NCBI GenBank assembly: GCA_018062285.1
Contig: JAGOSO010000006.1
Coordinates: 1-40,097 of the forward strand
DNA from: Minisyncoccota bacterium
Lineage (GTDB): Bacteria > Patescibacteriota > Minisyncoccia > 2-02-FULL-40-12 > GWA2-44-9
Length of the DNA: 40,097 bases
Direction: 5' to 3'
Shown: positions 1 to 40,097 of the stretch, piece after piece
How positions within the stretch are numbered: position 1 is the stretch's first letter
Layout of the letters: the number at the start of each line of letters is the position of its first letter
Notes under the pieces: generated by a model
The model's input: only the letters and a program-made list of their open reading frames with translations
What the model was told of the DNA's origin: nothing
Databases searched by the model: none
Translations under genes and position numbers: made by a program

Positions 1-780
1 GCTGAAGATTCAGAGTTGTTCATTGTAGAGGGCGACTCAGCCGGTGGCTCATCTAAGCAAGCGCGCAATCGACACACCCAGGCCATTCTTCCTTTGCGCG
101 GTAAGATTTTGAATGTTGAAAAGGCTCGCTTAGATAAAATGCTGGCCTCTCAAGAAATTCGCAATTTGATTATTGCTATGGGCACAGCTATTGCCGAAGA
201 ATTTGATTTGTCCAAACTTCGTTACCATAAGATTGTTATCATGACCGATGCCGACGTCGACGGAGCCCACATTCGAACTTTGTTGCTCACTCTTTTCTAT
301 CGATATTTCCCACAAGTAATTGCTGGCGGTCATTTGTATATTGCCCAACCTCCTTTGTATAAACTACAGAAGGGGACAAAGATTCAGTATGCATATAATG
401 ATGCCGAAAAAGACAAAGTTATGGATGAGTTTCGTAAAGTGGCTGGCGAAAAAGCCAAAGCCAAAAAGAAAGAAGAAGGCTCAGAATGGGAGGTTACATC
501 TGTCGGTGGAGATGCTGCAGAATTAGCAGCTAACGGTTTGCCAGAAGTAGAGAAGATTTCTGGGGTATCACTACAGCGCTACAAAGGTCTCGGGGAAATG
601 AACCCTGACCAGCTCTGGGAAACAACTTTGAATCCAGAAAACCGAATTTTGCTTCAGGTTAATGTCAAAGACGCTCAATCAGCCGATAAGGTTTTCGATA
701 TCCTGATGGGTTCAGACGTGTTGCCCCGTAAGAAGTTTATCCAGACACACGCGAAGTCGGTAACCAACCTTGATATTTAG
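1..780 (+). CDS. gyrB: DNA gyrase subunit B, C-terminal part (5' end outside window)
   Basis: Open from base 1. Toprim motifs [37 protein letters not shown] and C-terminal [18 protein letters not shown]. Confidence 0.97.
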
Positions 781-783
781 CAA

Positions 784-812
784 TTGACACATTGGTTGGG
801 GTTTGGTATTCT
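784..812 (+). promoter_or_regulatory. sigma70-type promoter for secE-nusG-rplK
   Basis: TTGACA (784-789), 17-nt spacer, TATTCT (807-812) preceded by TG (extended -10). Confidence 0.75.
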
Positions 813-863
813 AATATCAATGGCCCCGCGAGGGGTTTTAGAATATAGGAATTTAAAAGAAAT

Positions 864-1049
864 ATGAGTAAAATCATGCAATTTTTTAGGGAAGTTCGAG
901 TCGAGATGACTAAGGTTGTTTGGCCAACTGGTCGACAGCTCGTTATTTATACTCTCGTCGTAATCCTCTTAAGTGTTTTATTAGCTGTTTTTCTTGGTGT
1001 TTTAGACTTAGGTTTCCAAACTGTATTAACTAAGTACATTCTTAAATAA
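864..1049 (+). CDS. secE: Preprotein translocase subunit SecE
   Basis: FFREVRVEMTKVVWP motif plus one TM helix; directly upstream of nusG. Confidence 0.95.
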   Translation: MSKIMQFFREVRVEMTKVVWPTGRQLVIYTLVVILLSVLLAVFLGVLDLGFQTVLTKYILK

Positions 1050-1050
1050 A

Positions 1051-1596
1051 ATGCCAAAACAAGTTGAAACAGGTGAGCGCAGTTGGTTCGCTATCCATAC
1101 CTATGCAGGATATGAAGATAACGTTGCCAGAAATTTAAAACAGCGTATTGAATCGCTTGGTTTTGAGAACAAGATTTTTAATGTTCTGGTTCCTAAAGAA
1201 AAGAAGATAAAGATTAAATCAGGCAAGCGTGAAACCATTGAAGAAAAGATTTATCCGGGCTATGTTTTGGTGGAAATGATCGTTGACGATGCATCTTGGT
1301 ACGTTGTTCGCAATACCCCAAATGTTACTGGTTTTATTGGTGCCGGAACTGTCCCAACACCTTTAGCCCCAGGAGAAGTTGAAGCTTTGCTTAAGCGTAT
1401 GGGTGTTGATGAGCCAAAATATAAGATTGATGTCGCTGTTGGTGATCGAGTCAAAATTACCGACGGTCCTTTCAAGGATTTTGATGGTAAGATTGCTGAG
1501 ATTGACCCAGAGAAAGGACGTATCAAGGTATTGGTTACAATATTCGGGCGCGAAACGCCGGTAGAGTTGGACTTCCTTCAGATTAAAAAACTTTAA
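1051..1596 (+). CDS. nusG: Transcription termination/antitermination factor NusG
   Basis: NGN domain (WFAIHTYAGYE, IYPGYVLVEM, VRNTPNVTGF) and KOW domain (VKITDGPF, IFGRETPVEL). Confidence 0.97.
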   Translation: MPKQVETGERSWFAIHTYAGYEDNVARNLKQRIESLGFENKIFNVLVPKEKKIKIKSGKRETIEEKIYPGYVLVEMIVDDASWYVVRNTPNVTGFIGAGTVPTPLAPGEVEALLKRMGVDEPKYKIDVAVGDRVKITDGPFKDFDGKIAEIDPEKGRIKVLVTIFGRETPVELDFLQIKKL

Positions 1597-1643
1597 TTAT
1601 ATCGATGCGGTGAGAGTGCTTCTCCTCATAGCATCAAAGTTAT

Positions 1644-2063
1644 ATGGCAAAGAAAGTAAAAACAATAGTAAAATTACAGGTTATTGCAGGCAAATTAGAA
1701 CCATCAAAGATCGGTCAGGCTTTAGGGCCTCACGGTTTGAATCTTCAGCAGTTCATGGCCCAGGTTAACGAAGCCGCCAAAGACAAAGAAGGACAACAGA
1801 TTCCAGTTGAAATTACTATCTATGACGATCGTACTTTCACCTTTATCTTAAAGACTCCGCCAGCTGCTTACTTGTTGCGCAGTGCTGCGGGAATCGAAAA
1901 AGGCTCTGGTGTTCCTAATAAAACCAAGGTTGGCAGTGTGACCAAGGCTCAAGTTTTGAAGATCGCTGAACAGAAGATGGGCGACTTGAATGCTAACGAT
2001 GTCGAAGCTGCCGCTAAGATTATTGGTGGCACCGCTCGCTCAATGGGCATCGAAGTTAAATAA
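1644..2063 (+). CDS. rplK: 50S ribosomal protein L11 (uL11), divergent N-terminal domain
   Basis: [16 protein letters not shown] and [10 protein letters not shown] are conserved; follows nusG. Confidence 0.96.
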
Positions 2064-2070
2064 GAATTCT

Positions 2071-2111
2071 AAATAACAAAACCTCCGCGACTCGCGGAGG
2101 TTTTGTTATTT
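2071..2111. terminator. Bidirectional intrinsic terminator after rplK
   Basis: Perfect 20-nt inverted repeat aaataacaaaacctccgcga-c-tcgcggaggttttgttattt. Confidence 0.88.
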
Positions 2112-2155
2112 ATGGTTAATTTGATAAAGTGTCTAAAGTTCTTACAAGGAGCGTT

Positions 2156-2824
2156 ATGATCGTACATCCGTTTCGAGGAGTTTTCTTTGCCATTGAAGGC
2201 GTTGATGGTAATGGCAAGTCGGCTACTGCAAACCTTTTTTCTGAGAGGCTCAGGACTATTCACGGTATGAATGTTGAGATTGCCAAAGAGCCTGGGAAGA
2301 ACAGGACTTACGGCAAGTTGATCTACGAAGATCTAAACACTCCAGGTGGAATGCATGCCACTGACCCCATTGGCTTCCAGCGTTGGTTTGCTTGCGATAG
2401 CAAACAGAACGTCACCGACAACATTATGAGAGCCCTCTCGGCCGATCGTGGCGTTGTCGTCGCTGATCGCTACCGGCACTCTATGGTTCATGGGGCCACG
2501 AATGGAAAAGAGCAATTTCCTAAACTGATGCAGTTGACCGCTCAGATCATGGGTGAGCATTTTTTCTGGCCAGATCTGACTTTCATCTTGGATGTATCTC
2601 CCGAGACATCAATGGAGCGTCTACAGAAGAAGGGACGGAAGCTTGATGGCTATGAGGTCCAAGACCGGTTGGCTTGGGTTCGTCAGAACTATCTCGATTT
2701 CGCCTGGGCATACCCGGCTGGAACAATCGTTCTTTCCGGAGAGCCATCAACGGAAGAGATTGTTCGAGAAATCGAGGTTTCCGCTGTTCCTGTTTTGCGC
2801 AAGAAGGGGTTCATCAAGGATTGA
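2156..2824 (+). CDS. tmk: Thymidylate (dTMP) kinase
   Basis: P-loop IEGVDGNGKS, KEPG, ADRY and PDLTFILDV. Start moved to ATG 2156, 4 nt after AAGGAG. Confidence 0.85.
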   Translation: MIVHPFRGVFFAIEGVDGNGKSATANLFSERLRTIHGMNVEIAKEPGKNRTYGKLIYEDLNTPGGMHATDPIGFQRWFACDSKQNVTDNIMRALSADRGVVVADRYRHSMVHGATNGKEQFPKLMQLTAQIMGEHFFWPDLTFILDVSPETSMERLQKKGRKLDGYEVQDRLAWVRQNYLDFAWAYPAGTIVLSGEPSTEEIVREIEVSAVPVLRKKGFIKD

Positions 2825-2844
2825 ACCACCTGCTTGTCTGGATC

Positions 2845-2875
2845 GCCCTGGTGTTAAAGCGCCGGGGCTTTTTTT
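2845..2875 (+). terminator. Intrinsic terminator after tmk
   Basis: gccctggtg/cgccggggc stem (G-U pairs) followed by T7. Confidence 0.7.
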
Positions 2876-2904
2876 GTTCCATAAATCATGGTAAATTAAG
2901 CATT

Positions 2905-4371
2905 ATGAAATATCAGCCCGTTATTGGTCTCGAAATCCATGCAGCCCTCAAAACCAAAACAAAAATGTTTTGTGATTCTTTGAATGACCCAGACGAAAAG
3001 CGTCCCAATTGGAATGTCTGCCCAATTTGTATGGGGCATCCAGGGACTATTCCAGTCATCAACCAAGAGGCGGTCCGCAAAGTAATCCTTACCGGCTTAG
3101 CTTTGAATTGTAAGATTGCTCACGATACTTTTTTTGAACGTAAGAATTATTTTTATCCTGACTTGCCAAAAGGTTATCAGATTTCTCAGTACCAGAAGCC
3201 ACTTTGTGAACATGGGGAACTGACTATTGAAGGCGGTAAAAAGATTCGCATTACTCGTATCCACTTAGAAGAAGATGCTGGTCGACTCCAGCACGATCCA
3301 TCAGGTGACTTTTCTTTGGTTGATTATAATCGGGCCTGCGTCCCGTTGATGGAGTTGGTCACTGAACCAGATTTTAATAATGGAACCGATGTCCGTTCTT
3401 TTTCAGAGGCCTATCAGATGATTTTAAAATATATTGGTGCTTCTGATGCAGACATGGAAAAGGGTTTGATGCGAGTCGAGGTTAATATCTCTTTAACTAA
3501 CGAAGACGGTTCTTATGGTACTAAAGTAGAAATTAAAAACTTAAATTCTATTACTGCCGCCGCAGCATCAGTTGATTACGAAATAGCTCGCCAGAAAGAA
3601 TTAATTGAAAGTGGGGGAGAAGTTGTGCCTGAAACTCGAGGTTGGGATGAAAATAAAAAAGCGACTTTTAGCCAGCGCACCAAAGAGGAAGCTCAGGACT
3701 ATCGTTATTTCCCAGAGCCAGATTTGCCACCTTTGCATTTTGAAGATTCTGATATCGAAGCCATCAAGACCACCATGCCAGAATTGCCTCAGGCTCGTCA
3801 TGAGCGCTTTAAAAAACAGTATGGTTTACCAGATGCTGACATAGAGATGTTTGTTGCTGACAAGGTTCTCGGCAACTTCTTTGAACACGTGGCTAGTGAA
3901 TTGATGTCTTTTGATAAGCTTGGTCATCTTGAAAGACCCGCCCCAGAACATCAAGAGAGATTATTTAAGCTGGCATCAAATTATGCGATTACAGAATTAC
4001 AGAAGCATCGTACAACTTCTGGCAGTGAAGACACAAAGATAACACCTGAGTCTTTCGCTGATCTGGTAGTTCGTGTATTCCACAAACAGATCTCATCCTC
4101 CGGTGCCCAAGCCGTGCTTGAAGAAATGTTCAAGACTGGCGCATCTCCAGAACATGTTATTAAAGAAAAAGATCTTGGCCAGGTTTCTGATGCTGGTGCC
4201 CTAGATTCAATCGTTGATGCTGTTATTGCCGCCAATCCAAAACCAGTTGAAGATTACAAGAAAGGCAAAGAGGCATCCCTTAAATTCTTAATTGGTATGG
4301 CTATGCGTGAATCCAAGGGCAAGGGGAATCCGCAGGTTCTCGAAGAGATAATTAAACAAAAGCTTTCATAA
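2905..4371 (+). CDS. gatB: Asp-tRNA(Asn)/Glu-tRNA(Gln) amidotransferase subunit B
   Basis: MKYQPVIGLEIH, FYPDLPKGYQISQ, IHLEEDAG, DYRYFPEPDLPP and C-terminal YqeY-like domain. True start is ATG 2905; the track's upstream extension overlaps tmk. Confidence 0.96.
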   Translation: MKYQPVIGLEIHAALKTKTKMFCDSLNDPDEKRPNWNVCPICMGHPGTIPVINQEAVRKVILTGLALNCKIAHDTFFERKNYFYPDLPKGYQISQYQKPLCEHGELTIEGGKKIRITRIHLEEDAGRLQHDPSGDFSLVDYNRACVPLMELVTEPDFNNGTDVRSFSEAYQMILKYIGASDADMEKGLMRVEVNISLTNEDGSYGTKVEIKNLNSITAAAASVDYEIARQKELIESGGEVVPETRGWDENKKATFSQRTKEEAQDYRYFPEPDLPPLHFEDSDIEAIKTTMPELPQARHERFKKQYGLPDADIEMFVADKVLGNFFEHVASELMSFDKLGHLERPAPEHQERLFKLASNYAITELQKHRTTSGSEDTKITPESFADLVVRVFHKQISSSGAQAVLEEMFKTGASPEHVIKEKDLGQVSDAGALDSIVDAVIAANPKPVEDYKKGKEASLKFLIGMAMRESKGKGNPQVLEEIIKQKLS

Positions 4372-5236
4372 GCTTTGTTGCACTTGTTAGATTTTTGACC
4401 CAGTGAATGTTTTTGTTTCTTTTAAACCAAGTCATTTGGCGTTTTGAGTATTGGTGGATTGCTTGATCGAGGCCGATAGTCATTTCATCTTTGGTGATTT
4501 TGTTTTGTAGATATTGGCCAACCCAGCGATACTCTAATCCTAAATCATAAAGGCGTTGCCACGATATGCCACCAGTACGAAGTTTTTTAACTTCAGCAAT
4601 CATGCCTTGTTTGATGCGGGCCGATAGGCGGGTAGAGATCCTTTTTTCTAAACCCTTTGGATTTAGGCCAAGCCACAAAACATCGTATGGTGATTCTTGT
4701 TTGATTCGTCCGACAGGTTGGCCTGTGGCAGTAATGATTTCGATCGCCCTGATTAAGCGGCGGGGATTTTTGGAATCAATGTTCCCAGATCGTTCTGGAT
4801 CGAGTTTCTGTAGTTGTTCAAATAATTGTTCCGTGGATTGTTTCTCGAGTTTCGCGCGGAGTTTGTAATTTGGTGGGACTTCCGGAAGAGAGAAGTTGTA
4901 TACAAGTGTATCAATGTATTGCCCAGTGCCGCCGACAATTATGGGCATTTTATTTTTAGAAATAATTTCTTTGATTGCTTTCTCTCCTAGTTTTTTAAAG
5001 TCAGATACGGTGAATATTTTTTTTGGGTTAGCTACGTCAATCAAATGGTGGTGGGCGAGACGCTGTTCTTTTTTGGTGACTTTGCCGGTGCCTACATCCA
5101 TCCCGCGGTATACCTGTCGGCTATCGGCTGAGATAATTTCACCTTTGAATTTTCTGGCCAACTTAATAGCTAGATCAGATTTCCCTGAGGCAGTTGGGCC
5201 AACTATGACTATAATCTTAGGATTGATTTTTGGCAT
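4352..5236 (-). CDS. miaA: tRNA dimethylallyltransferase
   Basis: GPTASGKS, IISADSRQVY, VGGTGQY, NPRRLIRAIE, YSKRQMTWF. Confidence 0.96.
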   Translation of the reverse strand: MPKINPKIIVIVGPTASGKSDLAIKLARKFKGEIISADSRQVYRGMDVGTGKVTKKEQRLAHHHLIDVANPKKIFTVSDFKKLGEKAIKEIISKNKMPIIVGGTGQYIDTLVYNFSLPEVPPNYKLRAKLEKQSTEQLFEQLQKLDPERSGNIDSKNPRRLIRAIEIITATGQPVGRIKQESPYDVLWLGLNPKGLEKRISTRLSARIKQGMIAEVKKLRTGGISWQRLYDLGLEYRWVGQYLQNKITKDEMTIGLDQAIHQYSKRQMTWFKRNKNIHWVKNLTSATKLMKAFV

Positions 5237-5243
5237 CTAATAT

Positions 5244-5272
5244 GTTATAATCTAAACCCTGGTTTTAGGCAA
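5244..5272 (-). promoter_or_regulatory. Promoter for (near-)leaderless miaA; its -10 overlaps a + strand TGtTATAAT serving the divergent ORF
   Basis: Minus strand TTGCCT (5272-5267), 17 nt, TATAAC (5249-5244), then 7 nt to ATG 5236. Confidence 0.6.
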
Positions 5273-5296
5273 GCACCTTTCAGTTCAGGAGGTCGA

Positions 5297-5854
5297 GTGT
5301 ATAAGAAGATTAGAAAGGTTGGGATTGCTCTTTTGGCCGTTAGTTTATTGGTCGGGAACACCGATATTGGCACGGCCTTTATCGTAATGTTCTTGCCTAA
5401 AGACATTTCTTTGTGGGCCCTTCTAGTCATTATCATTGTTTCGGCCAACATCCAGGCAGCTATCTGCTATAAGCTTGGCCACGACCTTGTTTCGGTGTTG
5501 GGTAGGCTGTATGGGTCTGTTTTCGAGATCCCTTATTCCGTCAGGTTCAACTGGTTGTCTCATGGTTTCAAGCGGGCTATTCTTTCGACCCTCTTTTTGT
5601 TCCATGACTGGGAAGCAACCAAGCACAGTTTTGAAAGAGTGGTCAGGTCTATTTCTGGAAGCAAGAGGTTGATGTTCGGGGCATTTTTTACCTGGCTTCT
5701 CGCTCCAGGGAGTCGCTCAATAACAGCTATCGTTCTTGGTATGTCTGAAAGATTTGGATTGTTACTGGTCCTCACCACGCTGCATGTTGTTCTCGGTTTT
5801 ATTTTCTGGGGACTTGTTTACGAAGTTGCCTCTGGTGTGACCAGCCTTTTTTAA
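5297..5854 (+). CDS. Hypothetical multi-pass membrane protein, possibly highly diverged DedA/VTT-like
   Basis: 185 aa with several hydrophobic segments; GTG start 4 nt after AGGAGG; followed by a terminator. Confidence 0.7.
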   Translation: MYKKIRKVGIALLAVSLLVGNTDIGTAFIVMFLPKDISLWALLVIIIVSANIQAAICYKLGHDLVSVLGRLYGSVFEIPYSVRFNWLSHGFKRAILSTLFLFHDWEATKHSFERVVRSISGSKRLMFGAFFTWLLAPGSRSITAIVLGMSERFGLLLVLTTLHVVLGFIFWGLVYEVASGVTSLF

Positions 5855-5860
5855 AACTAA

Positions 5861-5891
5861 GCCCCCGCATTTGCGGGGGCCGTTCTTTTTT
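5861..5891. terminator. Convergent terminator between ORF 5297 and thrS
   Basis: gcccccgca-tt-tgcgggggc with T-rich flanks on both strands. Confidence 0.8.
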
Positions 5892-5897
5892 CTGGGA

Positions 5898-7637
5898 TTA
5901 CTTTTTTAAATCTATTTCTTCTTTCAAGAGAGCGAGAGCAATATCGATCGCCATGACACCCTTGTCTCCATCTTTTCGTTTGCGGACAGCGACAGATTGA
6001 GCTTCTAGTTCTTTGTCTCCGATCACAAACAAATACGGAATCTTTTGCATTTCGGCGTTGCGGATCTTTTTGCCGAGAGTTTCGTTTTGGTCGTGGAGTT
6101 CAGCACGGATGCCGGCATGTTTTAATTTGTGAACTACAGATTCAGCAAAAGCTTTCTGGTTATCTGAGATGTTAATAACCGCAACCTGAACAGGGGCGAG
6201 CCATAATGGGAAAGCACCAGCGTAGTGTTCGATTAGGACACCCATAAATCTTTCGATTGATCCAAGTATGGCGACGTGAAGAACGGCTGGTGCGTGTTCT
6301 TGGCCATCCTCGCCAACGTAGCGCATGTTGAAGTTCTCTGGTTGGTTAAAATCAAGTTGAACGGTTGTGAGCTGCCACTTTCTGCCAATTGAATCTTTGA
6401 CCATGATGTCTATCTTTGGGCCATAGAATGCGGCTTCGCCTTCTTCGACAACATAAGGACGACCCCACTTCTTTACTGATTCAATTAAGATTTCTTCGGA
6501 CTTGCTCCAAAGAGAATCATCTCCGAAGTATTTTTCTGGGGTCTTGGGATCTCTGATTGATATCTGAACTGAATAATCAGTAAACATGAAAGTCTTATAG
6601 ACTTTGTCTAACAATCCAAGGATCATTTCAATTTCACTTTGAATTTGGTCGTGTCTTACAAAATGGTGGGTATCATCTTGGGTAAGAGCTTTAACTCTTA
6701 CAAGGCCACTAAGTTCGCCACTCTTTTCGTTTCGGTATACGGTGGTATTCTCAGCGATACGGTAGGGCAAATCACGATAGCTGTGTGGTTCAGAATTGTA
6801 TATGGCAAAGTGGTGAGGGCAGTTCATGGCTTTCATGACGAACTGGTCACCATCCTGATCAGTCATTATTGGCATCATCGCATCGTACTTACCTAAGTGG
6901 CCACTCTTTTTATAAAGCTCAGTACTGGCGATGTGGGGAATATGAACAAACTTGTAGCCGAGGTTTTCTTTTTCTTGTCTCATGAAATTACCTAATTCAT
7001 TAAAGACAGTTTCTCCTTTGGGTAAGAAAAGAGGGAGACCTGGGCCAACGAGTGGGCTAAAAGCGAATAGACCAAGCTCTTTGCCTAATTTTTTGTGATC
7101 TCTTTTTTCAGCCTCTTCCCGTTGGGTTAAATATTCTTTTAATTTATCTTTGCTCTCAAAAGCCAAGCCATAGATACGGGTGAGTTGGGGATTCTTTTCA
7201 CTGCCACGCCAGTAAGCGCCAGCCAAACGAGAAAGCTTAAATGAATTTCCTTGGATGGTGCTTGGGTCTTCAACGTGGCCACCGCGACAAAGGTCGGTAA
7301 AAGATCCTGAGGTGTATAGGGTTATTTTCTCACCAGCTTTTTCTAGGTCAGCGATAAGTTCTTCTTTGAACTGGTTGCCATTAAACATGGCGCGAGCTTC
7401 ATCAGCTGAAACTTCTTTGCCCTCAAAACTTTTCCAAGCCTTTAAGAGTTCACGCATCTTATCTTCTATGACAGGTAAATCAGTATCAGAAAGTTTTCCC
7501 TTAACATCAATGTCGTAATAGAAGCCATCTTCGATGGCAGGACCAATGGCTAATTTTGAGCCAGGATACAAATCCAAAACAGCTGCTCCTAGCAAGTGGG
7601 CCAACGAGTGCCTAACGTGTTCGATTGAGTTTTTCAT
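5898..7637 (-). CDS. thrS: Threonyl-tRNA synthetase (short form without N-terminal TGS domain)
   Basis: Editing motifs HSLAHLL and DLCRGGH, RDHKKLG, MNCPHH, AFYGPKID, GSIERF, and anticodon-binding domain. Confidence 0.97.
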   Translation of the reverse strand: MKNSIEHVRHSLAHLLGAAVLDLYPGSKLAIGPAIEDGFYYDIDVKGKLSDTDLPVIEDKMRELLKAWKSFEGKEVSADEARAMFNGNQFKEELIADLEKAGEKITLYTSGSFTDLCRGGHVEDPSTIQGNSFKLSRLAGAYWRGSEKNPQLTRIYGLAFESKDKLKEYLTQREEAEKRDHKKLGKELGLFAFSPLVGPGLPLFLPKGETVFNELGNFMRQEKENLGYKFVHIPHIASTELYKKSGHLGKYDAMMPIMTDQDGDQFVMKAMNCPHHFAIYNSEPHSYRDLPYRIAENTTVYRNEKSGELSGLVRVKALTQDDTHHFVRHDQIQSEIEMILGLLDKVYKTFMFTDYSVQISIRDPKTPEKYFGDDSLWSKSEEILIESVKKWGRPYVVEEGEAAFYGPKIDIMVKDSIGRKWQLTTVQLDFNQPENFNMRYVGEDGQEHAPAVLHVAILGSIERFMGVLIEHYAGAFPLWLAPVQVAVINISDNQKAFAESVVHKLKHAGIRAELHDQNETLGKKIRNAEMQKIPYLFVIGDKELEAQSVAVRKRKDGDKGVMAIDIALALLKEEIDLKK

Positions 7638-7672
7638 ATGTTTTTATTTGATTAAGGATAGCAGTATTAAGA

Positions 7673-7715
7673 GTAAAAATAAAGACGCCCTGTCTCGTCT
7701 TTGAGAGGGCGTCTT
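7673..7715 (-). terminator. Attenuator terminator in the thrS leader
   Basis: Minus strand AAGACGCCCT (7715-7706) pairs with AGGGCGTCTT (7691-7682) as a 10-bp stem, followed by TATTTTT. Confidence 0.85.
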
Positions 7716-7733
7716 GGAGCACAATCTTTATGT

Positions 7734-7805
7734 TTATGCGCCAACAGACCCTCTCAAAGAAGGGGTGGTTGTGCATGTAGTTGAGAATAAACGAGAAATA
7801 GTCAT
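7734..7805 (-). CDS. Thr-rich leader peptide MTISRLFSTTCTTTPSLRGSVGA (23 aa)
   Basis: Read by hand: ATG 7805 to TAA 7736-7734. Six Thr codons, five of them in ACT ACA TGC ACA ACC ACC. Overlaps the antiterminator strand. Confidence 0.85.
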   Translation of the reverse strand: MTISRLFSTTCTTTPSLRGSVGA

Positions 7806-7814
7806 CGTGTAGTT

Positions 7815-7843
7815 ATTCTACTAAAAACAGAGACTGCTTACAA
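7815..7843 (-). promoter_or_regulatory. Promoter of the thrS leader
   Basis: TTGTAA (7843-7838), 17 nt, TAGAAT (7820-7815), then 9 nt to the leader ATG. Confidence 0.7.
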
Positions 7844-7851
7844 ATGTTTAA

Positions 7852-10800
7852 CTAAGCGAGGGTTGCGACGTGGCGAGCATCGTCACAGAGGAGTTTTGCG
7901 AGGCCGTCTTTGTCGTTAACTTTCCCAGCAACAACGATGATTGCATTTTCTTTAAATATCTCGGGATACTTTTCAAGAATGGTAGGGAAGACAACGACTT
8001 CAATCTTTGAAGTTAGGTCTTCGATCCACGCAAAGAGCATTGGTTTACCGGTCTTTGTGATTATCTTTTGAACTTTAGTTACAATTCCACCGATCTTTAT
8101 TGGGCCAGACATCTTAGGACGAACTTCTTTGATGGTGATGGTTTTTTCCAACTTCATGTTCTTGGCGTATTCATGGAGTGGGTGGGCAGAAACAAACAGA
8201 CCAAGCAATTCTTTTTCCCACATTAGTTTTTCGGAATTTTTTGCGGCCGTTGCAGAGATTAATTTTAATGAAGGCAAAACACTCATGTCGTTGCCAAACA
8301 AACTGGCCTGGCTCATGCCCTGACTCTTTTGGATATCGTGGGCATAAGTGAGAAGATTCTCGATGTTCATCAAAAGGAGGTTTCTCTCGCCAAATGAATC
8401 AAGGGCCCCACATTTAATTAAGGCTTCCATTGATTTCTTGTTGAGGTCTTTGTTTTTGACACGAGTAACAAAGTTTTCGATATCGGTGAATGGACCATTA
8501 TCTTTGCGTTCGGCAATGATAGCATTGGCGATGTTTTCGCCTAAGTTTTTGATAGTTAGTAAACCGAAACGAATTTGGTCTTTTCCTGTCGGGCTATTTT
8601 TGCCTTTGATGACAGTAAAATCTTTGTAAGAACTATTTATTTCTGGTGGTAAAACAGGAATCTTCATCTTCTGACATTCTTCGATAACTTGAGCCACGCG
8701 TTCAGTGTCACCAGATTCAGCAGTGAGAATGGCGCACATATATTCAGCTGAGTAGTGAGCCTTCATGTAGGCTGTTTGGTAAGCGACGCGGCCATAGCAG
8801 GCAGCATGAGCTTTGTTGAAACCGTAACCTTGGAATGGTTCGAATAAATTCCAAATCTCTTCAGCTTGTTGAGCGGTCATGCCTGAGTGGCTCTGGCAAC
8901 CTTCTACGAAAATAACATGTTGCTTGGCCATTTCTGCTGGAATTTTTTTACCAACAGCTTTGCGGAATTTATCGACTGATTCCCAGTTGTAGCCGGCGAG
9001 TTCCATGGCCGTGAACAATAGGTCGTCTTGGTATACGAGAATGCCGTAGGACTTAGCTAAGAATTTTTCTGCTTTCGGATGGAAGTAAGTGATGCGACTG
9101 CGACCCTGTTTGCGGGCAATGTATTCAGGGATGTTGTTGATTGGTCCTGGGCGGTACAAGGCAACCATAGCGTTGATATCATAGATGGTAGTTGGTTTCA
9201 GCTCCATTAGGTATTTAGTCATGCCCGCTGAACCGCCGAGCTGGAAGACGCCTTCAGTTCCACCAGAAGCTAACATTGCAAATGTTTTCTTGTCATCAAA
9301 AGGAATTTTTTCAATATCAATATCGATGTTTTGGTGGATTTTAACCAAGCGCACAGCATTTTCGAGAATGGCCAAGTTTCTGATTCCAAGAACGTCGAGT
9401 TTTAGCAAGCCAACGCCGTCTTCGCCCACAGTGTACATGTCGTACTGGGTGATTAAGTGTGTGCCTTCTTTTGGATCAAACTGAATCGGTACGTACTCTA
9501 CTAATGGTTTTGGAGAAATAACGACACCTGCAGCGTGAACAGAAACATGGCGAACGGTGCCTTCTAATTTTTTAGCGATATCGATAATGTGGTGAGCCTC
9601 AGAATCTTGTTCGTAAGCCTTCTTTAATTCCGGCTCAAGTTCCATGGCTCGATCAATCGTCATCGGGAAACCCTGTGAGCCCATTGGGATTAACTTAGCC
9701 AAGCGATCACCAGTTTCATATGATTTCCCAAGAGCTCGAGCTACGTCACGAACAGAGCCACGGGCCAACATTGTTCCAAAAGTACCGATTTGAGCAACTT
9801 TATCTTCTCCATATTTCTTTTTGGCATACTCAACAATTTCTTGGCGGCGGTTGTCGGCAAAGTCCATGTCGATATCGGGAGCAGATGGACGGAAAGGATT
9901 TAAGAATCTTTCAAACGGGAGAAGAAATTCAATCGGGTCAACACTGGTAATGCGTGATAGATAAGCAACAAAAGAACCAGCGGCCGAACCTCTAACGGTT
10001 GTGTAGATTTGATTTTGATGGGCGAAGTTGAGCAAGTCAGCAACTACCAAAAAGTAGGGTGAGTAACCCTTGTTTTTAATAATCTCCAATTCATATTTGC
10101 GGCGTTCTTCGGCCTCGGCATTGTTTTCCATTCCGCGTTCAATCATGCCTTTTTTGGTTAGGTCATCGAGCATTTCATCTGCTGTCTTGCCTGGTTCGAG
10201 AGGGAAGTCTGGGAAAATAAATTTGCCGAGAGTCAAATCAACATTGCAACGATCGGCAACAAGTTGAGTGTTGGTGACAGCTTCTGGAATATCTTTAAAT
10301 TTTTCAACCGCTTCTTCTGTTGAGAGGAAGTGATATTCTCCTTGGCCAGAAAACAAAGCAGGGTCACTAACGTCGGTGTGGGTAGAGATAGCAACCAGTG
10401 TCTTGTGGGCTTCGGCATCTTCCTTTCTTAAATAATGGGAGTCTTGGGTTGCGACAAGGGGGATATTAAATTTCTTAGAAAATCCGACAATGGTATCTTT
10501 CCAGTCCTCATAAAATTCCACGTCTGGGTGGTTCATGATTTCCAGATAGTAATTGTCCTTTCCAAAAATTGATTGGTACTCAAGAACAATCTCTTCAGCC
10601 TTTTCTTTGTCACCGTGTTGGATGGCTCTGCCTAGTTCACTCCCTGGGCACCCAGAAAGACAGATAACCCCTTCAGCATGTTTGCGAAGTAGTTCTTTGT
10701 CGACACGTGGTTTGTAGTAATAACCCTCAGTGTGGGCGATCGTGGTGAGTTTGATGAGGTTCTGGTAACCGGTATTGTTCTCAGCAAGCAAAGTTAGGTG

Positions 10801-11112
10801 ATAGCGCTTGTTGTCGATCTGGGCTTCTTTTTGAAGATGGCTTCGATTGGCGACATAAGCCTCAACTCCAATAATTGGTTTGATCCCATTTTTTTTGCAC
10901 TTCGTATAAAAATCAATTGCGCCGTACATGACGCCGTGATCAGTTAATCCGATAGCAGTTTGGCCATGTTCTTTGGCCAACTTTACCATGGCATCTACTT
11001 GCGACATTCCGTCGAGAAGAGAGTAGTGGGAATGTGTGTGGAGGTGGGCGAATTGGGGTCCCGTTCTTTCTTGCTGATTCAAACTATCGGTTGGATTGGT
11101 GATGGGATCCAT
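7852..11112 (-). CDS. dnaE: DNA polymerase III alpha subunit
   Basis: PHP domain (HLHTHSHYSLLDG, TDHG), RGSAAGS, PDIDMDF, GFNKAHA, OB fold. Start 11112 preferred; 11133 possible. No intein. Confidence 0.96.
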   Translation of the reverse strand: MDPITNPTDSLNQQERTGPQFAHLHTHSHYSLLDGMSQVDAMVKLAKEHGQTAIGLTDHGVMYGAIDFYTKCKKNGIKPIIGVEAYVANRSHLQKEAQIDNKRYHLTLLAENNTGYQNLIKLTTIAHTEGYYYKPRVDKELLRKHAEGVICLSGCPGSELGRAIQHGDKEKAEEIVLEYQSIFGKDNYYLEIMNHPDVEFYEDWKDTIVGFSKKFNIPLVATQDSHYLRKEDAEAHKTLVAISTHTDVSDPALFSGQGEYHFLSTEEAVEKFKDIPEAVTNTQLVADRCNVDLTLGKFIFPDFPLEPGKTADEMLDDLTKKGMIERGMENNAEAEERRKYELEIIKNKGYSPYFLVVADLLNFAHQNQIYTTVRGSAAGSFVAYLSRITSVDPIEFLLPFERFLNPFRPSAPDIDMDFADNRRQEIVEYAKKKYGEDKVAQIGTFGTMLARGSVRDVARALGKSYETGDRLAKLIPMGSQGFPMTIDRAMELEPELKKAYEQDSEAHHIIDIAKKLEGTVRHVSVHAAGVVISPKPLVEYVPIQFDPKEGTHLITQYDMYTVGEDGVGLLKLDVLGIRNLAILENAVRLVKIHQNIDIDIEKIPFDDKKTFAMLASGGTEGVFQLGGSAGMTKYLMELKPTTIYDINAMVALYRPGPINNIPEYIARKQGRSRITYFHPKAEKFLAKSYGILVYQDDLLFTAMELAGYNWESVDKFRKAVGKKIPAEMAKQHVIFVEGCQSHSGMTAQQAEEIWNLFEPFQGYGFNKAHAACYGRVAYQTAYMKAHYSAEYMCAILTAESGDTERVAQVIEECQKMKIPVLPPEINSSYKDFTVIKGKNSPTGKDQIRFGLLTIKNLGENIANAIIAERKDNGPFTDIENFVTRVKNKDLNKKSMEALIKCGALDSFGERNLLLMNIENLLTYAHDIQKSQGMSQASLFGNDMSVLPSLKLISATAAKNSEKLMWEKELLGLFVSAHPLHEYAKNMKLEKTITIKEVRPKMSGPIKIGGIVTKVQKIITKTGKPMLFAWIEDLTSKIEVVVFPTILEKYPEIFKENAIIVVAGKVNDKDGLAKLLCDDARHVATLA

Positions 11113-11220
11113 AGAGGGTCGAACATGATTCATGAAATCAATTCATGCATATTCGAAATTAGTACTTACGTATTGTACCAGTCGCTCAAGGAGACGCAAT
11201 TGTGGATAGCTTAGTCCGTA

Positions 11221-11249
11221 TTGCAAAAAAAGGGTATTTATGGTATTCT
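11221..11249 (+). promoter_or_regulatory. Promoter for rpmF-nusB
   Basis: TTGCAA (11221-11226), 17 nt, TATTCT (11244-11249) with TG extension. Confidence 0.7.
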
Positions 11250-11326
11250 CTAAAAACGATTAATCATAAACTGTTAGGCATGAGCAGGCCTCATTACTGA
11301 CAGTTCATCACTAATCTCAAATCTAC

Positions 11327-11551
11327 ATGGCAGTACCAAGACACCATATGGCGAAAGGAAAGCAGCTGCGACGTCGCAGTCATTTGGCTTTGAAGGCCAA
11401 TGCTTTGGTTAAATGCACACATTGCGGTAAAATGATTATGCCTCATCAGGTATGTAAGTTCTGCGGTTTCTACAAAGGCCGAGAAGTTCTCAATACTCTC
11501 GCTAAGGAATTGAAGAAGCGTGAAAAACGCACAGCTCAGCAAGCTCGCTAA
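11327..11551 (+). CDS. rpmF: 50S ribosomal protein L32 (Zn-binding C+ form)
   Basis: MAVPRHH..RRRSH, CxxC...CxxC, GFYKGR. Confidence 0.93.
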   Translation: MAVPRHHMAKGKQLRRRSHLALKANALVKCTHCGKMIMPHQVCKFCGFYKGREVLNTLAKELKKREKRTAQQAR

Positions 11552-11591
11552 CCCTGATTTTTAGGTAGTTAATTTTTTCTGATCTTCCGCT

Positions 11592-12110
11592 ATGGCATCA
11601 CGTCATTTATCTCGTTCCGTTGCTATGCAGTCCCTCTATGAGTGGGATTTTAAAGGTAGTAAGAGCGAAGACCTCGCCGATATTGTTGCGCGCAACATTA
11701 AGGAGTTTGCTTCTGGTGTTGATGACCCAACTTTTATTATTCAGATTGTTCAGGGTGTCATTAAGAACCTCGATAAGATCAATGCCATCATTGAGAAGGC
11801 AGCTCCTCAGTGGCCATTAGATCAAATCGCTATTGTCGATCGCAATGTTTTGCGTATCGGTTTGTTTGAATTATTATTTGGTAGTCGCGATGAGGTCCCA
11901 CCAAAAGTGGCCATCAACGAAGCTATTGAATTAGCCAAATCTTTTGGCGGTGATTCTTCCGGTAAATTTGTAAATGGTGTTCTTGGTACTGTTTATCGTG
12001 AAATCGGCGAACCTGGCAAGAATGATGTTTCTAAACCAAAAGATCAAGAAGATAATGATCCGATTGAAGGTGTTCCCGAGGAAGAAGCCGTAGAAGCGAC
12101 AGAAAAATAG
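11592..12110 (+). CDS. nusB: Transcription antitermination factor NusB
   Basis: [37 protein letters not shown]. Confidence 0.95.
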
Positions 12111-12180
12111 TTTATTAAAAAGGTTATAAGTATATTCAATTGATAAATCGATTGCATATATTTATCACCTTTCTTCTTGA

Positions 12181-12867
12181 ATGGTAGATGTCTCCCCGTT
12201 AGAACAAAAAATTAAAGTAAACTTTAAGGACAAAAACCTGCTCTTGCAGGCTTTGACTCATCGTTCTTATATTAACGAAAATCCAAAGTGGCACTTGGAT
12301 CACAACGAAAGATTGGAATTTTTGGGTGACGCAGTCCTTGAATTGGTTGTTACTGAACATCTCTATGGTAAATACCAAAACCCAGAAGGGGAATTAACCA
12401 ACTGGCGCGCTGCTTTGGTGAATGCCGTTATGCTCGCTGATATTTCTAAGGTCTTCGATTTAAATGAATACATGTTGCTTTCTCGGGGCGAAGCCAAGGA
12501 CACTGGCCGTGCCCGACAGTATATTTTGGCTAATGCTATGGAGGCCGTAATTGGCGCCATCTATCTTGATCAGGGCTACGAAAAGTCAGCCGAGTTTATT
12601 CACGCTTTTGTGCTCAGTGAATTACCAAGAATTATCGAACACAATTTATACCGTGACGCCAAAAGCTTGTTCCAAGAAAAAGCCCAAGAACAAGTTGGTA
12701 TTACCCCTAATTATGAAGTCGTTCAAGAGTGGGGACCTGACCATGCCCGTCAGTTTAAAGTTGGTGTTTATCTGGGTAAAGATATGATTTCTACTGGCGA
12801 GGGTCCATCTAAGCAAGAAGCCCAACAAAAAGCCGCCGAAGCCGCTTTAAAAGCCAAAGGCTGGTAG
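12181..12867 (+). CDS. rnc: Ribonuclease III
   Basis: NERLEFLGDAVL signature plus dsRBD (GPDH..F, GPSKQEAQQKAA). Confidence 0.97.
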   Translation: MVDVSPLEQKIKVNFKDKNLLLQALTHRSYINENPKWHLDHNERLEFLGDAVLELVVTEHLYGKYQNPEGELTNWRAALVNAVMLADISKVFDLNEYMLLSRGEAKDTGRARQYILANAMEAVIGAIYLDQGYEKSAEFIHAFVLSELPRIIEHNLYRDAKSLFQEKAQEQVGITPNYEVVQEWGPDHARQFKVGVYLGKDMISTGEGPSKQEAQQKAAEAALKAKGW

Positions 12868-12871
12868 AGTC

Positions 12872-12900
12872 TTGATTAATTAAGGATACTCTGATAAAAT
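12872..12900 (+). promoter_or_regulatory. Promoter for near-leaderless rpsP
   Basis: TTGATT (12872-12877), 17 nt, TAAAAT (12895-12900) with TG extension, then 8 nt to ATG. Confidence 0.65.
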
Positions 12901-12908
12901 ATACAAAC

Positions 12909-13304
12909 ATGTTGATTATGCGCTTACAACGTATCGGGAAGAAGGGCCAGGCCTATTTCCGTATCATAGTTACCGAACACACCAAGAAGCCACAGGGCGA
13001 ATACTTGGAGCTTTTGGGTTCGTATGATCCACACAAGAAAGACCTCAAAATCAAGAAAGAACGCCTCGAACACTGGATGTCTAAGGGTGTCCAAATGTCC
13101 CCAACCGTTAATAATTTGCTTGTAAATAATAAGATCATCACTTTTGCCAAGAAGCTCAGCTGGAAACCAAAGGTTGGTTCCAAGCCAGCTCCTGCTCCTG
13201 TTGCTCCAAAGCCTAAAGCTGAAGCAGCCCCAACTCCTGAGGCCGCCCCAGAACCAGTTGCCGAAGCCGCTCCCGAAGCTCCAGCCGAAACACCAGCAGA
13301 ATAA
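12909..13304 (+). CDS. rpsP: 30S ribosomal protein S16 with Pro/Ala/Glu-rich tail
   Basis: IMRLQRIGKK, YFRIIV, LGSYDP, WMSKGVQMS. Confidence 0.93.
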   Translation: MLIMRLQRIGKKGQAYFRIIVTEHTKKPQGEYLELLGSYDPHKKDLKIKKERLEHWMSKGVQMSPTVNNLLVNNKIITFAKKLSWKPKVGSKPAPAPVAPKPKAEAAPTPEAAPEPVAEAAPEAPAETPAE

Positions 13305-13335
13305 AAGCCCTCGAAACTCTCGAGGGTCTTTTATT
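13300..13335. terminator. Terminator after rpsP
   Basis: aataaaag-ccctcga-aactc-tcgaggg-tcttttatt. Confidence 0.8.
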
Positions 13336-13363
13336 CTGCTTTTAGTTTTCGTATAGTATCCTC

Positions 13364-13999
13364 ATGCGCATAATCAAGATTGATCTAACCCGCGACTATT
13401 CTGAAGCGCTCAAAGAGGCGATAGATATCCTCAAACTGGGTGGCACAATTGTTTATCCAACCGATACTGTTTACGGTTTGGGTTGCAACGCACTAGACGA
13501 CATCGCTGTACGTCATATTTTTGATATTAAAAATAGAAGCTCAAAGCCGTTACCAATCATTGCTCGCAACATGGCTTGGGTAGAGGAGTTGGTGCACATG
13601 AATGACCACCACAGGGAATTGGCCAAAAAATTTTGGCCTGGTAAATTCACATTGGTTCTCCCCAAGAAAGACAATATCCCACCTATCGTCACCACGGGTT
13701 TGCCAACGGTTGGAATCAGGATTGCTAATTGTGATTTTACGGATAAGTTATTGGGCGCATTTGGTTACCCATTGATTTCAACTGCAGCTAATATTTCCGG
13801 GGAACCATCTACTGGGAATATTGATAGTATTATCGCCACCCTTGGTGCACAGCCTCGTCGCCCTGATTTAATTATTGATGCTGGGGTTCTTGCGCCATCA
13901 AATACTTCTGTGGTAATTGATTGTTCGACCGATAAACCAAAGGTGCTTCGCGTTGGCCCATCTAAGCCAGACGAGCTTTTGAAATTATTAGATTTTTAG
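13364..13999 (+). CDS. tsaC: L-threonylcarbamoyladenylate synthase (YrdC/TsaC-type)
   Basis: YPTDTVYGL, KNR..KPL, FWPG..T, STAANISG. Confidence 0.9.
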   Translation: MRIIKIDLTRDYSEALKEAIDILKLGGTIVYPTDTVYGLGCNALDDIAVRHIFDIKNRSSKPLPIIARNMAWVEELVHMNDHHRELAKKFWPGKFTLVLPKKDNIPPIVTTGLPTVGIRIANCDFTDKLLGAFGYPLISTAANISGEPSTGNIDSIIATLGAQPRRPDLIIDAGVLAPSNTSVVIDCSTDKPKVLRVGPSKPDELLKLLDF

Positions 14000-14013
14000 T
14001 CCATAATTGAGCA

Positions 14014-14538
14014 ATGAATCAATCATTATTTTTGACTATAAATGGCTGGGCTGGTCACCGTGTTTGGCTAGATGCTTTGATGTATTTTTGTGCCGAGTAT
14101 TTAATGTATGTCATGATTTTGGCAGTGGTTGTTTATGTGATTATTGATTATAAACGCTGGCGCGATATGGCCATTGTTTCTGTTGGCTCAGCCCTAGTGG
14201 CCCGCTTTGTTGTGGCTTCCGGTATTAGAATGTTTTATTACCATGCCCGTCCTTATTGGGTCCTCGCCCAGACCCACATGCTGATTACTCCAGAGAAGAC
14301 TAGTTCTTTCCCTTCCGGTCACACAATTTTTGTTTTCTCTTTGGCCATGGCCGTTTATCAGTATAATAAAAAGGTTGGCAACTGGTTTTTTCTAGCCGCA
14401 ATCTTGGTTGGATTTTCTCGTATCTTTGCCGGTGCTCACTGGCCCTACGACATTGTTGCCGGTGCGGTCCTTGGCGTTTTGACTGCTATTGTTTGTGTTT
14501 GGGGATTTAAAAAATATGTAATCAAAGCCGTGAGATAA
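14014..14538 (+). CDS. PAP2 membrane phosphatase, likely undecaprenyl-diphosphatase (BcrC-like)
   Basis: RP, SFPSGH and SRIFAGAHWPYD motifs. Confidence 0.85.
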   Translation: MNQSLFLTINGWAGHRVWLDALMYFCAEYLMYVMILAVVVYVIIDYKRWRDMAIVSVGSALVARFVVASGIRMFYYHARPYWVLAQTHMLITPEKTSSFPSGHTIFVFSLAMAVYQYNKKVGNWFFLAAILVGFSRIFAGAHWPYDIVAGAVLGVLTAIVCVWGFKKYVIKAVR

Positions 14539-15428
14539 TGGTTAATTCAGAAAAACCATCACTGCCAGGTAATTCTCCAGAAGATGAGAAAAAACCAACT
14601 CGACAGCAAAGAGACATTTCTGATTTTAAAGAATTTGTTAGGTTGAATCTGGATACAGTCAAATATTCATTTAAGGCAGAGGATGATATCTATTGGAAAT
14701 TTTATTCGCATAGTGGGGATAGTCAGATAGACCCAAATTCGGATGAAGCGGTTTCTATTAAGAGTGATTACGCCAGGGATTTAAAAGTTGCGGCTGATAC
14801 TCTCGGTCCTTCTTCATCTGGTAAGGTAAATATTAAGGAAGATCATTATTGGTTCCATGTCATCACCAACAAAGGTTTTGATAGTCGCGAAATTGGCGGA
14901 AGGATTTACTTTAATGTGGACATAAGTGCCGCCCCAACTTTTATGGGCAACCTTGCTCTCGCTTTGGCCGCTAAAGGAGTTAATTGTCATATTAAGTTGC
15001 CTCAATCTTCTAAGGCCATAGAATGTGTCTCTAGGGCGGATAAAATCGTATTGTATTTTAACCAGAGCCAAGAGGCTGAGGTTTTGGCTGTTGTTGAAAA
15101 TGAACATAGTCTCTACTCGGATAAATTTACTGATGTTACACCAAGATTTACCAGTGTCCTCAAGGATTCAAACGGTGCATTAATGGAAGGTGTTGCTTTT
15201 GGGGAAGAGCGAAGTGGTTGGTCTTTCGGTGAACTTCGTAGCCGAGCTTTGGTCGGAGTTCTATTTAGCGCCAAAAGTAAAGGCTTAACAATTTTTGATT
15301 CTAGCTTCAATTTTGAGGAAGAATTGCGTGAATCTTTTGAGCATCTTGGTATTGACCCTCAGAATCCTAGCTTTAATAAAAGTGAGACGGATGAGTTTAA
15401 GCTTATAAAGCAAAGGATTGCTGATTAA
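14538..15428 (+). CDS. Hypothetical protein resembling the HopA1 effector / phosphothreonine-lyase-fold family
   Basis: Motif order GRIYFN, HIKL, RADKIVLYF, TPRFT, GVAFGEE, SFGELRSRAL, recognised by eye. Confidence 0.55.
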   Translation: MVNSEKPSLPGNSPEDEKKPTRQQRDISDFKEFVRLNLDTVKYSFKAEDDIYWKFYSHSGDSQIDPNSDEAVSIKSDYARDLKVAADTLGPSSSGKVNIKEDHYWFHVITNKGFDSREIGGRIYFNVDISAAPTFMGNLALALAAKGVNCHIKLPQSSKAIECVSRADKIVLYFNQSQEAEVLAVVENEHSLYSDKFTDVTPRFTSVLKDSNGALMEGVAFGEERSGWSFGELRSRALVGVLFSAKSKGLTIFDSSFNFEEELRESFEHLGIDPQNPSFNKSETDEFKLIKQRIAD

Positions 15429-15430
15429 AC

Positions 15431-15478
15431 CACCATAAACAAAAAGTCCTCTGGTCAGAGGACTTTTTGTTTATGGTG
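15431..15478. terminator. Convergent terminator between ORF 14538 and tRNA-Leu
   Basis: 22-nt perfect inverted repeat caccataaacaaaaagtcctct-ggtc-agaggactttttgtttatggtg. Confidence 0.85.
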
Positions 15479-15557
15479 CCCGAGGTGGGACTTGAACCCA
15501 CAAGCCTTGCGGCACACGATTTTGAGTCGTGCGTGTATGCCATTCCACCACTCGGGC
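15474..15557 (-). tRNA. tRNA-Leu(CAA)
   Basis: GCCCGAG acceptor stem, anticodon loop CT-CAA-AA, long variable arm, GGTTCAAGTCC, encoded CCA. Confidence 0.95.
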
Positions 15558-15642
15558 GATGCACTACTTTACCATTCCTGGGCAAAGTTTTCAACTATTT
15601 TCAGGGTTGTTTATTGGGTTAAAAATGATATGATTTTTAGAT

Positions 15643-16407
15643 ATGGCAAGAGTCATCGCAATCTGTAACCAAAAGGGTGGTGTTGGTAAAACAACTACTA
15701 CTACAAATTTGGCTGCTTATTTAGCAGCAATGGGGAAGTATGTTCTTTTGGTTGATCTAGATTCACAAGCCAATGCCACTGTTGGTCTCGGGGTTGCTGC
15801 CAGCGAAGAAGAAGGCCACATCTATCACGCTTTAATTAACGATCAAAACGCCGCAGGTCTTTTGAAAAAAACTGGAATATTTGGTTTTGATGTTTTGCCC
15901 GCTGGGCAAAGTTTGGCTGGTGCCACTGTCGAACTGGTTTCCATGGACGAGAGGGAATCAAGATTAAAAAAAGTTTTAAACAGTGTTCGCACTAACTATG
16001 ATTTTATTCTCGTTGATTGCCCGCCATCGTTGGGGCTATTGACCATCAATGGCTTGGCCGCAGCTGAGAAGGTGATAATTCCAGTGCAATGTGAATATTT
16101 TGCCTTGGAAGGATTGGGACAATTATTAAAAACAGTTGATTTAGTTCGGCAGGGTTTAAATCCGGATTTGCAGGTCTTGGGTGTATTGCTTACAATGTAT
16201 GATAAGAGGAACCAGTTGGCCAACCAAGTGGTCAATGAAGTTCATCGAAATTTCCCAGGCCGAGTCTTTGATGCTGTTATTCCAAGAATGGTTTCTTTGG
16301 CCGAAGCTCCAAGTTTTGGAAAAACAATTATGCAGTTTGATCCTAATTCTAAAGCAGCCCGAGCATACAGACAATTGGCAGAAGAAGTAATTAAATACAG
16401 TAACTAA
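15643..16407 (+). CDS. parA: Chromosome partitioning ATPase ParA/Soj
   Basis: NQKGGVGKTT, DLDSQAN, DCPPSLG, PVQCEYFALEG, LAEAPSFG. Confidence 0.95.
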   Translation: MARVIAICNQKGGVGKTTTTTNLAAYLAAMGKYVLLVDLDSQANATVGLGVAASEEEGHIYHALINDQNAAGLLKKTGIFGFDVLPAGQSLAGATVELVSMDERESRLKKVLNSVRTNYDFILVDCPPSLGLLTINGLAAAEKVIIPVQCEYFALEGLGQLLKTVDLVRQGLNPDLQVLGVLLTMYDKRNQLANQVVNEVHRNFPGRVFDAVIPRMVSLAEAPSFGKTIMQFDPNSKAARAYRQLAEEVIKYSN

Positions 16408-16429
16408 AGTTTTCAAGATCAATCACGTT

Positions 16430-17320
16430 ATGGCAATGAATAAAAAATTTTTCGGTCTAGGTAAAGGGTTGGGTTCTTTGATTCCAGAAGGAACCAAAGC
16501 AATGCAGCCAACCAATCAAAAAGAGAATGTCTTTTATGTTGAGATCGCCAAAATCGAAGCCAACCCAGACCAGCCCCGTAAGGACTTTGACCCAGAAGCA
16601 TTAAAAGAACTTGCCAGTTCAATTCGTAAGTACGGAGTTCTCCAGCCATTGCTGGTTTCTAAGATGGAAACCGAGTCAGCAAGAGGTTTAGACGTTTCAT
16701 ATAAATTAATCGCAGGGGAGCGACGTTTGCGGGCTTCTCGATTGGCTGGATTGCCCCATGTCCCTGTAATTATCCGTGACGACTTTAAGCAAGAAAAAGA
16801 ACGCCTTGAGGTGGCCTTGATTGAAAACGTTCAGCGCGAAGATTTGAATCCTTTAGAAGAGGCTGAATCGTACGCTAAGCTTTCCAAAGATTTCGGTTTA
16901 ACCCAAAAAGAGATTGCCGATAAGGTTGGTAAGTCCCGCGAAGTTGTCGCCAACACTATTCGTTTAATGAATTTACCAGAAGACATTAAGACTTCTTTGC
17001 GCGACGGCAAGATTGCTCGTGCCAGTGCTCGTGCCTTGTTGGCTTTCAGTGATCCAGCCAAACAGCGCCAAGTTTATGAAAGTATTTTGGCTGGTGGTGT
17101 TTCTTCTCGTGATGTTGAAACAGCCGCAGCAGTTAATAAGCCATCAAACAAAAAACCTCGTGCCACAGAAAGTAAATTTATTGAGCTTGAAAAGAACCTC
17201 GCCGAAATGCTAGACACCCATGTTCAGATTCACGGCGCAGTTGCTACTGGCGGTAAAATTATCATCAAGTTCGCTTCTTTGGAGGATCTCAATAAGATTG
17301 CAAAGAACATTATTGATTAG
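16430..17320 (+). CDS. parB: Chromosome partitioning protein ParB/Spo0J
   Basis: LGKGLGSL, NPDQPRK, AGERRLRA, ENVQREDLNP, HTH. Confidence 0.95.
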   Translation: MAMNKKFFGLGKGLGSLIPEGTKAMQPTNQKENVFYVEIAKIEANPDQPRKDFDPEALKELASSIRKYGVLQPLLVSKMETESARGLDVSYKLIAGERRLRASRLAGLPHVPVIIRDDFKQEKERLEVALIENVQREDLNPLEEAESYAKLSKDFGLTQKEIADKVGKSREVVANTIRLMNLPEDIKTSLRDGKIARASARALLAFSDPAKQRQVYESILAGGVSSRDVETAAAVNKPSNKKPRATESKFIELEKNLAEMLDTHVQIHGAVATGGKIIIKFASLEDLNKIAKNIID

Positions 17321-17342
17321 TTCTCCGTAAAATAACTTTGGT

Positions 17343-17372
17343 AAAAAAAGACGCCCTACTTTCGTAGGGCGT
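17343..17372 (-). terminator. Terminator overlapping the rmlC stop
   Basis: Minus strand acgccctac-gaaa-gtagggcgt followed by c and T7. Confidence 0.75.
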
Positions 17373-17931
17373 TCATGTTGGGGAGACTGTCCTTGCTGAG
17401 ATTCCTCAACCAGGGCATGTCTGCGTCCTGTTTGGAAAGGATCGGTCGCCATGGTGATGGGGGCCACGTGATTCCGATATCAGGGTCATTCCACCGGACG
17501 CCGCATTGGTCCTTGGTTCCGCTGTAGTATTCGTCGCAGGTGTATTCGACGTCAGCTTTTTTGGAAAGAACCAGAAACCCGTGAGCGAATCCAGCAGGGA
17601 TGTAGATGGAGAAGTTTGATTCAGAAGAAAGCTCGACCACGGCGTGCTTCTTGAAACTCGGCGAATTGGGCCGAACATCAACGACAACATCCATGATTTT
17701 GCCTCGGATCACTCGTACCACTTTGGCTTGAGGTTTCTGTCGTTGGAAGTGAAGTCCTCGCAAAACGTTCCGGGATGATCGTGAACGGTTGATCTGCACG
17801 ACATTGTGTTTGATGCCGAGACGAAGCATTTCTTTTTGATTGAAAGCTTCGTAGAACACACCACGAGTATCGTGGTGTGTTCTGGGGCACAGAATAAATA
17901 CTCCGGGCAATTTCGTCTCCACCTTTTCCAT
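17356..17931 (-). CDS. rfbC: dTDP-4-dehydrorhamnose 3,5-epimerase
   Basis: DTRGVF, SSRNVLRGLHFQ, DVRPNSP, PAGFAHGF, WNDPDIGITWP. Start ATG 17931, 4 nt after GGAGAG. Confidence 0.92.
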   Translation of the reverse strand: MEKVETKLPGVFILCPRTHHDTRGVFYEAFNQKEMLRLGIKHNVVQINRSRSSRNVLRGLHFQRQKPQAKVVRVIRGKIMDVVVDVRPNSPSFKKHAVVELSSESNFSIYIPAGFAHGFLVLSKKADVEYTCDEYYSGTKDQCGVRWNDPDIGITWPPSPWRPILSKQDADMPWLRNLSKDSLPNMNALRK

Positions 17932-17993
17932 AACACTCTCCAATCGAGTTCAGAATATACCACAGAAGGACTATTGATAACAACAATTACCTA

Positions 17994-18022
17994 TTGACTT
18001 TCTATAAAAATAGGAGTATAAT
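17994..18022 (+). promoter_or_regulatory. Near-consensus sigma70 promoter for the small membrane ORF
   Basis: TTGACT (17994-17999), 17 nt, TATAAT (18017-18022). Confidence 0.75.
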
Positions 18023-18070
18023 ATAAAGACGAGCTTAGTTTTAACAACCTATTTGGCACGGAGGTGCCTG

Positions 18071-18292
18071 ATGAAGAAGAAAGCGGTTGTCCTAGCCATC
18101 CTGATTTTCTGGGTCTGGCTGGGATACCATGACAAGATCTGTGTGTTCCCGCACCCAGAGAACCATATCAGCAACACCTTCCTGTTTTTTATCGCGGTGT
18201 TGCCGATATGGTTTTTTGTGGGACACTTCTTTCTCTTTGCTATATCGTTTTTGATCCTGGCCACAATGTGGTTGTCAGGACTGAAACAGTGA
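18071..18292 (+). CDS. Small hydrophobic hypothetical protein (73 aa)
   Basis: GGAGGTG (18060-18066) 4 nt before ATG; two or three hydrophobic segments; own promoter and terminator. Confidence 0.65.
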   Translation: MKKKAVVLAILIFWVWLGYHDKICVFPHPENHISNTFLFFIAVLPIWFFVGHFFLFAISFLILATMWLSGLKQ

Positions 18293-18313
18293 GAAAGAGT
18301 GGTCAGACGGCGT

Positions 18314-18347
18314 CCGCCATCGTTGTTACGGTGGCGGCTCTTTTATT
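18314..18347 (+). terminator. Terminator after the small ORF, convergent with the topA operon
   Basis: ccgccatcgt-tgtt-acggtggcgg followed by ctcttttatt. Confidence 0.7.
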
Positions 18348-18636
18348 CCGCTGAAGAGAACTTTTTGGTGTTCTTGCACTTCGGGAAATTGGAGCAGGCT
18401 TTGAACTTTCCAAATTGGCCGGTACGGATGAGGAAGTGGCCAGTGTTGCATTTGTCGCAGATCTCATCAGTCTCGACTGGTTTCTCGGCGCCTGCAGCAG
18501 GCGTCTTTTTTTCTATGTATTTGCAGTTGGGATAATTTGAGCAAGCGGTGAAGTTGCCAAATCGGCCAGACTTAACGGCGAGGTGACCAACATTACATTC
18601 AGGACAAGTTTTACCAGCGTTTCCTTGGTTTAACAT
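18343..18636 (-). CDS. Stand-alone topoisomerase C4 zinc-ribbon repeat protein (YrdD-like)
   Basis: Two repeats, CPEC..GRFG.F.ACSNYPNC and CDKC..GQFGKF.ACSNFPKC. Confidence 0.85.
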   Translation of the reverse strand: MLNQGNAGKTCPECNVGHLAVKSGRFGNFTACSNYPNCKYIEKKTPAAGAEKPVETDEICDKCNTGHFLIRTGQFGKFKACSNFPKCKNTKKFSSAE

Positions 18637-18646
18637 TTTTGTTTAT

Positions 18647-20947
18647 TTATTCTGTTGGTGCAACTTCATCAGTCTTTTCTTCGACTGGAGCTTCTTCGGT
18701 GGCAACTTCTTTTTTAGGCGTCTTCTTTTTGAATCCGGTCTTGAAACCTTTCTTGGCTCCGGCTGGTTTAGGCGGCTTGGCTTTCCAGGCGGCGAGAGCG
18801 GTTTGTAATTCTTCTTCACTTTCTGGTTTCTTGCTCATTAAGAAAGTACAATCTGGCCAGCGAGAGCAGGCGTAGAATGTTTTTCCACGGCCCCTGGATT
18901 TCTTTTCAACAACATCACCGGTAATACAGTTTGGGCATTTGAATCCTGTCTTGTTGAAGATCTTCATGATGCCTTTGCAGGTTGGATAATCAACACAGCC
19001 AAGGAAGTAGCCAAATCGCCCACGTTTAACTTCCATTGGTTTAGAACAGATTGGGCAAATTTCACCTTTGGTCTTTTCTTCGAGTTCTTTAATTTTGGCG
19101 GCTTCTTCGGGGAGCGGAAGACTGACCTTGCTACCGGGTTCTGGGCAGGCCAAGAATTTGCCCATGCGTCCGAATTTAACCAACATCATTTTGTCGCAAT
19201 GTGGGCAAGGGGTAGTTGATTCAACAATTAATTTTTCAACGCTCTCAGTTTTTTCTTTTAAGTTCTTACTGAACGGGGTATAGAATTCTTCGACGACAGG
19301 AACCCATTTAATTTTACCTTCAGCGATATCGTCGAATTCTTCTTCGATGTGGGAGGTAAAATTAATGTCGATGACTTCAGGAAAGTTTTCGACAAGCATG
19401 TCATTAACCGAGAATCCAATTTCGGTTGGTTTGTATTTCTTGTCTTCTTTTTCAACATAGCCACGATCTTGAACAGTTGTTAACGTTGGGGCATAAGTTG
19501 AAGGGCGACCAACGCCGGCAGCTTCAAGGGCTTTAATCAAAGATGCGTCAGTGTAGCGTGGCGGTGGTTCTGTAAAGTGCTGATCTTTGGCCAGATCAAC
19601 TAAATTCAATAATTCTTTCTGTGCTAATTCTGGGAGCTGCCCTTCTTCGTAGGAATCTTCTTCGCTCTTTTCATCTTCTTCTTTAGTTTCAGTGTAAGCA
19701 CGAATGAAGCCGTCAAATTTAACAGCTTGGCCGTTCGCGCGGAAGGTGTATTTTGAACCAGCTGAAATATCAGCAGCGGTTTGATCAAGAATTGCAACCT
19801 GCATTTGGCAGGCGATGGTGCGTTTCCAGATTAAGTCATACAAACGAATCTGCCCAGAATCCATACCAGCATCAAGGCTTTCTGGTAAGCGAGATAAATC
19901 AGTTGGGCGGACAGCTTCGTGGGCTTCTTGGGCGCCTTTGGATTTGTTCAAGAATGAACGGGGAGCATCAAGGGTGTATTTGTCACCAAATTGTTTTTTG
20001 ATTACTTCTTGGGCTTGGGCAAGAGCAATCTCAGAGATATGTAAACTGTCGGTACGCATGTAAGTGATCATACCGGTTTCATACAAGCGCTGAGCCAAGG
20101 TCATGGTCTGCTTGGCAGAGAAACCTAATTTCTTGGCTGCTTCTTGTTGGAGTGTTGAAGTTGTAAATGGCGCAGGTGGTGTTCGACGGACTTCTTTTTT
20201 AACAACATCAATGATTTTGTATTCTGCACCTTCTAATTCAGATGTAATCTTGGCAGCATCGGCTGAATTTTTTACACCTAAGCGATCGATTGATTCTTCG
20301 CCAATTTTAACTAAACGAGCACGGAATGTTTTAGTCTCATCTTTTTTGGATAGGTCAGCTTCTACAGACCAGTATTCCTGGGGAACGAATTTTTGTATTT
20401 CTCTTTCACGCTCAACGATTAATCGAACAGCAATACTCTGAACTCGGCCAGCCGAAAGCCCAGAACGAATCTTTTTCCAAAGGAAAGGTGAGAGTTTGTA
20501 GCCCACAAGACGGTCGATGATGCGGCGGGCTTGTTGGGCGTCAACTAGATTCTGGTCAATTTCGCGTGGGTGAGCGATAGCTTTTTCGATAGCGGTTTTG
20601 GTAATTTCATGGAAGACAACACGCTGAGATTTAGTTGTATTGGATTTTTTGTCTAAACCAAGAGCGTGGGCCAAATGCCAGGCAATAGCTTCTCCTTCAC
20701 GGTCAGGGTCGGTCGCAAGAATAATCATGTCAGCCTTCTCGGCATCTCTCTTTAGCTCCCCGACAATTTTCTTAGCCTTAGTCGGGATGATGTATTCTGG
20801 CTTGAAGTCATGGGCGATATCAATGCCGATCCCTTTTTTTGGTAGATCGCGGATATGACCAAAGGAAGATTTAACAATAAAATCGCCGCCGAGGAAGCGG
20901 GAAATAGTCTTGGCTTTAGTTGGGGACTCAACGATGATTAATTGCAT
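18647..20947 (-). CDS. topA: DNA topoisomerase I (type IA)
   Basis: IVESPTKA, ATDPDREGEAI, SAGRVQS, ITYMRTD, EAHEAVRPT, GRPSTY, three zinc ribbons, Lys-rich tail. Confidence 0.97.
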   Translation of the reverse strand: MQLIIVESPTKAKTISRFLGGDFIVKSSFGHIRDLPKKGIGIDIAHDFKPEYIIPTKAKKIVGELKRDAEKADMIILATDPDREGEAIAWHLAHALGLDKKSNTTKSQRVVFHEITKTAIEKAIAHPREIDQNLVDAQQARRIIDRLVGYKLSPFLWKKIRSGLSAGRVQSIAVRLIVEREREIQKFVPQEYWSVEADLSKKDETKTFRARLVKIGEESIDRLGVKNSADAAKITSELEGAEYKIIDVVKKEVRRTPPAPFTTSTLQQEAAKKLGFSAKQTMTLAQRLYETGMITYMRTDSLHISEIALAQAQEVIKKQFGDKYTLDAPRSFLNKSKGAQEAHEAVRPTDLSRLPESLDAGMDSGQIRLYDLIWKRTIACQMQVAILDQTAADISAGSKYTFRANGQAVKFDGFIRAYTETKEEDEKSEEDSYEEGQLPELAQKELLNLVDLAKDQHFTEPPPRYTDASLIKALEAAGVGRPSTYAPTLTTVQDRGYVEKEDKKYKPTEIGFSVNDMLVENFPEVIDINFTSHIEEEFDDIAEGKIKWVPVVEEFYTPFSKNLKEKTESVEKLIVESTTPCPHCDKMMLVKFGRMGKFLACPEPGSKVSLPLPEEAAKIKELEEKTKGEICPICSKPMEVKRGRFGYFLGCVDYPTCKGIMKIFNKTGFKCPNCITGDVVEKKSRGRGKTFYACSRWPDCTFLMSKKPESEEELQTALAAWKAKPPKPAGAKKGFKTGFKKKTPKKEVATEEAPVEEKTDEVAPTE

Positions 20948-20975
20948 TTAGTTTATTTAATCTTCAATCTTTTTA

Positions 20976-21836
20976 TTATGCCTTCCTGAATATCCCTCCC
21001 GCCATTTGTTTGACGTGGCCCTGGATCTCCATTAGGGCCAAAGCACCCATTGCTTCAGAAGCACCAAGCTTACTCTGTTCGATGATGCTATCTATATTAA
21101 GGGGTCCCTGAGACTCTAGTATAGCAAGAATAGTAGCATGGATTGGGTCTATTGTGGAAAGGTGGGCCGATTTTCCAAGGGGAAGCTTGGAATAATCTTC
21201 TAGCACGTCATGTGCTGAAGCGACAAGTTTTGCTCCGGTTCTGATGAGCTTGTGGGGCCCCATGGATTTGCTAGAGAAGATATTCCCTGGGACAGCAAAG
21301 ACGTCACGGTTTTGTTCTCCAGCAAGTCGTGCGGTAATCAAGGAACCACTTTTCTCATCTGCTTCAATGACTAAGACACCCTTCGATAAACCACTTACAA
21401 TCCGATCGCGGATCGCCCAGTTAGATGCAAAAATCCTACTCCCGACTTTATACTCAGAAATAAGTAGTCCGCCATGTTTTAAAATGTCTTGAGCCAGCCT
21501 GTGGTTTGTCTGTGGTGTTGGGTGCTCAACATCGGTACCGAGAACGGCGATTGTTTTTCCTCCACAGTCCAGCGTGGCTCTTTGGGCAATGGCATCAACA
21601 CCAAGAGCCATACCACTGACAATTGTAAAATGGCGGGCGAGTCCGGGGACAATTTGTTGAGTTGCTTCTTTGCCGTAAGGGGTCATTGACCTAGTGCCCA
21701 CCACGGCAAAACACTCGGTGTTTAAAAGAGACACATCACCTCGACAATATAGTATCGCCGGAGGATCTGCTATCTGGCGTAGTAGTTTGGGGTAAGCTTT
21801 TGACTTCAAGGCCAACTCCACAACTGGGTAGTCCAT
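20976..21836 (-). CDS. dprA: DNA-processing protein DprA (no N-terminal SAM domain)
   Basis: AVVGTR, IVSGMALGVDA, RDRIVSGLS, SGSLITA, VFAVPG, C-terminal winged helix. Confidence 0.93.
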   Translation of the reverse strand: MDYPVVELALKSKAYPKLLRQIADPPAILYCRGDVSLLNTECFAVVGTRSMTPYGKEATQQIVPGLARHFTIVSGMALGVDAIAQRATLDCGGKTIAVLGTDVEHPTPQTNHRLAQDILKHGGLLISEYKVGSRIFASNWAIRDRIVSGLSKGVLVIEADEKSGSLITARLAGEQNRDVFAVPGNIFSSKSMGPHKLIRTGAKLVASAHDVLEDYSKLPLGKSAHLSTIDPIHATILAILESQGPLNIDSIIEQSKLGASEAMGALALMEIQGHVKQMAGGIFRKA

Positions 21837-21902
21837 TATATGTATATATTACCTTGCTAAACTAGAAAAGCGCAAGTTAATGTGCTAAAGTTTATATATC
21901 AT

Positions 21903-22625
21903 ATGCATCTATCTGTTATTATTCCAGCCAAGAACGAAGAACGCCTCATTGAGTCGACTGTCACTTCTGTTTTTAAATATTTATCATCTAAAAATATTAG
22001 CCACGAGATATTGGTCGTGACTAACAAATCAACCGATAAGACTGGCGAGATCGTTAATCGGTTACAAAACTCCACTGTTCCCACTGTGAGTTTAATGGAT
22101 TATCCAAACAACGGGGGGAAGGGTTTTGCGGTTAAGGAAGGCATGCTAAAAGCAGTTGGTGATTATCGTTTGTTTATGGATGCCGATAATTCAACTACCA
22201 TTAACCACATAGAAAGAATGATGCCTTATTTCTATAAGGGCTACGGCGTTGTTATTGGTTCAATTGCCGTTGAGGGTAAAACCGTTACAAAGGGAAGCGA
22301 GCCATTCTGGAGAATTTTGTTTGGGCGCATGGGTAACTTATTTATTCAGGTAATGGCGGTTCCTGGAATTCGTGACACTCAGCGTGGTTTCAAAATGGTA
22401 ACCGCTAAAGCTGCTCAAGATGTTTTTCCGAAGATAACTATTTTGCAGTGGGGATTTGATGCGGAGATGTTGGCTTTGGCGCGTAAGTTCGGACACAAGA
22501 TCAAAGAGGTTCCTGTTGATTGGAATAATGGCTCAAATTCCCGTGTCAGTCTTAAGACTTATTTTGAAGTATTGTTAGATACAGTAAAAATCCGCTGGAA
22601 TCTTTTAACGGGTAAATATAACTAA
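21903..22625 (+). CDS. GT2 polyprenol-phosphate glycosyltransferase (DPM/Alg5-like)
   Basis: SVIIPAKNEE, GKGFAVKEG, FMDADNS, DTQRGFK, FDAEML. Confidence 0.85.
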   Translation: MHLSVIIPAKNEERLIESTVTSVFKYLSSKNISHEILVVTNKSTDKTGEIVNRLQNSTVPTVSLMDYPNNGGKGFAVKEGMLKAVGDYRLFMDADNSTTINHIERMMPYFYKGYGVVIGSIAVEGKTVTKGSEPFWRILFGRMGNLFIQVMAVPGIRDTQRGFKMVTAKAAQDVFPKITILQWGFDAEMLALARKFGHKIKEVPVDWNNGSNSRVSLKTYFEVLLDTVKIRWNLLTGKYN

Positions 22626-23630
22626 GTGTTAAACGAATTTAGACAAGATCTAATTTCTGGCGAGTGGATTCTTTTTTCGACTGCTCGGGCCAAGAAGCCT
22701 CATCCGAAAGATGAGGGACCATTCTATCAATCGAAAGAGGAATGTTTTTTTGAGCCAGAAAAAATGAACCAACAGGAAACTCCTGTTGTCATATACAACA
22801 AGGGACAGAAAGTTTCAGATTTGTCTGGAGAATGGACAACTGTCGTTATTCCTAATAAATTCCCAGCCTTAACGAAGGGTGTTTGTTCCAAATCCCGTTC
22901 GGTCGGTCCTTTTGCTGTTGTTGATGGTAATGGTTTCCATGAACTGGTCATAACTCGAGATCACGAAAAGAGTTTTGCCCAGTTCTCAGAAGAAGAAACG
23001 TCTGAGATCCTGAGAGTTTATCTGGAGCGATATAGGGAAATTTCAAAAGATGATTGCGGGCAATACATATCAATCTTCCATAATCATGGACGTTTGGCTG
23101 GTGGCTCTGTTTACCATCATCATTCTCAAATCATATCCATGCCCATGGTCCCATCTTTTATTTCTCGTCATCTCGATTCCGCCAAAAAGTATTTTGATAA
23201 AACCGGAAAGAATATTCATCAAGATTTAATTGATTGGGAGGTTTCAGAAGGCAAGAGAATTGTCTATCAGAATGAGGGTTTTATTGCTATTTGTCCCTAT
23301 GTAAGTAAGACCGAATACGAGATTGTTATTTTCCCAAAGAAAGATAAACCAGATTTCATAGATATCTCAGAAGAAGAGGTTCCACTTTTGGCCAACATCT
23401 TGAATGGTGTCTTGGGCAAGCTCTACAAGGCTTTGGATAATGTTGATTATGCTTTTTTTATCCATACTGTTCCGCCCAATAAGGAGGGTGTGCTTGGCCA
23501 TGCTAATTACCGGTGGCATTTGGAGATTATTCCAAGAGTCAAAATTGATGCGGGTCTTGAGTTGGGGACTGGTGTCTTGGTTAATACTGTTGACCCAGAT
23601 GAAGCCGCTAATTTATTACGTAACTCTTAA
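22626..23630 (+). CDS. galT: Galactose-1-phosphate uridylyltransferase family protein
   Basis: RQDLISGEW..RAKKP, NKFPAL, HELVI, N.G..AG.S..HHHSQ, WHLEIIPR. Confidence 0.8.
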   Translation: MLNEFRQDLISGEWILFSTARAKKPHPKDEGPFYQSKEECFFEPEKMNQQETPVVIYNKGQKVSDLSGEWTTVVIPNKFPALTKGVCSKSRSVGPFAVVDGNGFHELVITRDHEKSFAQFSEEETSEILRVYLERYREISKDDCGQYISIFHNHGRLAGGSVYHHHSQIISMPMVPSFISRHLDSAKKYFDKTGKNIHQDLIDWEVSEGKRIVYQNEGFIAICPYVSKTEYEIVIFPKKDKPDFIDISEEEVPLLANILNGVLGKLYKALDNVDYAFFIHTVPPNKEGVLGHANYRWHLEIIPRVKIDAGLELGTGVLVNTVDPDEAANLLRNS

Positions 23631-23635
23631 ATATT

Positions 23636-24241
23636 ATGATTACAGAATTTTTATCTAATTTCGTAGTGCATGTTCTCACAGGGCTTGGCTATACAGGACT
23701 ATTTGTCCTTTCTCTTCTTGAAAGTGCGGCCATTCCAATACCATCAGAGATAGTTTTGCCATTTGCTGGGTTTTTGGTGGCATCAGGTCAATTTTTGTTT
23801 TGGCCAGCAGTATTATTGGCCACTTTGGGTAATATAGTTGGTTCGGCTATTTTGTTCTGGGTTGGAATTTCTGGTGGTCGCTGGATTTTAGAAAAATATG
23901 GCAAGTATGTTTTTATTCATGACAAAGAAATTGAAAAGGGTGATGCATGGTTTGCTCGGCATGGAGTCAAGGCTGTTTTTTGGGGAAGAATGATGCCAAT
24001 TGTTCGAACGTTTATTTCTTTGCCCGCAGGAGTAAATAAAATGAATTTTAAAAAATTTTTAGTATTTACTTCTTTTGGAGCTTTGCCTTGGAATTTCGCA
24101 CTGGTTTATTTGGGGATTAAAGCAGGAGAGAATTGGGATTCCTTCCGTCCGTACTTTCATATTTTTGATTATGTTATTGGTGTCATAGTCGTCGCTTTGG
24201 TTATCCGGCATTTTATTAAGAATAAAAAACATAGCCATTAA
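23636..24241 (+). CDS. dedA: DedA family membrane protein
   Basis: LES..IPIPSE..LPFAG, GRMMPIVRTFISLPAG. Confidence 0.9.
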   Translation: MITEFLSNFVVHVLTGLGYTGLFVLSLLESAAIPIPSEIVLPFAGFLVASGQFLFWPAVLLATLGNIVGSAILFWVGISGGRWILEKYGKYVFIHDKEIEKGDAWFARHGVKAVFWGRMMPIVRTFISLPAGVNKMNFKKFLVFTSFGALPWNFALVYLGIKAGENWDSFRPYFHIFDYVIGVIVVALVIRHFIKNKKHSH

Positions 24242-25005
24242 TGAAAAAATACATTGTCGCTAATTGGAAAATGAATCCATCTTCCCTCGCTGAAGCCGAG
24301 GATATTTTGTCTTATGTTGATGAGCACCTTAAGGATGGATCTAAAAAGGCTGATCAATCTTTGATAATTTGCCCGCCATTTGTTTTTTTGGACGACATGA
24401 GTAAAATGTTGGAGACTTCCCATTTGTTTGAAATGGCGGAGCTTGGCGCCCAAGATATTGCTTTGGCCGATTCCGGGGCTTGGACCGGGGAAGTTTCCGG
24501 CAAGATGTTAAAAAGACTCAAGGTTAAATATGTTATTGTCGGCCACTCTGAAAGACGGTGGAAGATGGGGGAGACGGATGAAATAGTTAATAAAAAAATA
24601 AAAACTGTCTTAGCAAATGAAATGACGCCCATTGTTTGTGTTGGGGAACGTGAGAGAGGCAGTGATTACAAAGAATTTTTAAAAAAGCAGATTGAAAAAA
24701 CTTTTGCTGGCTTATCTTCTGATGAGATAGGTAAATGCATGATTGCCTACGAGCCAGTCTGGGCTATTTCTACTAATCCCGATGCTAAGCCTGACACCCC
24801 TGAATCTGCCCTTGGGTCTGTGGAAATAATTAAAGAAGTTCTCGTTTCTAATTTTGGTATTAGTGCTTCGAGTTTGCTTTTCTTGTATGGTGGCTCTATC
24901 ACTGCCTCAAACGCAAAATCGTTCTTGTCTCTTGGTGGGGTCGCTGGTGTTCTCGTGGGAAGTGCCAGTGTTATAAAAGAAGAATTTGTTCAGATACTAA
25001 AATAA
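24241..25005 (+). CDS. tpiA: Triosephosphate isomerase
   Basis: ANWKMN, GHSERR, AYEPVWAI, LYGGS, LVGSAS. Confidence 0.95.
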   Translation: MKKYIVANWKMNPSSLAEAEDILSYVDEHLKDGSKKADQSLIICPPFVFLDDMSKMLETSHLFEMAELGAQDIALADSGAWTGEVSGKMLKRLKVKYVIVGHSERRWKMGETDEIVNKKIKTVLANEMTPIVCVGERERGSDYKEFLKKQIEKTFAGLSSDEIGKCMIAYEPVWAISTNPDAKPDTPESALGSVEIIKEVLVSNFGISASSLLFLYGGSITASNAKSFLSLGGVAGVLVGSASVIKEEFVQILK

Positions 25006-26087
25006 TGAAAACAATAACAGATATCCCAGATCTAAAAGATAAAAAAGTCCTTATAAGGGTGGACTTTGATGTACCAGTGAGTGATAAAGGGCAAATTGAG
25101 GAATCTTTTAGAATTAAGAAACAAAAAGAAAATTTGGATTATCTGATTAATCATGGGGCCAAGGTTGTTATGGTTGCCCATATTTCAGATGAGTCAGTTG
25201 GAAAATCTTTCGACGCTCTGGTTCCTCAGCTGCATATTCTTTTGGGCTATGAATTTAATTTTATAAAATCGGTTTCAGAAATCGGTGCTTATCTTGAAAA
25301 ATATTCTGGTCCAGCATTACTAGAAAACGTTCGCAAGAACGAAGGGGAAGAAAAAAACGACTCAGAGTTCGCTAAGCAATTGGCTCAAGGTTTTGATCTG
25401 TATGTAAATAATGATTTTGCTGTTTGTCACCGTGATCACGCTTCGGTTTCTGGTGTTGCCAAGATTTTGCCAAGCTTCGCTGGTCTTTTGGTGGAACAGG
25501 AAGTTGCTCAATTGAACAAGGTTATCGATGCCCCCAAGGAAGGCAAGATTGTGATCATGGGCGGAGCCAAGGCTTCAACCAAGGTGCCAGTAATTAAAAA
25601 CTTAATCGACAAATCTGAAGCCATATTATTAGGTGGTGTTGTCGCTAACGATGTCCTAAGAGAGAAGGGGCAGGATATGGGTAGTTCCGTTGTTGATTCG
25701 GATTCAAAAGATCTGTTGGCCGGGCTGGATTTAAATGACTCTCGATTAATTGCTCCAAAAGATTTCATAATTTTTGATAATAAGATTTTGGATGTGGGGG
25801 ATGAGACGATGGCGCAGTACATGGCGATGATTAAAACAGCTAAGTTGATAATCTGGAATGGTCCACTTGGTTTGTTTGAAAATCCAGTCTTTGCAAAGGG
25901 GACAAATGAGGTTGCTCAGGCCATTTTAGATTCCGGCGCAGTTTCGATAATCGGTGGAGGTGACACTGTATCTGCAGTAGATAAGATTGGTCTTTTGGAT
26001 AAATTTGGTTTTGTCTCAACTGGTGGCGGTGCCATGCTGGCATTTTTAGCCGGCGACAAATTGCCGGGCCTAGAAGTTTTGAATTAA
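25005..26087 (+). CDS. pgk: Phosphoglycerate kinase (short, diverged substrate site)
   Basis: RVDFDVP, LLENVR, CHRDHAS, GGAK, WNGPLGLFE, GGGDT, STGGGA. Confidence 0.9.
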   Translation: MKTITDIPDLKDKKVLIRVDFDVPVSDKGQIEESFRIKKQKENLDYLINHGAKVVMVAHISDESVGKSFDALVPQLHILLGYEFNFIKSVSEIGAYLEKYSGPALLENVRKNEGEEKNDSEFAKQLAQGFDLYVNNDFAVCHRDHASVSGVAKILPSFAGLLVEQEVAQLNKVIDAPKEGKIVIMGGAKASTKVPVIKNLIDKSEAILLGGVVANDVLREKGQDMGSSVVDSDSKDLLAGLDLNDSRLIAPKDFIIFDNKILDVGDETMAQYMAMIKTAKLIIWNGPLGLFENPVFAKGTNEVAQAILDSGAVSIIGGGDTVSAVDKIGLLDKFGFVSTGGGAMLAFLAGDKLPGLEVLN

Positions 26088-26088
26088 T

Positions 26089-26964
26089 ATGGAAAAAGAA
26101 ATTACAAAAGATATTATCGTTTTCTATCACGGGCTTTGTCTGGATGGATTTACTTCTGCTTGGGCTGCTTGGAAGAAGTTTGGTGATACGGCAGAATATA
26201 TTCCTTTAATTTGGACGAGCCTTAAGCCGGATCAAATTCCTCAAATTGAAAATAAGGAAGTTTATTTTTTAGATTTTACTCCAAGAAAAGAAGAGGTGGA
26301 GAGAATTATTAGGGACAACAAAGTTGTTCAGATTATAGATCACCATATTAGCGTGGAAGAGACTTTAAAAACTGTACCCAATGCGATCTATGATGTTTCT
26401 CATTCCGGCGCAGTGTTGAGTTGGAATTTTTTTCACCCAAACAAAGCTGTTCCTCAGTTGAGTTTATATGTTGAGGATGGCGATCTTTGGAAGTGGTCTA
26501 TCCCAAAATCAGCCGAAGTTTTAAATGTGATTGACTTAAAGAGAGAATTTGATTTTAGTGTCTGGGATTCTTTGTACAAAGATCTTGAAGATGAAAAAAC
26601 AAGAATTAGTTACGAAGAAAAAGGAGAACTTATAAAACAGTACAGGGATAAGGTCATAGACATAATAATAAAAGAGCAGGCTCAGGTTGTTGATTTTGAG
26701 GGCCATGAAATATATGCCATAAATGCCCCTCGCTATTTTAAATCAGAAATAGGAAATGTCTTGTCTCATCGAAAACCACCATTCGCTATCGTTTGGAGTC
26801 AGACTCCCGATGATGTGTCCGTGTCGCTCAGATCTATAAAAGATTTTGATTTAGTCCCCATGGCGACTAAATATAATGGTGGTGGCCATGAACATGCGGC
26901 AAATTTTAGGTTGCCACTAGGAAGTCCTTTGCCTTGGAAAATAATAAAAGAAGATGAAAAATAA
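26089..26964 (+). CDS. DHH/DHHA1 family phosphoesterase (nanoRNase-like)
   Basis: YH..C.DG, LDF, IDHH, SGA, D.DLW, SLRS, GGGH..AA. Confidence 0.85.
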   Translation: MEKEITKDIIVFYHGLCLDGFTSAWAAWKKFGDTAEYIPLIWTSLKPDQIPQIENKEVYFLDFTPRKEEVERIIRDNKVVQIIDHHISVEETLKTVPNAIYDVSHSGAVLSWNFFHPNKAVPQLSLYVEDGDLWKWSIPKSAEVLNVIDLKREFDFSVWDSLYKDLEDEKTRISYEEKGELIKQYRDKVIDIIIKEQAQVVDFEGHEIYAINAPRYFKSEIGNVLSHRKPPFAIVWSQTPDDVSVSLRSIKDFDLVPMATKYNGGGHEHAANFRLPLGSPLPWKIIKEDEK

Positions 26965-27382
26965 AATTGTAATATTTACTGATGGTGGAGCAAGAGGGAA
27001 TCCAGGACCAGCTGGTATCGGAATTGTTATTACTGGATTGTCGGCAGGGAAGCAGGCCTTCGGAGAATTTATTGGTAAGACCACAAACAACGAAGCTGAA
27101 TATCGCGCTTTGATTACAGCACTACAAAAAGTGGTCGAGTTGTCATCGGGAGATGATTTAGAAAAAATTGATTGCTATGCCGACAGTGAATTGATGGTCA
27201 AGCAATTAAAAGGGGAATATAAAGTTAAGGACAGTAATTTGCGTAATCTGTTTATGGAAGTTTTGAAACTCAAATCAGCGTTGAAAGTGCCAGTGTCTTT
27301 CCATCACGTCAAAAGGGCCAAGAATGCCGAAGCTGACGCTATCTATAACGAAGTTCTTGATGCAGTTGTTGGCGCAAAATAG
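26954..27382 (+). CDS. rnhA: Ribonuclease HI family protein
   Basis: FTDGGARGNPG, TNNEAEY, DSELMVKQ, N.EAD. Confidence 0.88.
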   Translation: MKNKIVIFTDGGARGNPGPAGIGIVITGLSAGKQAFGEFIGKTTNNEAEYRALITALQKVVELSSGDDLEKIDCYADSELMVKQLKGEYKVKDSNLRNLFMEVLKLKSALKVPVSFHHVKRAKNAEADAIYNEVLDAVVGAK

Positions 27383-27420
27383 TGATTGGTAAAACTCATA
27401 TTTTTGTGTTATAATGGTTG

Positions 27421-27801
27421 GAGTATGTAGACAATCGCTTCTGTGCTTTCGGGTGCAGGGGAGGAAAGTCCGGGCACTATCTTGTCTCGCAAGAGACAGA
27501 TAAAACGGTAGTGGGTAATCCCCATCTACAGTAATGTAAGAGGTGCGAACAGAGACGTCTTGGTTCGAAAGGACCAGAGAGCTAAACCCAGATCATTGAT
27601 TTATCAAAGATCATAGCTTAGTTCCAATCGGGGATACAAGATTGGAGGTGAAACGGCCAAATCCTTACTGGAGTGCAAGATCAAATTCCGATTTATCGGA
27701 ATAAAAGTAGATCGCTTGAGTCTGGCAGTAATGCCAAGACCAGATAAATGGTTGTCCGGTCGTCGCAAGACGACTATACAGAACCCGGCTTATCGCATGC
27801 T
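27421..27801 (+). ncRNA. rnpB: RNase P RNA
   Basis: GAGGAAAGTCCGGGC (27461-27475) and ACAGAACCCGGCTTA form P4; P1, P2, P5 and P7 pairings can be traced; TGtTATAAT lies upstream. Confidence 0.95.
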
Positions 27802-27836
27802 AAATCAAACTCCCGCTTCGGCGGGAGTTTGATTTA
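27801..27836. terminator. Terminator after rnpB
   Basis: Perfect 16-bp stem with TTCG loop. Confidence 0.88.
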
Positions 27837-27874
27837 GATTGAAAAAGAGTGCTGGACATGTTAGTATTTATATT

Positions 27875-29269
27875 GTGAAAAAAGCAGATCTATTTTTTAA
27901 CGTTATTCGGTTGCCAGTGGACTTCGGGATGCTCATCCTGTCCGGCCTCGCTACTTACTTGCTCCGAACTCAGTTGTTGGTCGGTTTAAGACCGGTTTAT
28001 TTTGAGTTTAATTTACCGTTACTTTCTTACCTTTCTTTGGTTGCGATCGTCGGGCTTGTTTTTATCGGCGCCTACGCAATCTCTGGATTGTATTCAATGA
28101 AGTATCGTATTGGTAAAGCAGAAGAAGTTCTTCGTGTAATCGTGGCTTCTTCGGCGGGTATCATGCTCGTTATAGTTTTTATCTTCTTGCAACAGGCCCT
28201 GTTCAATTCTCGTTTCTTGGTTTTGGGAGCCTGGGTGATGGCCATGATTTTTGTCATTATGGGGCGCCTGTTGATTCGTTATTTTCAGCATGTTGCAGTG
28301 GCTCGTTATGGCTTCGGTATCCAAAGGGTGATTATAATTGGCAATGATGCTGTGGCAGAGGGCTTGAAAGAAAGATTAACCAGACGTTTGGATTCTGGTT
28401 ATCGCATTGTTGATCACTGGGATACACCAAAGCTCGACATGCTAGAAAGTATCAAGAATGATGTAGATGAAATTTTGCTGGTTACTCCACATTATGCCGA
28501 TTTGACCGTAGTCGATTTAGTTGATTTTTGTCACGAGCATCACATTATCTTTAAATTCGTTCCTAATTTATATCAAACTCTTACAAAGCATCTCGATGTC
28601 GATACTATTGGCACAGTGCCCGTTATTGAACTCAAACGTACTCGTCTCGATGGTTGGGGCAGAGTATTTAAGCGCGTCTTAGATATTATTATTTCTGGTT
28701 TGGGTTTGATAATTTTATCTCCAGTGTTTTTGATCGTGGCAATATTTGTAAAAACGGAGACTCGCGGACCAGTGTTTATTAGGCAGGAAAGGGTTAGTGG
28801 GAAAAACAAATTTATTCTTTTTAAATTTAGAAGCATGATCTCCGTTGACCCAGACGGTTCGGCCGATTCTTTGAAAGAGAGTTTGCATGATTTAAATGAA
28901 CGACAGTCTGGTCCACTTTTTAAAATTAAAGACGACCCTCGCATAACTAAGGTCGGAAGGTTTATCCGCAGAACAAGAATAGACGAGTTCCCTCAGTTCT
29001 GGAATGTTTTAAGGGGTGATATTAGTCTTGTTGGCCCACGCCCTCATCTATCCAGCGAGATTATTCACTACGAAAAACACCACAAGAAAGTATTGGCAAT
29101 TAAGGCCGGGGCAACTGGTTTGGCTCAAGTTTCTGGTAGCTCCGATTTGCCGTTTGATGAAGAAGTTAAGCTCGATAGTTTCTATATTGAGAACTGGTCA
29201 ATGGCTATGGACCTAAGGATTATTTTCCGGACGGTCTTTAAGATGTTGCGCGATCACTCGGCAGTGTAG
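27875..29269 (+). CDS. Undecaprenyl-phosphate sugar phosphotransferase (WcaJ/WbaP/CpsE family)
   Basis: N-terminal TMs, KRVLD, FKFRSM, DPRITKVGRFIRRTRIDEFPQ, SLVGPRP. GTG 27875 lies 7 nt after TTGAAA-17-TAGTAT. Confidence 0.92.
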   Translation: MKKADLFFNVIRLPVDFGMLILSGLATYLLRTQLLVGLRPVYFEFNLPLLSYLSLVAIVGLVFIGAYAISGLYSMKYRIGKAEEVLRVIVASSAGIMLVIVFIFLQQALFNSRFLVLGAWVMAMIFVIMGRLLIRYFQHVAVARYGFGIQRVIIIGNDAVAEGLKERLTRRLDSGYRIVDHWDTPKLDMLESIKNDVDEILLVTPHYADLTVVDLVDFCHEHHIIFKFVPNLYQTLTKHLDVDTIGTVPVIELKRTRLDGWGRVFKRVLDIIISGLGLIILSPVFLIVAIFVKTETRGPVFIRQERVSGKNKFILFKFRSMISVDPDGSADSLKESLHDLNERQSGPLFKIKDDPRITKVGRFIRRTRIDEFPQFWNVLRGDISLVGPRPHLSSEIIHYEKHHKKVLAIKAGATGLAQVSGSSDLPFDEEVKLDSFYIENWSMAMDLRIIFRTVFKMLRDHSAV

Positions 29270-29281
29270 TAGGCTAACAGC

Positions 29282-30367
29282 ATGCGCATTGCCTTCGTCC
29301 ATGAGTATCTAAACCAATTCGGTGGTGCCGAAAGAACCCTCTCTGTTTTATCAGAGATGTTCCCATCTGCTCCGATATATACCCTTATTTATAGCGAACA
29401 GGCGACTAAGGGTTTGTTTAAAGACAGGAACATCAAGACTTCATTCCTTCAAAAATTCCCCAATGCTGTTAGCCACCACGAGTGGTATCCAATGTTGATG
29501 CCTTTGGCCATGGAACAGTTTGATTTCTCTGAATATGATGTAATTATCTCCGTCTCAGCTTCTTTTGCGAAAGGCGTTATCACTAAACCGACCACGCGCC
29601 ATATTTGTTATTGCCTGACTCCACCTAGATTCCTTTGGGATAATAGTCAAAAATTCAGCAAAGATTTTGGATTCCCGTTTATTATTAAGCTCGTCAGCCA
29701 GCCCCTTATTTCTTATTTGAGAATGTGGGATCAATCCGCGGCTGATCGTGTGGATGAATTCTGGAAGATATCAAACTTCGTGGGTCGAAGAATCGAAAAA
29801 TATTATCATAAAAAAGCGCATCTAATTTATCCGCCCGTTGATATTTCAAAATTTCCATTAGCCCAAGAATATCCGAGGGATTATTTTTTAATGGCTGGTC
29901 GTCTTGTTTCCTATAAAAAATTTGATGTGGCAGTTCGGGCTTTTAACAAGCTTGGTTTACCTCTTAAAATAATCGGTACTGGCCCAGAGTTGAAAAAGCT
30001 CAAAAAGATGTCCAGCCCTAATGTGCAATTTTTAGGCCAAGTAAGTGACGAAAAATTGGGTGAGTATTATCGAGGTGCTAAAGCTCTTATTTTCCCTCAA
30101 GAGGAAGATTTCGGTATTGTCCCGCTTGAGGCAATGGCTTCTGGTCGGCCCGTGATCTCTTATCGTGGTGGTGGAGCAGAGGAGACAATCGCTGAAAATA
30201 AAACCGGTATATTCTTTGATCAGCAAACGCCGGAATCGATTATTGAGGCGGTTAAATCTTTTTCTTCCAAAAAATTTGATCCATCTGAGTGTCGCGCTCA
30301 GGCTGAAAAATTTAGCATAGAAGTTTTTAAGGATGCGATTTTATCAGCAATTAATCTCAAACCATAA
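29282..30367 (+). CDS. GT4 (group 1) glycosyltransferase
   Basis: HEYLNQFGGAER, GRLVSYK, EDFGIVPLEAMASGRPV. Confidence 0.9.
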   Translation: MRIAFVHEYLNQFGGAERTLSVLSEMFPSAPIYTLIYSEQATKGLFKDRNIKTSFLQKFPNAVSHHEWYPMLMPLAMEQFDFSEYDVIISVSASFAKGVITKPTTRHICYCLTPPRFLWDNSQKFSKDFGFPFIIKLVSQPLISYLRMWDQSAADRVDEFWKISNFVGRRIEKYYHKKAHLIYPPVDISKFPLAQEYPRDYFLMAGRLVSYKKFDVAVRAFNKLGLPLKIIGTGPELKKLKKMSSPNVQFLGQVSDEKLGEYYRGAKALIFPQEEDFGIVPLEAMASGRPVISYRGGGAEETIAENKTGIFFDQQTPESIIEAVKSFSSKKFDPSECRAQAEKFSIEVFKDAILSAINLKP

Positions 30368-30370
30368 AAC

Positions 30371-31501
30371 ATGATCATTGGAGTCGATATCCGCCCCATG
30401 GCTGGCCCCAAGACTGGGATACAAGAATATACTGAGCAGATTCTAAAAAATATGATCTTGCTCGGCTCAGAGCATAAGTTCAAATTGTTCTTCTCTTCTT
30501 TTTCTGGGCAAGCACCAAGAAGGCCCTGGATGGATGCGCCGAATGTGGAATTGGTTGAATATCGCATTTCAAGTAATCTTTTATTTTTGGTAGGTAAAAT
30601 ATTTGGATATCCATTTATTGACGATTTGATTGGTGGGGCTGATGTCTTTTTCTCACCTCATTTTTTTATGGCCCCACTTTCTAAAAAATGCCGACGGGTT
30701 ACTACTTTTCACGATCTTTCCTATCTTAGATTCCCCAATTTTTTCACTTGGCGGAAACTTTGGTGGCACAATGTGGAAATGAGTCCCCATTGGCAAGCCA
30801 GATTTTCCAATCATATTATTTCTGTTTCTGAATCCACAAAAGCCGATCTCGTTAAATTTTACGATATAGATCCAGTTAATATTTCAGTGGTTCATTCTGG
30901 CGTTAATGTTTCTCGCCCCGTTGAGAATGTCCTAAGGGTTTTTAAAAAAGAAAATAATCTTCCTGATAGATATATTTTGCATGTTGGTACTATTGAGCCT
31001 CGAAAAAATATTACTGGCCTAATCCGCGCCTTTAATATTTTAAAAGAAGACTTAGATTACGATGATGTGGAACTTGTTTTGGTTGGTAAGGATGGGTGGC
31101 ATATTGAAGAAGTTCTGAGCGAAATTCAAAATTCTCCTCATAAAAATAAAATAAGACGTCTGGGTCACGTTGGGGGAGACCTGGCCCCTTATTATGGACT
31201 GGCAACAGTTTGTGTTTGCCCATCTTTTTTTGAAGGATTTGGATTTCCTGTTTTAGAAGCGATGGCTTGTGGTTTGCCGGTTATTTCTTCAGCTACTTCT
31301 TCTTTGCCGGAGGTGGCGGGCAATTCGGCAATTTATATAAACCCTTACAATGTCTCAGAAATAGTCGAGGCTCTCAAACTTGTTCTTTCTTCGGAGTGGC
31401 TAAGGGATAAAATGGCAAAAGAGGGTCTGTTAATTTCAAATAAATTTAGTTGGATTGGCACCGCTCGCCAAAGCCTGGCCATATTAACTCGTAAGCAATA
31501 A
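30371..31501 (+). CDS. GT4 (group 1) glycosyltransferase
   Basis: TFHDL, VGTIEPRKN, PSFFEGFGFPVLEAMACG. Confidence 0.9.
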   Translation: MIIGVDIRPMAGPKTGIQEYTEQILKNMILLGSEHKFKLFFSSFSGQAPRRPWMDAPNVELVEYRISSNLLFLVGKIFGYPFIDDLIGGADVFFSPHFFMAPLSKKCRRVTTFHDLSYLRFPNFFTWRKLWWHNVEMSPHWQARFSNHIISVSESTKADLVKFYDIDPVNISVVHSGVNVSRPVENVLRVFKKENNLPDRYILHVGTIEPRKNITGLIRAFNILKEDLDYDDVELVLVGKDGWHIEEVLSEIQNSPHKNKIRRLGHVGGDLAPYYGLATVCVCPSFFEGFGFPVLEAMACGLPVISSATSSLPEVAGNSAIYINPYNVSEIVEALKLVLSSEWLRDKMAKEGLLISNKFSWIGTARQSLAILTRKQ

Positions 31502-31545
31502 ATCATCCACAGATACTAAGGGGATAAGTGTTATATACTTAGAAT

Positions 31546-34173
31546 ATGCCCCCTTCTACCCGAATGCCATTTGGGGCCATATTCGATGTTAAGCCGGTGG
31601 ATGATTCCGGCTCTCTTGATTTTGACAAAATCAACTCCGTCCAACCAACGGTTAATTTGTCGTCTTTCCGTCCTAAAAAATTAATTAGAAATCAAAAACC
31701 AGCTTCAGTTTCAGCTCAGAAATCTTATTCTGCCGTGCTTCCTCAGGCCCAAGAATTACCGCCAGTGATTGGTTTGCCATCAAAACAAGATATTAAAGAC
31801 CAATTCGACGAATTGATGAGCCATGATTTAGATCTTGGTGTTGAGTTGGCCAAAGTTTCCATGGGGGGCAAGGGCATAGAAACGAGTCGGGCAATAAGAT
31901 TGAGTCGCCCAAGATTTAAAATAGCCCAAAGCAATATTCCTGAGTTGGCCAAGCCCGAAGAAGAGGATTTGTATGCCCCAATTATTTCTAGCATACATCA
32001 CTCAGCGACAATAATTTCTAGGGAAGAATACGAAAAACCAGTAGAGCCTGTTGCCGAAGAGGTCTCGATATATCAAGAAAATAATTTGCCTGCAGAACTA
32101 TCCGAATCTGCTGAGTTGGATGTGCGTGCTTTATTTTACAGCCCCGCTCCAGCCGTATCGGTTTTACCTGTTATGTCCACTGCTCCTAAGATGGACTTTA
32201 AGACCAGGGTCATATCGACACCTAAAATTAAAAAAACTTTTAAGTGGCCCAAGATAGTAATTCCCAAAAGGTATCTTTTGCTAATAGGCGCAATCATTAT
32301 TGCTTCTGGGATAGTGACTCGCTATGCTTTAGGTATTAAAAAACAAATTGTGCAACAGAGTTCAGAAGCTGTTGCAAATCTCCAGACGGCACAGGAGGAT
32401 TTAAAGGCTTTAGATTTTGGTAATGCCTCTCAGGATTTCTTTTCGGCTTACGCTAATTTTTCCAAGGCGGGCGATAGTCTTAATTTGTTTGGTGCGGGTA
32501 TTACAAACATTATTGCTTCTCTTCCTGGTGGAAGCTCTTTGAAATCAGCCAAGAATTTGGTTCAGGTCGGACAATTACTTTCATCTGTCGGCACATCAAT
32601 GACTTCAGCCCTTAATGCTGTTTCAAAAACTGGGGCTTTGTCTAATCCCACAAACCCTCAGTTGCCAGTTGGTCCAATCGTCGGAGCCTTAAAGAAAGCT
32701 CTTCTTGCGTCAAAGCAACAAGTTGCTCAAGCAAGCTCTTTGATGGCTGACATTGATAGTAGTATTATCCCAGCCGATAAACAGGATGGTTTTAACGATT
32801 TAAAAATAAAGTTGCCTGAAATTGAAAGAGGGGTAAATATGAGTGCAGATTATGCTAAATTTTTTGATAACTTAATTAATTCCCCAGGCTATCATCGGTA
32901 TTTGGTGATGTTCCAAAATGGTTCAGAATTAAGACCAACCGGGGGATTCCCTGGAACTTACGGAGTCGTGGGTTTCAAAGATGGTTTGCTCGATAGTTTC
33001 TTTGTTGACGATGTCTACAATATAGATGGCCAACTAAAAGAAAATATAATTCCACCAATCCAAATGCAGCACATTACCCCAAATTGGGGCATGCGTGATG
33101 CTAACTGGTATGTAGATTTTTCTGCTTCTGCAAAAAATATAGAGAAATTTTATAAAAAAGAAGCTGACCTTAAAATTGATGGAGTTATTGTTGTGAACCC
33201 AGAAATGATTGCTAAGATTTTAGATATTGTTGGCCCCGTGGAAATGACTCAGTACAATCTAACACTTAACGCCAAGAATGTTTTGACGACTATCCAAAGC
33301 CAGGTGGAGTATGGCGCTAATCGTGTTCAGCCAAAACAGATTGTTAAAGATTTTGCCCCATTATTACTATCAAAGATTTACAGCGCCGGTTCCGATAAGT
33401 GGATACAAATTTTTGATACCGTAATTCAAAGCATGAATCAGAAAAATGTTTTGATGAGTTTTAACGATTTGTCTTTGGAAAGTTTTGTGACCGACAAGGG
33501 TTTTGGTGGCCAAGTCCACCAAGGAGACGCTGATTATCTAATGGCTACCCTCACCAATATTAAAGGCTCAAAGACTGACGCAGTTACTGACACTTCCATG
33601 ACCGTCGATACTACATTCGACAATACAACAGCAATTCACACATTAACCATTACACGTAAGCACAATGGTGGGGGAGAGAAATATGGTTTTTATAATAAAC
33701 AAAATCCGTCCTATGCTCGTGTCTTGGTCCCAGATGGGTCTGAGTTGATTTCTGTGTCTGGTAATGACCAACCAAATTTTAAACCATTGATAAATTATGC
33801 TGGCTCTAATTTTGTGAGAGATGAAACTTTGGTTAAGTTTGAAGCTAGCGGCAAGACAGACCCCGTAACTGGCGTAACAACTTATCACGAATCTGGAAAA
33901 ACAGAGTTTGGTTTCTGGTTAATCACAGACCCTGGCAAAACCAAAACAGTATCCATTCAGTATCGTGTTCCAAAAGCTTTAACCGGCAAGACATATCAGT
34001 TGTATATTCAAAAGCAGCCAGCCCTAAAGGTTAAAAGCTTTACCTTCTCAATGCAGAAGCCAGAAGGCTTAACTCCTGACGCTTCTGCTCCTTTGTTAAC
34101 CCAGAAAGATTCTTCATATAGTTATTCCGCTCCTCTTGAAAACGACTTAACCGTTAAGGTTAATTTTAAGTAG
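31546..34173 (+). CDS. DUF4012 domain membrane-anchored protein
   Basis: About 240-aa low-complexity N-terminus, single TM, helical region, then YLVMFQN.SELRPTGGF, RDANW..DF, DGVIVVNP, N..G.K.D. Confidence 0.8.
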   Translation: MPPSTRMPFGAIFDVKPVDDSGSLDFDKINSVQPTVNLSSFRPKKLIRNQKPASVSAQKSYSAVLPQAQELPPVIGLPSKQDIKDQFDELMSHDLDLGVELAKVSMGGKGIETSRAIRLSRPRFKIAQSNIPELAKPEEEDLYAPIISSIHHSATIISREEYEKPVEPVAEEVSIYQENNLPAELSESAELDVRALFYSPAPAVSVLPVMSTAPKMDFKTRVISTPKIKKTFKWPKIVIPKRYLLLIGAIIIASGIVTRYALGIKKQIVQQSSEAVANLQTAQEDLKALDFGNASQDFFSAYANFSKAGDSLNLFGAGITNIIASLPGGSSLKSAKNLVQVGQLLSSVGTSMTSALNAVSKTGALSNPTNPQLPVGPIVGALKKALLASKQQVAQASSLMADIDSSIIPADKQDGFNDLKIKLPEIERGVNMSADYAKFFDNLINSPGYHRYLVMFQNGSELRPTGGFPGTYGVVGFKDGLLDSFFVDDVYNIDGQLKENIIPPIQMQHITPNWGMRDANWYVDFSASAKNIEKFYKKEADLKIDGVIVVNPEMIAKILDIVGPVEMTQYNLTLNAKNVLTTIQSQVEYGANRVQPKQIVKDFAPLLLSKIYSAGSDKWIQIFDTVIQSMNQKNVLMSFNDLSLESFVTDKGFGGQVHQGDADYLMATLTNIKGSKTDAVTDTSMTVDTTFDNTTAIHTLTITRKHNGGGEKYGFYNKQNPSYARVLVPDGSELISVSGNDQPNFKPLINYAGSNFVRDETLVKFEASGKTDPVTGVTTYHESGKTEFGFWLITDPGKTKTVSIQYRVPKALTGKTYQLYIQKQPALKVKSFTFSMQKPEGLTPDASAPLLTQKDSSYSYSAPLENDLTVKVNFK

Positions 34174-34207
34174 ATGTTTGAGGTAACAACTGCTATACTC
34201 TAGGGCA

Positions 34208-35536
34208 ATGTTTAAATCTAAGATATTACGTTCAGGTGTTATTCTTGGGGCCTTTAGCTTCTTGGCCTCATTGGTTGGATTGTTGCGAGATAGAATTTTT
34301 ACTTCTGAGTTCGGCGCATCAAGGACTTTGGATATTTATTACAGTGCCTTTAAAGTGCCGGATTTAGTTTTTAATATATTGCTCTTGGGGGCGGTGTCTT
34401 CGGCTTTCTTGCCTGTTTTTATCAGTGAGTTTAAGCGTGATGAATCCAGTGCTTGGCGCATAGCTCATAATTTTACAACCATAACTTTTGGTTTGGTTTT
34501 GTTTTTCTCGGCTTTATTGTGGGTGTTTGCTGGTTCCTTTGCCTCTTTAATCGCCCCAGGTTTTATTGGCGCAGATCGCCAGTTGGTTGTCTCACTTACT
34601 CGAATAATGCTTTTGTCTCCGATTCTTTTTTCTTTGAGCACTATTTGTGGTTCGATACTGCAATCATTTGAAAGATTCTGGGCCTACGCCATTGCTCCTG
34701 TTTTATATAACGTCGGAATTATTTTAGGCGCAATTTATTTGGTGCCGATTTTTCGGTCCCATGGCTATCCAGAAGTTTATGGCTTGGGATGGGGAGTGGT
34801 GCTCGGTGCGTTCATGCATTTTGTTTTGCAGTACGTTGCGGCTCGAAGAGCTGGCTTTAGATTTAAAACTGTTTTCGACTTAGGCGACCATAATTTCAGA
34901 AAGATTTTCCGATTAATGATCCCAAGAACTATTGGGTTGGGGGCCTATAGTATTGATTCGACCGTCATTAATGCCATCGCTTCTACTTTGGGGGTGGGAA
35001 GTATTGCTGTTTTGAATGTGGCAAACAATATTCAATTTGTCCCTATCTCCATGGTCGGTATCTCAATGGCCATCGCCGTATTTCCAAGATTGTCCCAGCA
35101 TGCTTCTTCTGATGAACATGGCGAATTCAAGGATAAAATAAAGCAGTCACTGGTAAATTCTTTATTAATAGTTGTACCCCTTTCTCTTGCCGGATTTTTC
35201 TTGGCCCATTGGGGGATTAGCTTGTTGTTCGGCGCAGGTCTTTACCAAGGCTCAAGCGTTGATTTAACGGCCAAGGTTTTGATGGCTTTCATGATTGGTA
35301 TCCCTGCCCAAAGTGTTATTCCAATTTTGTCCCGGGCTTTCTATGCTCTTCAAAATACTCGTATCCCAGTTAGTATTTCGATTGCATCAATAATGGTGAA
35401 CTGGTTGGGCGCCTGGTTGTTTGGAATTCACTATCATTGGGGTGTTGTGGGCTTGGCCATGGCCTTTTCTGTGGCCGGGAACATTAACGCCATATTGCTT
35501 TGGTTATTCTTGCGACGTTACCAAAAAATGGTATAA
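34208..35536 (+). CDS. murJ: MurJ/MviN family flippase, C-terminally shortened
   Basis: GLLRD..F..FGA, AF.VPD, AFLPVF, APVLYN, SRAFYA...TR.P. Confidence 0.85.
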   Translation: MFKSKILRSGVILGAFSFLASLVGLLRDRIFTSEFGASRTLDIYYSAFKVPDLVFNILLLGAVSSAFLPVFISEFKRDESSAWRIAHNFTTITFGLVLFFSALLWVFAGSFASLIAPGFIGADRQLVVSLTRIMLLSPILFSLSTICGSILQSFERFWAYAIAPVLYNVGIILGAIYLVPIFRSHGYPEVYGLGWGVVLGAFMHFVLQYVAARRAGFRFKTVFDLGDHNFRKIFRLMIPRTIGLGAYSIDSTVINAIASTLGVGSIAVLNVANNIQFVPISMVGISMAIAVFPRLSQHASSDEHGEFKDKIKQSLVNSLLIVVPLSLAGFFLAHWGISLLFGAGLYQGSSVDLTAKVLMAFMIGIPAQSVIPILSRAFYALQNTRIPVSISIASIMVNWLGAWLFGIHYHWGVVGLAMAFSVAGNINAILLWLFLRRYQKMV

Positions 35537-35551
35537 TAGGCCAACAATCAC

Positions 35552-36013
35552 ATGAGCCCAGAAAGAAACTTATTTGATGACCCAGAGCCAGTAACCACAA
35601 CGGATCACAATCCTGATCCAGACGTTTGGCGTCATCACCCAGCGATGCCAACTCGGCCTGATGTTTTACCAAAATCTTCTAGAGGGACCCACTCCAATCC
35701 TGGGGTCGTGGCAGAAGAATTGCCTGAGCGTGGGGATAGACCAGAAGAAATCCCCAAACCTGACAGTCTAAATACTGGTTGGGTAGAAAATTTCCCAGAG
35801 TTGTTCGATTTGAATACTGGTCATTTGATTTATGGAATTATTGAGGCGTATGCTGATTATCAGAAATCAAAAATCTCTGACGACCAAAAAGGAATCGATG
35901 CCTTCCATAAGTTTGTCCAAGAATATTTGGGTGGCGGCAGAATTGGTTCTGTGGTCCATCATTTCTTGAAATGTAAACATTGTAGAGACCTTCGTGATGG
36001 AAAAACGCCTTAA
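35552..36013 (+). CDS. Hypothetical protein with C-terminal HxxxCxxC
   Basis: 153-aa ORF behind TGgTATAAT (35529-35537); Pro/acidic N-terminus. Confidence 0.65.
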   Translation: MSPERNLFDDPEPVTTTDHNPDPDVWRHHPAMPTRPDVLPKSSRGTHSNPGVVAEELPERGDRPEEIPKPDSLNTGWVENFPELFDLNTGHLIYGIIEAYADYQKSKISDDQKGIDAFHKFVQEYLGGGRIGSVVHHFLKCKHCRDLRDGKTP

Positions 36014-36081
36014 GATCCAATTCTTAAAAAGCCGTATCCTCAAGCTGGTCCCATTTAATGCGGGATCAAGTTTTTATAAAC

Positions 36082-37878
36082 ATGACTAATATTAGGAACT
36101 TCGTAATTATCGCTCATATTGACCACGGAAAATCGACTCTTGCCGATCGTTTTTTAGAATTGACCGCTACTGTCGAAAAAAGAAAGATGCATGAACAATA
36201 TTTGGATACCATGGATTTGGAACGAGAACGAGGTATCACAATTAAGCTCCAACCTGTGCGAATGCACTATAATTACAAGAGCGAAGATTATCAGTTAAAC
36301 CTGATTGATACTCCAGGGCACGTAGACTTTACCTATGAGGTTTCTCGATCGTTGGCGGCCGTTGAGGGGGCCATCTTGTTGGTAGATGCTTCTAAGGGTG
36401 TTCAAGCTCAAACATTGGCCAATTTGCATTTAGCTCAACAACAAAATTTAGTTATCGTGCCTGTTTTAAATAAGATAGATTTGCCTAATGCTAGAACCGT
36501 ACAAGTAAAAGAAGAGCTCTCTTATCTATTGGGGATAGAACCAGAAGAAATTTTAGAAATATCAGCCAAGAGTGGCATGGGTGTTGAGCAGGTTTTACAA
36601 AGGGTTATCGATAAGGTGCCTGCCCCGGCCATCACAGAACCTGATGCAGAAATAAAAGCTTTAATCTTTGATTCAACCTTCGACGTCTATAAAGGCGTTA
36701 TTGCTTATGTCCGTGTTTTTAGTGGTTCATTGAAACAGAATTTGCCGATTGCTGCTTTTGCTTCTCGGGCTAAGGCCGAAGTTTTAGAGGCTGGTTATTT
36801 TTCTCCCGGTTATGTGGAATCCAAATTATTAAACTCGGGCGAGATTGGTTATATTGCTACTGGTTTGAAAGATCCGGGATTTATTCGGGTTGGCGACACC
36901 ATTACGGTTCCTAAGATGTTGGAAAATAAAGATTTTCAATCTTTGGCCGGCTACAAAGAGCCTCGACCAATGGTTTTTGCTAGCTTCTTTCCTGTTGAGG
37001 GCGAAGCCTATGACATGCTTAAAGACGCTTTGTCTAAATTAAAATTGACTGATGCGTCTCTCGTTTATGAACCAGAGTCTTCTGCTGGCTTGGGTAGGGG
37101 ATTTCGTGTGGGATTTTTAGGTATGCTTCACGTTGAAATTATCTCTGAACGTTTACACCGTGAATTTAATTTAAACCTAATCATTTCCACCCCGTCAGTA
37201 GAGTATGGTGTGCAATTAAAAAACGGGGAAGAAATTCGTATTCGTTCCGCTGCAATGTTGCCTGACCCAACTCGAGTTGAAAGTGTTTCTGAACCAATCG
37301 TTGCCCTTGAGATTATAACCCCCGTCACGTTTCTTGGTGGAGTCATGGAGTTGGTTGCCACTTATCGCAATACCTATGTGGCTACTGAATATATAGGCAA
37401 AGAAACTGCGTTACTCAAATATGATATGCCTTTATCGGAAATCGTTACCGATTTCTATGATCGCTTAAAGAGTGTCTCTTCTGGATATGCCTCAATGAGC
37501 TATGAACCTAAGGGCATGCAGAAAGGGGATTTGATAAGACTAGATATTTTAATTGCTACTGATTTGGTTGAGCCATTTTCTCGTATTGTTCCTCGGGAGA
37601 AGGCTTATATCGAAGGTCGAGCCATGGTTTCAAAATTAAAAGGTTTGATCCCTCAGCAAATGTTCGAAGTTTCCGTTCAGGCCGCTATTGGCGGCAAGGT
37701 TATCGCCGCCGAATCAATTCGTGCTCATCGCAAAGATGTTACTCAGCACATGTATGGCGGGGACATCACTCGTCGTCAAAAACTTTGGAAGAAACAAAAA
37801 GAGGGTAAGGCCCGCATGAAAGAAACTGGTCGTGTAAATCTTTCTCAAGAGGTTTTCTTGAAAATGCTCAAGCGTTAG
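36082..37878 (+). CDS. lepA: Elongation factor 4 (LepA)
   Basis: IAHIDHGKSTL, RGITIK, DTPGHVDF, GFLGMLH, KKQKEGKARMK. Start 36082 preferred. Confidence 0.97.
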   Translation: MTNIRNFVIIAHIDHGKSTLADRFLELTATVEKRKMHEQYLDTMDLERERGITIKLQPVRMHYNYKSEDYQLNLIDTPGHVDFTYEVSRSLAAVEGAILLVDASKGVQAQTLANLHLAQQQNLVIVPVLNKIDLPNARTVQVKEELSYLLGIEPEEILEISAKSGMGVEQVLQRVIDKVPAPAITEPDAEIKALIFDSTFDVYKGVIAYVRVFSGSLKQNLPIAAFASRAKAEVLEAGYFSPGYVESKLLNSGEIGYIATGLKDPGFIRVGDTITVPKMLENKDFQSLAGYKEPRPMVFASFFPVEGEAYDMLKDALSKLKLTDASLVYEPESSAGLGRGFRVGFLGMLHVEIISERLHREFNLNLIISTPSVEYGVQLKNGEEIRIRSAAMLPDPTRVESVSEPIVALEIITPVTFLGGVMELVATYRNTYVATEYIGKETALLKYDMPLSEIVTDFYDRLKSVSSGYASMSYEPKGMQKGDLIRLDILIATDLVEPFSRIVPREKAYIEGRAMVSKLKGLIPQQMFEVSVQAAIGGKVIAAESIRAHRKDVTQHMYGGDITRRQKLWKKQKEGKARMKETGRVNLSQEVFLKMLKR

Positions 37879-37960
37879 TCTCACACCTTTCCTGAGGTTG
37901 TTTGCTGTTTAAAAATTGACTAGAGAGTGTTCCTGGTGATAGTATCGTTTCGAGGTGACC

Positions 37961-38278
37961 TTGGCTGTTATTGCCCCTTCTCGTAAGAAATTCAGTTTTG
38001 TTCAGAGTTCGGTGGCTGAGAGATCGGCGGAGATCCAGAAGCATATCGATAGGATTGTCGGCGAGGCATTTTCTGGTCTTCAGCGCCACGCTCGTTTCGC
38101 CCGAGTTGTCAGGTTTGCTTTTAGCCTGTCATTCTTTGTGGGTATCAACGACAAGGGTGCAATTGCTCATGCCGTTGAGGTGTATCGAGCTCTTGGTTGG
38201 ACCGTCGACTATTCCATCTCGGGTTCTAATTGTGAGATGAAGTTGAGGTCGAAAGTACTCAAATCTAACGGTGGCTAA
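37961..38278 (+). CDS. Hypothetical protein (about 105 aa)
   Basis: TTGACT-18-TAGTAT promoter, GAGGTG before TTG 37961 (GTG 37955 is an alternative start), terminator downstream. Confidence 0.6.
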   Translation: MAVIAPSRKKFSFVQSSVAERSAEIQKHIDRIVGEAFSGLQRHARFARVVRFAFSLSFFVGINDKGAIAHAVEVYRALGWTVDYSISGSNCEMKLRSKVLKSNGG

Positions 38279-38293
38279 TAGCCACCTTTTTTT
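38270..38293 (+). terminator. Terminator after ORF 37961
   Basis: ggtggct-aat-agccacc followed by T7. Confidence 0.75.
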
Positions 38294-38322
38294 ATACAGA
38301 AGGATTGGTTACAATGACTAGA

Positions 38323-38421
38323 CTAGAAGAGGGGGGCAACGAGAAGGCCGACCATACCCAAGATGACAATGACGGCGACAGTTGCCCAGAAGTATTTAAT
38401 AAAGCGATGGTTCATCCACAT
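38323..38421 (-). CDS. Unannotated single-TM microprotein MWMNHRFIKYFWATVAVIVILGMVGLLVAPLF (32 aa)
   Basis: Hand-translated. Basic N-terminus plus a hydrophobic helix of about 20 aa; TTTACG-17-TAGAAT (TG-extended) lies 8 nt upstream. Confidence 0.65.
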   Translation of the reverse strand: MWMNHRFIKYFWATVAVIVILGMVGLLVAPLF

Positions 38422-38437
38422 AGATTCACATTCTAGC

Positions 38438-38812
38438 ATGCCTATACTGCAACGTAAAATTTTAACCGCTGGATTGTTTTTGTTGGTTGTTTGGTTGGGT
38501 TATAGGAGTTGGCAGATTCATGGAAAAAAAATTGAGACAAACGTTCAGATTAAAGATCTGCAGTCTAGGGTTGTTGGTCTTGAGCGTAATAATCAATTTT
38601 TGGCCAGCTCTTCTGCCTACTTCGCTAGCGATGCCTATCTTGAAAGACAGGCACGTCTTAAGTTAAACTATAAACTCTCGGATGAGCATGTGGCGTTTGT
38701 CTATAAAGACAAGAGTGTTAAGGTTGCTTCGTCTTCAGTGGATTTTAAAAATAAGTTGGCCGAAATGCCAAACTGGAAGAAGTGGTGGTATTATTTGTTG
38801 GGCTATCAGTAA
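38438..38812 (+). CDS. Septum formation initiator family protein (FtsB/DivIC-like)
   Basis: Short N-terminus, one TM, coiled coil, YLERQARLKLNYK...E..V. Confidence 0.7.
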   Translation: MPILQRKILTAGLFLLVVWLGYRSWQIHGKKIETNVQIKDLQSRVVGLERNNQFLASSSAYFASDAYLERQARLKLNYKLSDEHVAFVYKDKSVKVASSSVDFKNKLAEMPNWKKWWYYLLGYQ

Positions 38813-38829
38813 AAATTTATAAAAATAAA

Positions 38830-38903
38830 GCGGAATTCGTACAGTGGTAATACGCGACCTTCCCAAGGTCGAGACACGGGTCCGATTCCCGTATTCCGCT
38901 CCA
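38830..38903 (+). tRNA. tRNA-Gly(CCC)
   Basis: GCGGAAT/ATTCCGC acceptor, loop TT-CCC-AA, U73, CCA; T-loop TCCGATT. Confidence 0.9.
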
Positions 38904-38947
38904 AAATTTACTAATCGTCTAAATCTGGTAGAATTCAAGCCAGACTT

Positions 38948-39023
38948 GCCACCTTAGCTCAGCTAGTAGAGCAACACTTTCGTAAAGTGGAGGTCCCCAG
39001 TGCAAATCTGGGAGGTGGCTCCA
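38948..39023 (+). tRNA. tRNA-Thr(CGT)
   Basis: GCCACCT/AGGTGGC acceptor, loop TT-CGT-AA, CCA; T-loop TGCAAAT. Confidence 0.88.
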
Positions 39024-39040
39024 GTTCCACCCCATAAAAC

Positions 39041-39613
39041 ATGATGTCATTTTTTAAGGATTGTATTCGAGCCTATCGACACAAAAGAATTCTTAAAATT
39101 ATTGATATCCCCCAAAGCGGGATAGTTTTAGATGTCTCTTGTTCAGATGGGGTCTTTTTAGATCGTTTACACCAAATATTGCCGGAGCTGAATTTATTTG
39201 GCGTAGATATTTCTGCTGAAGAAGTTGCGAAAGCAAAAATAAAGTTCCCCCTTATTGGGTTTACTCAGGGAGATGCGGGCCGATTAGATTTTGAAAGTAA
39301 TACTTTTGATATTGTTTTTTCAATAATGTCGCTGCATCACTACAAAGGCCCGATTCAATTTTTTGAAGATGTTTTTCGTGTTTTGAAAAATGATGGGGTT
39401 ATGTATCTTGTTGATCTTGTGCCTAAATATCGATGGATTCAAAAAATAAATAATTGGATGGGTTGTTCAGAGCCGTACCATTTTGAGAGGTATTATTCGC
39501 TAAATGATTTAGATGTAATATTAAAACCTTTGCGTTTTCTTGTCACTGAAGATAAAAGACTAACAATCTTTCCTAGGATAAGAGTCCTAAAAATAAAAAA
39601 GATTAGTTCCTAG
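39041..39613 (+). CDS. Class I SAM-dependent methyltransferase
   Basis: VLDVSCSDG (motif I), GVDIS, GDA..L.F..NTFDIV, SLHHY, RVLK.DG. Confidence 0.8.
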   Translation: MMSFFKDCIRAYRHKRILKIIDIPQSGIVLDVSCSDGVFLDRLHQILPELNLFGVDISAEEVAKAKIKFPLIGFTQGDAGRLDFESNTFDIVFSIMSLHHYKGPIQFFEDVFRVLKNDGVMYLVDLVPKYRWIQKINNWMGCSEPYHFERYYSLNDLDVILKPLRFLVTEDKRLTIFPRIRVLKIKKISS

Positions 39614-39645
39614 ATTACTAAAAAATAGAGGACAAATGAGTTGAT

Positions 39646-39700
39646 CCCGCATATAACAAACAACGACCACTTTCGTGGTCCTGGTTTTGCTATATGCGGG
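39646..39700. repeat. Long imperfect inverted repeat or hairpin
   Basis: cccgcatata/tatatgcggg outer stem and gaccac-tttc-gtggtc inner stem. Confidence 0.7.
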
Positions 39701-39735
39701 GTTGAAAAATCGTCTTAAGGCGGTATAATAAAAAG

Positions 39736-40097
39736 GTGTTAGAATACGAGAATAATAAGGCTCTTTTATATATCTATTCTGGGGCCGGTGGCGTAGATGC
39801 TCAAGATTGGGCGTCGATGCTGCTTACAATGTATCGCAAATACTCGGCCAATCAAGGCTGGGGTTTTTCTGTTTTGAGTCAGACTTTTGGCGAGAAGGAT
39901 GGCACAAAGAATGCTGTCGCCGAAATTTCTGGTCCAAATTGTTATGAAAAGATTCGCCGCGAATCAGGAGTGCATCGGTTGGTCCGTATCTCTCCATATT
40001 CGTCAAAGGATTTGCGACACACTTCGTTTGCACTAGTTGAATTCGTGCCCGAAGTTATCGCTAAGCATTTCCAAATAAATGTTAACGATTTGAGGGT
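39736..40097 (+). CDS. prfB: Peptide chain release factor 2-like protein lacking domain 1 (3' end outside window)
   Basis: Hand translation from GTG 39736: MLEYENNKALLYIYSGAGGVDAQDWASML...ESGVHRLVRISPY..RHTSFA. Open to the window end; in-frame TGA at 39703-39705 upstream. Confidence 0.85.
   Translation, partial: MLEYENNKALLYIYSGAGGVDAQDWASMLLTMYRKYSANQGWGFSVLSQTFGEKDGTKNAVAEISGPNCYEKIRRESGVHRLVRISPYSSKDLRHTSFALVEFVPEVIAKHFQINVNDLR

Follow-up and report, generated by a model that had tools for sequence, protein, structure and literature searches.

A monophyletic subgroup of Yanofskybacteria-like Patescibacteria, ultra-small groundwater bacteria, carries a housekeeping ribosomal protein uL11 whose proline-rich N-terminal tip, on the best-supported reading of the available sequences, was rebuilt once. 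The gene was found in a stretch of 40,097 nucleotides from a Minisyncoccota bacterium (GenBank contig JAGOSO010000006.1), which is called the window below. The gene and its two relevant parts are placed as follows:

1644..2063, + strand: rplK, encoding uL11 (139 aa), with Pfam PF03946 and PF00298 and NCBIfam TIGR01632 matches, at the secE-nusG-rplK position
1695..1739, + strand: variant tip of the uL11 N-terminal domain, codons/residues 18-32, standing for A-T-P-A-P-P-V-G-T-A-L-G-P-H-G
1851..2057, + strand: intact C-terminal 23S rRNA-binding domain of uL11, residues 70-138, Pfam Ribosomal_L11

In its overall build the protein agrees with canonical bacterial uL11 (TIGR01632, PF03946 plus PF00298): it has the same two domains and a full-length rRNA-binding C-domain, and it is encoded in the same secE-nusG-rplK locus. 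The N-terminal domain PF03946 spans residues 9-65 with 71.5 bits and the C-terminal domain PF00298 residues 70-138 with 101.5 bits and the complete profile (1-69/69), both above the Pfam cut-offs, while the NCBIfam equivalog model for bacterial L11, TIGR01632, is matched with a score of 172.9 (cut-off 141.85). The C-domain of the AlphaFold2 model superposes on crystal L11 C-domains at 0.8-1.0 Å, and on 1mms_B, 1hc8_B and 1y39_B at 0.8-0.9 Å. Mean pLDDT of the model is 75 and falls below 50 at residues 22-29; the model therefore says nothing on the shape of the new tip.

Residues 18-32 elsewhere in bacteria read A-T/N-P-A-P-P-V-G-P/T-A-L-G-Q/P-H-G. Where canonical uL11 has the 3-10 helix PxPPVG, the window's protein reads P-S-K-I-G, which is one residue shorter and lacks both P21 and P22, the “PS22” switch prolines. 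In a HMMER alignment to the L11 chains of solved ribosomes, with which the protein shares 55-60% identity, the variant stands opposite AGQANPAPPVGPALGQHG with a one-residue gap, and alignment of the DNA with that of the nearest canonical relatives shows the deletion to be 3 nt long, clean and in frame. The sequence-only reading had claimed that L11 has lost its proline motif, is one residue shorter and without PP, and retains an intact rRNA-binding C-terminal domain; the former is borne out by the HMMER and DNA alignments, the latter by the full Pfam profile and the superposition. The PxPP[VI]G tip, from which the window's uL11 departs, is a conserved feature of the family and not a formal criterion for membership.

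The surroundings of rplK comprise the following features:

784..812, + strand: sigma-70-like promoter match upstream of secE, TTGACA-17-TATTCT, by consensus match
864..1049, + strand: secE (Pfam SecE, 3.3e-19)
1051..1596, + strand: nusG (Pfam NusG plus KOW)
2070..2112, + strand: terminator-like hairpin directly 3' of rplK, with a stem counted at 20 pairs, 8 of them G-C
2129-2824, + strand: tmk (thymidylate kinase, Pfam), the next ORF after rplK, in the place of rplA

The order secE-nusG-rplK is repeated on a 330-kb contig of a relative. The promoter match is weak evidence, with one found against 3.4 expected in shuffles. Downstream of rplK, the strong terminator hairpin in the gap 2064-2128 is followed by tmk and gatB and not, in contrast to the canonical arrangement, by rplA-rplJ-rplL. 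The loci L086-L142, L003-L007 and L010 have the same layout. An L1 gene (rplA) is absent from all 57 variant-L11 loci (L086-L142), and these neighbourhoods fit the L1-lacking Parcubacteria that have been reported (Brown 2015, as cited in bioRxiv 10.1101/2022.01.07.475337). We considered the loss of L1 as a cause of the L11 change and rejected it: rplA is adjacent to rplK neither in the window nor in many canonical-L11 Patescibacteria loci, and its absence therefore does not explain the change of motif.

Several functions have been assigned to the canonical tip. P21 and P22 constitute a proposed “proline switch 22” of translational GTPases, through which loop 62 and the contact with L12 are controlled (PMC3505967). 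Domain 1 of RF1 reaches the P-rich 3-10 helix of the N-terminal domain of L11 through its helices α2/α3 (PMC3677378), and RF domain 1 is not needed for peptide release but serves RF3 (PMC1586002). Thiopeptides bind in the cleft that the proline-rich helix of L11 forms with helices 43/44 of 23S rRNA (PMC2175356). Deletion of Pro22 from Bacillus subtilis L11 confers complete resistance to persiathiacin A at the price of poor growth, and L11 of the persiathiacin producer (Actinokineospora) carries P21V, P25K and Q29P (PMC11731312); yeast uL11, with Ala at positions 21 and 22, offers a smaller contact surface to the drug (PMC2175356). The literature (PMC3677378, PMC3505967, PMC2175356, PMC11731312) thus agrees with the sequence-only reading that this helix is a contact of RF domain 1, translational GTPases and thiopeptides. 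Its proposal of a remodelled GTPase centre claims more than the data allow, because a difference has been demonstrated only in the ~8-residue tip of one protein.

As a background for the variant we used the best 150 representatives of 50%-identity clusters, a set whose canonical representatives also stand for the members of the variant clade. PxPP[VILM]G is present in 127 of these 150 and PP is kept in four more; of the other 19, the majority are chimeric or have no N-terminus, and PP is absent from an intact motif region in only three (P0132, P0217 and P0253). Among the matches listed, 75 of 80 GTDB species loci have PxPP. The five others are L021, which keeps PP, L013, which lacks a single proline, L053 (BOKZ01000001.1, Patescibacteria bacterium BroJett034), whose uL11 reads PGQQIG, and L002 and L003, which have the variant and represent at least two variant species in the GTDB genome collection. 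Other uL11 proteins lack the PP pair independently, reading ATPGQQIGTALGPHG (L053), ANPSLIGKEMGPHG (P0217, also one residue shorter), ASPGSSLGPALGQHG (P0132) and ASASSVGTALGPHG (P0253).

The same comparison separates what is old in the window's motif from what is new. T25 occurs together with P29 in 22 of the 127 representatives and 17 of the 75 GTDB loci (among the matches listed), including the nearest canonical relatives listed, L004 (JACPNL01, 74% identity, a MAG with the label Yanofskybacteria), L005 (CAYRDM01, 69%) and L006 (CAZCYM01, 67%). The motif of L004 and L005 is PAPPVGTALGPHG, and L004 reads GGQATPAPPVGTALGPHG. Since the closest canonical relatives have this motif, the supposedly lost “GP” proline is the old and widespread T25/P29 state: the PP and GP prolines are both absent, as had been noted, but only the loss of PP belongs to this lineage. 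Judged against these relatives, the changes at P25 and Q29 are ancestral, and new are only PP→K (−1), T→Q and AT→LE, i.e. ATPAPPVGT→LEPSKIGQ.

The variant is fixed across a clade. All 120 of the nearest protein clusters (75-91% identity) carry it as LEP[SA]K[IV]GQALGP[HQ]G, with MEP in one, and a search of a metagenome collection with the back-translated motif pattern returned 57 stretches, every one of them inside an L11 gene (57/57; identity to the window's gene 71-89%). MGJA01, JBBTXT01 and JAXOUH01 are among the genomes with the variant. The names given to the best matches, for L11 as for RF2, are Candidatus Yanofskybacteria, Paceibacterota or Parcubacteria. In a neighbour-joining tree from which alignment columns 15-32 had been masked, 96 variants form one clade with zero canonical members inside, the sisters being canonical L004 and then L005; a single variant clade in a tree blind to the motif indicates a single origin. 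When the 14 motif codons are compared between the window, L002 and L003, many differ (10 of them between the window and L003), always synonymously and without a single amino-acid change, and 60 aligned clade sequences, 75-90% identical to the window's protein, all have E19, P20, K22, G24-P29 and G31. By these comparisons the new motif is under purifying selection, and the tip therefore appears to be a working alternative surface and not a product of decay. In the literature we found no described L11 or RF2 variant of Patescibacteria, and the papers found on the reduced ribosomes of these bacteria leave L11 unmentioned.

We favour, with a probability of roughly 0.55 for the proposal as a whole, a single rebuilding of the tip that was tolerated as the clients of the prolines matter little and that is now maintained. 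An ancestor with T25/P29 would have undergone, once, a 3-nt deletion and the substitutions that turned ATPAPPVGT into LEPSKIGQ. The change may have been tolerable if, as we assume, the clients that need the prolines, namely the docking of class-I RF domain 1 with its coupling to RF3 and the proposed P21-P22 cis/trans switch, are of little importance in slow-growing organisms with reduced genomes; the domain-1-less RF2 found throughout the clade fits this. The remaining clients (EF-G, EF-Tu, IF2, LepA and L7/L12) would now constrain the new sequence. Because the B. subtilis ΔPro22 strain grows poorly, the change of the tip may have been costly and not neutral. As a by-product, the packing surface that Pro21, Pro22 and Pro25 provide for thiostrepton-class thiopeptides would be lost, so that the ribosomes would probably be poorly sensitive to these drugs. 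Reduced thiopeptide binding or sensitivity of the variant ribosomes is plausible by analogy, as the window's uL11 differs from the drug-sensitive consensus at 21/22, 25 and 29, the positions altered in resistant mutants and in producer L11. Rfam finds no rRNA in the window or the clade loci that would show the 23S partners A1067 and A1095.

The second element of the proposal lies at the other end of the window, about 40 kb from rplK:

39641..39704, + strand: stable hairpin in the gap between a methyltransferase gene and prfB, -37.9 kcal/mol, z = -4.8, with 0/200 shuffles as good
39736..40097, + strand: 5' part of prfB, with a GTG start and an RF2 product that begins with domain 2; the full gene is L001:3623-4357, 244 aa

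That this RF2 lacks domain 1 had been stated from the letters alone and is corroborated by three results. The 244-aa protein from the overlapping contig L001 aligns to residues ~122-359 of solved RF2 chains; its NCBIfam prfB match covers profile positions 112-350 only, with 339 bits, below the cut-off of 370; and an in-frame stop lies 33 nt upstream of 39736. Coding sequence for domain 1 is absent in any frame between prfB and the upstream methyltransferase gene, and the programmed +1 frameshift near codon 26 of prfB was not found, the upstream reading frame being absent. The short form is not peculiar to the window: the best 120 RF2 homologues retrieved with the full 244-aa protein are all 236-275 aa long, and in four genomes stop codons just upstream of RF2 delimit stop-to-stop ORFs of 250-254 codons. 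The GGQ motif is present (SSGPGGQ), and the codon-recognition tripeptide is SPY instead of SPF, as in 21 of 120 relatives (SPF in 98). Absence of domain 1 is shared with PrfH (RF-H), a class-I RF homologue (PMC1586002). The window's RF2 differs from PrfH in scoring far higher with the prfB model than with the prfH model (339 against 111 bits, the latter below the prfH cut-off of 166.65), in keeping SP[FY] and GGQ, and in its neighbours, since it follows the methyltransferase gene and not one of the RtcB type, and precedes ftsE and ftsX. The hairpin at 39641-39704 falls within the 120-nt gap upstream of prfB and has no T-run behind it.

We also considered that the truncated RF2 might be inactive. 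This is ruled out by the stop codons of the clade: TGA ends 56 of 313 long ORFs (18%) in clade loci, compared with 26 of 167 (16%) in other Patescibacteria loci. As TGA is still in use as a stop across the clade, the shortened RF2 must be active. The window itself, with 38 called genes, has 25 TAA, 12 TAG and a single TGA stop, that of tmk (2822-2824), although the trinucleotide TGA is common in its sequence. Measured against the ~18% of the clade loci, one TGA in 38 makes the organism unusually TGA-poor (P≈0.005, binomial). Throughout the clade TAG stops outnumber TGA stops, an unusual situation among bacteria.

Variant L11 and short RF2 occur together outside the window as well. On contig JAXOUH010041808.1 a variant L11 (P0028) and a 246-aa RF2 (P0397) are ~42 kb apart in the gene order of the window, and matching longest-contig sizes (328851, 86389 and 161803) suggest that three more contigs are shared by the two. 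None of the fetched loci, which span at most ~10 kb on each side of the matched gene, has an RF gene beside L11. Matches to a 120-aa RF2 fragment fall into three classes of N-terminus, with none, with a stub of ~60 aa (the first “DFW” helix only) or with the full length; all these matches are 210 aa or shorter, mostly gene fragments from unassigned lineages. They hint that domain 1 was eroded stepwise, possibly in a wider group than the one with the L11 variant.

Altered uL11 tips are known from several other systems. The uL11 of Mycoplasma pneumoniae (PDB 7OOD chain h) reads GGQAKP----GPALASVG; like the window's it is a housekeeping protein of a bacterium with a reduced genome, and its ribosome works without PP, but it has a four-residue deletion, keeps P25 and belongs to an unrelated lineage. 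The B. subtilis ΔPro22 and producer P21V/P25K/Q29P proteins are changed at the same positions as the window's, including a one-residue deletion within PP; these resistant alleles, however, come from laboratory mutants that grow poorly or serve producer self-resistance, whereas the window's motif is the wild-type state, fixed throughout a clade that is not known to have any link to thiopeptides. L11 proteins of the TclQ/TclT type, from thiocillin and micrococcin clusters, likewise have a changed N-terminal tip. They differ in keeping PP and in being extra copies inside a biosynthetic cluster, while the window's gene occupies the housekeeping position; a TclQ-like paralogue in a thiopeptide cluster on a Staphylococcus hominis plasmid reads PAPPVGTVLGPAG, with PP kept and T25/P29. 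Yeast L12, the eukaryotic uL11, lacks Pro21 and Pro22 as the window's protein does (both are Ala) and binds thiostrepton poorly (PMC2175356), but belongs to another domain of life, with G at rRNA position 1067 and different factors.

These systems bear on the alternatives to a single, tolerated and now maintained rebuilding. As the sequence-only reading had suggested with its idea of co-evolution, the L11 tip and RF2 domain 1 could be two sides of one contact that were lost as a coupled event, given that both traits are clade-wide and both genes sit on JAXOUH010041808.1. Such strict co-evolution is possible but less likely than the favoured explanation, and we regard it as unlikely in its own right. 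The three classes of RF2 N-terminus look like stepwise erosion, possibly in more lineages than have the L11 variant. In M. pneumoniae, whose uL11 has lost PP, there is to our knowledge a full-length RF1 and no RF2 at all, and PP is also lost in BroJett034 (PGQQIG). Together with the occurrence of PrfH, which has no domain 1, in bacteria with ordinary L11 (PMC1586002), these losses argue against an obligatory link between L11 and RF2. Moreover, the published contact concerns RF1 (PMC3677378), and the dependence on L11 is reported to be strong for RF1 and inverse for RF2, according to a reviewer's remark citing Tate 1984 in PMC1586002. More far-reaching, and put forward here tentatively, would be termination without any L11-RF docking, in which the P-rich helix, domain 1 of RF2 (perhaps also of RF1) and the proline switch were discarded together, leaving a minimal GTPase-associated centre and ribosomes insensitive to the thiostrepton class.

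Alternatively, the motif might have been selected as thiopeptide resistance by producers of thiostrepton- or micrococcin-type compounds among neighbours or hosts. Positions 21/22, 25 and 29 are indeed altered as in resistant mutants and producer L11, and 25 and 29 as in the TclQ-like paralogue, but T25/P29 is ancestral and widespread, and a thiopeptide gene cluster is absent from the 40-kb window. We know of no thiopeptide production by methanogenic archaea. Methanogenic archaea are the partners reported for Yanofskybacteria (PMC9600506). Possible in principle, adaptive resistance is less likely than the tolerated rebuilding, and in our estimate rather improbable. Two further readings are effectively excluded. 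An accessory or immunity paralogue of the TclQ/TclT kind, suggested by L11 copies with changed N-terminal tips in thiopeptide clusters (PMC10704990), is very improbable for a gene that stands at the secE-nusG-rplK position in the window and in a relative and passes TIGR01632, with no YcaO, dehydratase or precursor peptide family found by Pfam in the 40-kb window. An error of sequencing or assembly, or decay of the gene, is hardly credible. Nothing speaks for it except that AlphaFold confidence is low at the motif, whereas the deletion is in frame, the motif codons compared vary only synonymously, and the motif recurs in 120 protein clusters that are independent of one another and in 57 contigs of many samples.

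Few protein features of bacterial ribosomes are as conserved as the proline tip of uL11, which is a proposed switch of translational GTPases, the dock of RF domain 1 and half of the thiopeptide pocket. A clade that combines a shorter, proline-poor tip, maintained by purifying selection, with a release factor without the docking domain is a natural test of how necessary those contacts are, and with the variant tip a sequence is already at hand for finding out which residues determine thiopeptide sensitivity.

Some further features of the window may be recorded. A Shine-Dalgarno-like tetramer lies within 20 nt upstream of the start in only 5 of 37 window genes. The ORFs at 5297-5854 (185 aa) and 35552-36013 (153 aa) are without a Pfam match. 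A bacterial RNase P RNA of class A at 27419-27808 scores 107.3 against an Rfam gathering threshold of 100, which suggests that it is divergent or reduced. Lastly, the 296-aa protein encoded at 14538-15428 has a clear Pfam match (E = 7e-16) to HopA1, a type III effector family of plant pathogens.

What the first reader, a model, noticed from the sequence alone, without database searches (positions are those of the whole stretch)
7673..7843. Complete Thr-sensing ribosome-mediated transcription attenuator controlling thrS
All parts can be read on the minus strand: promoter TTGTAA-17-TAGAAT; a near-leaderless 23-aa peptide with TTCTTT (ACT ACA TGC ACA ACC ACC, 7781-7764); segment 2 TCTTTGAGAGGG(TCT) (7760-7746), which can pair back with the Thr-codon region (1:2) or forms 12 perfect bp with CCCTCTCAAAGA in the terminator 5' arm (2:3 antiterminator); and a 10-bp terminator with U-tract (3:4), ending about 35 nt before thrS. 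This is the classic trp/thr/pheM logic applied to a synthetase. E. coli thrS uses translational autorepression and Firmicutes use T-boxes. Regulatory RNAs in CPR are barely characterised and I know of no such element described there. In a presumed amino-acid-auxotrophic epibiont it would tune ThrRS to host-supplied Thr.
Basis: partly seen in the sequence, partly recalled or inferred. Interest (0 to 1): 0.9.

Follow-up and report, generated by a model that had tools for sequence, protein, structure and literature searches.

The report
Threonine-sensing leader-peptide attenuator before thrS
A short threonine-rich reading frame and two mutually exclusive RNA hairpins in front of the threonyl-tRNA synthetase gene of a Parcubacteria (CPR) genome most likely form a classical ribosome-mediated attenuator, a long-known mechanism that I did not find reported for this group.

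Summary
There is a promoter-like TTGTAA-17-TAGAAT. A 23-codon uORF (7805-7734) has 5 Thr in 6 codons. A 27-position antiterminator helix includes 12 perfect pairs. A 10+3 bp terminator with a U-tract ends 37 nt before thrS.

Chance is unlikely. Only 2 of 20,000 shuffles of the spacer give such a Thr run, and the fold z-score is -4.5. Folding with a ribosome footprint imposed gives the expected switch. A stall at four of the five clustered Thr codons gives the antiterminator. A ribosome at the stop codon gives the terminator.

The closest relatives (67-79% ThrRS identity) lack the leader, so no covariation test is possible. Support comes from analogues. Five Microgenomates-type thrS loci have the same promoter, near-leaderless Thr-run uORF and four-segment layout. 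Thr-run uORFs upstream of thrS number 13 in 161 loci, against 0.8 expected.

Three caveats apply. The antiterminator is far stronger than the terminator, so the default state is read-through. The 1:2 pairing is weak. A weakened copy of the relatives' thrS promoter overlaps the terminator.

Leader-peptide attenuators of synthetase genes are already known (pheST) or predicted (Streptomyces thrS, trpS, leuS). This is a new member of a known kind, of moderate interest.

The parts
7852..11133 (-). dnaE (DNA polymerase III alpha), the upstream gene on the same strand
   Evidence: Pfam hits to PHP, DNA_pol3_alpha, finger, HHH_6 and OB domains
7815..7843 (-). Promoter-like site: TTGTAA (7843-7838), 17-nt spacer, TAGAAT (7820-7815). 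The -10 box lies 9 nt before the uORF ATG.
   Evidence: The match is not significant alone. The same geometry (-10 box a few nt before the ATG) is seen at several bona fide genes of this nearly SD-less genome and at the analogous uORFs in L041, L047 and L063.
7734..7805 (-). Leader ORF of 23 codons plus stop, encoding MTISRLFSTTCTTTPSLRGSVGA
   Evidence: Six of 23 residues are Thr, against 4.4% Thr in the window's genes.
7764..7781 (-). Regulatory codon block ACT ACA TGC ACA ACC ACC (codons 9-14, 5 Thr of 6). It overlaps segment 1 (about 7774-7761).
   Evidence: 2 of 20,000 shuffles. Weak 1:2 pairing with 7755-7740, -11.2 kcal/mol.
7734..7760 (-). Segment 2, the antiterminator 5' arm. It covers uORF codons 16-23 and the stop codon.
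   Evidence: Pairs with 7724-7698. There are 12 perfect bp (7760-7749 with 7709-7698) and the helix extends to 27 positions with 3 mismatches, -34.5 kcal/mol.
7698..7724 (-). Segment 3, the antiterminator 3' arm. It contains the whole terminator 5' arm (7715-7703).
   Evidence: The two structures are mutually exclusive.
7675..7715 (-). Intrinsic terminator: AAGACGCCCUCUC / GAGACAGGGCGUCUU (10 bp + bulge + 3 bp) followed by UUUAUUUUU
   Evidence: -19.3 kcal/mol. A sub-register of the stem was flagged by the terminator scan. The 3' half is homologous to the dnaE terminator region of L171.
7655..7683 (-). Possible relic or weak thrS-proximal promoter: TTTATT-17-TATCCT, overlapping the U-tract
   Evidence: Aligns with the conserved TTGATT-16-TATTCT/TACGCT block directly upstream of thrS in L171, L002 and L001. 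Local alignment scores are 40 and 36.5 against nulls of 19 +/- 3 and 20 +/- 3.
5898..7637 (-). thrS, threonyl-tRNA synthetase of 579 aa. It is the regulated gene and has no N-terminal TGS domain.
   Evidence: Pfam hits to tRNA_SAD, tRNA-synt_2b and HGTP_anticodon. Closest homologues are Paceibacteria/Patescibacteria ThrRS.

Best explanation
This is a ribosome-mediated (leader-peptide) transcription attenuator that couples thrS transcription to the supply of Thr-tRNA(Thr).

Proposed steps:
1. Transcription starts a few nt before the uORF ATG, from TTGTAA-17-TAGAAT. It may also enter from dnaE.
2. The 23-codon uORF is translated as a near-leaderless message, as appears common for genes in this genome.
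3. If charged tRNA-Thr is scarce, the ribosome stalls at Thr codons 9-13. Segment 2 (7760-7734) stays free and forms the very stable helix with segment 3 (7724-7698). That helix sequesters the terminator 5' arm, so RNA polymerase reads into thrS.
4. If Thr-tRNA is plentiful, the ribosome runs over segment 2 to the stop codon in the helix apex. Segment 3 is then left to pair with segment 4, and transcription ends at the U-tract (7683-7675).

Because 2:3 is much stronger than 3:4, an untranslated leader reads through. The element acts as a translation-dependent terminator rather than a trp-like default-off switch.

Shown here: the sequence parts, the alternative structures and their energies, the footprint-dependent switch in silico, and the existence of analogous elements at thrS in other CPR genomes.

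Inferred, not shown: promoter use, uORF translation, transcription-translation coupling, and any response to threonine.

Likely origin (inference): the element was built on the ancestral dnaE terminator and thrS promoter block by adding about 150 nt upstream.
For: Anatomy and coordinates are confirmed.

Structure:
- The leader is far more structured than shuffles, z = -4.5.
- Energies are 1:2 = -11.2, 2:3 = -34.5 and 3:4 = -19.3 kcal/mol.
- With a 28-nt footprint imposed, A-site stalls at Thr codons 9, 10, 12 and 13 give the antiterminator (11 of 13 terminator-arm bases paired to segment 2). A ribosome at codon 14 or at the stop codon gives the full terminator.

Chance:
- A Thr run of 5 in 6 codons appears in 2 of 20,000 shuffles of the spacer.
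- It is unique among 843 small ORFs in the window.

Genome context:
- Most genes lack a Shine-Dalgarno sequence, and several have a -10 box a few nt (about 6-9) upstream of the ATG, so the uORF start context matches genes of this genome.
- The promoter scan found no site of at least 9/12 between the terminator and thrS.

Analogues:
- L041, L047 and L063 have TTGACA/TTGACT/TTGATT, a 16-17 nt spacer, TAGAAT/TAGAGT/TATAGT, then 6-9 nt to the ATG. The uORFs have 15-16 codons with Thr at codons 10-13. The 1:2, 2:3 and 3:4 helices are balanced, and a U-tract follows.
- L045 and L051 are similar.
- Across 161 thrS loci there are 13 Thr-run uORFs, against 0.8 +/- 0.8 in shuffles and 0 on the reverse strand. 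Ala, Gly, Pro and Val runs are not enriched.
- Other CPR relatives regulate thrS with T-box-like terminator/antiterminator leaders, which have the same input-output logic.
Against: - No homologous leader was found except in an identical copy from another sample (L164). Relatives at 79, 78, 77, 73, 71 and 67% ThrRS identity lack it. There is therefore no covariation or conservation support for this particular element.
- The 1:2 pairing is weak and 2:3 is much stronger than 3:4. Termination depends on tight ribosome-polymerase coupling, which is unproven in CPR.
- A stall at the last Thr codon (14) is predicted to favour the terminator.
- The promoter match is no better than chance on its own.
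- A degenerate copy of the relatives' thrS promoter (TTTATT-17-TATCCT, 7683-7655) sits downstream of the hairpin and could drive thrS independently.
- There is no expression data of any kind.
Confidence: 0.65

Rival explanations
1. This is an ordinary gene boundary. The hairpin and U-tract are simply the dnaE terminator, and thrS is transcribed from the proximal promoter TTTATT-17-TATCCT that overlaps it. The upstream 150 nt (uORF and long helix) would be a lineage-specific insertion or inverted duplication with no regulatory role.
For: The terminator 3' half and the following 45 nt align significantly with L171 and L002. In those loci a dnaE terminator (L171) and a TTGATT-16-TATTCT promoter lie directly upstream of thrS. 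Close relatives manage without any leader.
Against: - The proximal promoter has lost the -35 G and matches only 7 of 12 positions. It lies 17 nt from the ATG rather than the 9-12 nt seen in relatives.
- This reading does not explain a Thr run of 5 in 6 codons exactly upstream of thrS (2 of 20,000 shuffles).
- It does not explain a 27-position helix that sequesters the terminator arm and would defeat a plain dnaE terminator.
- It does not explain the recurrence of the same layout at thrS in other CPR genomes.
- No other copy of the segment exists in the window or in 171 loci, so a repeat or mobile-element origin is unsupported.
Confidence: 0.2
2. This is a tRNA- or protein-sensing leader instead of a ribosome-sensing one. 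One option is a degenerate T-box in which uncharged tRNA-Thr stabilises the long helix. Another is a ThrRS-binding operator like that of E. coli thrS.
For: Relatives carry T-box-like thrS leaders with a GGRTGGAACC motif, a UGGA bulge and a terminator. The window's tRNA-Thr has U73, which would match UGGA. The leader has a terminator/antiterminator pair as T-boxes do.
Against: - Rfam T-box gives no match in 7550-7950 even at E <= 10, while it scores 26-28 bits on relatives' leaders.
- The window leader has no GGRTGGNACC motif.
- The long helix has only 1x1 mismatches and no 7-nt bulge.
- By eye, the hairpin loops show no anticodon-like UGU, GGU or CGU, and no stable stem is predicted in the AU-rich 37 nt before the thrS ATG.
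Confidence: 0.07
3. The short transcript is the product. It would be a small RNA or a 23-aa peptide gene with its own promoter and terminator, unrelated to thrS control.
For: A promoter-like site, an ORF and a terminator define a self-contained unit of about 130 nt. Attenuator-derived sRNAs acting in trans are documented elsewhere (PMC6614838).
Against: There is no conservation of the peptide or RNA in any relative. The Thr-codon bias and its position before thrS point to cis control. This reading would not exclude attenuation.
Confidence: 0.05

Closest known systems
E. coli pheM-pheST attenuator (Rfam RF01859 Phe_leader)
   Same: A leader peptide rich in the cognate amino acid, with a terminator/antiterminator pair, controls an aminoacyl-tRNA synthetase operon. 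It is the only Rfam leader family that gave even a weak full-length match here (17.7 bits, E = 1.9).
   Different: There is no sequence-family membership (gathering score 55). The codons are Thr, not Phe. The uORF is near-leaderless rather than SD-driven. The antiterminator here is far stronger than the terminator.
E. coli thrL-thrABC attenuator (Rfam RF00506 Thr_leader) and the trp attenuator
   Same: Clustered regulatory Thr codons sit in a short leader ORF. The logic is the four-segment 1:2 / 2:3 / 3:4 scheme, with the stop codon positioned so that a terminating ribosome masks segment 2.
   Different: It controls the synthetase, not the biosynthetic operon, and has no Ile codons. There is no Rfam match at E <= 10. 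The 1:2 helix is weak, so the predicted default is read-through rather than termination.
Streptomyces leader peptides upstream of synthetase genes: thrL-thrS and alaL-alaS in S. lividans (PMC8079986); trpS and leuS attenuators (PMC1262725)
   Same: A leaderless leader-peptide ORF lies upstream of thrS, and classical attenuators are predicted for aaRS genes.
   Different: The S. lividans thrL has only two Thr and no clear U-rich terminator. The window element has 5 Thr in 6 codons and a canonical intrinsic terminator. The phylum is unrelated and there is no sequence similarity.
Microgenomates-type thrS leaders found here (L041, L045, L047, L051, L063)
   Same: A promoter -10 box lies 4-9 nt before the uORF ATG. 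The Thr run starts at codon 9-10 in four of the five and pairs with a G-rich segment 2. A CCCUC-type segment 3 and a terminator with U-tract follow, upstream of a TGS-less ThrRS.
   Different: Their uORFs have 14-16 codons and stop 2-3 codons after the run. Segment 2 lies after the stop codon, and the helices are balanced at -10 to -17 kcal/mol. They are not alignable with the window leader beyond motifs that the Thr codons themselves impose, so homology is undemonstrated.
T-box leaders of thrS (Firmicutes; T-box-like leaders in CPR relatives L007, L016, L019, L020, L048 and others)
   Same: Same gene, same position and same output: antitermination when tRNA-Thr charging is low.
   Different: The sensor is uncharged tRNA, not a stalled ribosome. 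The window lacks the T-box motif and bulge.
E. coli thrS translational operator (ThrRS autorepression)
   Same: A cis-acting 5' element that controls thrS.
   Different: It acts on translation initiation through tRNA-like anticodon arms next to the ribosome-binding site. No such arms were seen here, and the element ends in a terminator 37 nt before the start codon.

Membership tests
Classical leader-peptide (ribosome-mediated) transcription attenuator | A short translatable ORF in the 5' leader | tested here: met
   A 23-codon ATG ORF at 7805-7734. Its -10-like box lies 9 nt upstream, a geometry shared with several real genes in this SD-poor genome. Translation itself is not shown.
Classical leader-peptide (ribosome-mediated) transcription attenuator | A cluster of codons for the amino acid relevant to the regulated gene | tested here: met
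   Five Thr in six codons (7781-7764) upstream of thrS. This occurs in 2 of 20,000 shuffles and is unique among 843 small ORFs in the window.
Classical leader-peptide (ribosome-mediated) transcription attenuator | An intrinsic terminator between the leader ORF and the structural gene | tested here: met
   A 10+3 bp GC-rich stem at -19.3 kcal/mol followed by UUUAUUUUU, spanning 7715-7675 and ending 37 nt before the thrS ATG.
Classical leader-peptide (ribosome-mediated) transcription attenuator | An antiterminator that is mutually exclusive with the terminator | tested here: met
   7760-7734 pairs with 7724-7698 at -34.5 kcal/mol and covers the whole terminator 5' arm.
Classical leader-peptide (ribosome-mediated) transcription attenuator | Geometry: a ribosome stalled at the regulatory codons allows the antiterminator, and a ribosome at the stop codon prevents it | tested here: met
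   Constrained folds with a 28-nt footprint give the antiterminator for A-site codons 9, 10, 12 and 13. They give the terminator for codon 14 and for the stop codon. This is a thermodynamic proxy only.
Classical leader-peptide (ribosome-mediated) transcription attenuator | A 1:2 (pause/protector) helix that makes termination the default without translation | tested here: not met
   The 1:2 helix is only -11.2 kcal/mol against -34.5 for 2:3. The unconstrained minimum-energy fold is the antiterminator. The element works like the class but with a default-on state.
Classical leader-peptide (ribosome-mediated) transcription attenuator | Conservation or covariation of the uORF and stems in related genomes | tested here: not met
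   Relatives at 67-79% ThrRS identity lack the leader. The only other copy is identical. Analogous elements exist in other CPR lineages.
Classical leader-peptide (ribosome-mediated) transcription attenuator | Read-through responds to charged-tRNA supply | not testable with these tools
   This needs transcript mapping or reporter and in vitro assays.
Rfam leader families (Thr_leader RF00506, Phe_leader RF01859) | Covariance-model score at or above the gathering threshold | tested here: not met
   There is no gathering-level hit in the window. Phe_leader scores 17.7 bits against a threshold of 55 (E = 1.9), and Thr_leader is absent at E <= 10.
T-box riboswitch (RF00230) | A T-box sequence with a UGGN bulge in the antiterminator and a specifier codon in Stem I | tested here: not met
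   There is no RF00230 match at E <= 10 in 7550-7950 and no GGRTGGNACC motif in the leader. Relatives' leaders do match, at 26-28 bits.
E. coli-type thrS translational operator | tRNA-Thr anticodon-arm mimics adjacent to the thrS ribosome-binding site | tested here: inconclusive
   No stem is predicted in the 37 nt before the ATG, and by eye the hairpin loops lack UGU, GGU or CGU. There was no formal motif search, and binding is not testable here.

The most novel reading that the evidence does not exclude
CPR bacteria have repeatedly swapped the sensor in front of thrS. The options seen are no leader, short T-box-like leaders and near-leaderless Thr leader-peptide attenuators. The window would show one such birth caught in the act: about 150 nt carrying a new promoter, a Thr uORF and an anti-terminator arm were added onto the ancestral dnaE terminator and thrS promoter. 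That would turn a plain terminator into a translation-dependent, default-on attenuator that reports Thr-tRNA charging in an organism thought to depend on externally supplied amino acids.
Probability: 0.35. Interest if true: 0.6.

Novelty: new member of a known kind. Interest (0 to 1): 0.45.

Why it matters
If it is real, it shows that ultra-small CPR genomes with few regulators still use transcription-translation coupling to sense amino-acid supply. That implies coupled, near-leaderless translation in these uncultured organisms.

Together with the Microgenomates-type leaders and the T-box-like leaders found here, thrS becomes a convenient locus for studying how cis-regulatory sensors are exchanged between lineages. 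It also shows how an ordinary terminator can be recruited into a switch.

The mechanism class itself has been textbook knowledge since the 1970s. It has been found or predicted for synthetase genes before, so the finding extends range rather than principle.

Tried and rejected
1. The metagenome scan with the ThrRS protein returned only distant relatives, mostly 44-51% identical (one at 62%), and no close homologues of the leader.
2. Nine contig look-ups covered the nearest ThrRS clusters. One locus had no DNA on file and was recovered through a cluster member. None but the identical L164 carries the leader.
3. blastn-short of the 214-nt spacer against the window and all 171 loci found no second copy. 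A repeat or mobile-element origin is therefore unsupported.
4. Rfam at gathering and at E <= 10 gave nothing usable for the window leader.
5. The MAFFT alignment of the five Microgenomates-type leaders was out of register in the stems. I therefore did not build a covariance model or count covariation. Three-way complementarity is reported from individual folds only.
6. I checked whether the window holds other synthetase genes to test for cognate-codon uORFs. Among the largest ORFs scanned there is none; they include gatB, topA, lepA, murJ, pgk and glycosyltransferases.
7. Literature searches for CPR/Patescibacteria T-boxes, riboswitches or leaderless translation returned no papers.
8. The pheM/pheST search returned mostly irrelevant hits.

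Full report
**What is there.** All coordinates below are on the minus strand. dnaE (7852-11133) is followed by a 214-nt spacer and then thrS (5898-7637). thrS encodes a 579-aa class II synthetase with SAD, core and anticodon-binding domains and no TGS domain.
- TTGTAA (7843-7838), a 17-nt spacer, then TAGAAT (7820-7815).
- Nine nt later, an ATG ORF of 23 codons (7805-7734) encoding MTISRLFSTTCTTTPSLRGSVGA.
- The Thr block ACT ACA TGC ACA ACC ACC at 7781-7764.
- TCTTTGAGAGGG at 7760-7749, with its perfect complement CCCTCTCAAAGA at 7709-7698.
- A terminator with arms at 7715-7703 and 7696-7682 (10 bp, a bulge, 3 bp) and the U-tract TTTATTTTT at 7683-7675, 37 nt before the thrS ATG.

The 12-bp pairing is the base of a longer helix of 27 positions (7760-7734 with 7724-7698). 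The uORF stop codon sits near its apex.

**Is it more than chance?**
- The leader RNA folds at -42.4 kcal/mol against -26.5 +/- 3.6 for dinucleotide shuffles (z = -4.5).
- A uORF with at least 5 Thr in 6 codons arises in 2 of 20,000 shuffles of the spacer.
- It is the only such ORF among 843 small ORFs on both strands of the window. Thr makes up 4.4% of codons in the window's genes.
- The promoter match (9 of 12) is not significant alone, with 10 found against 11.4 expected.
- The promoter geometry is informative, though. This genome has almost no Shine-Dalgarno sequences, and several of its genes carry a -10 box a few nt (about 6-9) before the start codon. The uORF therefore has the start context of a real first gene.

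**Energetics and geometry.** The three helices are 1:2 = -11.2, 2:3 = -34.5 and 3:4 = -19.3 kcal/mol. I refolded the leader with a 28-nt ribosome footprint forced single-stranded.
- With no ribosome, or with the A site on Thr codons 9, 10, 12 or 13, the terminator 5' arm pairs with segment 2. This is the antiterminator state.
- With the A site on codon 14 or on the stop codon, the full terminator forms.

This is the behaviour required of a leader-peptide attenuator, with one difference from trp. Because 2:3 dominates and 1:2 is weak, an untranslated leader is predicted to read through. Termination requires a ribosome travelling over segment 2 close behind the polymerase.

**Relatives.** The ThrRS is of Paceibacteria/Patescibacteria type.
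- An identical leader occurs on a contig from another sample (L164). It adds no information.
- The nearest distinct relatives lack the leader. L001 (79%) and L003 (77%) have dnaE-thrS gaps of 42 and 21 nt. L002 (78%) has 47 nt after a divergent gene. L167 (73%) has an inserted gene followed by a promoter. L165 (71%) has a plain 148-nt AT-rich spacer. L171 (67%) has a dnaE terminator and a promoter in 64 nt.
I regard it instead as showing that the element is lineage-specific.
- The window's terminator 3' arm, U-tract and the next 45 nt align significantly with L171 and L002. Local alignment scores are 40 and 36.5 against nulls of 19 +/- 3 and 20 +/- 3.
- In those relatives the aligned block is TTGATT-16-TATTCT, the thrS promoter, preceded in L171 by the dnaE terminator.
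- The window keeps TATCCT (7660-7655) but has TTTATT in place of TTGATT. The attenuator therefore seems to have been built on an older terminator/promoter junction. A weakened proximal promoter may still give thrS some attenuator-independent transcription.
- No second copy of the spacer exists in the window or in the fetched loci.

**Analogues.** In 161 thrS loci from genome and metagenome collections I scanned 450 nt upstream for small ORFs with at least 4 of 6 identical residues.
- Thr gave 13 hits, against 0.8 +/- 0.8 in dinucleotide shuffles (maximum 3 in 100) and 0 on the reverse strand. Ala, Gly, Pro and Val gave 2, 0, 0 and 0.
- Three CPR (Microgenomates-type) loci repeat the window's design in compact form:
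  - L041: TTGACA-17-TAGAAT, 6 nt, ATG, peptide MSLLNFVIVTTTTCPR.
  - L063: TTGACT-17-TAGAGT, 8 nt, peptide MINAKILNCTTTTPK.
  - L047: TTGATT-16-TATAGT, 9 nt, peptide MIILNNNINTTTTHA.
- In each, the Thr codons form segment 1, a G-rich segment 2 pairs either with them or with segment 3, and a terminator with U-tract follows. Helix energies are -10 to -17 kcal/mol.
- L045 and L051 are further members.
- In these loci segment 2 changes together with segments 1 and 3. L041 has GCGUGG with CCCACG and CCACGC, while the others have GGAGGG with CCUCC. This is what a working attenuator predicts. I could not turn it into a formal covariation count because MAFFT misaligned the stems.
- Other Thr-run leaders occur before TGS-containing ThrRS genes. 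MTPRTTT... is shared by L120, L132, L154 and L159. MLTKNFATTRTTTTRF and MLSKNFAALTTTTTLR occur in L098 and L117. None matches an Rfam family at the gathering threshold.

**Other regulation of the same gene in CPR.**
- Fourteen of 92 loci with a TGS-less ThrRS carry a GGRTGGAACC motif followed by a terminator.
- In L016, L019 and L020 this leader gives sub-threshold T-box matches of 26-28 bits against a gathering score of 93.
- A short upstream hairpin presents ACC followed by A.
- The UGGA bulge fits the U73 discriminator of the window's own tRNA-Thr.
- The window leader has none of these features.
- Related lineages thus use no leader, a T-box-like leader or a Thr leader peptide at the same gene. 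This interchange of sensors was described for hisS by Naville and Gautheret (PMC2965389).

**Mechanism and rivals.** I commit to the leader-peptide attenuator at about 0.65.
- The main rival, at about 0.2, is that the hairpin is only the dnaE terminator and thrS uses the proximal promoter. It leaves three things unexplained: the Thr run, the terminator-sequestering helix and the analogues.
- A tRNA- or ThrRS-sensing leader is disfavoured (about 0.07) by the absence of T-box or anticodon-mimic features.
- A free-standing sRNA or peptide gene is disfavoured (about 0.05) by the lack of conservation.

**Comparison with known systems.**
- The logic is that of trpL, thrL and pheM.
- Attenuation of synthetase genes by leader peptides is established for E. 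coli pheST (general knowledge; Rfam RF01859 exists).
- It is predicted for Streptomyces trpS and leuS (PMC1262725).
- It is predicted for S. lividans alaS, trpS, leuS and thrS. The S. lividans thrL is leaderless, as proposed here (PMC8079986).
- I found no paper on such elements, T-boxes or leaderless translation in CPR.
- The window element is not a sequence member of any Rfam leader family.
- The verdict is a new member of a known kind. It has a default-on balance and a visible evolutionary origin as its distinctive points.

**Scores.** Interest is 0.45. This is a clean, testable candidate in a poorly studied group, but the principle is old and this instance is a singleton without expression data.

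Noticed in passing
L016:1268-1428, L019:1327-1430, L020:1256-1426; also L007, L048, L021, L049, L050, L053, L055, L061, L072, L083, L097 (upstream of thrS): T-box-like thrS leaders occur in CPR genomes. They have a GGRTGGAACC motif (UGGA bulge) with a terminator, preceded by a short hairpin whose loop shows ACC (ACU in L050) followed by A, for example CUACCAA. They score only 26-28 bits against Rfam T-box (gathering score 93), so standard annotation misses them. The short Stem I recalls the truncated actinobacterial ileS T-boxes (from memory, not tested).
   Followed up: partly
L041:1299-1437, L063:1227-1362, L047:703-835, L051:563-659, L045:1343-1460: A compact family of near-leaderless Thr leader-peptide attenuators lies upstream of TGS-less thrS in Microgenomates-type genomes. 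The uORFs have 14-16 codons, with the Thr run at codons 10-13 in four of the five. The 1:2, 2:3 and 3:4 helices are balanced, and segments 1, 2 and 3 appear to change in concert.
   Followed up: partly
L120, L132, L154, L159 (about 310-360 nt upstream of the RHS motif); L098, L117; L146: Thr-run uORFs with downstream terminators also precede TGS-containing (proteobacteria-like) thrS genes. Four loci share GAGCGAGAAAGGCA..CCGGTT ATG ACA CCG CGA ACT ACC (MTPRTTT...). L098 and L117 share MLxKNFA..TTTT.., and in those two and L146 a tRNA gene lies just upstream. No Rfam family covers them at the gathering threshold.
   Followed up: partly
window, all gene starts (e.g. 5236, 13364, 15643, 34208, 35552): Almost no gene in the window has a Shine-Dalgarno sequence. 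Several have a TATAAT-like box a few nt (about 6-9) before the start codon. Internal genes have A/U-rich upstream regions. This suggests leaderless or SD-independent initiation as the norm.
   Followed up: partly
window 7775-7773; L041:1373-1375; L063:1288-1290: A single Cys codon (TGC) sits inside or next to the Thr run in three of the CPR leaders (TTCTTT, TTTTC, CTTTT), often with Pro nearby. It could reflect pairing constraints or be coincidence.
   Followed up: no
L072: about 100-360 nt upstream of thrS: A T-box-like element with its terminator is followed by direct repeats (CGTCATCCTGGAGTCC...) and then a Thr-run uORF (MSYDLGSTIYHLTTTTMPRTKAGLARRA). Two sensor types may lie in tandem before one thrS.
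   Followed up: no
L009: about 100-300 nt upstream of thrS: A GC-richer, apparently structured stretch of about 200 nt lies in a 405-nt spacer before the thrS whose N-terminus looks most like the window's. It has no Rfam match at the gathering threshold and no Thr uORF or T-box motif.
   Followed up: no
window 27419-27808 (+): RNase P RNA (bacterial class A) scores 107.3 bits, only just above the gathering score of 100. The window's three tRNA genes are Leu-CAA (15474-15557, minus strand), Gly-CCC (38830-38903) and Thr-CGU (38948-39023); the CCA end is visibly encoded in tRNA-Thr.
   Followed up: no
window 5860-5881: A GC-rich hairpin (GGCCCCCGCAAATGCGGGGGCT) with T-runs on both strands lies between the convergent thrS and the 185-aa ORF at 5297-5854. 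It is probably a bidirectional terminator.
   Followed up: no

Follow-up and report, generated by a model that had tools for sequence, protein, structure and literature searches.

A stand-alone HopA1-family protein that shares its fold and main catalytic residues with phosphoserine/phosphothreonine lyases, encoded in a patescibacterial genome

The HopA1 gene and its variable slot

The gene studied here encodes a protein of 296 amino acids and lies between a PAP2-superfamily gene and a tRNA-Leu gene in a 40,097-nucleotide stretch of DNA (the window) from a Patescibacteria/Parcubacteria bacterium of lake water and wastewater. The features of the locus and of the encoded protein are as follows:

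14014..14538, plus strand: PAP2-superfamily gene, undecaprenyl-diphosphatase-like (Pfam PAP2, E=2.7e-19)
14503..15475, no strand: lineage-specific segment, the variable slot with the HopA1 gene (blastn against the relatives L033 and L034, no DNA match)
14538..15428, plus strand: HopA1-family ORF, 296 aa, ATG start, TAA stop codon inside the span (from the ORF list)
14538..14600, plus strand: N-terminal tail, aa 1-21, Pro/Ser/Glu/Lys-rich, of low model confidence and not conserved
14601..14852, plus strand: aa 22-105, helices of the N-terminal part, with conservation across the clade (F..F motif, Y52xxFY), inside the structural match to HopA1
14853..15371, plus strand: Pfam HopA1 domain, aa 106-278, an alpha/beta lyase-like core (profile positions 11-169 of 170)
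14901..14903, plus strand: R122 codon (in GRIYFN), aligned with LxmY R189
14994..14996, plus strand: K153 codon (in IKL), predicted catalytic base, aligned with LxmY K221 (the Lys of 'HAKVL')
15033..15056, plus strand: R166-A-D168-K-I-V-L-Y173, aligned with LxmY 'PRRDAVVLYL'
15222..15239, plus strand: S229-F-G-E-L-R234 motif, LxmY counterpart 'SFGQHR'
15431..15478, no strand: perfect 23-nt inverted repeat (repeat search), overlapping the encoded CCA end of the tRNA
15474..15557, minus strand: tRNA-Leu, anticodon CAA (ARAGORN), convergent with the HopA1-family ORF

The TAA stop codon of the PAP2 gene shares one base with the ATG of the HopA1 gene (TAATG), and the two genes are probably co-transcribed, though only by virtue of their position. 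The PAP2 protein resembles undecaprenyl-diphosphatase models, its scores against NCBIfam SepP and PRK11837 lying under the cut-offs. On the other side, 45 nt separate the HopA1 stop codon from the facing 3' end of the tRNA-Leu gene, and the perfect inverted repeat between them (RNA fold of -29.3 kcal/mol, z=-8.7) is likely to be a bidirectional terminator. Elsewhere the window contains envelope genes (glycosyltransferases, MurJ).

The HopA1 gene is a strain-specific accessory gene, which marks a variable slot flanked by the undecaprenyl-PP phosphatase gene and by tRNA-Leu. It is missing from the syntenic slot of three close relatives, whose TopA proteins are 88-92% identical to that of the present genome; blastn homology ends at position 14502 and restarts at 15466 (L033) or 15476 (L034). 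The same tRNA-Leu is found in both of these relatives, and the PAP2 gene is kept in L034, the non-homologous BacA being present instead in L033 and L037. In the relatives, Fic or RelA/SpoT genes occupy a neighboring variable slot. As the slot lacks HopA1 in these genomes, the PAP2 coupling is local rather than conserved. A sequence-only reading of this DNA had described the ORF as translationally coupled to PAP2, and the overlap does exist here, but the association is absent both from the relatives and from all 24 related loci considered below; the same reading had rightly placed the ORF against a tRNA 3' end and taken the source to be a CPR bacterium. The inserted segment has no flanking att-like direct repeats and hardly stands out in GC content (0.39-0.41 versus about 0.42-0.44); a recent integration event is not demonstrable. 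Four metagenome runs contain nearly identical copies of the gene, differing by two synonymous changes and one non-synonymous change, and metatranscriptomes yielded a few short identical contigs, too weak a signal for a claim of expression.

Family, fold and predicted active site

At E<=1 the ORF protein has a single Pfam match, HopA1 (PF17914), and none to the OspF/SpvC family. The HopA1 match covers model positions 11-169 of 170 and scores 59 bits (E=7e-16), the cut-off being 22.7. The match far exceeds chance, and the same model recognizes 123 of 124 homologues. NCBIfam gave no match for the protein, and PADLOC gave no defense-system match for it or for most of the fused homologues tested (see below), one PP2C fusion having two marginal matches (E ~1e-3). 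The AlphaFold2 model of the protein (pLDDT 93.6, pTM 0.90) contains helices at residues 22-36, 46-56 and 69-89. Its best Foldseek matches in the PDB are the structures of HopA1 from Pseudomonas syringae (4RSX, E=1.6e-10; 4RSW, E=4.9e-10), with TM scores of 0.59/0.67 over 293 columns for 4RSX and of 0.57-0.67 over the two structures. These are followed by the LxmY lyase of LxmKY (~1e-9), the lyase domains of LanKC proteins (5e-5 to 1e-3) and, more weakly, SpvC (1.5e-3) and OspF (3e-3), with no unrelated PDB structure under E=0.2. A viral structure library produced only weak giant-virus matches with high rmsd. At the sequence level, neither the protein nor the clade profile A3 retrieved HopA1, LxmY or SpvC from the PDB, where LxmY was reached by the broader profile A2 alone (see below), and hhalign of A3 against SpvC of pSLT detected no similarity (probability 0.1).

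The family assignment and the kinship with OspF/SpvC and the lanthipeptide lyase domains, both of which the sequence-only reading had proposed, are borne out by the Pfam profile and by AlphaFold2 with Foldseek, and the six motifs it quoted are all present in the order given (RIYFN at aa 122, IKL at 152, RADKIVLYF at 166, TPRF at 201, GVAFGEE at 218 and SFGELR at 229). The disordered Pro/Ser/Glu-rich N-terminus that it described is also present (pLDDT 62-75 over the first two 10-residue blocks), but only ~21 aa are unstructured; homologue matches begin at about aa 16-24.

Across 124-150 homologues with 22-37% identity, R122, Y124, K153, R166, D168, Y173, S229, F230 and R234 are near-invariant, as are Y52 and F174, and more than 90% of the sequences retain the putative base Lys together with its Arg/Tyr partners. 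Near-invariance of Lys, Arg and Tyr residues despite such low identity is what one expects of an active site under constraint. In the alignment of the clade profile A2 with LxmY (9DK1_B, E=0.0018), R122, K153, R166 and Y173 pair with R189, K221, R231 and Y238, whose spacing equals that of R187, K219, R229 and Y236 in CaoY. The four CaoY residues correspond to K104, K136, R148 and Y158 of SpvC, and the R187A and K219A substitutions in CaoY abolish lyase activity/elimination (PMC9486802). The mapping of the ORF protein onto SpvC is transitive via LxmY and CaoY, joining a weak profile alignment (E=0.0018) to a published secondary-structure alignment; by this route K136 and Y158 of SpvC correspond to K153 and Y173, K104 corresponds to Arg122, and only one pocket Arg (R166) is mapped. 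As far as can be judged by sequence, the protein accordingly has the LanY catalytic set of Arg, Lys, Arg and Tyr (R122, K153, R166, Y173). Of the catalytic set, for which the sequence-only reading proposed to look as Lys/His/Arg, the Lys/Arg/Tyr part is present, whereas the acid His106 of SpvC/OspF is missing and near-invariant Tyr124 aligns with its position; LanY enzymes likewise lack the SpvC-type His (PMC9486802). Overall, it is confirmed that the gene product belongs to the HopA1 family and has both the fold and the key catalytic residues found in pSer/pThr phospho-lyases.

The known systems that share this fold differ from the ORF protein in several respects. P. syringae HopA1 (HrmA/HopPsyA), the founder of PF17914, belongs to the same Pfam family and its structural match spans nearly the whole chain, comprising both the N-terminal helices and the alpha/beta core, but it is only 17% identical in sequence. 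It is an effector of a plant pathogen, whereas the ORF protein comes from a CPR bacterium of fresh water/wastewater, at whose locus none of the type III delivery features of HopA1 (T3SS, ShcA-type chaperone gene, long secretion/chaperone-binding N-terminus) is found. The LanY lyases from the pathways to class V lanthipeptides and thioamitides (CaoY; LxmY, 9DK1-3; TvaD/ThoD) have in common with it the Pfam family, the R/K/R/Y spacing and the SFGxxR motif, but their structural overlap is confined to the core (~195 residues), and their adjacent genes for precursor, tailoring enzymes and the APH-like LanK, with which LanY forms a heterodimer, have no counterparts in the window or among the recurrent neighbors at 24 loci of its clade. 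The OspF/SpvC/HopAI1 phosphothreonine lyases are related in fold, with the base Lys and the Tyr equivalent by published alignment, but show no sequence or profile similarity, and the positions of SpvC K104 and H106 are Arg and Tyr in the ORF protein. [quoted passage not shown]

The patescibacterial clade, its domain fusions and its gene neighborhoods

Relatives were gathered by exhaustive phmmer, word-indexed searches having given 1 (with the protein) and 4 (with a 21-sequence profile). They form a divergent clade of ~180 clusters at 50% identity around the ORF protein, and among 1.84 billion cluster representatives no relative exceeds 37% identity to it. Within reference genomes the clade was found almost exclusively in Patescibacteria. 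Many of its members have at the N-terminus either FHA, a domain that binds phosphothreonine, or the phosphatase domain PP2C: FHA was found in 16 of 124 homologues and PP2C in 3-5 of them, with further FHA fusions among the related loci. The FHA-fused proteins P0007, P0012, P0018 and P0020, in which FHA was recognized by the N-terminal sequence, are among the closest matches, and the PP2C fusions have PP2C at the N-terminus and HopA1 at the C-terminus. The ORF protein itself has neither domain; their presence in its sisters also sets the clade apart from P. syringae HopA1. In some cases the homologue is part of a giant protein (1,400-3,160 aa) without any other recognizable domain. The FHA and PP2C fusions suggest that the clade belongs to Ser/Thr phospho-signaling and not to peptide natural-product synthesis. 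In the library searched, no paper was found to link HopA1 with FHA domains or, among the results listed, with the CPR, and the supplements of a Patescibacteria genetics paper contain neither HopA1 nor FHA entries.

The 40-kb window has no gene for an APH/LanK kinase, Pkinase, Ser/Thr kinase, RiPP precursor, cyclase or transporter, and none for a secretion system, T3SS included. We also sampled 24 related loci via a degenerate DNA motif for [N/S]RxDK[M/I]V-x-YF, a sample that is biased toward part of the clade. In these loci the genes lie among housekeeping genes, with no recurrent APH, Hanks kinase or RiPP neighbor, no chaperone or secretion neighbor, and a PAP2 neighbor in none. The distant family member P0152 is found in a cluster with APH, Nif11-precursor, radical-SAM and C39-ABC transporter genes. 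The ORF protein and 147 of 151 family members are devoid of signal-peptide-like or TM-like hydrophobic segments. The earlier remark that no T3SS is visible holds for the 40 kb, but its inference of a secreted effector from the N-terminus is not supported, the tail being short, a signal peptide or TM segment being absent and the window having no secretion genes.

Candidate functions

Its sequence and structural model suggest that the ORF protein is probably a stand-alone pSer/pThr beta-elimination lyase that acts on phosphoproteins or peptides. As a soluble, stand-alone HopA1-family protein, it would represent the minimal catalytic module of a mainly patescibacterial clade. In the predicted mechanism K153 would take the C-alpha proton from the substrate, R122 would polarize the substrate carbonyl, and R166, probably along with R234, Y124 and Y173, would bind the departing phosphate and supply it with a proton; dehydroalanine or dehydrobutyrine would be the product. 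A phosphosite turned into one of these residues could never be re-phosphorylated. That elimination takes place, and that the substrate is a protein, is what we infer, and the targets might be either phosphoproteins of the bacterium itself or those of a host cell. LanY-type lyases are soluble and active only when bound to a kinase partner, for which the ORF protein shows no equivalent. Nor is any Ser/Thr kinase that might supply it with phosphorylated substrate visible in the 40 kb.

A host-directed role, in which an epibiont would deliver the lyase into its host cell and thereby irreversibly inactivate phospho-Ser/Thr signaling proteins, appears unlikely, although several observations favor it. 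OspF, SpvC and HopAI1 inactivate phospho-signaling proteins in eukaryotic hosts, and the top two structural matches of the ORF protein are type III effectors. The source is a Patescibacterium, and cultivated members of this group are described as obligate epibionts. A strain-specific gene that occupies a variable slot beside the 3' end of a tRNA gene and lacks any relative above 37% identity fits a conflict gene; the Fic or RelA/SpoT genes in the neighboring slot and the giant homologues point in the same direction. Against this role stand the absence of signal peptides and TM segments from the ORF protein and nearly all of its family, the window free of secretion-system genes, the brevity of the unstructured N-terminal stretch and the housekeeping surroundings of the clade genes, with neither chaperone nor secretion neighbors. 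Moreover, FHA and PP2C partners typify intracellular bacterial signaling.

It is improbable that the protein is a non-catalytic pseudo-enzyme, whose HopA1 fold would only bind phosphoproteins or another partner without elimination chemistry. Such a role would accord with the missing His acid of SpvC and with the literature on P. syringae HopA1, which is described as an EDS1-targeting, kinase-interacting effector and for which we found no demonstration of lyase activity. However, the strong retention of the putative base Lys and of Arg/Tyr across highly divergent sequences, and the need for the equivalent residues in CaoY catalysis (PMC9486802), argue for an enzyme.

We give very little credence to a LanY-type RiPP dehydratase subunit, which would join an APH-like kinase from another locus in dehydrating Ser/Thr of a precursor as in class V lanthipeptides and thioamitides. 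The Pfam family and R/K/R/Y residues in common with CaoY and LxmY, the rank of LxmY among the top structural matches and the biosynthetic cluster of P0152 are consistent with it. Nevertheless, the window encodes no APH/LanK, precursor, cyclase or transporter and none recurs at the 24 loci; the clade is remote from LanY, as seen from the failure of A3 to match any such PDB entry and the E-value of only 0.0018 with A2; the LxmY structural match covers ~195 columns as opposed to 293 for HopA1; and FHA/PP2C fusions are ill-suited to RiPP enzymes. A functional partnership with the PAP2 phosphatase, for instance in envelope synthesis with a lipid-linked or small-molecule phosphoester as the substrate, is suggested by the one-base overlap and by the glycosyltransferases and MurJ of the window, but is extremely improbable and already weakened by synteny, given that relatives have PAP2 or BacA without HopA1, that no PAP2 lies beside the 24 other clade members and that, to our knowledge, every characterized enzyme of this fold acts on peptide-bound pSer/pThr.

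Phospho-Ser/Thr lyases have so far been encountered in two settings, namely the inactivation of eukaryotic MAP kinases by type III effectors and the work of lanthipeptide-type dehydratases. Read as a probable phospho-lyase, the present gene points to a third, that is, a mainly patescibacterial clade with no kinase or peptide partner and with repeated FHA/PP2C fusions. We tentatively raise the possibility that Patescibacteria have a protein phospho-lyase clade of their own, whose members are often guided by FHA or paired with PP2C and would irreversibly erase Ser/Thr phosphorylation either as an endogenous 'permanent eraser' or as epibiont effectors directed against bacterial host signaling. 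If true, either role would for the first time take this chemistry beyond eukaryote-aimed type III effectors and peptide natural-product synthesis. Should the chemistry be confirmed, these small, soluble, kinase-independent lyases might also serve as tools to install dehydro-amino acids at phosphosites, and the family would provide bacterial Ser/Thr signaling with an irreversible 'eraser', or the interaction of epibiont and host with a candidate effector.

Family membership and putative active site

The sequence-only reading had placed a HopA1-like ORF beside a tRNA, and both its coordinates and its six sequence motifs proved exact, the latter in the order given (residues 122, 152, 166, 201, 218 and 229). 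The features of the immediate surroundings are:

14014-14538, upstream of the HopA1 ORF: PAP2-superfamily ORF, undecaprenyl-diphosphatase-like (profile searches)
14538-15428, + strand: HopA1-family ORF, ATG to TAA, 296 aa (ORF list)
15431-15478, between the HopA1 ORF and tRNA-Leu: perfect 23-nt inverted repeat (repeat search and RNA folding)
15474-15557, - strand: tRNA-Leu(CAA), its 3' end facing the HopA1 ORF, as earlier noted

The sole Pfam family recovered for the ORF is HopA1 (PF17914), matched over aa 106-278 with E = 7e-16 (hmmscan; 59 bits versus a gathering score of 22.7); NCBIfam held no matching model, and sequence searches of PDB returned no match. An AlphaFold2 model built from a 124-sequence alignment is very confident (mean pLDDT 93.6, pTM 0.90), with low certainty limited to the first ~20 residues, and in a fold search with this model unrelated folds appear only at E > 0.2. 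The profile match and the fold search together bear out the family and fold relatives proposed in the sequence-only reading. The protein is a bona fide member of the Pfam HopA1 family, and this annotation is straightforward. It is also very divergent: when 1.84 billion cluster representatives were searched exhaustively with phmmer, 180 homologue clusters came up at E <= 1e-3, the best being only 33-37% identical.

Nearly invariant across 124-150 homologues are R122, Y124, K153, R166, D168, Y173, F174, P202, G218, S229, F230 and R234. A profile of the clade aligned with the LanY-type lyase LxmY (9DK1_B) at E = 0.0018, pairing R122/K153/R166/D168/Y173 with R189/K221/R231/D233/Y238, and SFGELR of the window protein with SFGQHR. 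The paired LxmY residues are spaced like R187/K219/R229/Y236 of CaoY, another LanY-type lyase, in which R187A and K219A abolish elimination and whose four residues were equated by the authors with K104/K136/R148/Y158 of the phosphothreonine lyase SpvC (PMC9486802). The Lys/His/Arg catalytic set that the sequence-only reading named as a check was only partly recovered: Lys153, Arg122 and Arg166 align to LxmY, but the acid His106 of SpvC has no equivalent, its place being taken by the near-invariant Tyr124, two residues past the Arg. The LanY enzymes likewise lack an SpvC-type His106. Comparison of the clade profile with the SpvC sequence using hhalign found no similarity, and by sequence the window protein is not a member of the OspF/SpvC family. 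The conserved, aligned residues provide good but indirect support for a predicted β-elimination chemistry, and a non-catalytic role is unlikely.

A variable slot at the tRNA-Leu 3' end

In close relatives, whose TopA is 88-92% identical, the contigs share the order NusB, RNase III, S16, TsaC, undecaprenyl-PP phosphatase, tRNA-Leu, ParA, ParB and TopA, and none of them contains a HopA1 gene. The slot is empty in L033, where BacA replaces PAP2 and the tRNA is inverted, and is occupied by a LAGLIDADG-like ORF in L034 and two small ORFs in L037. As DNA similarity to the relatives ends at 14502 and restarts at 15466-15476, the HopA1 gene is an insertion specific to this lineage, and the slot it occupies at the tRNA 3' end is variable. 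Neither direct repeats in its flanks nor a clear compositional shift were found. The suggested coupling to PAP2 holds to the extent that the TAA stop and the HopA1 ATG overlap by one base (TAATG). However, the relatives' syntenic slot lacks HopA1, marking the overlap as a local accident of position, and PAP2 is absent from the recurrent families listed for 24 clade loci; a PAP2-linked role is therefore unlikely.

The inverted repeat (-29.3 kcal/mol, z = -8.7) is likely a bidirectional terminator. It runs into the CCA end of tRNA-Leu, which is encoded in the genome, so the left arm of the repeat opens with the mirrored tRNA 3' end (CACCA).

Other variation was noted in these contigs. The LAGLIDADG/homing-endonuclease-like ORF of L034 (18029-18640, 203 aa, weak Pfam hits) directly follows the tRNA-Leu 3' end. 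PAP2 in the window and L034 (18705-19229) and the non-homologous BacA/UppP in L033 (15628-16383) and L037 (15157-15912) occupy the same position, which looks like non-orthologous gene displacement within one genus-level group. The tRNA-Leu(CAA) of L033 (15495-15578) is inverted relative to the window and L034, with collinear flanking genes. A second variable slot lies between ParB and TopA (window 17356-18640, L033 12585-13673, L034 13213-15469), and holds RmlC (dTDP-4-dehydrorhamnose epimerase) in the window, with GC raised to 0.49-0.52 versus ~0.42 around, a Fic-domain gene in L033, and a RelA/SpoT-family gene in L034, L036 and L037. Just downstream of topA, a separate 97-aa ORF of Topo-I-type zinc ribbons (18343-18636, - strand) matches L033 and L034 DNA and resembles a C-terminal module of TopA that has been split off; separate Zn_ribbon_Top1 ORFs of 86-94 aa adjoin topA in L033 and L034, and likewise in L037.

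Domain architectures, neighborhoods and distribution

A Pfam scan of 124 homologues detected HopA1 in 123, FHA in 16 and PP2C in 3-5, with additional FHA fusions among long proteins and genome or metagenome loci. In nearly all cases the HopA1 module lies at the C-terminus, a median of 4 aa following it, with FHA or PP2C placed N-terminal to it, and TM-like hydrophobic segments occur in only 4 of 151 proteins. The window protein is a bare catalytic module, and its closest relatives include P0007, P0012, P0018 and P0020, with FHA-type N-terminal sequences. As FHA domains are phosphothreonine readers and PP2C dephosphorylates pSer/pThr, these architectures tie the clade to Ser/Thr phosphoproteins. 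By eye, P0003, P0005, P0011, P0017 and P0022, which are among the closest homologues, share a conserved N-terminal region of ~200 aa without Pfam match (e.g. motif RAVKLL), which may be a further targeting domain of the clade. HopA1 is the sole recognisable Pfam domain of several giant members (P0120, 3160 aa; P0141, 2142 aa; P0061, 1814 aa; P0080, 1542 aa; and 3112-7998 of the related locus L031), one giant being encoded in a Gammaproteobacteria MAG, and in P0130 there are two stretches of HopA1.

Of the loci found by scanning with a degenerate motif, 12 in GTDB genomes and 20 in metagenomes truly belong to the clade. Patescibacteria MAGs account for 11 of the 12 GTDB matches, a sample biased by the scan motif, and the matches include Saccharibacteria, Moraniibacteriota, Magasanikiibacteriota, Peregrinibacteria, Falkowbacteria and others. 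Neighbors at 24 scanned loci are unrelated housekeeping genes, with no recurrent family except the fused FHA. Window TopA shares 88% identity with a protein labelled 'Patescibacteria group bacterium' and 74-79% with Parcubacteria, Paceibacterota and Giovannonibacteria proteins. Window DNA is present in lake-water, wastewater and freshwater metagenomes, and the HopA1 gene is intact and nearly identical in four metagenome runs (two synonymous and one conservative change). A few contigs of 136-190 nt, 100% identical to its 3' half (15034-15451), occur in metatranscriptome runs X21, X23 and X27, labelled plant and freshwater metagenome; no contigs from the adjacent PAP2 gene were found. These could reflect transcription or contaminating DNA, and are a hint of transcription, no more.

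All window ORFs of at least 100 aa (40 kb) were scanned, and are of housekeeping or envelope type (GyrB, NusG, L11, Tmk, GatB, MiaA, ThrRS, DnaE, NusB, RNase III, S16, TsaC, ParA/ParB, RmlC, TopA, DprA, glycosyltransferases, TIM, PGK, MurJ and LepA). Kinases, precursor peptides and secretion genes are absent from this set, in keeping with the earlier remark that no T3SS is visible. An 875-aa DUF4012 protein (31546-34173) lies beside the glycosyltransferase/MurJ genes, S16 (12909-13304) carries an Ala/Pro/Glu-rich C-terminal tail of ~50 aa, and three ORFs (5297-5854, 35552-36013 and 37955-38278; 185, 153 and 107 aa) lack Pfam matches.

Probable function

The best-supported mechanism, which we consider somewhat probable, is that of a stand-alone pSer/pThr β-elimination lyase acting on phosphoproteins or phosphopeptides. 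Its targets might belong to a host cell, a conflict role favored by the accessory status and extreme divergence of the gene and by the epibiotic lifestyle of cultivated Patescibacteria; alternatively, they might be endogenous, as favored by the lack of an export signal and of secretion genes and by the FHA/PP2C architectures of relatives. A LanY-type RiPP role is unlikely, given that the window lacks a kinase and precursor peptide and that neither APH nor Pkinase is among the recurrent families listed for the 24 loci; in contrast, a distant family member, P0152, lies in a textbook RiPP cluster, where the other genes encode an APH, a radical-SAM enzyme, Nif11 precursors and an exporter of the C39-ABC type.

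The protein lacks the context that defines each of the three known functional classes: HopA1 effectors have a T3SS and chaperone and LanY enzymes a LanK and precursor, whereas the window locus has none of these, and the protein is not a kinase-cyclase fusion like LanKC/LanL. In the searchable library no literature linking HopA1 with FHA domains was found, and none of the Patescibacteria papers listed there mentions HopA1. The link of the clade to FHA and PP2C, together with its concentration in CPR bacteria, represents a testable lead.

What the first reader, a model, noticed from the sequence alone, without database searches (positions are those of the whole stretch)
39702..40097. RF2 with no domain 1, no frameshift cassette and an SPY anticodon motif
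The gene starts leaderless (TTGAAA-16-TATAAT-6-GTG) about 10 residues before the domain-2 strand leading to GAGG.DAQDWA, roughly 115-120 aa into a canonical RF2. An in-frame stop lies at 39703, there is no room for the N-terminal coiled coil, and no CTT-TGA-C slippery site is present. The specificity tripeptide is SPY (39991-39999) rather than SPF. Domain 1 is the established contact for L11 and RF3, and its absence is a PrfH-like feature, but the sequence is otherwise RF2-like. Together with the remodelled L11 N-terminus this suggests a simplified, RF3-independent termination system, or a rescue factor.
Basis: partly seen in the sequence, partly recalled or inferred. Interest (0 to 1): 0.72.

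Follow-up and report, generated by a model that had tools for sequence, protein, structure and literature searches.

The report
Release factor 2 without domain 1
This is the start of a stop-codon release factor (RF2) gene that has lost its whole first domain and its usual self-regulating frameshift, and the same short gene is conserved across about 46 related species of tiny "Yanofskybacteria" (CPR) bacteria, so it is a real, working natural variant and not an assembly error.

Summary
Window 39736-40097 (+) holds the first 120 codons of an RF2 gene. It starts about 15 codons before GAGGVDAQDWA, which aligns to residue ~122 of E. coli RF2. An in-frame TGA lies at 39703, and TTGAAA-16-TATAAT-6-GTG sits directly in front of the start.

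A near-identical contig (L082, 99.975% over 3984 nt) supplies the rest of the gene: 244 aa, GGQ present, followed by ftsE and ftsX.

The same ~243-aa form occurs in about 46 species-level genomes. These form one clade nested inside full-length Paceibacteria RF2s. The full-length relatives keep domain 1 and the classic CTT TGA +1 frameshift (38/41 loci).

The truncated genes:
- occupy the ancestral prfB-ftsE-ftsX position
- show no rate acceleration
- keep all decoding and catalytic motifs
- often end in TGA themselves

No domain 1 is encoded nearby, and no stand-alone domain-1 family exists.

The best reading is the lineage's housekeeping RF2, minus domain 1 and minus frameshift autoregulation, expressed from a conserved leaderless promoter.

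SPY is an ordinary known variant, SP(F/Y). A PrfH-like or rescue role is not supported. RF1, RF3 and a possible second RF2 elsewhere in the genome could not be checked, nor could any link to L11. I found no description of this in the searchable literature. I rate it a new variant of a known kind.

The parts
39736..40097 (+). 5' part (120 codons) of prfB lacking domain 1. The gene runs off the window. By the near-identical contig L082 it is 244 codons plus a stop, and would end at about window-equivalent 40470.
   Evidence: prfB E 2e-39, profile 112-229/353. (L082 99.975% identical; full ORF 244 aa with GGQ). (aligns to E. coli RF2 residues 122-361, E 5e-59).
39736..39738 (+). GTG start codon, 15 codons before GAGG.
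   Evidence: First start codon after the in-frame TGA. A GTG or ATG at the same register is found in the truncated-clade loci. GAGG lies at residue 14-15 in 110 of 120 homologous protein clusters.
39702..39707 (+). -35-like hexamer TTGAAA.
   Evidence: Conserved at a 16-17 nt spacing from the -10 in most clade-A loci.
39724..39729 (+). -10 hexamer TATAAT, 6 nt before the start codon, implying a leaderless or near-leaderless mRNA.
   Evidence: 26/31 related loci have <=2 mismatches in total and a 6-7 nt gap, against 0.8% of controls. The transcription start site itself is inferred, not measured.
39703..39705 (+). In-frame TGA that closes the reading frame upstream of the start.
   Evidence: In-frame stops 14-73 codons before GAGG, mostly 14-42, in all truncated loci.
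39781..39813 (+). GAGGVDAQDWA: end of the first domain-2 strand and tip of helix alpha5, the element that reads U1 of the stop codon in solved RF2 complexes.
   Evidence: GGVDAQDW is the same in the full-length sister clade. The structural role comes from established RF2 structures, not from a test here.
39991..39999 (+). SPY tripeptide, the RF2 'anticodon' motif in its SP(F/Y) variant.
   Evidence: Distribution. SP(F/Y) in PMC1586002.
40015..40029 (+). RHTSF, containing the conserved His that stacks on the third stop-codon base in RF2 structures.
   Evidence: Invariant R93 H94 T95 S96 F97 in alignment A1.
39641..39705 (+). Strong intergenic stem-loop between the methyltransferase gene and the prfB promoter. 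Its 3' arm overlaps the -35. It is probably a terminator or insulator for the upstream gene.
   Evidence: -37.9 kcal/mol for 39630-39740, z -4.7, 0/200 shuffles fold as well. No Rfam match. The function is inferred.

Best explanation
This is the organism's ordinary, orthologous prfB gene: class-I release factor 2, which reads UGA and UAA.

In the common ancestor of a Paceibacteria ('Candidatus Yanofskybacteria') clade, the gene lost its first ~120 codons. That removed the N-terminal helical domain 1 and, with it, the CTT-TGA +1 frameshift site that normally autoregulates RF2 synthesis.

The remaining 244-aa protein consists of domains 2, 3 and 4. These include the stop-codon reading elements (GGVDAQDW tip, SPY, RHTSF) and the GGQ catalytic loop. 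It is therefore expected to bind the A site, recognise UGA/UAA and hydrolyse peptidyl-tRNA exactly as RF2 does. It would lack the domain that bridges to the L11 stalk and mediates RF3-stimulated recycling, so it would leave the ribosome spontaneously.

The gene is transcribed from a sigma-70-type promoter placed so that the transcript starts at or next to the GTG (a leaderless mRNA). It heads a prfB-ftsE-ftsX operon.

Shown: the truncation, loss of the frameshift, orthology, clade-wide conservation, and intact motifs.
Inferred: release activity, RF3 independence, the exact transcription start, and that it is the only RF2 in the cell.
For: - Identity. prfB is by far the best family: E 2.5e-101, 339 bits, profile 112-350/353. 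RF1 scores 222 bits and PrfH 111 bits. PDB RF2 matches at E 2.5e-67 over 238 residues.
- Whole gene. L082 gives 244 aa with GPGGQNVN.
- Clade-wide conservation. About 46 species-level genomes have an in-frame stop 14-73 codons before GAGG, mostly 14-42, and ORFs of roughly 236-280 aa, mostly 240-250. All 120 best protein clusters are 236-275 aa and have GGQ.
- Single origin. All truncated forms are one clade nested within full-length RF2s.
- Frameshift. 38/41 full-length-type relatives have an in-register CTT TGA preceded by a ~25-codon 0-frame ORF. No truncated locus has a genuine one.
- Orthology. prfB-ftsE-ftsX synteny holds in 28/28 clade-A loci, 6/9 clade-B loci, 9/11 sister full-length loci and 17/23 outgroups.
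- Constraint. Identity to outgroup RF2s is 57.1% for truncated clade A, 53.2% for clade B and 58.0% for the full-length sister clade.
- No domain 1 elsewhere. tblastn finds none within +-10 kb in 45 loci or in the 40-kb window. A domain-1 profile finds only 3 fragments among short proteins in the 5.8e9-protein database.
- No second RF gene in the window or in any locus. No truncated-clade assembly gave a second RF2 locus among the best 80.
- UGA is a live stop codon in these genomes. It makes up 17% of stops in clade A and 33% in clade B. The truncated prfB itself ends in TGA in 7/28 and 6/9 loci.
- Promoter at a fixed distance in 26/31 loci versus 0.8% of controls.
- Literature. Domain 1 is dispensable for codon-specific release in vitro and needed for RF3 stimulation (PMC1586002, citing Mora et al. 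2003). RF3 is absent from several bacterial lineages, where RF1 and RF2 act alone (PMC6742477).
Against: - No activity, expression or transcript-end data exist.
- I could not scan the rest of any of these genomes. A second, full-length or divergent RF2, the state of RF1, and the presence or absence of prfC are unknown.
- The genome-collection scan only picks up genes that share an exact 8-residue pattern with the query, so a divergent paralogue would be missed.
- In this particular genome, none of 35 ORFs of >=120 aa in the window ends in TGA, so the need for UGA reading here is not demonstrated.
- GTG is a weak start for leaderless mRNAs in E. coli (my own knowledge), although GUG-initiated leaderless mRNAs are known in other bacteria.
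- Three close relatives (L001-L003) have an insert between promoter and start, so leaderlessness is not obligatory.
- The protein falls below NCBI's curated prfB cut-off (339 < 370 bits).
Confidence: 0.75

Rival explanations
1. The short gene is a specialised paralogue: a PrfH-like or ArfB-like ribosome rescue factor, or a degenerating copy. A normal full-length RF2 would be encoded elsewhere in the genome.
For: - Like PrfH, it lacks domain 1 (PMC1586002).
- NCBI's pipeline names members only 'peptide chain release factor-like protein' or 'PCRF domain-containing protein'.
- It scores below the prfB cut-off.
- The rest of the genomes could not be searched.
- TGA stops are absent from this window.
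Against: - It sits at the ancestral prfB-ftsE-ftsX position.
- It is nested within orthologous RF2s with no rate acceleration.
- It keeps SPF/SPY, the alpha5 tip, RHTSF and GGQ.
- The PrfH model scores no better than it does for the full-length sister RF2 (111 vs 110 bits, cut-off 166.65).
- No rtcB is next to it.
- None of about 46 assemblies gave a second RF2 locus among the best 80, which reached down to 48% identity.
Confidence: 0.08
2. RF2 is split. Domain 1 would be made as a separate polypeptide from another gene and would associate with the 244-aa body.
For: Only that domain 1 is a structurally separate, flexible module and that most of each genome could not be examined.
Against: - tblastn with seven domain-1 sequences finds nothing (only noise at E<=10) in the window or within +-10 kb of 45 truncated loci.
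- A profile of ten sister-clade domain 1 sequences, searched against 5.8e9 proteins, returned only three hits, none longer than 136 aa. Two lie on 1-2 kb contigs and one is a partial Levybacteria protein. The truncated body, by contrast, has at least 120 clusters.
Confidence: 0.03
3. Artefact or pseudogene: an assembly break, a mis-join or a recent inactivating deletion.
For: The window ends inside the gene, and the genomes are metagenome-assembled.
Against: - The 5' flank is contiguous in the window.
- An independent assembly (L082) is 99.975% identical through the junction and to the stop codon.
- About 46 independently assembled species have the same intact ORF.
- 60 residues are invariant across 24 aligned members.
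Confidence: 0.01

Closest known systems
Canonical bacterial RF2 (prfB; NCBIfam TIGR00020; e.g. E. coli RF2, PDB 1GQE; T. thermophilus RF2 on the 70S ribosome)
   Same: Domains 2, 3 and 4 are homologous end to end (query residues 2-240 align to E. coli residues 122-361). The SP(F/Y) motif, GGxxAQDW tip, RHTSF and GGQ are present. The genomic position upstream of ftsEX is the same as in related Paceibacteria.
   Different: No N-terminal domain 1 (~120 residues). No CTT TGA +1 programmed frameshift. Leaderless-type promoter at the start codon. Score below the curated family cut-off (339 vs 370 bits).
Engineered N-terminally truncated RF1/RF2 of E. coli (Mora et al. 2003, as summarised in PMC1586002)
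   Same: The same architecture (domain 1 removed). Those proteins keep codon-specific peptide release in vitro but lose stimulation by RF3. This is the best available model for how the natural protein should behave.
   Different: Those are laboratory constructs in an organism that has RF3. According to the discussion in PMC1586002, they support only slow growth. Here the truncation is natural, ancient and fixed in a whole clade.
PrfH (RFH; TIGR03072), partner of RtcB2
   Same: A class-I RF homologue that lacks domain 1 and has GGQ.
   Different: PrfH has altered decoding-site residues, is always paired with rtcB, and acts in rescue of damaged ribosomes. The protein here keeps RF2 decoding motifs, has no rtcB neighbour, and scores 111 bits against a 166.65 cut-off, no better than a normal RF2 does.
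ArfB / ICT1 / C12orf65 (GGQ-only rescue hydrolases)
   Same: They share the GGQ (RF-1) domain.
   Different: They lack the codon-recognition domains 2 and 4 and carry a basic C-terminal tail. The protein here has full domains 2 and 4 and no such tail. The ArfB model matches only residues 107-144.

Membership tests
RF2 (prfB) | Homology of the codon-recognition and catalytic domains (Pfam PCRF C-terminal half plus RF-1; best family hit is prfB, not prfA) | tested here: met
   prfB 339 bits vs prfA 220-222 bits. PCRF 96-194/194 and RF-1 5-116/116. PDB RF2 E 2.5e-67 vs RF1 2.4e-48 or weaker.
RF2 (prfB) | SP(F/Y) tripeptide 'anticodon' | tested here: met
   SPY at 39991-39999. SPF in most relatives. 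Motif definition SP(F/Y) in PMC1586002.
RF2 (prfB) | GGQ catalytic motif | tested here: met
   Not inside the window. Present in L082, which is 99.975% identical to the window over 3984 nt, and in 120/120 homologous clusters.
RF2 (prfB) | N-terminal helical domain 1 | tested here: not met
   The ORF starts 15 codons before GAGG with an in-frame TGA upstream. No domain-1 similarity nearby or as a separate family.
RF2 (prfB) | Curated whole-protein score cut-off of TIGR00020 | tested here: not met
   339.2 bits vs a cut-off of 370. The deficit corresponds to the missing profile positions 1-111. The frameshift-corrected sister protein scores 430.8 bits.
RF2 (prfB) | Programmed +1 frameshift (CTT TGA) near codon 26. 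Common in prfB but not universal. | tested here: not met
   Absent here and in all truncated loci. Present in 38/41 full-length-type relatives.
RF2 (prfB) | Orthologous genomic position | tested here: met
   prfB-ftsE-ftsX in 28/28 clade-A loci, 9/11 sister loci and 17/23 outgroup loci. The truncated forms are nested in the RF2 tree.
RF2 (prfB) | UGA/UAA-dependent peptide release | not testable with these tools
   Needs a biochemical assay. Indirect support: TGA stops are used in truncated-clade genomes, including for prfB itself.
PrfH | Score above the TIGR03072 cut-off, with PrfH-specific decoding-site residues | tested here: not met
   111.4 bits vs a cut-off of 166.65, the same as a normal sister RF2 (109.7 bits). 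PDB PrfH E 3.7e-18 vs RF2 2.5e-67.
PrfH | rtcB gene immediately upstream in the same orientation | tested here: not met
   The upstream gene is a class-I methyltransferase in the window. No RtcB family appears among the called genes of L081 or L082.
ArfB/ICT1 | GGQ domain alone plus a basic C-terminal tail, with no codon-recognition domain | tested here: not met
   Domains 2 and 4 are present. The ArfB model matches only residues 107-144 (49.6 bits, cut-off 100).

The most novel reading that the evidence does not exclude
In this CPR clade the 244-aa protein is the only RF2. UGA/UAA termination would then run naturally with no domain 1, no RF3 and no frameshift feedback. It may be co-adapted with the altered factor-binding loop of L11 (PS-KIGQALG in place of PAPPVGPALG). 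This would be a naturally minimised bacterial termination system, and the first case of an essential class-I release factor that has shed domain 1.
Probability: 0.4. Interest if true: 0.65.

Novelty: new variant of a known kind. Interest (0 to 1): 0.55.

Why it matters
Domain 1 of class-I release factors was shown to be dispensable only with engineered E. coli proteins, and mostly in vitro. PrfH, the one natural domain-1-less relative, is a specialised rescue factor.

A clade of about 46 species has kept a domain-1-less RF2 under normal purifying selection, at the prfB locus, while still using UGA stops. If it is the sole RF2, this is a natural experiment showing that domain 1, and with it RF3 coupling and the conserved frameshift autoregulation, can be discarded in vivo.

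It gives a concrete protein for testing three things:
- what domain 1 contributes to on-rate, accuracy and recycling
- how RF2 level is controlled without the frameshift
- whether CPR ribosomes (reduced rRNA and proteins, altered L11 loop) have compensating changes

There is also a practical point. Annotation pipelines currently label these genes 'release factor-like' or 'hypothetical', so genome surveys could wrongly score these bacteria as lacking RF2.

Tried and rejected
- First protein search with the 120-aa fragment. It therefore said nothing about gene length. I replaced it with genomic loci and a full-length query.
- TGA recoding. No ORF of >=120 aa in the window ends in TGA, so I tested whether TGA is a sense codon. 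Treating TGA as sense only produced 5' extensions and spurious ORFs, and no real genes merged. TGA is simply unused as a stop here. Recoding rejected.
- Upstream start via read-through of the TGA at 39703. The frame closes again at 39637, so at most 21 more codons could be added and none resembles domain 1. Rejected.
- Split gene or separate domain 1. Rejected.
- Rfam search of the intergenic hairpin and of the insert in L001. Only the neighbouring tRNAs matched.
- Representative-library survey. The few other 'short' RF2s outside the clade begin at the conserved (L)SGE/QxD just before domain 2 and come from GC-rich non-CPR sequences. I judged them most likely miscalled starts or fragments rather than further natural truncations. 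One divergent 253-aa protein (P0305) might be an independent case. Not pursued.
- AlphaFold model of a 90%-identical member. It gave only pLDDT 68 and pTM 0.57. I did not use it for any claim because sequence alignment to solved RF2 structures is already unambiguous.
- Literature. I found no paper describing domain-1-less RF2 in CPR/Patescibacteria. A Patescibacteria MAG annotation table in the supplement of PMC9600506 lists one prfB, one prfA-like gene and no prfC. Its best hits are to Nealsonbacteria rather than this clade, so it is only weak context.
- Extending the window upstream to look for prfA. Only short contigs were found.

Full report
**1. What is in the window**

- GTG at 39736 opens a frame that runs to the window end. 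It encodes VLEYENNKALLYIYSGAGGVDAQDWASMLL...GVHRLVRISPYSSKDLRHTSFALVEF...
- The frame is closed upstream by TGA at 39703 and again at 39637.
- TTGAAA (39702) - 16 nt - TATAAT (39724) - 6 nt - GTG is present.
- SPY is at 39991-39999.
- Upstream lie a 190-aa class-I methyltransferase ORF (39041-39613), tRNA-Thr, tRNA-Gly, a DivIC-like gene and lepA. There is no space for ~120 codons of domain 1.
- The fragment hits NCBIfam prfB (E 2e-39) at profile positions 112-229/353, and only the C-terminal half of Pfam PCRF.

**2. The rest of the gene**

I looked up the neighbouring methyltransferase protein. This returned a 15.6-kb Logan contig (L082) that is 99.975% identical to the last 3984 nt of the window and extends it.
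- The gene there is 244 codons. It differs from the window's 120 codons by one residue, contains SSGPGGQNVNK (GGQ present) and ends ...FIEGEKELP*.
- Its stop overlaps the start of ftsE, which is followed by ftsX.
- The whole protein scores 339 bits on prfB (profile 112-350/353; cut-off 370), 222 on RF1, 111 on PrfH (cut-off 166.65) and 50 on ArfB.
- A 90%-identical homologue (P0121, 241 aa) aligns over residues 3-240 to solved RF2 structures, and to E. coli RF2 residues 122-361. E-values are 2.5e-67 for RF2, 2.4e-48 or weaker for RF1 and about 4e-18 for PrfH.

**3. It is a lineage trait, not an accident**

A scan of one genome per GTDB species returned 80 loci, mostly 'Candidatus Yanofskybacteria' and other Paceibacteria/Parcubacteria.
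- ORF analysis and an NJ tree of domains 2-4 show about 46 species with an in-frame stop 14-73 codons before GAGG (mostly 14-42). Their ORFs are roughly 236-280 aa (mostly 240-250), with GGQ at about residue 129.
- All of these form one clade, nested inside RF2s that retain domain 1. Close relatives with domain 1 include L023, L030, L031, L034, L037, L038, L040, L043 and L045, at 59-68% identity to the window fragment.
- One sister-clade member (L025) has an independent partial deletion.
- In the 5.8-billion-protein database, the 120 best clusters are all 236-275 aa (median 243). GAGG is at residue 14-15 in 110 of them, and GGQ is in all 120.
- NCBI calls them 'peptide chain release factor-like protein', 'PCRF domain-containing protein' or 'hypothetical protein'. 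JGI calls them RF2.

**4. What was lost**

In 38 of 41 full-length-type loci there is an in-register CTT TGA about 100-113 codons before GAGG. It is preceded by a ~25-codon 0-frame ORF (M..L.E.L..M..K....R.RL), which is the classic prfB +1 frameshift.

The 41 truncated loci have none. Three chance CTTTGA matches occur at non-homologous positions with 6-9-codon 0-frame ORFs.

The ancestor therefore had a normal, frameshift-regulated RF2, and the clade lost domain 1 and the autoregulatory site together. The new N-terminus (M-L-E-Y-E-N-N-K-A-L-L-Y) replaces S-G-K-Y-D-K-G-N-A-L-L-Y. The cut is exactly at the domain 1/2 junction.

**5. Orthologue or paralogue?**

- The order prfB-ftsE-ftsX is found in 28/28 clade-A truncated loci, 6/9 clade-B loci, 9/11 sister full-length loci and 17/23 outgroup loci. 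The short gene occupies the ancestral prfB site.
- Mean identity of domains 2-4 to outgroup RF2s is 57.1% for truncated clade A, 53.2% for clade B and 58.0% for the full-length sister clade. Clade A shows no acceleration of the kind expected for a redundant or neofunctionalised copy.
- Sixty positions are invariant among 24 aligned members, including GAGG, DAQDW, GVHRLVR, SP, RHTSF and GGQ.
- tblastn with a full RF2 finds no second RF gene in the window or in any locus.
- No truncated-clade assembly contributed a second RF2 locus to the best 80, which reached down to 48% identity. This last point is only moderately strong, because the scan needs an exact 8-residue pattern.

**6. Is domain 1 supplied separately?**

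- Seven domain-1 sequences from full-length relatives give only noise (E 0.3-10) against the window and against +-10 kb of 45 truncated loci.
- A profile of ten frameshift-corrected sister-clade domain 1 sequences (A2) was searched against the protein database. The tool appears to return only hits of length comparable to the query, so it should have exposed any stand-alone domain-1 proteins. It found three proteins. Two are fragments on 1-2 kb contigs, and one is a partial Levybacteria protein.
- A partner family for more than 120 clusters of truncated RF2 would have been visible. The split-gene idea is rejected.

**7. Is UGA still a stop codon?**

In truncated-clade loci, TGA ends 17% (clade A) and 33% (GC-rich clade B) of ORFs of >=150 aa, against 11% in the full-length sister loci. 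The truncated prfB itself ends in TGA in 7/28 and 6/9 loci, and ftsE does so in 7/28. These organisms therefore need an RF2 activity.

This genome is an outlier. None of the 35 ORFs of >=120 aa in the window ends in TGA, and the only TGA-terminated long ORF in L082 is an antisense shadow. Treating TGA as sense merges no genes, so this is avoidance, not recoding.

**8. Expression signal**

Anchoring all loci on GAGG shows the start codon (GTG in most, ATG in some) at the same register, preceded by TTGAAA-N16-17-TATAAT-N6-7.
- 26 of 31 clade-A loci have <=2 mismatches in total, and 11 are perfect. Only 0.8% of 4650 control start triplets from the same loci reach this.
- A -10 box ending 6-7 nt before the start puts the expected transcription start on or next to the first base of the start codon, which means a leaderless mRNA. 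This is comparative inference. There are no transcript data.
- Three close relatives (L001-L003) carry a ~75-100-nt insertion between the -10 box and a new ATG, so the arrangement is frequent but not obligatory.

**9. SPY**

The RF2 motif is already written SP(F/Y) (PMC1586002).
- SPY occurs in two ordinary full-length RF2s among 139 representatives with a scorable motif.
- Within the truncated family it is limited to the sub-clade nearest the window: 7 of the 39 scored truncated loci and 21 of 120 clusters.
- It neither defines nor correlates with the truncation.

**10. Mechanism**

Established knowledge:
- Domain 1 is required for RF3 stimulation but not for codon-specific release (Mora et al. 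2003, as summarised in PMC1586002).
- RF3 is dispensable, and it is missing from Thermus, Thermotoga, Chlamydiales and spirochaetes (PMC6742477).

The most likely picture is therefore a normal RF2 reaction (A-site binding, UGA/UAA recognition through the alpha5 tip, SPY and His, opening, GGQ-catalysed hydrolysis) followed by spontaneous dissociation. RF2 level would no longer be tuned by UGA-dependent frameshifting. Instead it would be set by a constitutive-looking promoter that also drives ftsEX.

Activity, RF3 independence and sole-RF2 status are inferred.

**11. Comparison and novelty**

By homology and position this is an RF2. It fails two formal family features: domain 1, and the curated score cut-off (which it misses because of the absent domain 1). 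It is not PrfH (no rtcB, RF2 decoding residues, sub-threshold score) and not ArfB.

The closest functional analogue is the engineered domain-1-deleted RF2 of E. coli. I found no paper describing a natural housekeeping RF2 without domain 1 in CPR or elsewhere. I rate it a new variant of a known kind, with interest 0.55.

**12. What remains open**

- the presence and architecture of RF1
- the presence of prfC
- a possible divergent second RF2
- whether the altered L11 N-terminal loop co-varies with the truncation ([14 protein letters not shown] here vs AGQANPAPPVGPALG in solved L11s)

The decisive analyses are listed under next steps.

Noticed in passing
window 1-40097 (all ORFs >=120 aa); L082: None of the 35 ORFs of >=120 aa in the window ends in TGA (23 TAA, 12 TAG). 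The only long TGA-terminated ORF in the 9.5-kb extension (L082) is an antisense shadow. Related loci average 11-17% TGA. The TGA trinucleotide itself is not depleted, and treating TGA as sense merges no genes. The genome seems to avoid UGA stops while keeping RF2.
   Followed up: partly
window 1644-2063 (+), rplK: L11 has a one-residue deletion and loses the conserved prolines of the N-terminal-domain loop: [17 protein letters not shown] here, against AGQANPAPPVGPALGQHG in solved L11s. The rest of the protein aligns normally (E 6e-47). Whether this tracks the RF2 truncation could not be tested.
   Followed up: partly
window 2063-4371: rplK is not followed by rplA (L1). Gene calls on an identical contig (L083) show a thymidylate kinase and then gatB directly after L11. 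L1 may be elsewhere or absent.
   Followed up: no
window 39641-39705: A 65-nt perfect-stemmed hairpin (15-bp outer stem, inner GACCAC/GTGGTC stem) lies between the methyltransferase gene and the prfB promoter and overlaps the -35 box. Folding 39630-39740 gives -37.9 kcal/mol, z -4.7. There is no U-tract and no Rfam match.
   Followed up: partly
L001 9925-10000; L003 9925-10000; L002 ~9900-10000: Three close relatives carry a ~75-100-nt insertion exactly between the conserved TATAAT box and the coding sequence. It creates a leader and a new ATG start. In L002 the old 'GTGTTGGAAT' start remnant is still visible upstream of the insert. It looks like a small inserted element. No Rfam match.
   Followed up: partly
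L025 8670-9560: A sister-clade genome (Yanofskybacteria D14_bin-0819) has an independent partial deletion. Only ~45 residues of domain 1 remain (the PDFWRD helix is kept, the rest is gone) and there is no CTT TGA frameshift site. This suggests domain 1 is repeatedly eroding in this group.
   Followed up: no
window 39041-39613 (+): The 190-aa SAM methyltransferase directly upstream of prfB (Methyltransf_11/25/23) is not conserved at this position in relatives. L001 has a small membrane protein there, and many loci have a tRNA. I saw no NPPY motif, so it is probably not the GGQ methylase PrmC.
   Followed up: partly
P0305 (253 aa): This is a divergent RF2-like protein, ~50% identical, that also starts just before the G.GG motif and has inserts in domain 2. 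It may be an independent domain-1-less lineage outside the clade.
   Followed up: no
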